Below, in pieces: positions 1-64,000 of a DNA stretch of 64,000 nucleotides; within the stretch, counting starts at the first letter, position 1; the number at the start of each line of letters is the position of its first letter. The DNA is taken from positions 39,122,001-39,186,000 of the forward strand of contig NC_043004.1 in the NCBI RefSeq assembly GCF_006345805.1, given 5' to 3'. The stretch comes from Octopus sinensis. Taxonomy: Eukaryota. The translations under genes were made by a program, and so were the position numbers. The notes under the pieces are model-generated. The model was not told the origin of the DNA. It ran no database searches and worked only from the letters and a program-made list of their open reading frames with translations.

Positions 1-656
1 CTGCAACTCAACTTGATTTCGAGCCGGGTCGTCTGCTGCTGGAGAGGACCGATCAGGTAAAGGACCTGGGTATCTTGGTGGATTCCTCCTTTTCGCCTTC
101 AGCCCAGTGCGTCCATGCTGCCAACAAAGCACGCGGAATTCTGTTCTTGATTCGACAGTCATTCGGAATGCTCACAGCAGCCATATTCCTACCACTCTAT
201 GTCACGCTGGTGAGACCCATATTGGAGTATGGGATTCAAGCCTCTTCTCCTTATCTCCTCAAAGACATACAGCATCTCGAAAGAGTCCAGAAGCTGGCTA
301 CCCGCATAGTTCATGGTCTCAAAAATTTGTCCTACGAAGAAAGGCTGAGGACGCTCGACCTTTATTCTCTTGAAAAACGCCGCCGCCGTGGTGATCTCAT
401 TCTCGCCCACAACATCATAAGCGGAAAGTGTAACCTCTCGAAAGAGCTGTTCTTCACTCCTGCTCCAGAGCGTCGGCTGCGGGGTCATTCCGAAAAGCTC
501 TACCTGCGACGATTTCATCTCAATCGAAGGAGAGGAGCTTTCTCCGTCCGGGTTGCGGATCCGTGGAACAAGCTGCCAGACGAGATAGTGAAGATGCCGA
601 CGACCGCTTTGTTCAAAGCCTCCCTGGACCTCAAGTGGCCTGAACTCTTTACATGA
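1..656 (+). mobile_element. CR1-type LINE, C-terminal part of ORF2 (post-RT region); the frame is open from the window edge
   Basis: Frame open from nt 3: ...DQVKDLGILVDSSF...LVRPILEYG...HLERVQKLATRIV..LSYEERLRTLDLYSLEKRRRRGDLI...RGHSEKL...FSVRVADPWNKLP. These are typical CR1/L2-group C-terminal motifs. No stops; GC richer than the background. Confidence 0.93.
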
Positions 657-717
657 ACACCACCCTGTACTTAACTCCATGTCCTTGAGCCAAATTAACT
701 AACTAACTAACTAACTA
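657..717 (+). repeat. Short 3' UTR and (TAAC)n tail of the CR1-type LINE
   Basis: taactaactaactaactaacta at 696-717, directly after the ORF stop; tandem-repeat tails are typical of CR1. Confidence 0.8.
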
Positions 718-899
718 GCAACATAGTTATAACGACATCAATTGCATCAATAACAACTTTAAACTCATCATATAACCAATACCTAGTTTTAATGAATACT
801 TTATATTAAGGATGATACATAATATCAAATTCTATAGTAAAATATACGAATGAGATGTACAGTTATGTGTACGTTTCAAGCAATATTAGCGGAGCATAA

Positions 900-1320
900 C
901 TGAGACAAATGGAGAAGTTTAAATGACACGGATTTGTAATCACAGTTAACGAGAAGCTGGACTCTGAATTGGGTACTCGAATTGCAGTAATTCACCGGCT
1001 CCAGCATTCGCTCCTCAAAAGAGAAAAGGTTGGTAAGAAAGCCAAACTCGTTGTCTTCAAATCAGTCTGCATGTCTGTCCTCATCTATAGTTATAAATGT
1101 TGGTTAATGACCGACAGTGTATGATGGCGAATATAAATGGCCAAAATAGGGTTCCTCCGAAGGATCTCTGAAATAACGTAACACTTCGGAGATTCTCAGG
1201 TCGAGCTGATACTCCTCTGCATTGAAATGTTGCAACTTCAGTACTACGGGAATGTATCTCAAACGTCACAAGGAAGAATTGCAAGATGGATTGTTCAAGC
1301 CGAGCCAAACCACAATTAAC
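900..1320 (+). pseudogene. Decayed RTE-clade LINE ORF2 C-terminal fragment
   Basis: One frame with stops: LRQMEKFK*HGFVIT..KLDSELGTRI...KKAKLVVFKSVCMSVLIYSYKCWLMT...MAKIGFLRRIS...LILLCIEMLQLQYYGNVS...RIARWIVQAEP. This matches the RTE pattern (FKYLG...ELDRRI...KLSIFKS..LTYG.E.W...FLRRI...QLRWFGHV). Confidence 0.8.
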
Positions 1321-1490
1321 GTAGAGATCGACCAAGATTAAGATTACTAGTCATGTTTTGTAATTCAGTTGGAAAGCATGCATAATGATGGTTGTTTCTG
1401 ACAGGAACCTATGGAGAATGTCCATCAGGACTTTATCCCTATAACCCTCCCAGAAATAGTAGTCCGAGAAGATGGATGGGTTGATAAAGA

Positions 1491-1606
1491 AACAGAGAGA
1501 GAGAGACAGAGAGAGAAAAGAGAGAGAGAAGAGAGAAGAGAGAGAGAGAAAAGAGAGAGAGAGAAAAGAGAGAGAGAGAAAAGAGAGAGAGAGAGAGGAA
1601 GAGAGA
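1491..1606. repeat. (GA)n / GA-rich microsatellite
   Basis: Direct reading. Confidence 0.95.
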
Positions 1607-2489
1607 TTGTGAATGAACTACTTGCACTCTTTATTTTATCTAACGAACTCATCAGATTTTCATGACTTTTCCTCATAGCCTCTTTCTGTTCCGCTCTATC
1701 AAACACTTTCTATATTCAATTTTTCCGTCTCTATCTCGTTTGTTCTTTTTCTTTTTCCTTATCCTTCTACTGTGTCTACTTTCTCCTTCTCTTCTCTTTC
1801 TCTTGTTTTCGTCTGTTGTCACTCTTGTAGCATTAAATTGCTAAATCTTCAAAACAGTAAACGTCTAATGTTTGAAGTAGCATTAGTCGAATTTGAGAGC
1901 ATCTGTACTATAATATTCAGCTTTCTGTTTCTTGCATTATATTTCCGTCGGTGTTAAATTTGCTTCCTATCCTCCCACTAATGCCAACTCAGATTAGGAT
2001 AACGGAATAAAAAAAATAAACTGTTTCAGAATCAATTCTTTCACTCTACTAGCGTCCATTAACAAAATTAAAAGAGAGATACCGTTCGCATTTTAGAAAT
2101 TACAATGTTACAAATTTTTGCGGTTTACTCTTCAGAATAATTCAAGTTCCACATCAGATACAGTCTGTTGTTTGGAAGATACTTTGCTGCCATCCTTTCG
2201 TCAGTTCTATGACATTGGGAACAACTATAATGTGCGATATTTTTTTAGAATATGTCGATATTTTAAACCGTATAAATAAAATAATAATTTTTCTTGTAAA
2301 AAAAACTCCATTATCTAAATTAGAAACTTAAAACATTAGGATTATGTCATACAACCCATTTATTATGTTAAATATTAATTTTTAATGTAAAAAAATAGAT
2401 AGACACATGTATGTATCTATGAAGATATAATATGGCTTTAAAAAAACGAATAGCCTTAACTCAGTTATAGTCCAATATTTAATTACCAA

Positions 2490-2640
2490 ATTAATTATGT
2501 ATTGGTTTATGTCTATCACTGTGTGAGTTGCCTAATAGTGGTTTTATCTCTAATTCATATTTTATATATTTATACTGAACAATTTGATTTAGTACTAAAT
2601 CTAATTTTTCCCTGTAAGTTTGGAGCTATACTCCCTATTA
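2490..2640 (+). repeat. Copy of an interspersed repeat also present at 59577-59812
   Basis: ctatcactg..tgagttgcctaatagtggttttatctctaatt and aatctaatttttccctgtaagtttgga..tatactccct recur at 59.6-59.8 kb. Confidence 0.75.
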
Positions 2641-2646
2641 TTATTA

Positions 2647-2697
<51 letters not shown>

Positions 2698-4704
2698 GAA
2701 AGAAATATTTCATATTCAGTTTCTTAATCGACCTAGACGTAATACGGTATCATATAATTTGCGGTGCTTCAGCGTTGGTGGGAACAACTATAATGTACGA
2801 TATTTCTTTAGAATATGTTGATATTTTAAGCCGTATAGAGGACCGCGTCATTTACAGAATTAGTAATGTGACAAATAAAATGTCTTGCCATATTTGGTTA
2901 CACCCCTTATGCAACGTGAGATTGTCTTTCTATTTCATCCTCCCAGAATCGATAACATACTTATGTGGCAAAAACTGTAGTCTATTAGACAGAGTGCTTA
3001 TGTATAAATGTACGCAGACGTGTGTAAGTACACATGTGAGTATGTGTGTATGTGAGTTTTTGTATGTGCGTTATTATTCATTCAATTAGCTTCTGGTATT
3101 CTTCTGCTGGTCTCAAACAATAATCTGCAGCTTTACACCACCTTGAATTCAGACATTGTTATTGCTATATGTAGAAACATTTCTGTTTACGACAATGCGT
3201 GATGTCAGAACAATAAAACAATCTCTCTCTGAAACGTAAATCAAGCTATTTTGTGGTCTCTAAGTAGCCTTAAGTGGTTTGAGCCGCTAAATATAAATGT
3301 CATTTCTATTATTACCGAGTCGAATGCGTAGAACCAATGTTCATTCACTTTCGGACTTCAGCTGGTTAAGTCTTAAAGGTTTAACCAGTTGATGTCTAGA
3401 ATGGTCTTCTGTACACTGACAAATAACGTTAAATACTGGTATGTAGCAATGACACAGAACACCATATATTCGAGGGGAGAACAATCAGTTACATAGGTCT
3501 CCATATTTGACTATTATTTACTACATCCAACCATAAAGGATTAAATGCAAACTCGACTTCCGTGGTATCCAATATCTGTACGTGAAAAATATTAAACAAC
3601 ACAAGGTATTGGGAAAGACTAAATCTCGATTTATTATATAGGAAGAAATCAACTGTTCAGACATAGTGCTTGGCAAGTACTTATTTTTATGAGCATCTTG
3701 AACACCATAATGTAAATTGCACCTCCGTGAAATTTGAACTTATACACCCTTGTCAAGAAAGAATAGTGAGATCTGGGAGTGAGTTGGCTTCTTTATCTAA
3801 CAAACTGAGTGACTACTGCCTTGTTCTTTCGCTCACTCAAAGAATTTCAATGTCTGATCTCATACTACCTCCTTCTTTATTTTATTAATTATTTCGAAAA
3901 TTTTAATAGTCAACTCAATACATGTTTTTAAAAAAGAATCTATGTTGCAGAGTGCACGGGTGAGAATTAGTTTTGCGAAGGAGAAATCTTCGGAGTGCAC
4001 TTTATATGTCAGTGGAGCATCACTGAGACAAGCAGAGAAATTTAAGTGTCTCTGAGTCTTATAAACCTAAAGAAACTTGCTAGGAATATTGGTCGACCCT
4101 CTACTAATTCTGTCCAAAAGATAATGTTCGATATTTATTCCTGTTTATGGTATTCCACCATCCACCCGTGAGTCTTCAACAATATAAATGAGTCTGGACG
4201 TAAAGTCAAGAGAATGAAGAAACCACAGATGTATGGCTAATAATTGTTGACATTGTATTCTAATCTTTCAAAACTCCTTTCATTCATTCCTTCATTTCCA
4301 TTTTGGCAACGTTCCGAAACATATAAGCAAAATGATAAACAAATAGAACCTGAATGAAATTTCAAAACGGAGCAGTCACTATTATTGTTGTTGTTGCTGT
4401 TGTAATTCGGGTTATTGTTGTTTAGTCAGTTGTGTCCTTTCTGTTCTAAAATATGGTAAATATTGGAGACTATGATGTTAACATCATGGCAAATGTATAA
4501 AATTGTATATAATGTATATAAGATTGTATAAAATAATAGTTATCAATGAATCTCCAAGACATTCGATCACCTAAAGTGTATGCTTGCATTCTTAGATGAG
4601 TACTATCCTGTAGTATATTTTAGAATACATAGATATAGTATTTCGTTTTTTGGATTTGGTTTGCAAGATTCTTTATATGACTTCGTGTGTTGAAGCATAT
4701 TCTG

Positions 4705-4992
4705 TTGTGTCAGGGGAGAGTCATTTTCTTTTTGTACCTTATAATGTAACACACTCACCGGTAGAATTTCCACATATTTCTTATTTTTATTTTCCTAAAA
4801 TTTTCGTTGCGTCTTGCAACCTTTTCAATAGTCTTGACTCTTGAGTCAAGACTATTGAAAAAGTTGCAAGACGAAACGAAAATTTTAGGAAAATAAAAAT
4901 AAGAAAATAAAAATAAGAAATAAGTGGAAATTCTACCGGTGAGTGTGTTACATTATAAGGTACAAAAAGAAAATGACTCTCCCCAGACACAA
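4705..4992. mobile_element. Palindromic (foldback) element with ~135-150 bp arms centred at 4841-4842
   Basis: ttgtgtcaggggagagtcatttt...aatagtcttgactc|tt|gagtcaagactatt...aaaatgactctccccagacacaa; a single diverged arm recurs at 54583-54701. Confidence 0.85.
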
Positions 4993-5159
4993 TAGATATA
5001 GTATATTTTAGAATAAATAGATAAATGCATACGTATACACACACACCGACTGGCGTACTCAGACAGGCATACACACATAAACACATGCGCACACACAAAC
5101 ACACACACAGAGTCCTGCATATGTAGAGAGAAAGAAAGGGCGGATGCAGATAGATAGAT

Positions 5160-5190
5160 ACATGCATGCATACATACATACATACATACA

Positions 5191-5224
<34 letters not shown>

Positions 5225-5280
5225 CATACATACATACATACATACATGCATACATACATACATACATACATACATACATA
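5160..5280. repeat. (CATA)n microsatellite
   Basis: Direct reading. Confidence 0.95.
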
Positions 5281-5903
5281 GTAGAAATTTTTATAGTTAT
5301 ATCAACTATCATGCATATTCTATAATATAAACTGGACATGGGCGATCGTTGTATGATTTCTTGTCTTGAGGTTCACAGCCAAACGGCTGAGTGGATTCGC
5401 ATGAAAAATGGCACACGGGTGGAGACGTGTTGCGGTTTGTATTTTTTCCTAGCACCCTAGTTACCGAGAAAATTCATTAAAACTTTTTGTAATAGAATTC
5501 CCCTGTTTATTCCGCCATCAAAACAACCAGTTGCTCACACAGCCAGCATATACCATTTCACTAGCAACAAGTGGAGTACAGGATGACAGTCAGCCAAACC
5601 TTTCGCTATGCTGTCTCTCTTCTTTCACCTCTTTGTGGGGTTAATAATCTTAATCTTTAGTTACAGTTTCTCATCCAAACTACAGAATAGGCAGAATTGT
5701 CGGATTAAGACAGTATGGTGTTTTGAGGGAGATTTGGCTGTTATTTCTACCAGGCCTAGCTACCATGTAAAAGTCTAAACTTAATTTTCATTCACATATT
5801 TGCAATTCAAAAACATTAACATAATCTTTTCCATAAATCAACTATTGTAAAAATTTTATACCATGACCTCACATTTTCTATGTATGTGTCTGTATCTTAA
5901 AAG

Positions 5904-5936
5904 ACGTCAATTATCACGACACATACCTTCACTCAC

Positions 5937-5989
<53 letters not shown>

Positions 5990-6373
5990 ACCCTCTTTCT
6001 CTCTCACATACACACGCGCAAGCACGCACGCACACACATAAACGCACACACATACACACATATATACACACACACGTACTTTTCATATATCTTCTTTCAA
6101 TTTCTGTTCTCTGCAAGTAATTTTTTTACGGATGCTACTGCTTGCAAAAGTAAGGATTAATATATAATTTCTTTCTATGTTCATTATTAAATCAATGATT
6201 TAATGATTAGACTGACGTCCAATAGAATAGCTCTCAGAAACAGACTACATACAAATACGTCAATCAACATGACACACACCTTCACTCACTCACTCTATCT
6301 CTCTTTCTGACCCTTTTTCTGTCTCACATACACACGCTCAAGCACGCACGCACGAACACACACACAACACACA

Positions 6374-6441
<68 letters not shown>

Positions 6442-6625
6442 CCTTTCATATATCTTCATTCAGTTTGTGCTCTCAGCAAATAATTTTTTTTTCGGATACA
6501 ACTGCTTACAAAAATGGGGATTAATGTATAACTTCTTTCTATGTTAATAATTAAATCAATGTTTTAATGATTAGACAGAGGTCCAATAGAATGGCTCTCA
6601 GAAATAGACTGCGTACAAATTCGTT
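5904..6625 (+). repeat. Diverged tandem duplication, two ~353-bp units with internal (CT)n/(CA)n
   Basis: Units start acgtcaat at 5904 and 6257 and share ttcatatatcttc...ttaatgattagac...gtccaatagaat.gctctcagaaa. Confidence 0.85.
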
Positions 6626-6929
6626 CCCCACAAATTCTGAAGCTGTTTTCTGACAAGGGATGCGGAATCAAGAATATTTTTTCATACAGCCGGAGGGTCC
6701 AATCGAAACAAGGGACCTGAAGTGATAAGTTTGAGAAAACGGTCTTAGCTGCTAGTATATATGTAAAAGACTAATTGGATAAATATGTACAAACACCGGA
6801 AGGAAGATAACTTTCAAATTTCAGAAAGTATGCGTCTAGAAGCCAGGTTTCAAATGCAATTCCAAAAGCTTGAATAACATCGAATCATACAGCCTAAAGT
6901 CACTTTTATGTGTTCACATATGGAATTTT

Positions 6930-6955
6930 GTATATGTATATATATATATTATATA

Positions 6956-7023
<68 letters not shown>

Positions 7024-7070
7024 CATATATATATATATATATACATATATACATATATATATATACATAA

Positions 7071-7146
<76 letters not shown>
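6930..7146. repeat. (AT)n + (GA)n microsatellite
   Basis: Direct reading. Confidence 0.95.
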
Positions 7147-7150
<4 letters not shown>

Positions 7151-8209
7151 AATGTATATATATTCGTATGCACACATATATATGTATACATATGAATTAT
7201 CAGCTACCAGTGGTGGTGTATCTGAATTATCAGCTGCCAGTGACTGATACTCCACTTTATGTTGGAGAAGTCCTTATGATGGCCACGGAATGTTCCGACG
7301 AAACGAGACAACGAGTTGGTGTTTTTCTTAGCCATGCTCTTGATGGGTTGCACGTGGAGTATATACCTTCTTCACCCATATTTTAAATTAGTGGCTATCA
7401 CGCTTGTGCAGTGTTTGTAATGCAGTCGAATGGTTTGAGTGGGTCTATAGATTACAGCATTTCAGATGAAGGATTCTTCAAGTAGGCAGTTATTAAAATC
7501 TAAGCTGTTACGCCATAGTATTGACTGGAGACTATGTCGGCATGTGTCAGCATCTATAAGGCGCAATACTTGGAAGTGATGTAGTCTAACAGGTTTCAGT
7601 AACGTTAATGTTGTGGAAATTGAAGAGTTTATAATATCGATGGGTTCTGAGGAAATGTTTAATTCGCACAGAAATATATATACACGGCTGTCTTCTTCAA
7701 TTTGACTAAGCGTCAAATCAAGTGTTTACGAAGCAAGCTCCTTACTTCGCAGCCTTGAGTGTGTGCGTGTGTGTGTTCATAGACGAAAAATACTTGATAC
7801 ACTCACAATATTGAAAGAAAGCTATTTTAATGTTATTTACTGTTACAAAATAGCATTTCAAAAACCTGACAGACTATCACAAACCTATGGACAAGAATTA
7901 TTCTTATGAGTATTTCGCGAATAAGTCCTTTCGTTGTTCAACTTTTCAAACACGTGTATTTCTCGGCAGCATTTACTAAACTATATATTACATAGCCTCA
8001 GAAACAGGATAGAATATGCAAGATTATATAGTTATATACACATGTAAAAATTATATGGGTGCGTATAAATATATCGCACTATGAACTATATGTAAATATA
8101 TATACTGCACATAAATATCTCAATATAAACACAGGTATATATTTGTATTTCTGTTCGTATGCATAACTACAAAGTAAATAGATTAACAAAAATATAACAA
8201 TGTAACACT

Positions 8210-8339
8210 GTATATATGTGTGTTTGTGTGTGCGTGTATGTGTATTGTGGGTGTGTGAATTTTGTGTATATATGTATATATATACACACACATGTAATTC
8301 ATATATATATACATATGCATGTATATGTATGTATAGTTG

Positions 8340-8370
<31 letters not shown>

Positions 8371-8428
8371 TATAGGCGTATATATTTATATGTGTGTGTA
8401 TGTAAATAAGTATATACGTATATATGTA

Positions 8429-8472
<44 letters not shown>

Positions 8473-8610
8473 ATATTATATATATATATATATATAATAT
8501 ATATATATATATATGCCTATATATATATATATGCCTATATATATATATGAATGTATGCGTATGCATATCTCTGTATGTGTGCGAGAGAGAGAGAGAAGAG
8601 AGAGAGAGTT
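8210..8610. repeat. Compound (GT)/(AT)/(GA) microsatellite
   Basis: Direct reading. Confidence 0.9.
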
Positions 8611-8746
8611 ATGAGTAAAATAAGATTTTCAGTTCCTATTCATTTTGATGCAAAATCAACTCAAAAATATTAACGAAGGTTAACCGAGTCAATTATAGCC
8701 TGAAGCCTTATATATAAAGATTGATAAAAAGCAAGCAAGAAAGAAA

Positions 8747-8917
<171 letters not shown>

Positions 8918-9604
8918 TGCATACATACATATATTCTATATAAACATTAAACATTTGTGTGTGTGTGTGTGTCTTCATAATATACCCTGAGGTGACAGTA
9001 TATATATTTTTTTCTTATTTTATTAACGAAAATAAACGAAAACTGCAGAAATTACTTCCTCAGTGTTTGTTTTATTAATATTTTTTTTTCTCAAATATCA
9101 TATCGAAATGAGTGAAAAGAGAAATTGAAGAAATAAATTGGGGAAGCCACGAACCTTCTTTAAACTTTCTCAATGCCGGAACCTGCTAGGCTATATATTC
9201 ATAGGCATGTTAGTTAATTGTTAGTGTGACTACATATATGTGTGCGCGCGTGTTTGTGTGTGTGTGGGGGGGGGTGAGTGTTTGTGTGTTTGTGCGTGCA
9301 TGAATGTGTATGCGTGTGTACATGTTTGTGCGTGTATATGTATGCATATATATGTGTTAAAATAAGGCTATTTTCTGTAAGAAAATCGTAAAGTAGTATT
9401 TGAACATTTGCTGATAGTTGGAGAAGAAAACTTGCTGCATACAAATATTATTATAAAATTTGTTTCCAACTGGGACTGAGAGGAAGGTAGATTCACAAGT
9501 CTCACACACGCACAAACACAAACACACAAACACACACACAAACACATACACACACACACGCACACGTAGGGACATATAAGTGTGTATGTATATATATATA
9601 TACA

Positions 9605-9898
9605 CACACACACGTACATTTATATACATACATATGTGTACATATGTGGTCACACATATACATGTAATATATATTTGTTGTATACACACATTAGATTATA
9701 CACACACATATATATGTATATATATATATATGTATGTGTAAATATATATTATATATATATATACACACACGTACATTTATATATATATACATATGTGTAC
9801 ATACGTAGTCACACATATACATGTAATATATATTTGTTGTATACACACATCAGATTATACACATATATGCATACATACATATATATGTATGTATATAT

Positions 9899-9944
<46 letters not shown>

Positions 9945-10033
9945 ACACGTACATTTATATACATATATACGTGTACATATGTGGTCACACATATACATGT
10001 AATATATATTTGTTGTATACACACATTAGATTT
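9605..10033 (+). repeat. Higher-order repeat: three copies of a ~90-bp cassette separated by variable (AT)/(CA) tracts
   Basis: cacgtacatttatat...gtcacacatatacatgtaatatatatttgttgtatacacacat(t/c)agatt at ~9611, ~9768 and ~9946. Confidence 0.85.
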
Positions 10034-10578
10034 ACTCTAGTAAAGATTTACTCCAATTCATGCAGCAACATGGATTTACTTATTTACATCCCCAATCCTG
10101 AGGAACTTCGTATGTAATAAATTACTCTCGCGCGTTAATTAATTTTGATTCTTTATGTTCTAAATTCATACGCATCCGGAGTCTTTTCTATTCACTTGGG
10201 AAAATTAAAAGTTCAAATCCTTTTTGCCTCATTTCCTGTATGAAAGGATGATAGCAACGTAATATTGGTTTCAGTGGTACTTATTACTATTCATACCGAA
10301 ATTATCAAAGACAAATCAACTTTGGTGGAATTTGAACTCAGAACGTAACGATAAACGAAATGCCTAACAATTCCCTCACCTAGTCGTCTTGTAGCAACGT
10401 AATACTGCAGCCATGTTTTGATTTGCGGCAATGAAAGATATACTTTGCTTTGGTGTAGAAGACATTCAAATGTACTCAAGCGTACCACTTTTATTAAGTT
10501 CTTACCTCGGCGTGTATTTCGAACATTCCTGTGGGATGTAGCCTGTATACGATTTGTTCTATAAATCTTATTTGATCA

Positions 10579-11180
10579 AAGGCGGCGATCTGGCAGAAAC
10601 GTTAGGACGCCGGGCGAAATGATTTGCGGTATTTCGTTTGCCGTTACGTTCAAAGTTCAAATTCCTCCGAGGTCGACTTTGCCTTTCATCATTTCGGGGT
10701 CGATTAATTAAGTACCAGTTACGCACTGGGGTCGATGTAATTGACTTAATCCGTGTGTCTGTCCTTGTTTGTCCCCTTTGTGTTTAGCCCCTTGTGGGCA
10801 TTAAAGAAATAGGTATTTCGTCTGCCGTTGCGTTCTGAGTTCAAATTCCGCCGAGATCGGCTTTGCCTTTCATCTTTTCGGAGTCGATAAATTAAGTACT
10901 AGTTACGCACTGGGGTCGATGTAATCGACTTAATCCGTGGGTTTGTCTTTGTTTGTCCCCTTTGTGTTTAGCCCCGTGTGGGCAGTAAGGAAATACGTAT
11001 TTCGTCTTCCGTTGCGTTCTGAGTTCAAATTCCGCCGAGACCGGCTTTGCCTTTCATCCTTTCGGGGTCGATAACTTCAGTACCAGTTACGCACTGTTGT
11101 CGATATAATCGATTTAATCCCTTTGTCTCTCCTTGTTTGTCCCCTTTATGTTTAGCCCCTTGTGGGCAATAAAGGAATAT
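10579..11180 (+). mobile_element. tRNA-derived SINE family B: head plus three tandem 184-bp internal units
   Basis: Head ggcggcgatctggcagaaacgttag; B-box-like gagttcaaattcc; units start gtatttcg at 10629, 10813 and 10997. Confidence 0.9.
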
Positions 11181-13210
11181 ATAAACCTTATTTGATCAAA
11201 ACCTCAGTACGAACATTGACTGCTTATCTTCGTTCTCTTTTATTCTCCGGTGATGGGACGTTAGCGATGTCTGCAGATCTTCCACAATAGTAACGCATGG
11301 ACCTATACGGGCTCGATATAGTTTTGTTGGTATTTCTTTTGGTTCGAAATTCTGAGTTCGAAATTCGAGAAAGTCAATTTTGCATTTCATTCTTTCGTAG
11401 GCGACAAAGAACCGATCGCCGAACATCAATATTCTCCTACCTTCACTTTCTTTCTCTTTCTCTGTCTACCATTCTCTCCCTCTCTCCACATATATATATG
11501 TGTGTGTGTGTGTGTGCATTTATATGTGTGTGTATGTATATATATATGTATATATGTGTGTATATGTATGCATATGTATGTATATATGTGTATGTATATA
11601 CATACATACATACATATATATATATATATATGAATCATAGGTTTAAGAAAGGAACATTCACATCGCAGCCGCAACCAATCATTTAATCACTTCTCTCTGT
11701 ACTTTTTATAAGAAAGAAATTTGAAGAAGCAGAAAGAAATAGAAACTCTACGGATGTACACCAGTGGATGTATTCCATTGATGATTGAATGTCTACCAAT
11801 CAACTGAACAGTTTTCTTTTGAATGCAGCCTAGAATATTCGTTTTGTAAGCAGAATCAATGTTGTAAATATGTAAATATATGTGTACAACATACTAATAT
11901 GACAAGGGAAAATACTTCATAGACGTGTTCTACATAAGAAATACAAACATAGCAAGGTTGTATCTATGCAACATAGTAAGATGCAAAAAACCTGCTTAAA
12001 GGATTTTATCGTGATAATTAGTAAAAAAAAATGTATTTAAACTCACTTCGGAGGCGTTTAATGTCTAAAAAAAAATGGGACCGTGATGGTGTCTAAATGG
12101 TGTCTTGATTGAACATTTCGGAAAATATACACAATAGAGGCTAGAGTATACTTGACCTTTAAAGTTAACTGGTTAAAGTAGCACATGTGTTTCTGTGTTA
12201 TGAAATCGCTTCAGGGAAGTCTATTTCACATTCCTGACAAGACTCAGAGTATACACCGAGCCAGCAATGATAACCATATACTATCAGTCTCTAAATAAGA
12301 GTGTAATCTTTAGGGTATACAAAGAAATGTGTATGTACTCTTCATTGGATATAATCAGATATTGTGAAACTTTGGATTGGTAGGAACCTTGACGCTTTTC
12401 AATAAGCGATCTTCATGTGAAGATTGACTTTAAAACATTATTGTTTTACTGATGTAAGTAGCAATTATGTCGTTGTGCTCTTGACAAAATCTCCCTTTTT
12501 CCCTCTACCTTTCAGTCTCTCTCTCTTTCTTTCTCTCTGCTTCTCTCTCTCTCTCTCTTACTTTCTCTGATACACATGCACAACACCTATACAGACTGAT
12601 CTACTTATCATACAGCATTACTCATATATAAAATATAGTAGTTAATTTTTCATTTCAATTTTACCACAGTTCATCTTAGTTGCCAGTTTCAAGTAAGATA
12701 TGAATATAACAGCTTTTAATTTTATTTATGTACATGCTTTCCTAGTTTTCTTTTCTCTGTGCAGTAGCTTGCCACTAGTTCTTTTAAATTAGTCTTACTT
12801 GATACCAGTTTAAAGTTTAGAATTTTGTTTGGTATATAACTTAATAATTTCCTTCTTTCAAATTAACTAGCTTTAGATCTGATATCTATGTTAAATTTCA
12901 ATTCAGTTTATCATCATTAACTTTCAGCCTAAGTACAGGATGTACCGAGTTATATATCCTCTCACCTGTCTAGTCATCGTAATTGGTTATTCGTAGAAGT
13001 TTTTTGCTGATATCCATAATTTCTTCATCTTACGTAATTTTCAAAAATTCTCAGTTTGAATCTGTAATTTTCTAAATGGTTTTTAATAAAACTATCTGCG
13101 TCGGATAAATTTTAAGTCTATTATATGCATTTTAAAAGAATGCCCATGAGCTCATTTTGATTCGTTACTTCGTTTTAGCCGCCTCATTCCCCCATCTGGA
13201 TTGAGTACTC

Positions 13211-13461
13211 CTTTACTCTTTTACTTGTTTCAGTCATTTTACTGTAGCCATGCTGGAGCACCGCTTTTAGTCGAGGAAATCGACCCCATGAGTTATTCTT
13301 TGTAAGCTTAGTACTTATTCTGTCAGTCTATTTTACCGAACCGCTAAGTTACGGTTAACTTAGCGTAACTTATCAGCACCGGTTGTCAAGCGATGTTAGG
13401 GGGACAAACACAGACACACAAGCACACACACACACACAGACACACAAGCACACACACAAAC

Positions 13462-13535
<74 letters not shown>

Positions 13536-13700
13536 TACGACGGGCTCCTTTCAGTTTCCGTCTACCAAATTCACTCACAAGGCTTTGGTCGGCCCCAGTC
13601 TATAGTAGAAGACACTTGTCCAAGGTGCCACGCAGTGGGATTGAACCCGGAACCATGTGGTTGGTAAGCAAGCTACTTACCACAAAGCCATTCCCACGCC
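13211..13700 (-). mobile_element. tRNA-derived SINE family A (head GGCG(C/T)AGGAGTGGCTGTGTGGTAAG), full length
   Basis: Matches the copies at 26.2, 52.3 and 62.0 kb; A/B-box-like head, central (CA)/(TA) tract, tail ending aaacaagtaaaagagtaaa. Confidence 0.92.
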
Positions 13701-14559
13701 TATAAAAATCTGTTTGCCGTGTTGTTTTTCTTTGGTCTTGAGAAACGTCAAATATATAAAGGCCGATGAAATGCTGCTAAACATTTTACCTGGCGTGCTA
13801 ACGATTCTACCAGCTCAGTGCCTTATGCAAGTATATATTGAAATGTATTAAACGCGTAATTCTTTGACTGAAATGGAGGAGCGAGTACGCATTAAAATTC
13901 AGCAGCCTTGTGTATATTTGTGTCTCACATTGCTAAATTGAAATAAATGATATGAATTTCTAGGTTCTCTGGAAACGTTTCTTTACTAATATTGTGGTAT
14001 GAATGTATGGTTGTTCTATTTACTACGCTTACCACTCTCAGTGGTAAGTTGCGTTGCACTAAATATATAAATAAATCGTTTACAAATAGCACATCATATA
14101 AAAAATGAATTGGTTTCACTACTTGACTATTTCAACTCCAATAACATAATAAATAATTGTCCAATTATTATACTTTATAATTCTGTTTGATGATACTATT
14201 ATTTGAGACGAAAGTGTTTGAGGTCGATAGTGTCAGTGACCCTGTTTTGTTTCATGTTTAGGGTCAACTGGTTTTAAAACTCAAAAGATTAAATTCAAAA
14301 GCTTTATCACAGAGTCAATGACTGCAAACATCAGAAGCATTCTATAAACGGTATGTATCTAATTGACTGGCAGTTCTCTCTGGAAATGTTTGCAAATATG
14401 TTAATTCTCTTGAAATCTTTTGATGATTGTTACTCAAAATGAGTGTTCTCCCTGAATGACTTTCCCCTAGATATAATATATTCACTTTATTTCCGCACCT
14501 CACTATTTCAGAGAACTCAATTTTAATAATGATTTCAAATTTTAACACAAGCCCAGCAA

Positions 14560-14980
14560 TTTCGATTTGGGTGTTAAGTCGATTACATGGACCCCCCCCC
14601 CAGTGCACAACTGGTACTTATTTTATCGATCAAGAAAGGCGAATGCAACTTCAGTGGAATTTGAACTCACAACGTAAAAGCATACGAAATGCTGCTAAAC
14701 ATTTTCTTGGTGTGCTAACGATTCAGCCAACTCATCGCCTTAAAATAAATTTTATATTAATAAATTTAATGAGGCGGCGAGCTGGCTGAAGCGTTACGGT
14801 GCCGGACAAAATGCTTAGTGGCATTTTGTCCGTTATTACATTCTGGGTCCAAATTCCACAGAGTTCGACTTGGCCTTTCACATTTTTAAGGTCGATAAAA
14901 TAAGTACCCTTTGAGCACTGGGGTCGATGTAATCGAATTATCCCCTTCCCCTGGAACTGCTGGCAATGTGCCAAAATTTC
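14560..14980. mobile_element. Two diverged family-B SINEs head-to-head (- then +)
   Basis: ...cagccaactcatcgcctt / AT spacer / gaggcggcgagctggctg... Confidence 0.8.
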
Positions 14981-15420
14981 ACACTACCATCGCTTCGCAA
15001 CCGATGTTGGCTTATTTGCTTCCCTGTAAATTAGCAGTGCGACAAAGGAAACCGCTAGAATAAGTACCAGGCTTAAACATGAGAAGTACTGGGTTCCAGA
15101 TCTTCGACTAAACTCATCAAGGCAGTGACCAAGCCTGGTCCCAGTCCTATGACAAACACGTTCAAGATAAAGCGAATTAAAGGAAATATGTCGTACATGT
15201 AGTTGTAGTGTACAACCAAGGAGCTTCCCTTGGCGTTGCGATTTAATAAAATATCCAGTGAATTTAAAACCAGCGGCAATACGGATTTCTGCTTCTCTAA
15301 TACATTACTTCAATATTATTTCTTCAAGAGTATACGGCTTTCACTCAATTTTCTCAGGTAATATAAGCAATATTATATTTTATACATAAGCTATAAACTT
15401 GCCAATCTATTTGCTCTTAT

Positions 15421-15830
15421 ACTTGTTTCAGTCATTGGATTACGGCCATGATGGGGCACTGCCTTCCAGGTGTAGTCAAGCAAATCGACTCTAGAACTTA
15501 CTTTCAATCTGCTATATTTTCTATCAGTTACTATCATCGAACTGGTAAGTTACGATGACGTAAGCAAATAATATCGGCCTTCAAGCAGTTCTTGGGGACA
15601 AGCACAAATACGTATGCATGCACACACAGGCACACAGAAAGTGAGAGAGAAAAAAGAGAGAAAGAGAGATACAGAGCGCGAGGCAAGCTTGCACGCAAAT
15701 TTCTGTCTGCTAAATTCACTCACTCGCTACAGGTTGTTCTGACGCTATAGTAGAAGATACTAGACTACACTGCTGCGCAGTAGAGCTGACCTCGATATTT
15801 TGTTATTGCTAATTCAACTAAACTACACAG
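15421..15830 (-). mobile_element. Degraded family-A SINE
   Basis: acttgtttcagtcatt..ggccatg..gcactgcc; gctatagtagaagatac. Confidence 0.7.
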
Positions 15831-18024
15831 ACAAATTTTTTCGGCTTTTCCTTCCTTTTTTTTTTTGTTTTTTTACTTGATCTAATATTTATCTTAGAAT
15901 AATATAAGTTCTTTTGTTCCTCCTTTTTTATATTTCGGAATAAGTTACTTTCAACTTTTCCACCGTTATTCTAAAGCATCTCTGGGCAGAATCGGTAAAT
16001 TACAGGCTGTACTCTTCACTTACATATCCCTGTTTTCTCAGTCCAAATCTCATCAGGTTTGTTTGTCTTTTTATCTCACCCACGCGAAACCGATAGAATA
16101 AGGTGGAACAAGTACTTAGGCTAATATAATCACCAAAATATAAGTCATCTTGTATCTCAGTTGACAATCAGTATTTGATTTGATCAAAAATAATGATTTG
16201 TTTATATAAAGATCTTTGAAATATTGTAAATGCTTCAATAATTTTTTTGATCTTTTAACTGTTTTTGCTTCATCTTCTGCTATTGTTACTATTCTTGCTT
16301 TTGTTTCTGTTGATCTTCTTGTTGCTGCCATTTCAAAATATTTTCGTAACTATTAGTAGGATTTTAATGAAAACGTAAAAGCAAAATAAATAAAACGTTA
16401 AGAACAACAAAACAGAAACACAGACATTTAGAGACAAAGATGTCAGAAAATTTTCTTTCAAAATGTTGAAAAGTCAATAAATTGATTTCTCTCATAGATA
16501 AAAACAAAATTTCAAAATGGAGAGAAAAAGAAACAAGATGGAAGATATAACAGTTATTGCGGTATATATTAAAGTGTTAATAAGATCACTTCAGTTATGA
16601 GAGAGTGACGTAAATAGGCAAAAAGTAATATTCATGATATTTTGATGAGACCTTTCTGGTGTGAAGATATTGTAAATAGAAATCAAGAAAGAATGAATGA
16701 ACGAAAGATCCGCAGAAAGATAAACAGATAGACAGACAGATAATCATTATTTGCTTAAGAACTTTAAGACGTAAATTAAAATGTTTCTGATACTGACATT
16801 TAGTGTACTCTTCATTGCGCTAAGTGATTACGGGGTGGTGAAGGTTGTAATTGAAGCGGTAGTGGTAGTAGTGTTGATAGTATTATCAGTACTGAGGAGA
16901 AGTGATTGTTGAGGTGATGGCAATGGTGAGAAATTTGAAGGCCAGATTTTGTGTTTGTCTATTGGCCGCAGGACTGAGTTTAACGTTTTCCGAGTCCATA
17001 TTTATGATTACAATTCTTGTGAACACCGTAGCGTAACAAAACAACAATTATACGCTGGCTAAAGCCTTGCGTTTTGCCCAATCTATTTCCTTCTATATAA
17101 ACTATTTCCTTCTAAGAGACCAAACGAGAATACACAATTTTGGACGACCATACTGTTAAAAATGAACACCAATCCTTCCTTATATAAGCAGATATGGGTT
17201 TCTAATTTAAAGGCTTGCTTTGACATCTCTTGGTTTCGGGTTCAGCTGTACTGCCTGATACCTTGAACGAGTGTCTACTACTATATCTTCGGGCTTAACA
17301 ATGCCTTTTGAGAGAATTTGTTTGACTGTGTGGAAACCTGTCTTATATATATGTGTGCGTGTGTCTTGCGTCTGTGTTTATCCCATAACGTCGTTTAACA
17401 ACGTGTGTCAGTATGTTTACGTCCCCGTGACGTCGCGGATCAGCGATGATGGCTCAGCATGGCTGCAGTCCAATAACGCAAAAGACAATAGATAATAACA
17501 CCCAAATGAAGCTCAACATACACCAAAACCGACGGCTGGTCACAGCTGGATTAACTTGATGCTAGATCCCATCGATCTGAGCTGACCTAGAACAAAGGAG
17601 TAGTAGTTATTTACTTCTATATGGAATAAGCTCATGACATGATGATTACATAGGAATATGAAGAGTTGAGTATTCAGTAGTAAACCAAAGGTGACAGCGA
17701 ACTCCATCCAAATCGGGAGATTTTTCCGAACTAATAGATCATATTAGTCATTCGTTAATTGAAATATTTCATCCGCGCACGCCACGACTACAGGTTCATA
17801 TGCTGAATTGGTAAATCCTGGCTGTGGACAATTTGCTGTCTGCTTCTGTTTGTTAGTTTGTTGAGCGAATCGGTCTTCGTCTCAGAGTGGGAGAAGTCTG
17901 AAACGTGGTTCTTTGCTATTCGTAATAGCCGCAGAAGAGAAAGCAGGTCAACCCCCGACACCGAGAACATTGACGGATGGATGAATGTGCATCGAGTCTG
18001 GGCGGTTGCGTAGGAAGTCGGGAA

Positions 18025-18209
18025 TAAGAAACAGGAAGAAAGAGTGAGAGAAAGTTGGAATGATAGAGTACAACAGGGATCACTACCCCTCCCCTGCCGG
18101 AGCCTCGTGGAGCTTTAGGTGTTTTCGCTCAATAAACACACACAACGCCCGGTCTGGGAATCGAAACCGCGAGTCCGCTGCCCTAACCATTGGGCTATTG
18201 CGCCTCCAC
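18025..18209 (-). mobile_element. tRNA-derived SINE family C head (gtggaggcgcaat...), with a 3' part different from the other family-C copies
   Basis: The reverse complement matches the heads at 25249 and 60139. Confidence 0.8.
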
Positions 18210-19248
18210 GCTGTCTGCTCTCCCGCTGAGGCTCTAGTGATATTTCGCATTGACTTTGCCAAAATACTTCATATCTGTAATGGTGCATTCCACACTTTCA
18301 ACGTACGCTGTCTCATGTGCATAGATGTTACTTAACCTACTGCTGAAAGTGATAGGTGCTACTTTTGCAGGTCAGAGTAGACCTGAGCACAGTAGTGACT
18401 AAGAAGTGATTCCTCACTCCTCAAATCCTGGAACTCCCGAATCAGGGACCCACTAGCGGATGCAGCTAAAAGGCTACTATATTATACTTAACAGAACAAT
18501 TAAAAATTTCTTTTCACGATGTATAAGAATAATTTCTAATTGAAACACGAGAGGGACGATATCATTGTTGTAAAATATGAAAATTGTCAAATGTGAATAT
18601 GCGTAATGATGTAAGCGAAATACTATTCACGGTGCACATGCGTCGGTTTGTCAGGCAAATATAGATAAAAAGAGAATAACAACCGAACTAGCAGCAGACT
18701 CGAAACGCTGAATAAAACTTTGGGAAATATTTCTTGTGTACACACCAATTACGTTCCAGAAATTGTCTGGCTGCCATATCAGCTCAATAGATTCGCGAGT
18801 TTTAGGTTAATTAATAACGATTTCATACATAAATGATGATTTCTTGCACTAGACTAACTTATAACACGTCAGTAACAAAAGTCGATTTTGCAATAGATCA
18901 CAAGGAAGTGACTATCACTGCTTGCGTGTATCCGTGCTTGTAAAAATGTATTTGCTTCCCAGACTTCAATTTACACATTCTTAATTTTGGGTTTCAAATA
19001 ATTCGTAATTCTCTAATTTTATCAATATACCAGAACATAAAGAAATAATGAGTAATAAAACTTTTTCTTTCGTCATAAAGAAAGGTCGAAGACCAATACC
19101 CTAATTTGAGAATAATTATTTTATCTAATTGCAGATAAATTGAAGCAATACATCATGTTATTCCGTGTTTTATTATTGTAATTTTTTAGTAATAATAGCT
19201 AATATCTTTTATATTTTTAGATATAATTTCTTTTATAACAATAGTAAA

Positions 19249-19630
19249 CGCAAGCATGGCTGTATAGTAAGAGATTTCCTTCCCAACTATATTATTCCAC
19301 GTTTGGTTCTACTGCCTGGCACCTTGAGCAAGTGTTTTCTACTATAACCTCAGGCCGACTAAAACTTTACGAGTAGATTAGGTAGACAGAAAATGAAAGT
19401 AGCTCAACATAGATGTGTATATATTTGTGTGTGTTTGTGTGTTATTCATGTTCGTCTCCTACCACCGATTGATAACCAAAGTTGGTTCGTTTACAGCCCT
19501 CTAACTTAGTGGTTCGGCATTATAGGTTAAAATAATATGGACAAGGTTTTAAAAGAATATCAGTACTGGTTCTTCGACAAAAACCTTTCAAGGTGTAACC
19601 AAAGCAATGACTGAAACAGGTGTAAGAGGT
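19249..19630 (+). mobile_element. Degraded family-A SINE
   Basis: gcatggctgtatagtaag...ggcaccttgagcaagtgttttctactata...gactgaaaca. Confidence 0.75.
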
Positions 19631-19879
19631 AAGAATCAATAACCGTGTTTACAATTTGTATGTGTTCTAGAACTGTTCGAGATGATAATGCTCGTTAACA
19701 ATCCTACTTTATATCCTTCTTGAGTAAGCAATATTATAATAACAAGCTTTCTGTCAGTTATTAACAAATCTTTTATCCCAGACACAATATGTAGTTTGAG
19801 TTTGAATTGAAAGAATTTTTTGATTGGTATAAGGGAATATTTGACGGTTCTGGCTTTAAGGGTGTCGCGAAAAGCCTGG

Positions 19880-20046
19880 TTGGAGGCCCAACATTCTGAG
19901 TTCTTTTACAGGGCTAAGAAAAGCTGAAGGACCGCTGTAATAAGCGTATGAATCTGAGAGAAGAATTTGTTGAGTAAAATCATAATTAACTGATCCTTCC
20001 GTATTTTCTTTTACCCAAGCCAGTAACTTTTCAGCATCCCCTCGTA
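19880..20046 (+). pseudogene. Mariner transposase C-terminus and 3' TIR remnant
   Basis: WLEAQHSEFFY / KKLKDRCNKRMNLREEFVE*, then aacttttcagcatcccctcg|ta. Confidence 0.7.
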
Positions 20047-22229
20047 TTTGTATTTAGGTGGGAATGGCCAATGAGAAACCCTTGACGAAATCGTTTCTAC
20101 TACATTTGTAAAGAACGCTGTAAGACTAAATTCTGACTAACCCACAAGTCAGTTCCGTTACATGATTTCCATTCATGCTCAAAACCTATTTAACTTCACT
20201 CACCCTACTAATAGATATAGAAAGGGCATGCAATTGTCATATTTTAGTTTGCCACTCTGCTAATACGAAGGATCATTTAATTATATGTCCAGACTATATT
20301 CACCTTCAAATATGGTAATCTAATTTAATGCTTTTTTAATTAAATAGCCTGATTAAATATACCCTGGAACATGCTACGTTCATCGAGATATCTTTTTGAT
20401 TGATATATACTTGTAGTAATAAAAAAAAAGTCTATTTGATTGATATATATCTATAGTAATAAAACAAAAGTTTCATTCATTAGCATGCCTTTTAGATTGA
20501 TATATATACCTATAGTAATAAAACAAACGTTTCCTGGCCCCTATTATATTTTCATTACCCATTACAAACCAATTAACTTCATCCGAATAAACAAATAACG
20601 GATTTTGCATCATCTAAAATGTGGACGCAATTCAGTACGTTTATACCATTTGAAAATATATGAGGATAAGAAATTTAGGTTTTCACTTACTTAATGGCAT
20701 CGTTAAAGCTAATGAAACATAGACTAATATATAATTATGATAAATAAATAAGAGGATATTGAAAGGGAGTACTTCCGTTTCAATCAAAATACGGAAGTGA
20801 TTTTTAAGTGCTTCTCTTTGCTAGTTAATAAAACAGGCAGCAAAAATGAGGAATGCTAATCCGGGTGGTATATTACGTATACCACCCGGCGGTCAAGCTG
20901 GCAAATTCCTTAGTGTGCCAGACGAAATGTCGCTAAGTGACATTTCGTCCGTATTTATGTTCCAGTTCAAATTCCACCGAGGTCGCGTTTGCCTACCGTC
21001 CTTTCCGGGTCGGTAAACTAGCATTTGAGCACTGGCCTTATGTCAAAATTCGAATCCAAAATTATGTTTTCATATACCCAACAATCAAATAATCTAGCAT
21101 TTTCTCCACTCACACTTACTTATATTTGCACGTATATATTTGAGTGTATGTATGCATGCATGTATGTATGTGTATGTATGTATGTACGTATGGTTAGGTG
21201 GCTGGCTGGCTGTTACTATATAGTTTTATTTCTAGGTTTCTCGCCAATGGAGAAAGAGCCGCTTTTTAACCTAGTTCTAATGCCTCTTTGATGGAAATTC
21301 AACATCAACAGAAAGCTGTGTATGTATTTGTACAAGTACTTGACATCAGCGCATCTGCAGATGTACTGGCTTGCATGGTTTACTTTCTATATGTGTACTC
21401 ATACAAGTAGCTGCATGCGTAGATATGTGGATACATACTTATATGCAAACATTTTTGAAAATTTGTATAAAACTTACAATCCCGTTGATAGATTGGTGTC
21501 TGGAAGCTACTAATTATCTTTTTGATTTTCCGAAACCTAATTTCTCAAGAATGAACTGAAGCTGTTGGTTACATAAACAATTGCGCTAATAATTACATAT
21601 GCAAATCCAAACTTGCTGTCTACGAGAAGTATCACTAAATTTCTCAATAGTTCCGCGTAGGTATTTGCTTCCTCAGTGATCTTTAGCATTATATTGATAT
21701 CTTCCAGGGTAGCTGAATTCCGCTATTCCACATAGTTTCTCTTCTCAGTCCCAAACCATTATATCTGGCATATTAAGCTTAGATTTTATAGAAAATTTCA
21801 CAGGAACATTTCACCAGTACTCACGTATTATGGATAGTTATGGCTTCTTTTTACCAGAGGGTGGATTCTTGTATCTTTAGTCTCAGAATTATACTTCCGA
21901 CAATCACATTGTAAAGTGGCTTAGCCAATCATGATTCAGTGCTGGATAATAATGCAGTTATTTTTCGAACAACTGCTTATTATGTGAATGATACCTTCGA
22001 AGTTGTATGTATAAAGTCAGCATCGGTTACCACATTTCGGTTTCTTTCCTGCATCACTGTTTTGTGCAACAGGTGTTTAGTGCTTATTTTTTGTTTATGG
22101 ATTACAGAGTGACAGTTCCTGATCCGGTTGTCGGTCCAAGAGAGACGAGAGCCTGCCATGGCTATCAGTGTTCCTGTCACCCTGAAGCTTTCTTCCAACA
22201 CAACCATGCATGGTCTTCTGCTGAAACGT

Positions 22230-22789
22230 ATTCATCCTTTCATCGGCAAATCGCCACGAACATCTTCTGAAACTCAAACTCACCTGAAGAAGATTATGCA
22301 TTCAGTTTGGTGAGATTGGAAGAGGGCTGTCTGTTACGAGCTTCTTCCCACGGAAGGACTATTAATTCGGATGTGTACTGTGACCAGCTGGATAAATTCA
22401 GCGCAGATATCTACCAGAAGCGACAAGCAGTTGTTGATTGTGAAGGGCATTGTCTTTCCCCACATCAATGCCACACCGCACACTTTTCCACACACTGCAA
22501 AGTTTACTATAATTTGGCGGAAAAACTCTACACATTCGCCTGACCTTGCACCTTCAATTTCCCACCTGTTCGGTCTCTTTAAATTTCAGTGAACAGACAG
22601 ACCTTCAATTCTTAAGAGGGTGTAAAAATTCACGTGGAAGAGTTTTTCGCCAGTAAAAACAGGAAAATCTTTAGAACGAGTTAGAACGAAACGGTAATTA
22701 TATCATTGATTTAAAACATCTCTTTACGTTTGAAATTGCGTGATATTTTCGCTCAAAAATCAAAAAAGGAACTTTCGTTCAACACAATA
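22230..22789 (+). pseudogene. Decayed mariner transposase (catalytic domain) with a 3' TIR-like end
   Basis: Frameshifted: HLKKIMHSVW*DWK..CYELL..TINSDVYCDQLDKF....QKR...KGIVFPHINATPHT...HSPDLAPS.SHLF. Compare mariner KKVMLCVWWD..YELL..TINS..YC.QL..KGVVFHHDNARPH..YSPDLAPSDYHLF. End: ggaactttcgttcaacacaata. Confidence 0.9.
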
Positions 22790-22990
22790 TATTCTAGTGT
22801 GCGCTTGTTTGTGGGTATATGTGTTTATGTTGAAGGATAGAGAGGGCAGATAGAAAGACAGATATATACATACAGACATACAGAAATAGACAGGGACATC
22901 GAAGGAGAAATAGATATATGAGATGATTGCGGCAATATAGTCAATTTAATCTATGTTCATCCGCAACGAATGTTTGGTATTATTTGTCAC

Positions 22991-23023
22991 AAAACTACCT
23001 TAATATCTATATATCTAAACACT

Positions 23024-23080
<57 letters not shown>

Positions 23081-23165
23081 ATCCTAAGAGCTTTGAATTA
23101 GCGAGAGCAATGTTTCTTTGATAAAGCATCAAATCTGTAAAATACAATTATATATGTGTGAGTGC

Positions 23166-23212
<47 letters not shown>
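22991..23212. repeat. (TA)n microsatellite tracts
   Basis: Direct reading. Confidence 0.85.
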
Positions 23213-23213
<1 letters not shown>

Positions 23214-23243
23214 GCGAGAAAGAAGCAACAAGAATGGATAGGT

Positions 23244-23334
23244 TTTTAGTACAATCGTTTCATACAAGGACAGGCTTTATTAAAAGTTGTAAAAATTACA
23301 GCATATAAACGTGTCCCGTACTCATCAGCTAAAA
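23244..23334 (-). ncRNA. Type I hammerhead ribozyme motif (canonical core)
   Basis: Reverse-complement copy of 24026-24116. Confidence 0.8.
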
Positions 23335-24025
23335 TACGTGTGAGTTCTCTAGACATCCTAGTGGTTGAGGCTATACTCATGAAGTAATGTAGATAATTAA
23401 GTAACATAAACAGATTTCCAGATTTTTTTTTTAGCTCCCTCCTCCTTTATTTTCTCTCTTTTCTTCTATTCCCTTCCCTTTCTATTCTTGCCCTCTAGAA
23501 AGCCCTTCAGCCTTTAAAAGTTAAATAGCTACAGCCTCTTGTAAATAGCAGTAATGTGATTAATGCAGCAAATACCTAATCATATAACAAGTTTTGATAC
23601 CTACCTCATTGTGTTCAACCATTGATAAATTTATCGCCTGTGAATATGAAATTCCTCTTCATTTCTCTGGAAACTTACATCTACACCATTGGAAATTGTG
23701 CATCTATACAAAGGATTAATTCACCCTCTCTGTAATGCTAATAAGCAGGAATTGAGACCCACCTCGTTGTGATTAACAATGGATAAATTTGTCTTCTGTG
23801 AGTATGTAATCCCTCATCATATCTCTGGAAATTCATATGTGCTCTATGGATTAGGTCACCTTCTCTGTGATGCTATTAGAACTTTTTTAAAATTCTGTGA
23901 TAAGACTGTACATCATCTTTAAAGAACTTTAATGAACTTTGGAAATCTGTTTATGTTACTTAATTATCTACATTACTTCATGAGTATAGCCTCAACCACT
24001 AGGATGTCTAGAGAACTCACATGTA

Positions 24026-24116
24026 TTTTAGCTGATGAGTACGGGACACGTTTATATGCTGTAATTTTTACAACTTTTAATAAAGCCTGTCCTTGTATGA
24101 AACGATTGTACTAAAA
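24026..24116 (+). ncRNA. Type I hammerhead ribozyme motif (canonical core)
   Basis: Stem I TTTTAG/CTAAAA; CTGATGA 24032-24038; stem II GTAC-GGGACA/TGTCCT-TGTAT with a long loop; GAAA 24099-24102; short stem III AC-gatt-GT; cleavage triplet GUA (A24110). Confidence 0.8.
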
Positions 24117-24719
24117 ACCTATCCATTCTTGTTGCTTCTTTCTCGCTTATAATCACCCCACATTACTGTATTGTTAAAACAGTATAGTTTTTTTTGGTGC
24201 ATCTAAGTTAGGTACCATATTCAAGTAAATTCATTTAAATTAACTTGAATCTTTATTGCTTTTTGTATATATATATATATATATATTCATTCATATCATT
24301 TCTACATAAGCGTATTTACGTAATATATATATACATTCTCTATTTTTCTGCATGGAATATGTCGTGATACTATCTACAGAGAATACAACTTTATATTCGA
24401 TATAAAGAGAGTGAGATATATAATTATACTGTCCAAGTTACTTTGCAGAGACATAACTCTATAATTACTAGTTCTTATTACATCACCGCCTTTACTTCTT
24501 ACGTCGTGCAAAGACTTCATCATTCATATATATTCATATCTTCATTCACGATTTTCTCTTTTCCTTTTAATGTGGTTTCTCTTTCTGTTACCTTCTCTCC
24601 CTTTTCTCGCTTCCCCCCCTCTCTCTCTCTCTTTCACTCACATACACACACAAATGCACACACACATTTGTAGTTACATAAATATATTGATATACGTGTT
24701 TCTATATCTATATATGATT

Positions 24720-24726
24720 ATATATG

Positions 24727-24773
<47 letters not shown>

Positions 24774-24838
24774 TATATATACCTACATATATATATAAAT
24801 CAGTCTATCTATCTTTCTATATAGCCTTATCAATCAGC

Positions 24839-24893
<55 letters not shown>

Positions 24894-24895
24894 CC
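24720..24895. repeat. (TA)n and (TCTA)n microsatellites
   Basis: Direct reading. Confidence 0.9.
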
Positions 24896-25248
24896 AATTG
24901 TCTATCTATGCGCATTTCTACATGTATATATATAATCATACGCACACATGCATAATATAATAAAACGTTAATAACAAAATCTATAAAAAAAAATATTTCA
25001 TCCGAAAATCTATATTAGCCGAAGAGATTTTGCTGTAGAATTCCGTTGATATATTACTTTTTCTTGGCGAATAAAGGAACCAAAATAATCCCTTATCTAC
25101 TAATTGGTGTTGGGTGCCATATTTAACCTAAGTCGCTGCGATATGAAACTGATCCTAATTTAATGATATACTCCCTGAAAACACATCTATCTCTATTTCC
25201 AGTGATTCAAGTTTGAGACAGATTACTTCCATAGAACCCTCTTACGGA

Positions 25249-25550
25249 GTGGAGGCACATGGCCTAGTAGTTAGAGCAGCGGGCTCACGGTCGAGGGATC
25301 GCTGGTTCGAATCTCAGACCGGGCGATGTATGTGTGTGTTTATGAGCGAAACACCTGAGCTCCACGCAGCTCCGGCAGAAGGTAATGGCGAAACTTCTGC
25401 AGATTCTTTCGCCATAACTTTCCCTCACTCTTTCCTCCTGCAGCTCACCTGCGACGGAACCGCGTCCCGTCCAGGTGGGGAACCTATACGCCCAGGAAAC
25501 CGGGAAACCGGCCCTTATGAGCTAGGCATGGCTCCAGAAGGAACAAACAA
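25249..25550 (+). mobile_element. tRNA-derived SINE family C, full length
   Basis: A-box tggcctagtagttag, B-box ggttcgaatc; central ctgcga(c/t)g..gcgtccc(g/a)tccagg block; (AAC)-like tail; close to the 60139 copy. Confidence 0.9.
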
Positions 25551-26157
25551 GAAGAAACCTCTTACAGAACAAAAATAATGTGCAAGTTGTTTTTTTACAA
25601 ACATTTCAATTTTGCTAGGGCATTTCGGCCGCGACCAACTCGCTTTTTGTACCCATGTCTTATTCATTCGTTTTTTAAGACTATAAAGTATGATTTTCAA
25701 GAGGTTTGAACAGTCATTTTTTTTTATAATGTGATAATCTCATTGAATCTTTCCTGTTGGTTTTGCACTCGACACGATGTTACTGCCATTGTTTAACTTC
25801 AGGTGAGACCTGATTGAGCGGAAGTCTGATGAAAGGCATTCATACCGCTGTAACCATTTCACTTTGCTAAATATAGCAATATACACATTGTGATTTTATT
25901 TATAAATGAATTTTGCACATTGTGATTTAGAATGGATTTAGCTACTATTTCTAGCAGGTCGCGAGGCTTATGTAGAAGATCCCTCAAACATACAAGAAGA
26001 GTATGATAAATCCGCAACAAAGATTATTGGACAATTTCCGAACAAATTGGCATTAAATACCATAGAATCCCTGAACATGTGTATCTATAGCCAAAAACGT
26101 TCTGGAGCATCATCATTCTGACCATTATTTTTTTAGACAAAGAGTATAGTCATTACT

Positions 26158-26569
26158 CTTTACTCTTTTACTTGTTTCTGTCATTTGACTGTGGCCATGC
26201 TGGAGCACCACCTTTTTAGTCGAGCGAATCGACCCCAGGACTTATTCTTTGTAAGCCCAGTACTTATTCAATCGGTCTCTTTTGCCGAACCGCTAAGTTA
26301 CGGGAACGTAAACACACCAGCATCGGTTGTCAAGCGATGTTGGGGGGACAAACACAGACACACGAACACACACATATACATATATATATATACATATACA
26401 TATACACGACGGGCTTCTTTCAGTTTCCGTCTGCCAAATCCACTCACAAGTCTTTGGTCGGCCTGAGGCTATAGTATACGACATTTTCCCAAGGTGCCAC
26501 GCAGTGGGACTGAACCCGGAACCATGTGGTTCGTAAGCAAGCTACTTACCACACAGCCACTCCTACGCC
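26158..26569 (-). mobile_element. Family-A SINE, full length
   Basis: Ends ...agctacttaccacacagccactcctacgcc. Confidence 0.93.
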
Positions 26570-27480
26570 TAGAGTATCTTGGGTTACGTTTACGTATTCT
26601 TTCTTATGTTACAATACATACTGGAATTTGATGACATTTGGCAGCTCCGAAAAATTTTCAATTCAGGTCTTTTTGGTTCTATATATTCCACATGGAAACT
26701 GATCCTAGCCTATAAGACTTTTCATTTGACTTTTCGTTGAGGTCGATAATCAAAGAATAAAATTAAATGAAATAAGAGAAAAATGTCTTTTGTTCATTAA
26801 ATGCCATTTAGTTGATTGGTTCTTAACCCTTTAGTGTTTAAACCGGCCATATCTGGCCCAGATATTCTACAAGTTTTATATTGAAACTGGCGATATCTAG
26901 CCTATTGCACCTAACCTACATTGACATTCTAAAAATAAACAATCACATCATTGAAACCTCAAAAGCTATGAGATAATGCAGGATTAATTCAAAACAATTT
27001 GAGTGGAAAAGTATTACAGTTAACAGAGTTATCTGAACATTAAAGTGTTAAAGACGCCGTTGGATAAACAGAAAATTCTTTACGACCTCTAATGAGACTT
27101 CATTACAATTAGTGCTCGTGCTCTTTGCTCTATGTGCCGTAGGGTACCCAACGGTACCCAGCATCACATTTTTAAGTGAGAATTCATGTGCAGATGTAAA
27201 TTAAGTGTGGAGTACATATACACTACACTCTTAGAAACTAAGACACTCTGCCAGAAAGTTTAAAGATCAACATGGTCTCTTTTGCCTTGACATGAGTTAC
27301 ATCGACGCTGTCCAACACGAGACTGTAAGCCTTTCATCAAATTGTTACGTCAGCCGAATCTGTCTGAAATCACACCAAACACTCTATTAAACATTAACCT
27401 ATTGGAGGTTGTAATCTCTCACTATATGTATATATGTATGTGCATCACATACATATATACCTTCTATTTGTAGCGGTCGT

Positions 27481-27928
27481 TAGACTGTGCTCATGCAGTC
27501 TAATTACTTGAAGTACTTTGGTCAAACGAAATGACCCCAGTATTTAGTATTTTGTGTCTGGTACTTATTCTGTTGTTCTCTGTCGCCGAACCGCTAAGTT
27601 ACAGGAAATTAAGCACCCCAACACCGGTTGTCAAGTGGTGTTGGGGGACAAACATAGACACAAACGCATATACTTACACACAAAAATATACACACACACA
27701 TTCAGACACGCGCACACAAACACATGCGCGCACGCTCATACAAACACATACGCACATGCATATGCATTAAGGTTTTTTTTTTCAATTTCCGGCTACCAGA
27801 TCCATTTACGAGGTTATAGTAGCACGAGGTACAAAAGACGCCACTTGCCCAAGATGCCACTCAGTAGGAACGAACCTGGAGCCTTGTAGATGGAAAGCAA
27901 ACTTCTTATCACACAGCCACGCTTGTGC
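27481..27928 (-). mobile_element. Degraded family-A SINE
   Basis: gccgaaccgctaagttac...caccggttgtcaag...ttggggacaaac...cacacagccacgc. Confidence 0.8.
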
Positions 27929-28254
27929 AGGTGCCATCCCTTTATAAATTTAAAGTTTGCCAAATGATTTCCTGCTTATATAAGCAAGGCTTGTTCTAGA
28001 TTCCGAGGTTTATAGGCCACTTAAAAGTACAAAACACACACTCTTGATTGCACCGCAGGCAGTTACGTTTTAACTCCCAAATATTGTTAGTAGTCACTTA
28101 TTGTTGGTCAGATGTGAATAACGGGAAATATTGTAACCGGTTCAAGAATCGAAACCGCGACTTCGCCAGCTTGAATCACAAAATACTGCACATACGTAAT
28201 ATGTATATAGTAGGTATATACTATTCTTTTCTACTCTAAGTACAAGGCCCGAAA

Positions 28255-28420
28255 TTTTGGAGGAGGGGGCCAGTAGATTTGATCTACCTCAGTACGCAGC
28301 TGGTACTTAATTTATCGACCCCGAAAGGATTACACGCAAAGTCGACCTCGGCGGAATTTGAACTCAGAACGGCTAAGCATTTCGCCCGGTGGGCAAATGT
28401 TTCTGCCAGCTCACCGCCTA
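28255..28420 (-). mobile_element. Family-B SINE (short-tail variant)
   Basis: ggtacttaatttatcgaccccgaaagga...ggcggaatttgaactcagaac...ctgccagctcaccgcc. Confidence 0.85.
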
Positions 28421-28462
28421 GTAGATATATAATATTGATCTATGTATTAGAGAGTAAGCACT

Positions 28463-28463
28463 G

Positions 28464-28560
<97 letters not shown>
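28463..28560. repeat. (AGAT)n microsatellite
   Basis: Direct reading. Confidence 0.95.
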
Positions 28561-28561
<1 letters not shown>

Positions 28562-29364
28562 GCATGCAGGCGAGATGGTGGGCAGGCAAATGGTTAGACA
28601 TAAAAGCTAAAGAGCAGAAATCATTGTCCAACGATTTTAACATCCGACCTCTGTTCAATTTCTAACCAAGAATCCAATTTTATTTCTCTTTACTTACACT
28701 ATGACAACCAAATGCACGAAACCCACATCTTTTATAGTATGAAAACCATAAAAGTCATAACGTTCAGATTTGATTCCCGTCTACTTGCAAATAATGTAAC
28801 CTCTTAGGAAACAATTCAGCTTCTGTGTATCGGCTGTGTGTGCGCGTGCGTGCATGCGTGTGTGTGTGAGAGAGACAGACAGACAGATAGACAGACTGAC
28901 AGAGACAGAGAAAGAGCGTCTATGTCTGCGTCTGTGAGTGTATGCGGCTGCATGTTCCTTTCTTGCTCTCTTCCTGTATATCATGTTGTATTTTCTTTAA
29001 TAAGCACATCCATTCTGCGGTGTTTGTGCCACATTCTCGGCGAAGCAGATCTTCTATTCTAATTGCTTTTGGTGTTTTCACCTGTTAATTAGACAAAATT
29101 TTGCACAGATTTTGCAGACCTATTATTAACGTATTTCAGTAATGAACCTTACACATCTTTTAGTTTCCAGAACAATGTATTATGGATTACATACGTCACT
29201 CCTAACGTGTCATTCCTAATGAGCCACTGCTATCGTTTAAGACAATATTTAAGGTAAATCTAGCTGCTATTACGAGCCACTGCAGCGACCATTTTGATAT
29301 TCTCTCGTTATCTCATCAACCACTAGAATTCTTTTGCTGGTGGTAGCATTTATTCATTCATTTC

Positions 29365-29711
29365 ATTTACATGTTTCAGTCATTTGACTGCGGCCATGCT
29401 GGAGCACCGCCTTTAGTTATTCTTTGTAAGCCTAGTACTTATTCTATCAGTCTCTTTTGCCGAACCGCTAAGTTACGGGGACGTAAACAAACCAGCATCA
29501 GTTGTCGAGCGATGTTGGGGGAGGGGGACAAACACAACACACAAACATACATATATATATATACATATATACGACGGGCTTCTTTCAGTTTCCGTCTACC
29601 AAATCCGCTCACAAGGCTTTGACGGCCCGAGGCTATAGTAGAAGACACTTGCCCAAGGTGCCACGCAGTGGGACTGAATCCGGAACCATGTGGTTGGTAA
29701 GAAAGCTACTT
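29365..29711 (-). mobile_element. Family-A SINE, 3' portion (split by the 2-kb insertion)
   Basis: Runs to ...ggaaccatgtggttggtAAGAAAGCTACTT; the missing head resumes at 31716. Confidence 0.92.
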
Positions 29712-30076
29712 TATTTCATAACATTTGCCATAAAGGCAGTACATAGAGTAAGTTAGCTTTGCGGGCTGGACGAGGACATTAATGAAGTGAATGATAATGA
29801 AAGAAAGATGATGGGAATGGGAGAAGACAAAAAGCGCCCGCCGACTTCTGCTTCTCTAAAACATTGTTCTTTTAAAAACAAACACAAAACGAGGTATTAA
29901 ACATCTTACAATTTTTTCAATTTTTGGACTTAACGGTCCATTACTAACAACAACATAGTTCAATAATTACATAAGATATAAATACATATCACAAAGCCCC
30001 TCCTCCCAGACCTGGCTTACACTTCCATTAGGAATGCGCCAGCTCTAGGTCGGGGCCCCTCAAGTCGTATCACAAT

Positions 30077-30535
30077 TTATGACTCGTCCTCAAAATAACT
30101 TGTGCCCGCGCCCTCCAACATCCACCACGCCTCCCTCAGAATGTAATCGAGTTCCGTGTTAGCGTCGCCCGGGACCAAGCTATAATCCTCATTGAGCTCC
30201 TTCAGCCCAAGCGTCACGTCGAACGCCACGGCCTCCACAGCTACCTGCGGAGGCCATTCGGGGTCCTGTGTGAAGGCTAAAGGTGCTCCCTTGTGATGCT
30301 TTTCCATCACCTTTTCAATCTCTCCGCCTCTATGGAAGTGGATCAATACCTCGTTTTTCCTCGGGTGCGGGATATTCAATTCTTTCGTTGGCGGCAGAGT
30401 TCCCGCCAACGGTGTTTATTCTCCTGTCGGTGGCACAACCCCAACCGACGTAGTTCCGGGACATTCCGGTGCTATGTCACCGACAGTCAGTAATGTCCCG
30501 TTTCTCTTCCTCTTTTTCTTTTTTTTCTTTTCAAC
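30077..30535 (-). pseudogene. Probable frameshifted C-terminal continuation of ORF1 (one in-frame TAA at 30416-30418)
   Basis: ORF-track entries 30416..30616 and 30077..30409 share one frame: VEKKKKKKRKRNG...GE*TPLAGTLPP...EDES*; same GC-rich composition as ORF1. Confidence 0.6.
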
Positions 30536-31340
30536 TGAGGGATGGTGCGTCTCCTCTGTGGCCGGAAGATTCGCCTTTTTTCTCCTCATCCCTAGTATCC
30601 TTTGGTGAGCACCCATTGTTGCCTACCTTCCTCTTTCGGCCTCTGTTTGAGGAATCCTCTGCTTCCTCGGCCGTTATCATTCCCTCTTCTACAGGGTTTT
30701 CACTTAACTGTTCCGGGATCCTATTTTGTTCCCGGGGACAGTTCTTCTTTATATGGCCGGACACCAAGCACCGATGACACTTAGGGGGGCGACCCTCAAG
30801 TATCACCGGGTACCTGCACCCGGCCATTTTAAAAAAATCTGGAAGAACCAGATTGGCTGATTGGGTCCAAAGGGTCAAAATTGCTTTTGACCCAACCCAA
30901 GCAGCCGAAGGAAGAACTTTTACATTAAGGAGCTTAGTTTCGCTGCTACCCAGACCCCGGCGGATAGTCTCCTCTATCCACTCGGGTTTTATCCCGGGTG
31001 GCAGCCCGCTAATCCAAGCTTTCGTCAGTCTCTTTTTTTGGTACGTGGGCAGGAATAAAATTTCCTTACCCTCCAGGAGTTTGCTAGCAAATTTGCAAGC
31101 CTCTTCAGGGGTGTCAAATAGCAACCACACCGTTGCATATTTGACACCCCTGGAAATGAATTTAATTGTTGGCAAATACTCTGCCAACTCCTTTTCAATT
31201 GCCGTCTTTTCGAATAGGGCGATGGTGTCGAGTGCCTTGGAGTAGGTTCTCAACACCACCGTCCTATCTTCACGGTCTTTTAACCACTTTTTAGGCGGTA
31301 TGATCTCCCATTCCAAAATTCTGTCATTTTTCATTGCCAT
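30531..31340 (-). CDS. ORF1p-like nucleic-acid-binding protein, N-terminal ~270 aa (ATG at 31340); RRM-like segments plus a CCHC zinc knuckle
   Basis: VWLLFDTPEEACKF and TKAWISGLPPGIKPEWI (RRM-like); YPVILEGRPPKCHRCLVSGHIKKNCP = C-x2-C-x4-H-x4-C, as in Tx1/L1-type ORF1. Confidence 0.85.
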   Translation of the reverse strand: MAMKNDRILEWEIIPPKKWLKDREDRTVVLRTYSKALDTIALFEKTAIEKELAEYLPTIKFISRGVKYATVWLLFDTPEEACKFASKLLEGKEILFLPTYQKKRLTKAWISGLPPGIKPEWIEETIRRGLGSSETKLLNVKVLPSAAWVGSKAILTLWTQSANLVLPDFFKMAGCRYPVILEGRPPKCHRCLVSGHIKKNCPREQNRIPEQLSENPVEEGMITAEEAEDSSNRGRKRKVGNNGCSPKDTRDEEKKGESSGHRGDAPSLS

Positions 31341-31715
31341 GTTTTTTTTTGTTTTTTTTTTTAATATATTCAAATTAAACTTAAAAAGCGAGAAGAAAAA
31401 AGTTCAAAAGTCCAAATGAAATTCGATAGATTTTTGAAAAAACAAAAAGGAGAAAGCACAACAGAAGGGAAGATATCAATGGAAAGTCGCAATAAACAAA
31501 AAAAAAACAAAAGGGGGAGTTAAATGAAGTTCAAAAGAAAGTTAATAAACAGCAAAACACAGCAAAAATCTTCTGGCATTACGGTACTCCCGGCCTGAGT
31601 TGAACCTGGAACGCCGCAACTATAACACAACTTCCACAAAAATTGGTCCAAAAGGTAATCCAAGTGGCTTATTCTTAAAGTTTTCTTGCGAGATACGCCC
31701 ACAAGAAAAATTCTC

Positions 31716-31750
31716 AAGAAAGCTACTTACCAGACAGCCACTCCTACGCC
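31716..31750 (-). mobile_element. Head of the split family-A SINE
   Basis: aagaaagctacttaccagacagccactcctacgcc. Confidence 0.9.
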
Positions 31751-32021
31751 TATGGTCACTTATTGTGTGAATGTCATTGGGAAATGTATGAACATCAAAA
31801 TATCTCATATCATTATGCCATGATATCAAAATGGATTATCATACGTTTATCGGTGATACACCCGAGTACACATGTACCTAGATAAAATAGCTACTTCATC
31901 CGTTCTTTCAAACATATTCACGCAGCCCTTAGCTCTTCTTACTCGAGGATTTACTTTCTCGACAACAAACGCACATTCTTACAATTTATACCAAAAACAG
32001 GCGCACACATACGCACACAAG

Positions 32022-32054
<33 letters not shown>

Positions 32055-32219
32055 GCTTACAAAACTACAATAATATGCATACCATATCTATCTGACGTAT
32101 AAATACGCACACACACACACACTCATACGCACATGCGCGTAAGTGCCTCCACACAACGGTTCTTATAATTCTATGTTAAGTAATACAACAAAGATTTAGA
32201 CCATACTTACGTTAATCTC

Positions 32220-32386
32220 CATCATTAACAGCGTTGTCGTCATCATCATCATCATCATCATCATCATCGTCATCATCATCATCATTATCATCACTAACAC
32301 TATTGCTATTCTATTATTATGGTCGTTGACATCATCATTATCATCATCGTCCTTATCATCATCATCATCAAATGCTCGTAGTACTG

Positions 32387-32423
<37 letters not shown>

Positions 32424-32448
32424 CAGTAGTAGTAGTAGTAGTAGTAGC

Positions 32449-32489
<41 letters not shown>

Positions 32490-32498
32490 CAGCAGCAA
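32220..32498. repeat. (CAT)n and (AGT)n trinucleotide microsatellites
   Basis: Direct reading. Confidence 0.92.
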
Positions 32499-32796
32499 CT
32501 GTAGCCTCTTAGTATCAATTATTAATTTGATTTTTCAGGCATTTTCTTCTGAGAAACTTACCATTAATTTTACTATTTCTTGCCTGACATCATGACCTTT
32601 GCCGTCCTTAGCCAGATCACTGTCAATGAGAGAGAGCGAGAGGGAGAGAGAAAGAGAGAGACAGACATACTAAAAGAGAGAGGAAGAGAGGGAAAGATGG
32701 GGAAGAGAGAGAGAAAGGGGTCAAAGTGATCTCATAGTCATCGAGAAAACGCTTTCAGTTCTTTTCAAGCCAGGTTCATCTATCTTTTATCATTTC

Positions 32797-33394
32797 CTTT
32801 TATCGTTTGTTTGTTTCAATCATTTGATTGTGGCCATGCTGGAGCACCCTCTTGATGACATTTTAATCGAATAAATCGATCCCAGTACTTAATTCTTGTG
32901 AAACCTGACACTTATTTTGTCAGTTACCTTCCTGAACCGCTAGGTTAGTGGGGCGTAAGCACACTAACATCACTTGTTAAACAAAGACACACACACATAC
33001 TACTATATATAGATTATATACATATACTATATCTTACTACATACATACACACACTCTCATGTGCGTGTGTGTGTGAAGGCGAATGGCTTAGAGCGTCGAA
33101 CTTACTACCATGACGTTCAAATCGCGGACCGGGCTGCGTGTTGTGTTCTTGAACAAGAAACTCTATTTCACGTTGCTCCAGTTCGCTCAGCTGTAGAAAT
33201 GAGTTGCGACGTCATTGGTGCCAAGCTGTATCAGCCTTTGCCTTCCCTTGGATAACACTGGTAGCGTCGAGAAGGGAGGCTGGTATGCATGGGCCACTGC
33301 TGGCCTTCCACAAACAATTTGCCCGGACTTGTGCCTCGGAGGGTAACTTTTTAGGTGCAATCCCATGGTCATTCGTGACCGAAGGGGGTCTCCG

Positions 33395-33425
<31 letters not shown>

Positions 33426-33597
33426 ATATATATACGGTGGGTTTCTTTCAGTACTTGTCTACCATATCTACTCACAAGGCTTTAGTCAACTTAAGATTAC
33501 ATTAGAAGACACACGCCGAAGGTGATACACAAGGAGACTGAACCCAGAACTATGTGGTTGAGAAAAAAGCTTCTTGCCTCACAGCCACGCCTATGCG
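32797..33597 (-). mobile_element. Degraded family-A SINE interrupted by a family-D SINE in its microsatellite core
   Basis: Tail part ~32800-33000 (catttgattgtggccatgctggagcacc); head part ~33430-33597 (..cacagccacgcctatgcg). Confidence 0.75.
33073..33392 (+). mobile_element. tRNA-derived SINE family D
   Basis: gtgaaggcgaatggcttag...gttcaaatc...gtgttcttgaacaagaaactctatttcacgttgctccagt. Confidence 0.75.
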
Positions 33598-33629
33598 TAC
33601 AAATCTGGAAAAGTCCAAGGGACATTATA

Positions 33630-33956
33630 TGGAGCACTCTGTCGGTTACGACGACAAGGGTCCCAGCGGATTCAATCAACGGAACAGCTTGCTCATGAAA
33701 TTAACGTGCAAGTGGCTGAGCCCTCCACAGACACGTTTACCGCTAACGTAATTCTCAGGGAGATTCAGCGTGACACCGAGTGTGACAAGGCCGGCCCTTT
33801 GAAATACAGGTAATACTCATTTTTTGCCAGCTGAGTGGAGTAGAGAAACGTGAAATAAAGTGTCTTGCTCAAGTCCACTACGCATCGCCGGGAACTGAAC
33901 TCCCGACCTTGCAATCGTGAGCCAAATGCCCTAACCACTAATCCACGCGCCTTCAC
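33630..33956 (-). mobile_element. tRNA-derived SINE family E (head related to D)
   Basis: Reverse complement gtgaaggcgcgtggattagtggttagggc...gggagttcagttcc...cttgagcaagacactttatttcacg. Confidence 0.8.
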
Positions 33957-34389
33957 ATTTAAAAAGGACATTGTTTACGTCTAAATAGACAGCATTATTA
34001 TGGTTGCTTTGCCTTTTATTATATTAAGGGCTGGCCTGGAGATCAATAGCATAACACCTTTCTTCATTGTTATATCGATAAACTATAATTCCCCACACAT
34101 ACACGTTATAAGTGTTTTTATTTCATCCTTCCTTTTACTGTCTTCCTGGTTTCTTAGATCTTTATTCGCGCAAAAAATCTCATATATATTAAAACAAATA
34201 CTCACATACACACACACACGTCTTTTCATCAGATTTATCGTGACTGTCGTGATAGTTTTTCATTGTCCTGATCTTATATCGATCGCTATTTTTTTTTTTA
34301 CAATAATAATAGTCATCATTGGTCATCATCAGCGGAAGTTTTATTTAAAACCAAATTATCGTCGTAACAATGACCACAAACACAACCCC

Positions 34390-34513
34390 CTATAACCAGC
34401 ACTACTACTACTATTACTACTACTGCTACTGCTGCTGCTGCTACTACTACTACCACTACCACCACAACCACCGCCACTACCATCATCACTATTACTACTA
34501 CTACTATTACTAT

Positions 34514-34554
<41 letters not shown>

Positions 34555-34785
34555 GTAGTAGTAGTAGTAGTACTAGTACTACTACACCCTCCACTATTAT
34601 TGTGCTGCTACTACTAATACTAATACTAATACTGCTGCTGTTGCTGCTACTACTACATCTACTACTACTACCATCAATAGCAACACTATTGTCACCACCA
34701 CCACGACTAATACTGCAACTACCACCACCACCACTACTACTACTGCTGCTTCTGCTACTACTACTACTACTACTACTACTACTAA
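34390..34785. repeat. (CTA)/(CCA)/(CTG) trinucleotide microsatellite complex
   Basis: Direct reading. Confidence 0.92.
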
Positions 34786-35319
34786 ATATACCATGTTTGT
34801 TGCCCTTCCACTAACGACACTATTGCTACAATAAACATCAAAAAACGCACCTTCGGTTACTCCACTATACCATTGCCATAATTTACCGTTTCCTCCGATC
34901 CTACCCACCTCCGCCCCTTCCTAACACATTATCCAAACCATTTAAGTTTATTCACCTGTTAACACGCTTTTAAAAGAATACAACAACATGGAAGCTGTTT
35001 AGCTTTTATTGCCGTTAAGTTCTATTGTTACGGCTATTTACCATTCCTGTTTGTATAGATCACGTTGTTGTTGAGGATTCCGTTTCGGTGTCGTTTTTGT
35101 TGCGATTGTTTTTGACATTGTTTTATTGTGGTTGTTTGTTTTTTTCAAAGCTAGCTCTGGTTGATCAAACACATGATCAAAGGTATTCTAACGCTACCCA
35201 TCCCGTTGTCATTTTTTTCCATTTTTATCTTTTTTTCTTTTTTTTTTGTTTGTTTCATTTTACATTTATATACGCCGAAGTATCATTGTCCAATCACATC
35301 TTTAAAAAAAAAGATAATA

Positions 35320-35481
35320 GGCGTAGGCGTGGCAGTATGGTAAGAAGGTGACTGAGAACCCACATGGTTCCGCGTTCAATCCAACTGCGTGACACCTTGG
35401 GTAAGTGTTTTCTATTATAGCCTCAGGCCGACCAAAGTCTTGTGATTCGATTTGGTAGACAGAAGCTGAAAGTAACCCTTC

Positions 35482-35485
<4 letters not shown>
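35320..35485 (+). mobile_element. Family-A SINE 5' half, running into (TA)n
   Basis: ggcgtaggcgtggcagtatggtaag...caccttgggtaagtgttttctattatagcc. Confidence 0.85.
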
Positions 35486-35521
<36 letters not shown>

Positions 35522-35526
<5 letters not shown>

Positions 35527-35960
35527 ATCCAAACATGAAAGCACAAAGAGAAAACACAACAACACGAGGGCGTGGAACAATTATAGTGTTATTGGAAATT
35601 CAGAAGAGGAAAGAAATAAGGAGGATTTAACGTTTCGAGCGGAGCTCCTTCGTCAGAAACAGAAAATGGAAAGATCCAAGGAAGGGAAGACGTAGGAAAA
35701 AAATCGCCAACCGTACACAAGCGGTCACATTTTGAATGTATATATATATGTAATGTGACCTCGTGTGTACCGTTGCCGATTTTTTTCCACTGTCTTCTCC
35801 TCTCTGGATCTTTCCTTCTCCTATGTTTCCGACGAAGAGCTCCGCTGGAAACGTTAAACCCTCCTTCTTTCCTTCTTTCCTGAGCGTCCAATAATACTAT
35901 ATCTGTTCCACGCCCTCGCGTTGTTGTGTTTTTTTTTGTGCTTTCTTGTTTGGATTAACT
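35522..35960. mobile_element. Diverged foldback element (~210-bp arms) with minimal hammerhead-like motifs
   Basis: agttaatccaaac...ggtcacatt / aatgtgacc...gtttggattaact; left arm (minus) gtttCTGACGAaggagctccgctcGAAACGTTAaatc. Confidence 0.8.
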
Positions 35961-35985
35961 TTATATATTTATATAGATATATATA

Positions 35986-36058
<73 letters not shown>

Positions 36059-36106
36059 GAAAAAACAAGTCAAAAATAGAAAACGCTAAAATAATTTTAT
36101 AGTGAA

Positions 36107-36154
36107 CATTTCAGTACCGGTTTCGGTCATTTTGAGACCTTTTCAACTGTAACG
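36107..36154 (-). ncRNA. Minimal type I hammerhead-like motif, U3-A8 core variant
   Basis: Reverse complement of 36677-36724. Confidence 0.65.
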
Positions 36155-36676
36155 ATTAAATAATTAAATTTAGAAAAATTAGAAGAAAAGTTTTTTTAAA
36201 AGAATATTTCTATAGTAGTGTTCAGATTTAAGTGGCATTCTGCCTTTCTCTGACTCCCTTGTTTGCACTTGTGTGTCGGAGGTCGTTGTGAGTTCTTGGA
36301 AGGGTAGTAGAGGAAGAAGGCTGGTGGGGAAAGGGGGATGGGAGAATCTGGGAGTGCCCTGATGGTCGTATTTTGAATCGTCAGTGGCGGCTGGCAGTCT
36401 CAGTTCAAAATATTCTCCTGAATTGAACTGAGACTGCCAGCCGCCACTGACCATTCAAAATACGACCATAAGGGCACTCCCAGATTCTCCCATCCCCCTT
36501 TCCCCACCAGCCTTCTTCCTCTACTACCCTTCCAAGAACTCACAACGACCTCCGACACACAAGTGCAAACAAGGGAGTCAGAGAAAGGCAGAATGCCACT
36601 TAAATCTGAACACTACTATAGAAATATTCTTTTAAAAAAACTTTTCTTCTAATTTTTCTAAATTTAATTATTTAAT

Positions 36677-36724
36677 CGTTACAGTTGAAAAGGTCTCAAA
36701 ATGACCGAAACCGGTACTGAAATG
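36677..36724 (+). ncRNA. Minimal type I hammerhead-like motif, U3-A8 core variant
   Basis: Stem I cgttacag/ctgaaatg; core TTGAAAA 36685-36691; stem II GGTC/GACC; GAAA 36707-36710; palindromic stem III ACCGGT; triplet GUA. Confidence 0.65.
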
Positions 36725-36806
36725 TTCACTATAAAATTATTTTAGCATTTTCTATTTTTGACTTGTTTTTTCATATATATCAACTCGTGTGTTCCTTTTC
36801 ACCCTT

Positions 36807-36854
<48 letters not shown>

Positions 36855-36859
36855 TGAGT

Positions 36860-37447
36860 GAAATGTATTTTGAAGACAATAATGGAAATGCTGTTCCTGT
36901 GATCTCCGATCCTTATATCGAGATGATAAGCAACTTCTTTGTGTCTGAATTACGACGAAAATGTATACCTATTTGACGTATGTGGATTCAGCAACGTGAG
37001 GCGACGAGCCATACAGCCAGAGTATCAATGGAAGTTCTTCGCCCTCTTTTCAGTGATCGCCTCATTTCCAGGTTTGCTGACATTCCTTGGCAACCTCGGT
37101 CCTCTAATTTGTCCATGTGTGGTTATTTATCTTGGGGAATCCTCGAGGAACGTGTATATGCGTATAAGCCCCGTACACCGGACGATTTAAAAGAAGCTAT
37201 TTGCGTGTAACTCGTCCATTTCGCGACATAGCAATGCTGGAGAGACTGGAAGCCAACTTCCAAGAACGCCTTCGTAAATTCACCAATGAAAATGGACACC
37301 ACATGATGGCTGTTGTTTTTGCATTTGATTTTGACAAATGCTAATTTAATACAAACACATTGATGTCAATAAAATTTATTTGCATCTAAAAAATTTATGA
37401 TTTTGTGAATTTTTCAAAAACGTCCGTCCTCTCTGCCCCTCCCTGTA
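36860..37447 (+). pseudogene. Decayed rosa-type (DD41D-spaced) Tc1/mariner transposase 3' half and right TIR
   Basis: YFEDNNGNAVPV..DPYIEMI.NFF...MWIQQREATSHTA...RLISR..IPWQPRSSNLSMCGYLSWG.LEERVY..KPRT.DDLKEAI. There are 41 residues between the positions of the 2nd and 3rd catalytic D (both mutated). Ends ...cccctccctg|ta. Confidence 0.85.
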
Positions 37448-37729
37448 TCACCATCAAGCATGTCTTAGAAGAGTCCAGGCATATAAGAAGAATGTTGACA
37501 CGAATTTTCAAGAAATGTGGGTGGTCATGTTTAGAATGTCTTTACTCGTGCACTGTTCTCAATAATAAATGTAGAAGTAAAGACTCAGTTTCAGATATAA
37601 TGTATTACCTATTACTTATCCGACACATATATTTGCTGCAATCTATTTCTTCCCCTCTTGCTTTTTATACCACGGATATTTTTTTACATCTGTAAACCTA
37701 CTCCTTGTAAATACGAACATTGATATATC

Positions 37730-38151
37730 GGATCTTTTCGGTTTGAACGGCAGTTTTTTCTCGCGGTGTCATATGAAATTGTCACTCATAATTATGACCC
37801 TAGAATCGATCTATTGCATTTCAATCTCTTTTAGGGTTAGGGTTAGGATTAGGGGTGAAGGAAGGGTATCTTATTTCTTCACAAATGTAAATAAACCCAA
37901 TCTGTTTCTTAAACGAGGGACATATTCATACGGCACAGAATGCTTTTTAACTCAATAGACGTCACTGATTGGTTGAAATTGCAGAAATTGAAGAAAAAAA
38001 AACAACAAATATCTTACAAACTATAGAATTTTCTCAATAAACCCAAGAGTAAAAGATGTTTTATAAACACATTCTACCAGCATACGAAGTTTAAAATTTT
38101 TTAATTACCTAGAAATTATGTTAAAAACTACCGTTCAAACCGAAAAGATCC
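37730..38151 (+). mobile_element. ~420-bp MITE, TIR GGATCTTTTCGGTTTGAACGG, internal TTAGGG repeats; Merlin-like
   Basis: TIRs at both ends; flanks gatatatc / gatatgtc (8-bp TSD with 1 mismatch); copies at 56515 and 57391. Confidence 0.85.
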
Positions 38152-38929
38152 GATATGTCTTTGGTGTAAAAATAAACGTGCAGTGTCTGTCAGAATATTT
38201 ACGTCAAACCAGTTTTTGTATTGCTAGAAGCTATGTTTCTACTGTCTTTATACTGTTGCTGTTTTAGTTAACCTGATGTCATAATATCAAAAGCATTTTA
38301 GCCGTGGCCAACCTGTCGTTTTGTTTAAGACAGAATATACCTAGGATTACATTATCCAAACTATCATTATTAATTTTTTTTCTTTTAAGACGAAAGGTTG
38401 TAATACGAGAATATATGACTGCTGCTGTGAGTAAAATCTCTTGCCATGTAAGCAATTCAGAAGGAATGTTTTAGTTATTTATTAATAGATTTAATCCGTA
38501 AGGTTGCTTAGCGCTGTCTACCTCGAGTGATTTTAACACATTCCACTTTACTACAATTATTTGATCCCAATTTCCAGTTGTAGGATAACTTCGACTGTTT
38601 CTCTACATATCAGTTAGAAACATTTCATGAGGCTCCATTTGTGATTCGAACCTACTTCATTGGGCATCGTGTAAACTAATGCAACCAGTTCAATTCAGTT
38701 TATTCATACAAAACAGAAATCAGAATCTTGTCTCTGCTCCCTGGCAATTTACGACTTACTGTATCGGCGTCTTAATGTACTTAAACATGTATGAATTATT
38801 GTGTAACTGTAGTGAATAGAAGAGAAAGCAATAACAGGCTTTTCAATGAAATCATAAATTTAGCAGATGATGATGTGGCAGTTATTTCTATCTTATATTT
38901 TCTCTAGTTATACATATATGAGTGTGCGA

Positions 38930-39070
38930 GAGTATGTATGTATGTATGTAGGTATGTAAGCATGTATGTATGTATGTATGTATGTATGTATGTATGTATG
39001 TATGCATGCATGCATGTATGTTTGTATGTATGTATGTATGTATGTATGTATGTATGTATGTATGTATGTA
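38930..39070. repeat. (GTAT)n microsatellite
   Basis: Direct reading. Confidence 0.95.
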
Positions 39071-39437
39071 TACTTTAAAGAAGATTCAGAATAGGTAATG
39101 GCGGTGGTGGTGGTGAAAATACAATATTTTTTCATTCATATACATACTTTGAAGATCAAGTGAATCTTCGAAATATATACTATCCGATAAAATATCCAAC
39201 ATTACAAGAAAAAAAAAATGACTCACCAAGATAAATTTATCGTTATGTTTACATTTTACATTTGCAATTGATTTCCTTTCACCATTTCATCTTATTATTA
39301 CTATTATCATTATTATTAGCTATATCATACATGCGATCAATTTTTTCCCCCTATTCTATATACAACCAAACCATTTGATGACAAAAGTATTCTAGTACAG
39401 CAACATATATTTTGGGGAAACACATTCCTCGATTTTT

Positions 39438-39473
<36 letters not shown>

Positions 39474-41316
39474 TAGTCAGGAGATAGGACAGTAAATTTG
39501 ACGTGTTATGTTGCTTTTGATATTGTTGGGAAGGAGGGAGGAAGGAAAAGTGGTACCATCTATCGAGAATCCTAATCTTAATGTTTACAAAAGTGTGAAC
39601 CCTAGTAACTGCACCCGAGATGTCTAGAAGAGGTTGTTTAACCACGAAATGGGTTACGCTTACCTCTCAAACAGATCAAAGCGGGATTTAAACTCAGAAC
39701 ACCAGCAACGAGAACAAATTCTGCATGGCATCTGGACCCCGCATTCTTAGAGTTCCAGCAATCATCCACAAGGATGTAAGGTAAACTTCACCCTCAGGAG
39801 GATTTGAACTCAGATCGCAGACAGTATTAAAAACAATATGTGAAACACTGTCCGATGCAAATTTGCCGACTGTAAATCAGTTCGCCCCCTGTTTCATTCG
39901 GTCATTTTGTCGTCTCCTACTCCTCCGCTTATTCTTCAATATTATTCTTATTTTTCTTATTCAATTTATGCATTACGTTTTCTACTCATCCTTTTCCCCT
40001 GCTTCCTTTTCTCCTCCACCTTTTCTCCTTTTTCTCTTCCTATTTTTATTTCCTCCCCTTTTCTCCTCTTTTTTCGCCTTCTACTTCTCCACTTTCGTCT
40101 TCCCCAGCCTCCTCCATTTATCTTTACTTTTCATCTCCACCCTCATTTACGTAGTTTCTTTTATATCGTTTTCTTTTCCTTCTTGACATCTCAATTTTAG
40201 ATGAGAAAAATATGTACTTTCTTCCTCAATGAGCTTCTTTTTTTTTTTTTTTTTCATTTTCTTAATTTCTTTCTATAGCTTCTGCTAAAATCTCAACTCA
40301 CTCGAAGAAAAAAGAAGCGCAAACGAAATCTTAAAAAGAAAACTAATTGACTCTTCGTAAAAGTACGTTTTCTGTCGGATTGTATGAGTTATCAATTGCC
40401 TTCATATTATATACATCAACATATGTTACAAGTTGATGCCGTCACTCTTTTATGGCATCAATGAATATGATCAAATATGTACATAAGCAGCATATATGTG
40501 TGTCCTTGTGTCTATATTTACTGTCTAAATGTGTGTGTGTTTCTAGGCTGTTAGCAAATATTTCTCATAACATTTGCAAATACTGACTAAATTTGAGTTG
40601 GAATAAAGAGCTGTATTATGAACGGAATTTATAATTTTCTAGGAGTTATTGGGGGCGTACAGGAAAATCAAATATGACACGTCTTAAACTCGTCTTATTA
40701 GCTATCAGTAACGTAACTGTAGTCAACGTCGCACTGGTTTTTGAAATTAGTAAAAGGATGTTTATTTCAATAGATCCTATAGTTGACAGAACCGTTCTGA
40801 ATGTTCCGACATGTATTTATTTTGTTCACCACCAAATGTTTAAAAACATATATGGAAATAATATAGGAGAGTCGGTTTGAGGGTTGAAAATGCATCTCAG
40901 TCTTAAAACGAAATGTAGTTTTGATTTTCATTGACATGTTCATTAAAAAGCATACCGGTTTCCTCAATTTTTGCTTTCCATTGATAAATAAAGAAGTGAA
41001 AGAGCACCATTCGCTACAACATGATTCATATATCAAATGGTCAAACAAATTATTTATATTCAGTTAATTTCATGGTAATAGAAAATAAAAGTTCACCTGT
41101 TCGATGAATTTCATAAAACTTATACATACACAGTTGAGGTTCGGTTGCTCTCAAGTAATAAGTTATATAAACAATTAGATACGATGAAGGTTTAAAAGAG
41201 ACTGAAAAATATTATTTTTTAATTTCTGTCGTAGTGCATTAAGGAGAATTATTCATCATTGAGTTTGCTGTTTGATAACTGTTTAAAGCTGAAATTGCTT
41301 TATATATATATATATA

Positions 41317-41348
<32 letters not shown>

Positions 41349-41576
41349 ATAGAAATATTAAAATTACTAAGTCTCTCTAAAAGAGAACAACGGCAGCGTT
41401 CCCGGAAAATATTAGTTATCGCCATACTAATATGGCATTCTTATAAAAATAAGAAAAAGCTGACCGCTTATTAGCTCCATGAGGCCATCGCCTTAAGTTA
41501 GCTATTTGATACACAAACTGTATCCATATAACCTTTGAACAAGGGAGGTCAGTCGCTCCACACTACTTGGCCGGCA

Positions 41577-41618
41577 GCTACAGACGCGTTTCGGGGTATT
41601 GCCCCTTTTCAATGCAGC
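41577..41618 (-). ncRNA. Minimal type I hammerhead-like motif, U3-A8 core variant
   Basis: Minus strand gctgca TTGAAAA GGGG caata CCCC GAAACGCGTC tgtagc. Confidence 0.7.
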
Positions 41619-41938
41619 GTAGCCAAACCAGTAGGTGTCGCTTCCGACAATCTCTGTTCAAAGGTTTTATTTACCTAGCTTCGGTGGAATACATCCACTT
41701 GTTTTCAATAATAGAAATATTAAAATTACTAAGTCTCTCTAAAAGAGAACAACGGCAGCGTTCCCGGAAAATATTAGTTATCGCCATACTAATATGGCAT
41801 TCTTATAAAAATAAGAAAAAGCTGACCGCTTATTAGCTCCATGAGGCCATCGCCTTAAGTTAGCTATTTGATACACAAACTGTATCCATATAACCTTTGA
41901 ACAAGGGAGGTCAGTCGCTCCACACTACTTGGCTGGCA

Positions 41939-41980
41939 GCTACAGACGCGTTTCGGGGTATTGCCCCTTTTCAATGCAGC
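41939..41980 (-). ncRNA. Second copy of the U3-A8 hammerhead-like motif
   Basis: Identical motif 362 bp downstream. Confidence 0.7.
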
Positions 41981-42099
41981 GTAGCCAAACCAGTAGGTGT
42001 CGCTTCCGACAATCTCTGTTCAAAGGTTTTTTTACCTAGCTTCGGTGGAATACATCCACTTGTTTTCAATAATAGAAATATTAAAATTACTAAGTCGTT

Positions 42100-42410
42100 G
42101 TTTATGAAATGCGTGGAGTGTAGTGGAGACTACATAGGAAGAACGAGCTTGAATTTGAGAGACAAAATGATGGTATACAGGGAAGAGACTCGTGACCTCA
42201 CGACCAAGACAATTTTTTGTGAGTAAACATCCCAAATACCAAATTTTCCCTCTGTGTCAACACCTTGGAAACATTTAGCCCAATTCCAATTAAATAAGGA
42301 AAATGTGTTTACTAAGAAGTAGAAATCGCAACTAAATACTGTATAACAAGTACACTAGAATCAGAAAACTCAGTTTATTCCACTCAAGTGGAACCGACTA
42401 GAAACAACAA
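42100..42410 (+). pseudogene. Inverted duplicate of the Penelope-like GIY-YIG endonuclease segment
   Basis: MKCVECSGDYIGRTSLNLRDKMMVYREETRD; near-identical reverse complement at 43712-44021. Confidence 0.85.
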
Positions 42411-42462
42411 TTCGACCAAGCAGTATTCGGTATGTAAAAGGACCATTTACGGTAATTTGAAG

Positions 42463-43195
42463 TATTAATTTATAAAAATATGGTAAAGTAAAAACATTCA
42501 CTTTACCGCACACCGAACTTTTCAGAAATAGCAGCCAAAAATTTGGCTATTTCTTCAACTGCAAGTAAAAGTCTCCAGACAATGCATACTCAGAAAATAA
42601 CTCACATAGGTATAAGGGAAAAACAATGAAAGATCACATCCATATAAGATACCCGAGAACAGCCTGTTTCTGGATTCGTGGGTTAAACGATTAACAATTA
42701 ATTAATTCTACCCCTTTTTTACTGACAATATAATGCTTTCTCTCCAAGAATTTGAACTACAGTTTTCGCCTCTGTAGAAATGCACTACTCTATGACTCAC
42801 GTGGGTGGACAGGGAGAATAATAGATCTCATTTGTATTTTTGGATTCGCCAGTACTGGGTGTCCAACATAGTTTGTCCGATGTTACAGATATCGGATGGG
42901 TATGTTTGGTTCTTAGTATTTTCAAATCCAAATCAGAAGAAATCTCTGAGCTGATGAAGGAAAAGTGGCGTTTAACCCACGAATCCAGAAACAGGCTGTT
43001 CTCGGGTATCTTATATGGATGTGATCTTTCATTGTTTTTCCCTTATACCTATGTGAGTTATTTTCTGAGTATGCATTGTCTGGAGACTTTTACTTGCAGT
43101 TGAAGAAATAGCCAAATTTTTGGCTGCTATTTCTGAAAAGTTCGGTGTGCGGTAAAGTGAATTTTTTTACTTTACCATATTTTTATAAATTAATA
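42463..43195. mobile_element. Inverted-repeat element (~225-bp arms, 42463-42688 / 42970-43195); the right arm completes a hammerhead motif
   Basis: tattaatttataaaaatatggtaaag...ggattcgtgggttaaacg / cgtttaacccacgaatcc...ttataaattaata. Confidence 0.85.
42945..43006 (+). ncRNA. Type I hammerhead-like motif (CTGATGA core)
   Basis: Stem I TCTGAG/CTCGGG; CTGATGA 42951-42957; stem II GGA..GTGG/CCAC..TCC (A.A at the closing position); GAAAC-aggct-GT-T. Confidence 0.6.
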
Positions 43196-43699
43196 TATAA
43201 ATATATAAATATATAAATATATATATAGGTTTTCTAAAATATAGGTTCAAATTCTGGTTGTTCATCAATTCAACGACGTCACTTGTTTTTCGAATGTTCT
43301 AGTCCTATATTTTGGTTTGGCAGTAATTTAGCATCCTGGCTGGTTGACGTCATTTGTTTATCAGCTGTTTTGAACTCTTTTTTTTTCATATAACAAATAG
43401 TAATCCAGTTTCCGTTTAGGTGGCTTTCTGAATACGTCATTTCTTTATCAAATATTTTGGTCACTTGTTTATGTGTGACCGTTCTCCAACGTTTCGATTG
43501 ATTGCTTTCCTTAAGATGTATCTTGTATGGGTCACCTGTATGTTTATTTTTTGCCTTGGGAGTCCGGTTTTGATCAGGAAAAATTTAATTAGTTCAGCTT
43601 AGGATGTTATTACCAAATAGTGTAAAAAGTGTAAGTTGTAGTTATGCAGTAGTTTGGAGTTAGAATTTCGAATTCCTGAGGAAGCCCAGTACTTCAACT

Positions 43700-45640
43700 T
43701 TTGGTTTGTTGTTGTTGTTTCTAGTCGGTTCCACTTGAGTGGAATAACTGAGTTTTCTGATTCTAGTGTACTTGTTATACAGTATTTAGTTGCGATTTCT
43801 ACTTCTTAGTAAACACATTTTCCTTATTTAATTGGAATTGGGCTAAATGTTTCCAAGGTGTTGACACAGAGGGAAAATTTGGTATTTGGGATGTTTACTC
43901 ACAAAAAATTGTCTTGGTCGTGAGGTCACGAGTCTCTTCCCTGTATACCATCATTTTGTCTCTCAAATTCAAGCTCGTTCTTCCTATGTAGTCTCCACTA
44001 CACTCCACGCATTTCATAAACTGAATTTTTCAATGCACCATTGAAATGTAATTTTATTGTGAATATGTGTCGTGACTAAAATTTATACTGCGAACTTTTC
44101 AAGTGGTTGATACAGATTCCGTAATTAGAACGGTTATATTTTTTTATTGTTGGAGGATGTACTTTTCGGTGCATAATTTGACCCTAGTAAGTCTCTATAC
44201 CCTTCTGTGATTTTATGTTTTCTATTTTATTTCATTCGTAGGACGTTCATTAAAATAGGTGTATTCTGATGGATAATGTTCTATCCTTCTAATTTTCTTG
44301 TATTGTGTGTCGATAGATAAGGTTAGCTATTGAGTGAATCAGCAAGGTTTTTTTTTTTTTGTTTTTCTTAATTCTTGGATTTCTATCCCTTCTGCGTGTT
44401 CTGTCACATTATTGATAAAACTGATAGACTGTTGTTTTTCGAGAAATATATTTCTAAGTTCATGGATTCGTTTCTGTCGAGTCTCGGGATTGGATACATT
44501 TCTGCAGATTCTTTGTGCCTGATTAAAAGGTATATTGATTTTCGTACGCTTTGGATGACAGGAAGAAAGAAGCAGATATTCTTTTATGTTTAGATATTCT
44601 CTTCTTATGATCAGGATGTCCAGTAAGAGTAGCTATTTTTTTATTACATCTAATTGTGAATACGATACCGTGGTTCATATTATTAAGTTTTTACCCACAA
44701 GAATTGATCTAGACTCTGTTACCAGCGGATCAAATAATCGTCCAGGTAGCGTTTCTAATTGATGCGTAGGCATTTATTGAAATTATCGCTAGATTTAAGT
44801 CTGGCCTGCTCGTCTATTTGGACTTCTATTTTCCCATAACAACGTTCGCCAATGTGGAGTTACCATCGTCCCCATCGCAGTCCCAGATATTTTTCGGTAT
44901 ATGTTATCTTTGAAATTAAATATGTCATTTTGTAGGATGAATTTTACTCCTTCAATGATAAATCCTTTCTAATTTCCTTCAAGTAATTTGTTTGGGAATT
45001 TTCTCGGCGGGAATTGTATAGCTTCAGTCTCGTATTCGTGTAGAATCTGGTTTTACATACTTCTTTCATTGAATCACACAAACAGGTCGCCCTTACTGAT
45101 TTTCTTTACGTTTAGCATTTCTCGTGTGTGGTGTTAACTGGTGTCTCCGAATTAGGGAGCTCTTGAATCGAAAATGAGAGCGGTTTCTCTTTATTCCGAT
45201 GAGGTTCTCTCTAAAAGCTAAGGGGTCTGTATCACTTTCCACGTGTCCTTGAGTAAGAATATTTTGTGTTAAGGTTATTTCTTTTTGTTTTGTGCTTGAA
45301 AGTGTTATTTTTCTCTTTAGATGTTCTGTATCAGCTTTGTGTCTTTGATGATCGTTTAGCTTGCTTTTTGTCAACGGCATCACTGTTTGCGTGTAAGATT
45401 TCCGATGTGCCATTCTATTTAAGAACTGATTCTCAAATCCATACGGTTCTTTACTTGTTGCTTCAATAGTGACTAAACCAATCATTATTTTTCCCCACCT
45501 ATCAAGAGCTATTAAGCATTCATTCACTTAATCATGTTACCAGATTTCGGCAATGCTATTAAATAGCTCTTCTTCGACCTTCTTAGAGATTTTCACCTCC
45601 ATCTCTTCACAAATTGTTTTTAGTTTTCACTCCTGCAAAT
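43700..45640 (-). pseudogene. Decayed Penelope-like element: RT followed by C-terminal GIY-YIG endonuclease
   Basis: Minus strand with frameshifts/stops: KGRPV; FILQNDIFNFKDNIYRKISGTAMGT; KRYLDDYLIRW (YLDD 44737-44748); LLLLDILII; YLLLSSCHPKRTKINIPFNQAQRICR; KCVECSGDYIGRT. Confidence 0.9.
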
Positions 45641-45659
45641 AAGCCCCCAGTCTTAGGAT

Positions 45660-45930
45660 TTCTTTCTTTTAGTTGTGTAGCGATTTGACTGCGGCCATGT
45701 TGGGGCACCGCCTTGAAGGGGTTTAGTCGAACAAATTCCCCCAGGACTTATTTTTGTAAGCTTGGTCTTTACGTATAGTTCTCTTTTGCAGAATCACTGA
45801 GTTATGGGGACGTAAACACACCAACACAGTCTATTAAGCGGTGGTGATGGGAGAAATTAGATGCAAATCTACACACATACATACGCACACACATACACGC
45901 ACATACACACACAAACACACACATACATGC

Positions 45931-45961
<31 letters not shown>

Positions 45962-46035
45962 CGACAGGATTCTTTCAGTTTCCCTTTGGACAGCCCGAGG
46001 CAATAGAAAAAGACACTTGCCCAATTACCACGCAC
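45660..46035 (-). mobile_element. Degraded, internally deleted family-A SINE
   Basis: atttgactgcggccatgttggggcaccgcc...ggggacgtaaacacacc...gcccgaggcaatag. Confidence 0.75.
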
Positions 46036-46087
46036 TGTGTGTATGTGCTTGTGTGTGTGTTTGTGTGTGTGTGTGCGCGCGTGTGTG

Positions 46088-46121
<34 letters not shown>

Positions 46122-46499
46122 CGCGCGTGTGTGTATGTGTGTGTGTATGTTTGTGTGTGTGTGTGTGTGTTTGTGAGTGTACATCCGTAGATGTGTGCAT
46201 TGTGATTGAATACAGGACAGTATAGTTGTTACACAAGCCAATTAACCACATGTTTTAAAAATTTCTATTTTCAATAACGATCAAATTCAAACTGAGAATC
46301 ATTAATGACGCCATTCTACCATATTAATTTCTCGCTATAATAAAGCGGAGAATAAATATGTTTAATGTAAATGAGTACATATAATTATGAGGCTATGAAA
46401 ATAAAAACCCTAATTAACGGAACCTCATTAACATTAATGATAATTCTTGACAACAAAGACGAGAAAACCTGAAATCCAAGCTAATTAAAATTTAAAGGA

Positions 46500-47540
46500 A
46501 GGCATTCAGTTTTCAGTGAATCTGATATTTGGTAATTTCGGTGACGATTCAAATATAATTAGGTTTTATGAGGCATCATCAGTAAAGTATATCGTACTTA
46601 CCGTATCTAAAAATGACGATAGAAATATATAAATAGTATTGAGTTAAATAAACATTCACTGTTCGTGCAGAGGATATACTAACAGAAATATTTCCTATGA
46701 GTGTATTCCGAAAAAAGAAAATATTTAGTGAGCAGGTAATTGAATTTTAATCGACTGCAGTTACACACTTAATGAGAAGAAACATCAAGAGAGTGATAAT
46801 TTCTGTCCAGAAAGACAAACGGCTCAAAATTATAATACAATTTGATTAAACTTGTAATTGAAATGGGTAGTAAATTTAAACTTTTGGTGATAATTCGTTT
46901 GTTAATAACTTCTTCTAAGGATACTTTAGATGTACTTGAATAACAAGTGCTTCGATCCGAGATATTGTGCTGAAACTAGCCCTCCAGAAATACATATAAA
47001 GACCATCAACTTCAATTAAACATTTATTTGTAGTATAGTGTCATAAATTTTGGTCGCTCGAAACTGCGACCTGTTCACTAACAAAATATTCTGCAAACTT
47101 TTGACGCAAAAGTTTTTGATAGTAAACGGGACCCAGTCTCGAGCGACGGGTTTCCTATGTTTCTGCATGGTCAACTCATGTCTTCCACGATGTAATCGCA
47201 ATAATTTCTTACATTAATTAAAATTCCACTAATTTTCAGAGCAGATTTTAGTTGATATAATGTGTCCAGGTACATGATTATAATTTATTTCCTGTGCATC
47301 GAAGGATCAAAACTGAAGTTAATCCATCTGGATTTCCTCACCTGGGATAGAGGGATAAAACCACCTCTTCCGTTATCAAGTGCCACACATTCTTGACCAA
47401 TAATACTGACTATATGAAGAAGAAATTCAGTGGCAGAAATATTTGAGTAAATATCAAATTACTCATCCATGTATTATGTAGATACATCGTCAAAAGTCAA
47501 TTTACTGCGACAATTATCCAGAGATAACATCTCTTGTGGA
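46500..47540 (-). pseudogene. Heavily decayed non-LTR RT domain
   Basis: Minus strand, in expected order: LDNCRSKLTFDDV..FLLHIVSII..DNGRGGFIPL (region 1-like), DPS..NY.., EQVAV (EQAGF-like), LFNSILFIYF, YFTDDAS (FADD-like, 46572-46589). Many stops. Confidence 0.5.
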
Positions 47541-48098
47541 CGTGCTATGTTTACAAGCACAATATATATATAAGAGGGATATGAATATTGACCAATCATC
47601 GGCTAACGAGGACGGCAGATTCATTTCGGCCTTCTTGGGCTTTATCAGTGGTGTGTACGCAAAGACAATCATTCTTAGACGAGATTTGCCGTCACCGATG
47701 TATTGGAAACAGCAAATAAGACTTTCACTGGTATCAATATACTTAATGTTTCTCTGAAATTACTTCTGTAGTACACTGTTTAGTAAGAAGTGTAAAACTC
47801 TGAGGCAAATTAATACTGCTTGTATTGCATATAGCAAGTATCAAATTATAATTTAATTTCTCTCAATGTAGAGAGAGAAAATTTGACAGAGAGGGGAAGG
47901 TGGGGAAGATAAAGGAGGAGGAGGTATTTATTATTAACCAATATTCCTAAATGATGAAAGGTAAAGTTGACCTCTGATCTCCGCAGCATCTGAAATGAAA
48001 GCTCGCAGTACCGGAACGAATACTGCGTGGCTTTCTATATGTCACAAACGATTGACCAAGTCGTCTCCTAAACATGCACTAATATTTATTGTATTCAA

Positions 48099-48645
48099 GG
48101 CGGCGAGCTGACAGAAAGGTTAGCACGCCGGGCAAAATGCTTAGCGGTATTTCTTTCTGAGTTCAAATTCCGCCGAGGTCGACTTTGCCCTTCATCCTCT
48201 CGGGGTTGATAAATTAAGTACCGGTTACGCACTAGGGTCGATGTAATCGACTTAATCCGTTTGTCTGTCCTTGTTTGTCTCTTCTGTGTTTAGCCCCTTG
48301 TGGGTAGTAAAGGAATAGGTATTTCGTCTGCCGCTACGTTCTGAATTCCAATTCCGCCGAGGTCGACTTTGCCTTTCATCCTTTCGGGGTCGATAAATTA
48401 AGTACCAGTTACATACTGGGGTCGATATAATCGACTTAATCCGTTTGTCTGTCCTTGTTTGTCTCTTCTGTGTTTAGCCCCTTGTGGGTAGTAAAGAAAT
48501 GTATTTCGTCTATCTTTACGTTCTGAGTTCAAATTCCGCCGCGGTCGACTTTGCCTTTCATCCTTTCGAGGTCGATAAGTTAAGTAACAATTGCGTACTG
48601 GAATCGATCTAATCGACTAGCCCCTCCCCAAGGATTTCGGGCCCT
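48099..48645 (+). mobile_element. Family-B SINE: head, two full internal units and a third short-tail unit
   Basis: Units start at ~48147, 48319 and 48501. Confidence 0.9.
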
Positions 48646-49164
48646 TGAAAAGAATATTTATTGAATTCAAAACGTCAGTTCATTTTAAATGCGTGGCAAT
48701 TCTCATCATTACAAGTTCAATGTCAATATACTTAATGTTTTCTCTGAAATTACTTCTGTAGTTCAATGTTTAGTAAGAAGTGTAAAACTCTGTAGGATGG
48801 TTACTTTTGAGTGACTAGCATAGCATTCTTTCGAAGAGGAGAGGTATCCCTGTTTCTTCTTAAACTACAGAAGTAAGAGCTAAGCTTCTAAATTCCATTT
48901 AGAATGTGTGATTTATGAAACTATTATTTTTACGATCTCAATAAAAACATTTGCTTAATCTTCGTTTTATCACTGATCAAATTTATTACGTTAGAATTAA
49001 ATAAATCCAAGCAAATGATAAATGAGAGTTAACAAGATAATTGCAAATCGTAGCAATGGCGGTAGGTGATAGCAAATTAAGAGTAAACAAAAAGTAAAAG
49101 TAATTAAAATCTATCTATAGATACACTAAATTATCATCAGAAATATTCTTTTCTACTGTAGGCA

Positions 49165-49530
49165 CAAAGCTCGAATTTTTGCGTGAGAGGCCAGATTAGA
49201 TCGATCCCAGTATGCAAATGATACTTAATGTATCGACCCCGAAAGGATGAAAAGCAAAGTCGACCTCGGTGGAATTTGAACTTAGAACGTAACGGCAGAC
49301 GTAATACCTACTTCTTTACTACCCACAAGGGGCTAAACACAGAGAGGACAAGCAAGACAGACAAACGGATTAAGTCGATTATATCGATCCCCCAGTGCGC
49401 AACTGGTACTTAATTTATCGACCCCGAAAGGATGAAAGGCAAAGTCGACCTCGGCGGAATTTGAACTCAGAACGTAAAGACAGACGAAATATCGCTGAGC
49501 GTGCTAACGTTTCTGGCAGCTCGTCGCCCT
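49165..49530 (-). mobile_element. Family-B SINE: head, one full unit and a short-tail unit
   Basis: ..ctggcagctcgtcgcc head at ~49515-49530; two gtcgacctcgg.ggaatttgaact blocks. Confidence 0.85.
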
Positions 49531-49864
49531 TACCATCAGAAATACTGAAGAAGCTTCATCTAAAGAGAAGATAACCCAAGTGAATGGGGGTATTTAATCT
49601 TGATGGTGTTCCAAAAGTAATTCCACCGCATATAACCATACTTGGGAATATTTTAAACCTGGGACATACACTTTCACAGCCTAAATACCGCTGATATCTT
49701 CCAAAGAGAAAAAGGATTCTCAACACAATGAGTGGTCTGCTGCATTACTTATCGGCGCCGAAATTATAAAAACTGAGCGCGGTGGATCTTCAAATCAGAG
49801 TACAGAGCCGAAACGGAAACGGGAAGGCTTTCTATCCGATAATTAGTTCAAACCACCAGCCTGG

Positions 49865-49875
49865 CATTGTTGTTG

Positions 49876-49906
<31 letters not shown>

Positions 49907-49995
49907 TGTTGTTGTTGTTGTCGTTGTTGTCGTTGTCGTTGTCGTTGTTGTTGTTGTTGTTGTTGTTGTGGAGGAGAAGGAGGAGGAGGAGGAGC
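49865..49995. repeat. (GTT)/(GCT)/(GGA) microsatellite
   Basis: Direct reading. Confidence 0.9.
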
Positions 49996-50627
49996 TGGCA
50001 GAAACGTTAGCACGCCGGACGAAATCAGTTGATTGATTTATTATTTACCAGTTGATCAGTGTCGTTAACTTGTTCCCTCTTCTATAAATTGCTGTTTTGT
50101 TCCAAATTTGGACTGCATTATGTCAAAATCTAACTAATTTTCTCTCATGACACAAATTCACGCAAGTCACTTTCAAAAATAATACGCTTCAAACTCTACA
50201 TATATTCACAATATTTGCAGAGGAAAAAAATGCTAAGACCAATATTAAAATTAGTAATAACAGTTCGCATCTCACTCAAATACAGTCACAGGAAAACGAA
50301 TATAAATAAATAAAAGAAATTAAAAAGCCGATTTCTCATCGTTAGAAATTTAACCTTTAAAATTTTTATAAACTGCGCTTTATAAAAATATTTCATAAAC
50401 TCAATTTATTCTCAAGAAAGTGAAACCCATCACATGAGAGTGTTAATGTTTAAAGAACTTGTGAGAATTGGAGTAAACAAATATGTTTTTTATATCATCA
50501 TGTATACGGTGGTTGTATAATACTTATGATACCAACTGTATATGTTGCTGACACTCGTTTTTTTTTTAACATTAAAACTTATATACATGCGTACATACAT
50601 ATATAACTACATACACACACCTATGTG

Positions 50628-50669
<42 letters not shown>

Positions 50670-50672
50670 GTG

Positions 50673-50707
<35 letters not shown>

Positions 50708-50923
50708 TACATAGTTAAATTATATTCGGGTATTAACCTTGTAGGTCTTTTCTACCTGTCCACAAGTCTTGTCTACCTGATGTCATCAACAGTAGATCTA
50801 GCGAGGTACAATTTATTGAACATCATGTCGCCTATGAGCTACAGGTGCAGAATGAGCCGAATCAATGTAGTGGATTTGAATATAGAATCCTGCGAATGCC
50901 GCTTTTTGTCCCTCCCTCTCTCT

Positions 50924-50971
<48 letters not shown>

Positions 50972-51475
50972 TATATATATATATATATGATGTAGCGTGA
51001 AACGATCGTACCAAATTACCGAAGATATTCTTGTTGCTTATTTTAATTATAATCACCCCATGGATTATACAAAATTCTGGTGCATCTAACTTAAGTATCT
51101 TATTCCTTTGAATCTAAATGTTGCTGAACTTATATATATATATATATATATCTACTGGTACGAATTCGCATACATACATAAATACACATGTACGTAATGA
51201 TATTATGATAGTATACTAACGTCGACGTTAATAACTACACTTTTCATCTGAAGGAGAAGAATAACACTGCTTCTGTTGAGAACATGCAATGGACTCCAAT
51301 TGCCAGTTGAGGTTATAGGCATCGATTGGCAAGACAGCGACACCAAATACTACTGTCTTTCTTTCTACGTAGAGGAGGGGAGAGTTTTGGAGTGTTAGCG
51401 ACATCAGGTAAGAATACAAATGGTTAACTGTGATGGCCAAAAAACTATGAATAATTATTATAACTTCATTCATGC

Positions 51476-51507
<32 letters not shown>

Positions 51508-51716
51508 GTTGTTCTTGCCTATGCCAGATTCAAAGTCTGGTGCCTCCCATATCGCTAGCAGAATCACTTGATATCACAGTGTCAATCAATTCACGTTACT
51601 TCAATAGATCCTAAAATATTTTTAGTTAAAAAAGCCGTTAACTTTTCTTCATTTTGACCATGAACCTCAAATCTATGTTATTTACCTACTTCATGGATCT
51701 TTGAATAGTGTATAAG

Positions 51717-51781
<65 letters not shown>

Positions 51782-51844
51782 AGAATGACAGACAGACTGA
51801 CAGACATAGATAGATAGATAGAGACAAATACATACATGTACCTA

Positions 51845-52078
51845 TTTCTTTACTACCCACAAGGGGCTAAGCACAGAAGGGACAAACAAGGACAGACAAA
51901 CGGATTAAGTCGATTACATCGACCCCAGTGTGTAACTGGTACTTAATTTATCGACCCCGAAAGGATGAAAGGCAAAGTCGACCTCGGCGGAATTTGAACT
52001 CAGAACGTAACGGCAGACGAAATACGGCTACGCATTTCGCCCGGCGTGCTAACGTTTCTGCCAGCTCGCCGCCTTAAG
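51845..52078 (-). mobile_element. Family-B SINE, single unit, with a 16-bp TSD
   Basis: tacatacatgtaccta at 51829-51844 and 52079-52094. Confidence 0.92.
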
Positions 52079-52309
52079 TACATACATGTACCTACGTATG
52101 TGTGTACACACATATTCAGCTGCATGTTTTGATAGCTAAGTAGTCAAGAGACACGAGTAGTCTTATTTCGTTACACAAATTACACTAACGAACAGAATCT
52201 ATTGTTTGTAGCTGAATTGATGTAATTTATTCAAGCAAATTCTGTGAGCTGGCAGAATCGTTAACATGCCAGACAAAAACATTTAGCTGCATTTGGTCTT
52301 TTTTTTTTT

Positions 52310-52712
52310 TTTTTTTTACTTGTTTCAGTCATTTGACTGTGGCCATGCTGGAGCACCGCCTTTAATTGAGCAACTCGACCCCGGGACTTATTCTTTTGTA
52401 AGCCCAGTACTTATTCTATCGGTCTCTTTTTGCCGAATCGCTAAGTGACAGGGACACAAACACACTAGCATCGGTTGTCAAGCAATGCTAGGGGGACAAA
52501 CACACACACAAACACATACACACACATACATACATATATATACATATATACGACAGGTTTCTTTCAGTTTCCGTCTACCAAATCCACTCACAAGGCATTG
52601 GTCGGCCCGGGGCTATAGCAGAAGACACTTAGCCAAGATGCCACGCAGTGGGACTGAACCCGGAACCATGTGGTTGGTTAGCAAGCTACTTACCACACAG
52701 CCACTCCTGCGC
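52310..52712 (-). mobile_element. Family-A SINE, full length
   Basis: tttacttgtttcagtcatttgactgtggcc...cacacagccactcctgcgcc. Confidence 0.93.
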
Positions 52713-53849
52713 CTATGTTGACGTTCTAAGGTCTGTTGACGTTCTAAGTTCAAATTCCACCGAGGTCAACGTTCTGAGTTCAAATTCCACCGAGGCTTTC
52801 CTTTCATCTTTCTGGGTCGATAAAATAAATACCAGTTGAGCACTGGGATCGATGTTATCGACCCCACCCTTTCCAAAACGTGCTGGTTGTGTTTCAAAAT
52901 CTAAAACCAATATTTGTTGAAGCAACTACAAAGAAAGCAGGTGAAAAAATTATTTTATACTTTGAACATTAATGTATATTTTTGTGTGTCAGTCATTTAT
53001 AATCCGACTTAGTGTAAATCTTATATCACCAATACGAAATAAACATTATTTCATGCTATTTTCCACATTATCTGGAACAGTGTACGTTTTATTTTAAAGC
53101 AGGTGTAATTTCACTTTTGGAAATATAATCTGTTTTCATTAACTTAGTAAATATCACTGTACCTTTACTTCAAAATATCATTTTATCTTTAATTCTGAAG
53201 TTTTTGTTTACTTTTGTTTGTTTATTAAGTCTATCATAAACTTCATTTGAAACGAACATAATCTTCTACATGTGTTATGAAATACGATATTGAAGAAACG
53301 TACTCAGTTTTATCAGCTGGAAGATAAGTATACATGCATTATATCTATGTGCATGTACCTATGGACATGGATACATGCATACATGTATACATTCTAGTTA
53401 GCTCCACAGCTGAGGAAAGGCATCCTCCCCACCTTTTTTTTTCAATATTCAACAATTCGGGTTTAATCATCTAAAACATTATATTTCAGGAATCAGTGAA
53501 TTTAAAGTGATGGAGAGTACAAAAACATATCAGGCCGTATATGTGTGAGGTTTCTTAATGATATTTGGTTGTGTTCGTTTCTCTTTTTTCCCATCAGTAA
53601 TTTTATTTTCGATCTTCTATGTAAATGATGGTATTTCATCCGTCTGGCTGCTTTTCTTTCTACAAAACGAGAAGTTACATTGCAGGACTGTTATTTTAAA
53701 GAGTTGTGTCTATTTGTCAACCGATGAGACACATCTACACCGCTAGATGCTCTTGAACCAGTTGTTAAGTGTCCCACCTGTGACGAATCGATGCTGGATG
53801 TGTCGAAACAATTGTAGTAATAAATTCTCGTATATTCCTTCTTCCTTTC

Positions 53850-54085
53850 ATTTGCCATATACATACATACATACATACACACATACATACATACATACAT
53901 ACATACGTACGTACGTACATACATACATACATACATACATACGTGCATACATACGTACATACATACATACGTACATACATACGTACATACATACACACAT
54001 AAATACGTACATACATACGTACGTACATACATACACATACATACATACATACATACATACATACATACATACATACATACATAAA
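53850..54085. repeat. (CATA)/(CGTA) microsatellite
   Basis: Direct reading. Confidence 0.95.
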
Positions 54086-54582
54086 TACATTATTATTATG
54101 GCTGGCCCCTCGTTATCGAGTATGGCCATTGCACGAAGCTTAACTGTTTCTGGTGCTGTGATCGAATGTGACTTTTTAGCCCAGCTAAAGATCTACAATG
54201 TCTTGTACAAAATTGGCAACTAAAACCTTTACTGGTAATAGCCGGCTGTAGTTGTAACTGGGCTTCATGTACCTTTGCATGTCGTTTAACTCCTCCTGCC
54301 AAATTACACTCTCTTCAAAAAAACCCGACAGATATGATTAGTATGGTGTGTTACACCACCATCAGTGGCCAGGTTGTCACTCATCCGTCTCGTTTTATGA
54401 CTACGAAGATGACTCATGAGTCCAGCTTTACTGAGGCAGAGTCTTGCACAGACATTGCATGTCAGAATCATACATACATTCATACATACATACATACATA
54501 CATACATACATACATACATACATACATTTATGTATGTATGTATGTATGTATATATACCTATATATAAACACACAAACTTTTG

Positions 54583-54701
54583 TTGTGTCTGGGGTACGTC
54601 ATTCCTTTTTAGTGCCTTATTATTTAACACACTCACCGGTAAAGTTTCCACTCATTTATTTTTCAAAAATTTTTGTTGCGTCTTGCAACCTTTTCAATAG
54701 T
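54583..54701. repeat. Single diverged arm of the 4705-4992 foldback family
   Basis: ttgtgtctgggg..tcatt..aacacactcaccggta..tttccac..gttgcgtcttgcaaccttttcaatag. Confidence 0.8.
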
Positions 54702-56514
54702 TGTTGACCATGTCGGTTCTTTTTGCTTGTTTGTGCGCATGTGTGTGGGTCAGTGTACCTTCGCATACACATATATTTATGCATGCATGTAATTATGTTT
54801 ATACGTGTGTGTGCGTATGTATATATGTATTGTTTGTATGTTTATATGTATGTATGTATATATTCTGTATATTCATGCATTTGTACGTTCATGTTTGTGT
54901 GTTTTATGTGTGTGCGTGTGTTTGCATGTGTGGTTGTGTGTTTGTACCTCTGTCTCCTTGTGTGTGCATGTCTGAGTGTGTCTGTGTGGATGTTTGTGAC
55001 TATATACTGTGTCTGTATGTGTGGATGTATGTCTCCATATATGTCTTGTGTGAAGTGAAGTATGTGTGTATATGGTTACGTACTTCAGTCTTCATTTGTG
55101 TATGTACGTGTGTGTGCTTGTCTATTCATATTACCTATGTACTAATCCGTCGGTATGTCTATCTGTTTACATTCATATACATTTACCTACATACATGTGC
55201 ACATACATATACGTTTACATCTACATATTCACACACACACACACACACATTACACACATACATCTTCATAACAGCCTACTAAGGGTAGGAATAATGTCGA
55301 ACACACCTACACAATGATGTGTTTTGTTACATTTCGAGGTTTGATTGCGCTTTATAGGCGTAAGAGAACATATTCTCATCAATACGCCTGATGTTAAAAC
55401 ACCTCGAATTCACAGACAAGCGAAATAACTCGCATCTCGTCCCATTCAAGAGCGACGGACATCGATGATTGGTCATTTTTGTCATCGATGTATGTCTCAC
55501 CTGAATGGGACCAGATGCGAGTTATCTCGTTTGTCTATATATAGGGAGAATTCACAAAAACAGCAAAAGACGAAGACAGGTGATGTAGACAACAGCAAAT
55601 GTATTGGTATAACGCGCGGGAAGTGAAAAAGGCTTTAACGTTTCGAGCCTACGCTCTTCCTCATACACACACACATACATATATATTATATATATGTATG
55701 TATATGTATGTATAAACACGACCGACTTCTTTCAGATTCTATCTACCAAATCCACTCACACGGTTTTGGTCGTCCCAAAGCTATAGTAGAAGGCACTTAC
55801 CCAAACTGCCACGCAGTGGGATTCAACTGGGAACCATGTGTTTGGAAAGCAAGCTTCTTACCACACAATCATTCCTGGGCCTATATATGAGAACATTTTG
55901 GAAGCAAACTCATAAGTGACCGTGTGTGTCGGTACTCTACAGAATATAAAGCAATACTCGAAGCGAAAAGGCTGTGGAGACAGCTTTGAAAATTGAGATC
56001 GATTCCCTGTGGAGGTTTGCTAGCCAATTCTTTCTTACTTCCATCTTCTTGAGTGTATTTACCCATTTTCTAAGCAGCCTTCCCGCGTTCAATAATTTCT
56101 TTATTTTCTGTAGAATATACGTATACATACATGCATACATATACATACATACATACATACATACATACATACATACATACATACATACATACATACATAC
56201 ATACTCACACACATGCACACATGCACACACATATATATATTAACATATGTTCGTTTAATGCTTTTAGGGAGGCGTGCATGTGTGCTAGAATTAGATTTGT
56301 GCAATATATGCATGTAAATAATACGCAACTATATATAATAATACGCCTATATTCAGTATATTTGTGATAAAATAAAATATGTTATGTCCTTTGAAGCTCA
56401 GATGTCTAAACTCAAGAAGTTTATTTCAATTTCCAAAAATAAGCTGAGTTAGGGAATTACAAATTTTCTTTTATTCACCCTGTGACTAAAAAGAACTATT
56501 ATGTTAAAAAGTGG

Positions 56515-56932
56515 GGATCTTTTCGTTTTGAACGGCAGTTTTTACCATAATTTCTAGATAATTAAAAAAATTTAAATTTCGTATACTGGTAGAATGTGTT
56601 TAGAAAACATCGTTTTCTCTTGGCTTTATTGAGAAAATTCTATAGTTAGTAAGATATTTGTTGTTTATTTTCTTCAATTTCTGCAATTTCAACCAATCAC
56701 TGACGTCCATTGAGGTAAAAAAAACATTCTGTACCATATGAATATGTCCCTCGTTTAAGAAACAGATTGGGTTTATTTACACTTGTGAAGAAAAAAATAT
56801 ACCCTTCCCCCCACTCTAACCCTAACCCTAAAACAGATTGAAATGCAATAGATCGATTCTAGAGTCATAATTATGGGTGACAATTTCATATGACACTGCT
56901 AGAAAAAACTGCCATTCAAACCGGAAAGATCC
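56515..56932 (-). mobile_element. GGATC-TIR MITE copy (CCCTAA strand)
   Basis: TIRs present; flanks share aaagtgg (7 bp). Confidence 0.88.
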
Positions 56933-57390
56933 AAAGTGGTAACTGCTGCCATGGAACCGAACTACTTGTAATATAATGTAGTAAATATAAAGAGGTTCTG
57001 TAATTAATATAGTATCCTAGCTAGAAGAAATTGAAATAAACGCTACCTTACTATAATTATTTAATGAAATCATGATAAAGCGTCGTGATATGTTCTCAGT
57101 TATAACAGTGATTTGTAAGTGGAACTCATGTGTATTCATAATATATCTCGGACGCTGAATTGCCTTATGGACAACGTATTTTATACTTTCATCCCGATTT
57201 ACCTAGCAACAGCTGTAGATAAAACAATGGGAAATGAGTTTGCCTGTGAAATTTACATGTTCTTTGAAGTCTTTTATTGAAGGATGCTGGTGTTTTGATA
57301 ACTCAGTAGAATACATACACGTAAATAAACTGTGCTATACCAACAACAGAGGTAGTATGGGAGACGGTGTTTGTTGCACAGACTCTCAAT

Positions 57391-57815
57391 GGATCTTTTC
57401 GGTTTGAACGGGTTTTTTCTCTAGCGGTGTCATATGAAATTGTCACCCATAATTATGACCCTAGTATCGATCTATTGCATTTCAGTCTATTTTAGGGTTA
57501 GGGTTAGTTAGGGTTAGGGTTGGGGGGAAGGGTATCTTTTTTCTTTACAAATGTAAATAAACCCAATCTGTTTTTTAAACGAGGAACATATTCATACGGC
57601 ACAGGATGTTTTTTACTCAATAGACGTCAGTGATTGGTTAAAATTGCAGAAATTGAAGAAACAAGACAACAAATATCTTACAAAATATAGAATTTTCTCA
57701 ATGAAGCCAAGAGAAAAAGATGTTTTATAAACACATTCTACCAGTATACAAAGTTTAAAATTGATTAGTTACCTAGAAATTATGGTAAAAACTGCCGTTC
57801 AAACCGAAAAGATCC
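57391..57815 (+). mobile_element. GGATC-TIR MITE copy
   Basis: TIRs present; perfect 8-bp TSD ctctcaat. Confidence 0.9.
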
Positions 57816-58461
57816 CTCTCAATATATAAATAGCTTTTTACCTGGCAATTCGGAAATAAACTTCATGTCATAACAGAATAGATATTAGAGAATAGATATA
57901 TCCACATTATAATGGAATAATAATATTCTCAATCTTAAGGTCATTGATTGGCAGGATTGGCAGAGCGAAATCTTAAGTACGAATTGCATTTTTGCGGTAT
58001 TCTCTATTTACTTTATCTATTGCCATTCTTGTCTTTGCCTCTGTATATTAAATCTGACTTTCAGATTGGCAATGTCGATAAAATAAGTACATATCAAGTC
58101 GATTTATTGACTCCTCGCTCAGATATTGAGAGCAATGACCCAGTATTAAAAATCATTTTATTGATATCATTTTACTCACTTCTTTCGATATTCTCATACG
58201 CATATTCTTCTTGTTTTTTCATTAACAGCGGGCATTGACCGCTGTATGTCTTCAACGTTGTTTCACTTCAAATGGTGCGATATCAAACAGTTAATATAGA
58301 TTAACTTGATCATATCTATTATATTGACAATTCACTTTGATATAGTATATTTGCCGCTATTATTTCCGAAATTGTTAACTGTAGTAGTTTATAATGGTAT
58401 ATATTTTCATGTGTAGGTTACATACATTCATAAGATTATTTCTACTTTTGACCTAATGCTA

Positions 58462-58464
<3 letters not shown>

Positions 58465-58529
<65 letters not shown>

Positions 58530-58636
58530 ATAGATAGAGGGGTAGATAGATAGATAGATAGATAAATAGATAGAGGGGTAGATAGATAGACAGATATATA
58601 AACAGATAGATAGATACATAGATATATAGATAGATT

Positions 58637-58674
<38 letters not shown>

Positions 58675-58701
58675 GGGATAGATAGACAGATATATAAACA
58701 T

Positions 58702-58760
<59 letters not shown>
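58465..58760. repeat. (AGAT)n complex microsatellite
   Basis: Direct reading. Confidence 0.95.
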
Positions 58761-59508
58761 TACGTGCAAGTGTTGTTTTCCGAGCACTATTAAGAATAGC
58801 AACTGGGCATTTATTGATGGTGGGGGGACTCAATATTGAGAGTAGAGCCGACATGATATAGAACAAGCGTCTTGGTGAAACTTGAAATGCGAGGGCAAAA
58901 ATTTATCAACTGCGGCGGTGGAACAGGTAGTTCACGTAATTTTGATATATGCGCGTCATCAGTAGCAGGACTCCACTATCACCGTATGTTTGGAAAAATG
59001 TCCCCTCTACTGACGTATTACAAAGCAGTGACTAATCAGTCACTGGTGTCAAAAATAGCTGGTAGCAATTCGTTATTAGCGATGGAAACAGTATTAATAC
59101 CAAAATGCAAATTTTATATCTTAATATCATGTTAATCCCAGAAGAAAGCCGCGATACTATGGTATTCTTTCTGAGAAGCCATTTGGTTTAAACATATTGG
59201 GCTAAAAAGAACCGAATTTATCAATAACAGACGAAAAACGTTTACCAACGACGGTATAGGTTGTATATCAAGTGCCTTTTGGCGAATACTCATCTAAGGA
59301 TGCAGTGATAATGGAAACTTGCTACCGATGACGCCTAAATGCCCTGAAATCACCTGGTCTATCAGTTCCTTCACAGATTCAGGACATTTGGACATTTTTC
59401 GTCAGATACTGACACTTCTGAGCTTTGGCACTACTCATCTATACGAGATGGTTTCTCAATAAGTATACTACAGTATGTCGGATTGCTTTTGATATATCCA
59501 TATTGAAT

Positions 59509-59554
<46 letters not shown>

Positions 59555-59576
59555 ATATAATATATATATATAATAA

Positions 59577-59812
59577 TTAGGGAGTATATCCAAACTTACA
59601 GGGAAAAATTAGATTTAGGATTAAATCAAATTTCACAGTATAAATATAAATTAAATTAGAGATAAATCCACTATTAGGCAACTCAATATATAATATATAT
59701 TTTATATATATATTATATATTATATTAATTATATTTATTTTTTGTTTTTTATGTTTTGATTTATATCTATCACTGTTTGAGTTGCCTAATAGTGGTTTTA
59801 TCTCTAATTTAA
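59577..59812. repeat. Interspersed repeat related to 2490-2640, with an internal inverted duplication
   Basis: aattagagataaatccactattaggcaactcaa / ttgagttgcctaatagtggttttatctctaatt. Confidence 0.75.
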
Positions 59813-59854
59813 TATATATATATATATATATACATCGTTTCAAATTTTTGCACA

Positions 59855-59961
59855 AGGCCAGCAATTTCGAGGGATGGGTAGCTCGATTACATTTACTCCA
59901 GTGCTTAACCCCCTCTAAGCATTTCGCCCGGCGTGCTAGCATTTCTGCCGGCTCGCCGCCT
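59855..59961 (-). mobile_element. Internally deleted family-B SINE
   Basis: gcatttcgcccggcgtgctagcatttctgccggctcgccgcc. Confidence 0.75.
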
Positions 59962-60138
59962 TTTATATATAATTCCACTGGATCATATGCATCTGCACTA
60001 TCATATGACCTCATACCTATGTCGAAGAACCCTGCCGGTTCTTATATTTTTTTTGACACTGAAGGATACATTACGGAGTAGTAGGATCTTCCCAGCATTC
60101 ATTATTGCATCAATATACTTATCATCTATTACGCTTTG

Positions 60139-60450
60139 GTGGAGGTACATGGCCTAGTGGTTAGAGCAGCGGACTCGCGGTCGAGGGATCGCGGGTTCGA
60201 ATATGAGACCGGACGATATGTGTGTTTATGGGCGAAACACCTAAGCTCCACGCGGCTCCGGCAGAAGGTAATGGCGAACTTCTGCTGACTCTTTCGCCAC
60301 AACTTTCTTTCACACTTTCCTCCTGCATCTTGCAGCTCACCTGCGATGAACTGGCGTCCCATCCAGGTGGGGAGCCTATACGCCAAGAAACCGTGAAACC
60401 AGCCCTTATGAGCCAGACATGGCTCGAGAAGGAACAAACAACAACAAACA
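60139..60450 (+). mobile_element. Family-C SINE, full length
   Basis: tggcctagtggttagagc...gggttcgaat; close match to the 25249 copy. Confidence 0.9.
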
Positions 60451-62003
60451 TTACGCTGTAGTTATTTAGCAAAATCTATTGCGTTATTATGTAGAGTTTT
60501 GCAGAGCGTGGTGTAAAAATCGATCTGATATTCAGTAACGTCATACATACTTATCGATACTCTTGAGTCCGCTAATGACATCAGCGTCATTATTACAAAG
60601 ATGTAGGTGTTTCGTATTTCTAATCTTTTTGCTAATGATATTTATAATCTCCTTGCTAATTAGACTTACGTGGGATTTAGCTACGAGGATTAGACGCAGA
60701 ATTTTTTCTATGGACATTAATGGTTATAAATGCTTGACATTTACCAAATATCTCCTGTCTGTTGTCAAGATTTATCTTTATGGCTATGCGCTTCGTTCTT
60801 TATTTATATCATTATGCATTGGCGTCTGGTTTTATATAGTTCTCGCTGATCTTATTGCTTAAATTTGTTTCTTTAGTGTCTTATCAAATTTATAAAGCTT
60901 TTAAGTTGTTTTTTCCTAAATAGGGTTTTTGGATTAATTGGCTCTTTTATATATATATATATATCTTATCTATACTAGATACGCAGGCATCGCTGTATTT
61001 GATTTTCTATTTTAAGTTTAGAATGTCGCATTCCAAAGGAGCTATTACCTAAATTTTTATAATGGTGTAGCACTAGCTGTTCACTTTGCAACTGTTTTCT
61101 AGTAAAATCTCATCAAAGAATGTTTTTATTATTTGTAAGCGTAATCTGTTATCCTGTTTAACATCGTCACCTACTTTTGGATGTCTTTAAGAGAGTCTAC
61201 TTTCTACATTTTGCAGGCAATTTAGTCTGGAACTGTGTCTGAAGATAACTACCTTTCACCAGACATGAAGGCAATGACGAAGTCTGTGGATGCTGACTTA
61301 CTTTTTGCAAATAATGTAAAACAAATTATTAGAAATGGTTCATTTCTCATTCAATGACAACTTTGCAAATGGCCGCTTATCAGTTTTTCCCTTAACTAGT
61401 GACAAAATGGCATAAATCCATACTTTGTAAAGAATTGTCTTTGAATTGGCTAATAACATCGGAAAAACTGGGAAAGGTTCCTTTGTGAATGATAAATCAT
61501 AGAAAGATCAAAAGTCTTCTCGATTGGAAATAAATGGCCTTACCTATCCACATCAAAGAAGAGAAAATCCTTTAAAATCTCAATCAGCTCTGTTTAAACC
61601 CCAGATCAGTAATGGTCATGCAATACTGCTACTTGTAAAAGCTTGTGTTATGCAAATGGGACACACTGCTTTCAACTGACGAGAACAACATATATGGACA
61701 GTCACCAGAATTTTCTTTATCTCTGATACCCTTCCATCGCACTTTTCTCTTCTGAATTTCGTCCTCCCATTCATTTACATTATTCTAATTCCTATTCTTA
61801 TCTACACCTACCATTCCTTCTCCATTTCATGGAGGGCAATCTGCATCAGATACATACATTCATTTATTTCTTATTCTTCAATTCATACCACTTTTCCGGC
61901 GATTATAATGCTGCAATCGGAGAAAACATCTCAAAACACCTAACTATGAGTTATTCTAATTTACGGAATTGAAGGTTTCAGAACTTATTTTACAGATTTC
62001 CTA

Positions 62004-62408
62004 CAGGAGTGGCTGTGTGATAAGTAGCTTGCTTACCGACCACATGGTTCCAGTTTCAGTCCCTCTGCGTGGCACCTTGGGCAAGTGTTTTCTACTATAG
62101 CCTCGGGCCGACCAAAGCCTTGTGAGTGGATTTGGTAGACGGAAACTAAAAGAAGCCCGTCGTATATATGTGTATAAATATATGTGTGCATATATGTGTA
62201 TATGTTCGTGTGTCTGTGTTTGTCCCCCCAACATCGCTTGACAATCGATGCTGGTATGTTTACGTCCCCGTAACTTAGCAGTTCGGTGGAAGAGACCGAT
62301 AGAATAAGTACTAGGCTTCCAAAGAATAAGTCCTGGGGTCGATTTACTCGACTAAAGGCGGTGCTCCAGCATGGCCGCATTCAAATGACTGAAACAAGTA
62401 TGAAAAAG
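62004..62408 (+). mobile_element. Family-A SINE, full length
   Basis: caggagtggctgtgtgataagtagcttgcttacc...gactgaaacaagta. Confidence 0.93.
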
Positions 62409-63023
62409 ATGTAAAGATATACAAAACTTCAAAAGCGAGACAGCAGAGCCCATAGTAGACTCTGTGGTACATTAAGAAGTATTGCTTTACAAATACAAAT
62501 ACCTCGCTCACCATTATTAACCAAGCATGATAAGATTGCACACATTACTTACGTCATTTTCATCTGGAGGAAAGAGCACTACTCCTGCTGTTTGAAAACC
62601 ACGAGAGGTCAGTGAGATGGACTTCAGGAAAAATCTTGAAACAAAAGATATTTCTCGCAGTAGGATATCTATTGAAGGAGGATTGTTGTTGTGGGTAATT
62701 GGGTAATGCTGAATGCGGAAAGCGAGTATTGTATGGGAAATGAGAAGGAGTTTGGTAACGCGATACCAATCAGCAGAAAACAGGACAGGCTATTTCAGAA
62801 GCTTAGAGTGCAAACACAGTGTATAGAACATACTTAACTATCTTTTGTGGATGACATGAGATCAATTAGAAGTGTTGACATCTTTTACGTACGATCTTGG
62901 ATTGTTGTAGGTTTATCTTTGAATATATGCGTGTGAGAGAGGGAGGGAGAGAGAGACAGAGAAAATGTCTTTCTACTAAAGAAAAATCCTTAGTGACTTC
63001 AATTAATATGAGCACTTCAAACA

Positions 63024-63464
63024 GCCTTAGATTAAAATACCGGTGTATTTTGATACTATATTTATAATGTCTAAAAACTCAGTGGGCGTGGTTGCGTGAT
63101 AGGAACCTTGCTTTTCTACAACAAGGTTCAGGGTTCAGTCTCACAGCGAAGCACCTTGAGTAATTGTCTTCTACTATAGCTTCAGGCCAACCAAAGTCTC
63201 GCGAATGGGTTTCGTAGAGAGAAACTGAAAGAAGCCTATCGTGTGTGTGCCTGTGTCTGTGTGTTTGTCTCCCACCACTACTTCACAACCGATGCTAGTT
63301 TGCTTTCGTCGCCATAACTTAGTGGTTCGGCAAAAGAGATCGATAGAATAAGTACCAAGCTTTAAAAAACAGGTACTGAAGTTGATACATTAGACTAAAA
63401 ATTCTGCGTGGTGGAGTCTCAGCATAGCCGCAGCCTCAAGCCTGAAACAAGTAAAGGATAAAAG
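63024..63464 (+). mobile_element. Diverged family-A SINE
   Basis: gggcgtggttgcgtgatagg..gggttcagtc...ttcggcaaaagagatcgatagaataagtacc...ctgaaacaagtaaa. Confidence 0.8.
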
Positions 63465-64000
63465 AAACAAATATTTTATATAACGATTGTTACATCGCAA
63501 CATGCACTTTCTGCATCGCTCAGAGCATTCCAATAGTTCATCACTGACGAAATTAAATCAGGTCGAAACAGCGTAACTGGCGGTCCACGCACTCCTTATT
63601 TTCATTTTCATTTTTCTTTTTTTTTTTTGCATAAAACTTTATTCGAAAGGACTTTCTGAGACTAAATATTATGGGCCGGGACATTCCACGTTCGAATACA
63701 TATTGGAAATGCTATACACAAAAGAATTTTTATCTAAAGCTATTTTAAGGGCATAAATTATATTATTCTGGCCTGGTTAGCATTTACATAATTCAATAAA
63801 TATCTCCGGGTTAGCTCAGAACGTCCAGGGCATTCGTCTTTGAAAAGACCAAATAACATTTCTAAAAAACGTGACTGCGACTCACTTGGCATTCTGAACG
63901 AGTAGATATGTATGTGTATATATATGTGTGTATGTGTGGTGTGTGTGTCTGTGAGTGTATGTATATATATATATATATATATATACGTATATAAATATAT

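What the first reader, a model, noticed from the sequence alone, without database searches (positions are those of the whole stretch)
29699..31728. ORF1-only (half-LINE, HAL1-like) retroelement with a Tx1-type ORF1 and a clean 13-bp TSD
Seen: a 2004-bp insert on the minus strand bounded by AAGAAAGCTACTT twice. Both copies carry a private A where other family-A SINE copies read aagCaagctactt, so this is a true TSD. Inside are a ~375-bp 5' UTR, a gag-like ORF1 (RRM-like segments plus one CCHC knuckle; ~430 aa if one frameshift and one TAA are repaired), a ~365-bp non-coding 3' UTR and an AATAAA-like end overlapping the TSD. No endonuclease or RT trace. Known: ORF1-only HAL1 elements derived from L1/Tx1 are described mainly in vertebrates. 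Inference: this is a non-autonomous half-LINE family retrotransposed in trans, possibly undescribed in cephalopods.
Basis: partly seen in the sequence, partly recalled or inferred. Interest (0 to 1): 0.8.

Follow-up and report, generated by a model that had tools for sequence, protein, structure and literature searches.

The report
ORF1-only retroelement inserted in a SINE
A decayed 2-kb octopus jumping gene that carries only the RNA-binding "ORF1" half of a LINE, sits in a short repeat between perfect 13-bp duplications, and has two relatives joined to the same nucleotide of that repeat; it is a modestly interesting new variant of a known kind, not a new class.

Summary
Window 29712-31715 (minus strand) is a 2004-bp insertion flanked by an exact 13-bp duplication. 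Removing it restores a gap-free SINE. It has a 375-nt 5' UTR and an ORF1 with two RRM-like domains and one CCHC knuckle. An orphan C-terminal extension follows, then a 365-nt 3' UTR. There is no endonuclease or reverse transcriptase.

The ORF1 is a remote but significant relative of ORF1s that lie directly upstream of APE-RT-zf-RVT ORF2s in four cephalopod LINE loci. The "L1/Tx1-type ORF1" reading therefore holds.

The element is not single-copy. Two Octopus sinensis relatives (L001, L002) also lack ORF2, and ORF1 diverged under purifying selection (dN/dS about 0.2). A second, unrelated ORF1-only family (L004/L006) exists in O. vulgaris.

The half-LINE family is still not proven. L002 diverges from the window copy just after the stop codon. 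The 3' UTR matches nothing, no partner LINE was found, and only three copies are known.

One new point: all three copies join the first ~40 bp of the same SINE at the same nucleotide. This suggests Tx1-like target preference or a captured head.

Verdict: new variant of a known kind, with moderate interest.

The parts
31716..31728 (-). 5' copy of the target-site duplication (AAGTAGCTTTCTT on the element strand)
   Evidence: Exact 13/13 repeat. It lies in the SINE head.
29699..29711 (-). 3' copy of the target-site duplication
   Evidence: Exact 13/13 repeat. The SINE continues ACCAACCACATGG directly after it.
29712..31715 (-). Whole inserted element (2004 bp)
   Evidence: Removing it restores a collinear SINE. 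Related copies are L002 15940-17680 (about 78-84% identity) and L001 9997-10975.
31341..31715 (-). 5' UTR (375 nt). It starts GAGAATTTTTC, at the start of a unit that is a tandem ~78-bp monomer in L002.
   Evidence: Alignments A1 and A2. TRF finds period 78 x 1.9 at L002 15942-16094. Divergence from L002 is 29%, against 16% in ORF1.
30531..31340 (-). ORF1, 269 aa plus TGA. RRM-like domain 1 is about 31047-31292, RRM-like domain 2 about 30798-31031, and the CCHC knuckle 30738-30779.
   Evidence: ORF list. AlphaFold model and Foldseek. Remote homologues at E 2e-20 to 1e-10. tblastn with the L003 LINE ORF1 gives E 1.6e-18. dN/dS against L001 is 0.20-0.24.
31106..31152 (-). Conserved 20-bp-stem RNA hairpin inside the ORF1 coding sequence
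   Evidence: dG -34.7 kcal/mol, z -6.3. It is also present in L001 (z -6.5) and L002 (z -3.8, with one G-C to A-U double change).
30495..30540 (-). A-rich run where the reading frame shifts between ORF1 and the C-terminal region
   Evidence: The frame relation differs in the three copies: +1 in the window, 0 in L002, +2 in L001.
30077..30535 (-). C-terminal extension of the ancestral ORF (about 150 codons, +1 frame). It has an in-frame TAA at 30416-30418 and a terminal TAA at 30077-30079.
   Evidence: Conserved in L002 (82% nt) and, at protein level, in L001 (DDLVIFFHKGGAV against NEVLIHFHRGGEI). No homologue among 1.84 billion representatives. No similarity to the C-terminal domain of other ORF1s.
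29712..30076 (-). Non-coding 3' UTR (365 nt) ending ...ATGAAATA, with no poly(A)
   Evidence: Stop codons in all frames. No match in L001-L008 or elsewhere in the window. No similarity to the 5' regions.
29400..29698 (-). 3' part of the target SINE
   Evidence: Collinear with the intact copy at 26216-26590.
31729..31752 (-). 5' head of the target SINE upstream of the TSD

Best explanation
The insert is a decayed copy of a non-LTR retroelement of the L1/Tx1 type that carries only its ORF1 gene. Shown: it entered a SINE by a mechanism that leaves a 13-bp target duplication. It encodes a tandem-RRM plus CCHC protein with a family-specific C-terminal extension. It has no endonuclease or reverse transcriptase. 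At least two relatives in Octopus sinensis are likewise ORF2-less. ORF1 was under purifying selection while the subfamilies diverged. Inferred: a polymerase II transcript starts in the monomer-bearing 5' region and is translated into ORF1p, which coats its own RNA. An endonuclease and reverse transcriptase supplied in trans by an autonomous L1/Tx1-type LINE nicks the SINE antisense strand at ...CTACTT/ACC and primes reverse transcription on the RNA 3' end. The second nick, 13 bp away, gives the duplication. All three copies join the SINE at the same nucleotide, so the borrowed endonuclease probably prefers that site, as many Tx1-clade elements prefer one spot in another repeat. Alternatively, the family has captured the SINE head as its own 5' end. 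The window copy is now dead: it has a frameshift in an A-run and one in-frame TAA.
For: Exact TSD and gap-free empty site. ORF1 fold and homology: AlphaFold pLDDT 80.5 with two RRM-like domains, Foldseek tandem-RRM hits, and CCHC hits in PDB. Fifty remote relatives were found, and the named ones are all cephalopod. Relatives P0005, P0021, P0010 and P0006 sit directly upstream of ORF2s; Exo_endo_phos and zf-RVT were confirmed by Pfam in L003, and the others match the L003 ORF2 by tblastn. The L003 LINE is flanked by (ATT)n on both sides. No EN or RT follows the ORF in the window, L001 or L002. dN/dS between window and L001 ORF1 is 0.20-0.24. All three copies are damaged, as expected of transposon relics: L002 has several stops, and P0001 has lost the first Cys of the knuckle. 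An independent ORF1-only family (L004/L006) shares ORF1 and a 3' tail, and the L004 tail matches the tails of autonomous LINEs. SINE junction: L001 and L002 carry SINE positions 1 to about 40 and break after GCTTGCTT, exactly where the window TSD ends. The sequence after the break is unrelated to the SINE. Chance of such a coincidence per copy is roughly 0.116 x 0.5 x 5/330, about 1e-3, using the SINE genome fraction from PMC13282606. Tx1-clade target preference for other transposons and captured snRNA heads are documented (PMC4494074).
Against: Only three copies are known, and only the window copy has both ends. L002 loses homology 6 nt after the stop codon, so a shared ORF1-3'UTR architecture is not shown. 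L001 and L002 lack the downstream half of the SINE, which a simple site-specific insertion would leave. There is no poly(A) tail and no significant 3'-tail similarity to any LINE in hand. No other predicted protein of the family exists among 5.8 billion, so copy number is probably low. The ORF1 is the most divergent branch among the cephalopod ORF1s examined (22-31% identity), so no close autonomous relative is identified.
Confidence: 0.58

Rival explanations
1. One-off deletion derivative. The window copy, and separately L001 and L002, are dead-on-arrival or later-deleted copies of an autonomous Tx1-like LINE whose full-length version is not in the data. There is no self-propagating ORF1-only family.
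For: Window and L002 do not share sequence after the stop codon. The 3' UTR is unique. Few copies are known. Autonomous LINEs of the same ORF1 superfamily are common in octopus.
Against: Window and L002 lose homology at the same nucleotide, just after the ORF stop, which independent deletions would not produce. No ORF2 trace follows the ORF in any of three copies. No ORF1 closer than about 30% identity is linked to an ORF2. ORF1-only architecture recurs in a second octopus family.
Confidence: 0.2
2. Composite transcript. The family unit ends at ...TAAATTGTG, and the window's 365-nt tail is foreign. It would be a 3' transduction from the source locus or a template switch during reverse transcription.
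For: There is a sharp homology break right after TAAATTGTG in the only other copy reaching that point. The tail matches nothing else. The element ends at an AATAAA-like sequence.
Against: The flank after the L002 break shows no target or TSD signature, so L002 could equally be rearranged. L1-type lineages are known to swap UTRs between subfamilies (PMC5753468), and window and L002 are about 16% diverged.
Confidence: 0.15
3. Retrocopy of a host gene. An ORF1-derived domesticated gene, such as LOC115225585 (P0001), was retro-copied into the SINE by a LINE.
For: P0001 is annotated as a single-exon gene with an open 281-aa frame. dN/dS is 0.2. The layout is mRNA-like: 5' UTR, ORF, 3' UTR.
Against: There is no poly(A) tail. 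P0001 itself has lost the first Cys of the CCHC knuckle and its C-terminal region is frameshifted and truncated. L002 is riddled with stops. Tandem 5' monomers and the shared SINE junction in all copies are transposon features.
Confidence: 0.07

Closest known systems
HAL1 (half-L1) elements of mammals
   Same: Non-autonomous LINE derivative that keeps 5' UTR, ORF1 and 3' UTR and lacks ORF2. ORF1 is kept under selection. Such derivatives arise more than once; HAL1 arose several times (PMC5753468, citing Bao & Jurka 2010), and here there are two unrelated octopus ORF1-only families.
   Different: HAL1 comes from mammalian L1, whose ORF1p is generally described as a coiled-coil/RRM/CTD type (my own knowledge, not tested here), and is assumed here to end in poly(A) like other L1 derivatives (also my own knowledge). 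This ORF1 has tandem RRMs plus a CCHC knuckle, the element has no poly(A), the host is a cephalopod, and insertion appears targeted. Propagation as a family is not yet shown.
Tx1-clade LINEs (Tx1L, Keno, Kibi, Koshi, Tx1-Mar)
   Same: The element's ORF1 has RRM-like domains plus a CCHC knuckle; I take this as the L1/Tx1 ORF1 type from my own knowledge, and no curated Tx1 ORF1 was compared here. Autonomous cephalopod relatives of this ORF1 have APE, RT and zf-RVT. Insertion at one spot in another repeat or microsatellite, and families that carry a captured head of a small-RNA gene at their 5' end, are documented for the clade (PMC4494074).
   Different: This element has no ORF2, so clade assignment by RT cannot be made. 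The target here would be a SINE, which the papers I read do not list as a target.
Octopus ORF1-only family L004/L006 (P0007, P0009), found here
   Same: About 2-kb units with 5' UTR, ORF1 and 3' UTR and no ORF2 within 8 kb. They lie next to (TA)n: L004 on both sides, L006 upstream only. ORF1 is of the same superfamily.
   Different: ORF1 identity is only about 28%. The L004 3' tail clearly matches the conserved tail of autonomous LINEs (L003, L005, L007, L008), which the window element's tail does not.

Membership tests
Half-LINE (HAL1-like, ORF1-only non-autonomous LINE derivative) | Encodes a protein homologous to a LINE ORF1 | tested here: met
   phmmer E 1e-13 to P0005 and 3e-6 to P0021, both upstream of ORF2. 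tblastn E 1.6e-18.
Half-LINE (HAL1-like, ORF1-only non-autonomous LINE derivative) | Complete, TSD-bounded copy lacks ORF2 (EN/RT) | tested here: met
   The 2004-bp insert lies between exact TSDs. There is no EN or RT hit, and the 3' UTR has stops in all frames.
Half-LINE (HAL1-like, ORF1-only non-autonomous LINE derivative) | Several copies share the same ORF2-less architecture (same ORF1-3'UTR junction, different TSDs) | tested here: inconclusive
   Three copies lack ORF2, but L002 diverges right after the stop codon and L001 is truncated. No genome-wide search was possible.
Half-LINE (HAL1-like, ORF1-only non-autonomous LINE derivative) | 3' end shared with, or recognisable by, a partner LINE (poly(A) for L1-type, shared tail for stringent types) | tested here: not met
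   No poly(A). Tail similarity to the cephalopod LINE tails is at background level (28% of random 60-mers score as well).
Half-LINE (HAL1-like, ORF1-only non-autonomous LINE derivative) | ORF1 evolves under purifying selection within the lineage | tested here: met
   dN/dS 0.20 (residues 1-215) and 0.24 overall, window against L001.
L1/Tx1-group non-LTR retrotransposon | ORF1 with RRM domain(s) and a CCHC knuckle | tested here: met
   AlphaFold and Foldseek. CCHC hits.
L1/Tx1-group non-LTR retrotransposon | ORF2 with APE endonuclease, RT and C-terminal zinc-binding domain | tested here: not met
   Absent from this element. Present next to remote ORF1 relatives: Pfam confirmed Exo_endo_phos and zf-RVT in L003, and L005, L007 and L008 match the L003 ORF2 by tblastn.
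L1/Tx1-group non-LTR retrotransposon | Placement in the Tx1 clade by RT phylogeny | not testable with these tools
   The element has no RT, and no RTclass1 or Repbase reference set is available.
L1/Tx1-group non-LTR retrotransposon | Target-site preference (typical of the Tx1 clade) | tested here: inconclusive
   3 of 3 copies join the SINE after ...GCTT(G/T)CTT. However, L001 and L002 lack the downstream SINE half, and n = 3.
Processed pseudogene / retrogene | Poly(A) tail and origin from a spliced host mRNA | tested here: not met
   No poly(A). The relatives are themselves decayed repeats with tandem 5' monomers. The parent-gene question was not tested.
tRNA-derived SINE (the target) | tRNA-like head recognisable by tRNA models | tested here: not met
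   ARAGORN finds no tRNA in the window and Rfam finds no tRNA match at the head. The A-box and B-box likeness is by eye only. Repeat status itself is clear: 16 heads in 290 kb.

The most novel reading that the evidence does not exclude
A long-lived, SINE-targeting half-LINE lineage. An ORF1-only Tx1-like element has its own monomeric promoter, a conserved coding-region RNA hairpin and an orphan C-terminal domain. It has persisted under selection without any ORF2 of its own by borrowing a site-specific endonuclease and RT, and it inserts at one nucleotide of an abundant octopus SINE.
Probability: 0.25. Interest if true: 0.6.

Novelty: new variant of a known kind. Interest (0 to 1): 0.45.

Why it matters
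In the papers I could read, ORF1-only half-LINEs are described only for mammalian L1. Finding them, apparently twice independently, in the L1/Tx1-type LINEs of octopus would show that keeping ORF1 and stealing ORF2 is a recurrent parasitic strategy among non-LTR elements. It would also give a natural test of how much ORF1p contributes in cis. The shared SINE junction, if confirmed genome-wide, would add a SINE to the list of Tx1-type targets. It would also offer a route by which SINE heads and LINE bodies become fused. Practically, such elements are annotated as "uncharacterized protein" genes in octopus genomes or spliced into chimeric gene models (P0001, P0002, P0007, P0009), so recognising them improves annotation.

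Tried and rejected
1. Other copies in the window: none.
2. Pfam on the ORFs: only a sub-threshold zf-CCHC.
3. Homology of the C-terminal ~150 aa: nothing among 1.84 billion representatives, and hhalign against the conserved C-terminal domain of other ORF1s (Y..LK..FP.DVG) gave probability below 1%. It remains an orphan.
4. Decayed ORF2 downstream of L001 and L002: none by tblastn or six-frame reading. The L002 flank holds what looks by eye like a reversed mariner-type transposase remnant (not checked by search).
5. Downstream SINE half or a second TSD copy in L001 and L002: not found.
6. Idea that the L001/L002 5' region is a whole diverged SINE: rejected, because similarity after the head is at shuffle level.
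7. Idea that the window 3' UTR is a diverged 5' monomer or UTR of a tandem neighbour, prompted by AATTGTG at both the ORF end and monomer starts: rejected, with scores at shuffle level.
8. Apparent match of the window 3' end to the conserved LINE tail box: looked convincing by eye but failed the background test.
9. Rfam scan for ribozymes or tRNA at the junctions: nothing.
10. Exact-protein look-ups of the window ORFs to find the source contig: not on record.
11. Second protein search with a family profile and no low-complexity tail: still only P0001 and P0002.
12. The HAL1 primary paper (PMC2923044) is not held.
Full report
**Observation.** The 13-mer AAGAAAGCTACTT occurs exactly twice in the window, at 29699-29711 and 31716-31728. 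Four further one-mismatch matches lie in other copies of the same SINE; chance expectation is 0.15 matches. I deleted the 2004 bp between the repeats and kept one repeat copy. The result aligns without a gap at the junction to an intact SINE copy at 26216-26590. This is a clean insertion with a 13-bp target-site duplication. The 'private A' is shared by both TSD copies. Three other copies read C at that position, although the copy at 7815 also has A.

**Anatomy on the minus strand.**
- 5' UTR: 31341-31715, 375 nt.
- ORF1: 31340-30531, 269 aa ending in TGA.
- A-rich run at about 30495-30540.
- Continuation in the +1 frame: 30535-30080, interrupted by one TAA (30416-30418) and ending at TAA 30077-30079.
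- 3' UTR: 29712-30076, 365 nt, with stops in every frame.

The element ends ...ATGAAATA directly against the TSD (AAGTAGC...). The AATAAA therefore spans the junction and there is no poly(A) tail. There is no second copy in the window.

**What the protein is.** Pfam sees only a sub-threshold zinc knuckle. An exhaustive HMMER search of 1.84 billion representatives found 50 relatives. All of them match residues ~11-280 only, and the named ones are all cephalopod: Octopus sinensis, O. vulgaris, O. bimaculoides and Argonauta hians. An AlphaFold model built on their alignment (pLDDT 80.5) shows two beta-alpha-beta-beta-alpha-beta domains followed by the knuckle. Foldseek returns tandem-RRM proteins: NONO/SFPQ, hnRNP A1 UP1 and IMP3 RRM12. 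The family profile hits CCHC knuckles in the PDB.

I fetched the loci of six of these relatives, with the following results.
- P0005 (L003) is followed by an Exo_endo_phos endonuclease, RT remnants and a zf-RVT domain.
- P0021 (L005, Argonauta) is followed by a nearly intact ORF2 read as two adjoining frames of 827 and 342 aa.
- P0010 (L007) and P0006 (L008) lie in tandem arrays of complete ORF1-ORF2 units about 5.3 kb apart.
- The L003 LINE is flanked on both sides by (ATT)n.

The window's ORF1 therefore belongs to the ORF1 superfamily of cephalopod L1/Tx1-type LINEs, at least one of which sits in a microsatellite. L1-Tx1 is an annotated superfamily in octopus genomes (PMC8967140, PMC13282606). 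Clade placement by RT cannot be done because the element has no RT.

**The C-terminal region.** In L002 the A-run is one base shorter, so ORF1 reads in frame into this region. In L001 the region lies in the +2 frame but is conserved at protein level. The region has no homologue anywhere and is unrelated to the C-terminal domain shared by several other ORF1s of the superfamily.

**Is it a family, and is it ORF1-only?** Two protein searches of 5.8 billion sequences, the second with a family profile and no candidate cap, found only two close relatives. Both are O. sinensis gene models.
- P0001 (L001) has an open 281-aa frame at 66% identity over the aligned part of the full query (72-74% over the core). 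It has lost the first Cys of the knuckle, and its C-terminal region is frameshifted and truncated by another repeat.
- P0002 (L002) is a chimeric gene model. It splices the start of a stop-ridden copy onto an integrase about 20 kb away.

Neither locus, nor the window, has any EN or RT similarity after the ORF. ORF1 of the window and of L001 differ with dN/dS of 0.20-0.24, so the protein was functional while the subfamilies diverged. In an NJ tree the window/P0001 pair is the longest, most isolated branch, at 22-31% identity to all others.

Independently, P0007 (L004) and P0009 (L006) of O. vulgaris are ORF1-only units of about 2 kb with no ORF2 within 8 kb. Both lie next to (TA)n: L004 on both sides, L006 upstream only. 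They share ORF1 and about 100 nt near the 3' end. Separately, the L004 3' tail carries the conserved tail box of the autonomous LINEs. ORF1-only architecture is therefore recurrent in octopus.

**What is not shown.** L002 aligns with the window copy from the 5' UTR to the stop codon, then loses all similarity 6 nt later, after TAAATTGTG. The 365-nt 3' UTR matches nothing in about 290 kb of related loci, elsewhere in the window, or in its own 5' regions. A resemblance between the window's last 45 nt and the LINE tail box looked persuasive in an alignment. It failed a background test: 28% of random 60-mers from the window score as well. The defining property of a half-LINE family is many copies with the same ORF1-3'UTR junction and a tail shared with a partner. 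That property remains unproven. The tail could be subfamily-specific, transduced, or acquired by template switching.

**New finding: the SINE junction.** In L001 (9448-9487) and L002 (15698-15738) the family sequence is preceded by the first ~40 bp of the same SINE, in the same orientation. The SINE sequence ends after ...GGTAAGTAGCTTGCTT, the very nucleotide where the window's 5' TSD copy ends. After that point L001 and L002 share about 330 bp of family-specific sequence, 69% identical to each other and unrelated to the rest of the SINE. Tandem ~78-bp monomers follow. The window copy begins at the start of the last monomer (GAGAAT...).

Of 16 SINE heads in the sequences in hand, all but one of the other 13 continue with recognisable SINE sequence (the exception, window 7731, is too diverged to tell). 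The three joined to this family all break at the same nucleotide. SINEs make up 11.6% of the O. vulgaris genome (PMC13282606). A chance coincidence of repeat, orientation and position within a few bases is therefore of the order of 1e-3 per copy.

Two readings fit, and both have precedent in the Tx1 clade (PMC4494074).
- The first is target-specific insertion into another transposon. L001 and L002 would be full-length at the 5' end, and the window copy would be 5'-truncated or started from an internal monomer.
- The second is a target-derived head captured as the family's own 5' end, as with the U1/U2 heads of Tx1-Mar families.

Both are, however, incomplete at the 3' side.

**Mechanism.**
- Shown: target-site duplication, ORF1-only content, relatedness to LINE ORF1s, past selection on ORF1, and present decay.
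- Inferred: transcription from the monomer region; ORF1p binding its own RNA; nicking of the SINE antisense strand at CTACTT/ACC; and target-primed reverse transcription by an EN-RT supplied in trans by an autonomous L1/Tx1-type LINE, which was not identified.

**Rivals.**
- One-off deletion derivatives of an unseen autonomous LINE (0.20). This is weakened by the identical homology break point in the window and L002 and by the absence of any ORF2 trace in three copies.
- A composite transcript whose tail is foreign (0.15).
- A retrocopy of a domesticated host gene (0.07). This is weakened by the missing poly(A), the decay of every copy including the annotated 'gene', and the transposon-like 5' monomers and SINE junction.

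**Novelty and score.** Half-LINEs are known (HAL1; PMC5753468), and L1-Tx1 elements are annotated in octopus. What would be new is ORF1-only derivatives of Tx1-type LINEs in a cephalopod, arising at least twice, one of them tied to a fixed position in a SINE. I rate it a new variant of a known kind, interest 0.45. The main limit is that no cephalopod genome could be searched at the DNA level here.

Noticed in passing
window 31106-31152 (minus strand); L001 10189-10235; L002 about 16626-16672: A 20-bp-stem RNA hairpin lies inside the ORF1 coding sequence (codons for RGVKYATVWLLFDTP). In the window dG is -34.7 kcal/mol with z -6.3. It is conserved in all three copies, with one G-C to A-U double change in L002 and a G-U wobble in L001. 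It may be a cis-acting signal.
   Followed up: partly
window 41290-42096: Directly after a (TA)n microsatellite, a 362-bp unit is repeated 2.1 times at 99% identity. Its first ~180 bp are 78% identical to the 5' terminus of the O. vulgaris ORF1-only element in L004 (7570-7749), which also abuts (TA)n. It may be a (TA)n-targeting non-autonomous relative.
   Followed up: partly
L007 2935-17026 and L008 795-16850: Complete ORF1-ORF2 LINE units are arranged head-to-tail about every 5.3 kb, with three or more units per locus, in O. vulgaris and O. sinensis. This is a tandem array of an L1/Tx1-type LINE.
   Followed up: no
L003 9720-9775 and 15345-15375; L004 7575-7630 and 9720-9750: The L003 LINE is flanked on both sides by (ATT)n, and the L004 ORF1-only element by (TA)n. 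This suggests microsatellite-specific insertion, as in Tx1-clade Kibi and Koshi.
   Followed up: partly
L003 15322-15345; L005 13220-13245; L007 7680-7712 and 12958-12990; L008 7303-7335 and 12604-12640; L004 9615-9655: A conserved 3'-terminal box (..TGTATTGTCCCCTCTTTGTTGGCCCCTTGTGGGTAATAAA) is shared by autonomous cephalopod LINEs from Octopus and Argonauta and by the ORF1-only L004 element. It is a candidate RT-recognition tail.
   Followed up: partly
L002 10001-36638 (P0002, 'K02A2.6-like' of O. sinensis): The annotated gene model is a chimera. Its residues 83-129 come from the start of the decayed ORF1 copy at 16438, and its C-terminus is an rve integrase ORF at 35970-36638.
   Followed up: partly
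L001 10001-10846 (P0001, LOC115225585): The only open-frame relative has Phe in place of the first Cys of the CCHC knuckle (PPKFHLCLEPGHIKKNCP). It is probably a relic rather than a working gene.
   Followed up: no
L006 7330-7790 and 9715-9780: The L006 ORF1-only element is preceded by a long near-perfect inverted repeat (foldback). About 65 bp of that repeat recur as a direct repeat after the element's 3' end.
   Followed up: no
window 30071-30079 and L002 17671-17679, compared with monomer starts at L002 15952, 16041 and 16113: The sequence at the ORF stop (TCATAAATTGTGA) resembles the start of the 5' monomers (TCACTTAATTGTGAGAAT). No wider similarity between the 3' and 5' regions was found, so this may be chance.
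   Followed up: yes
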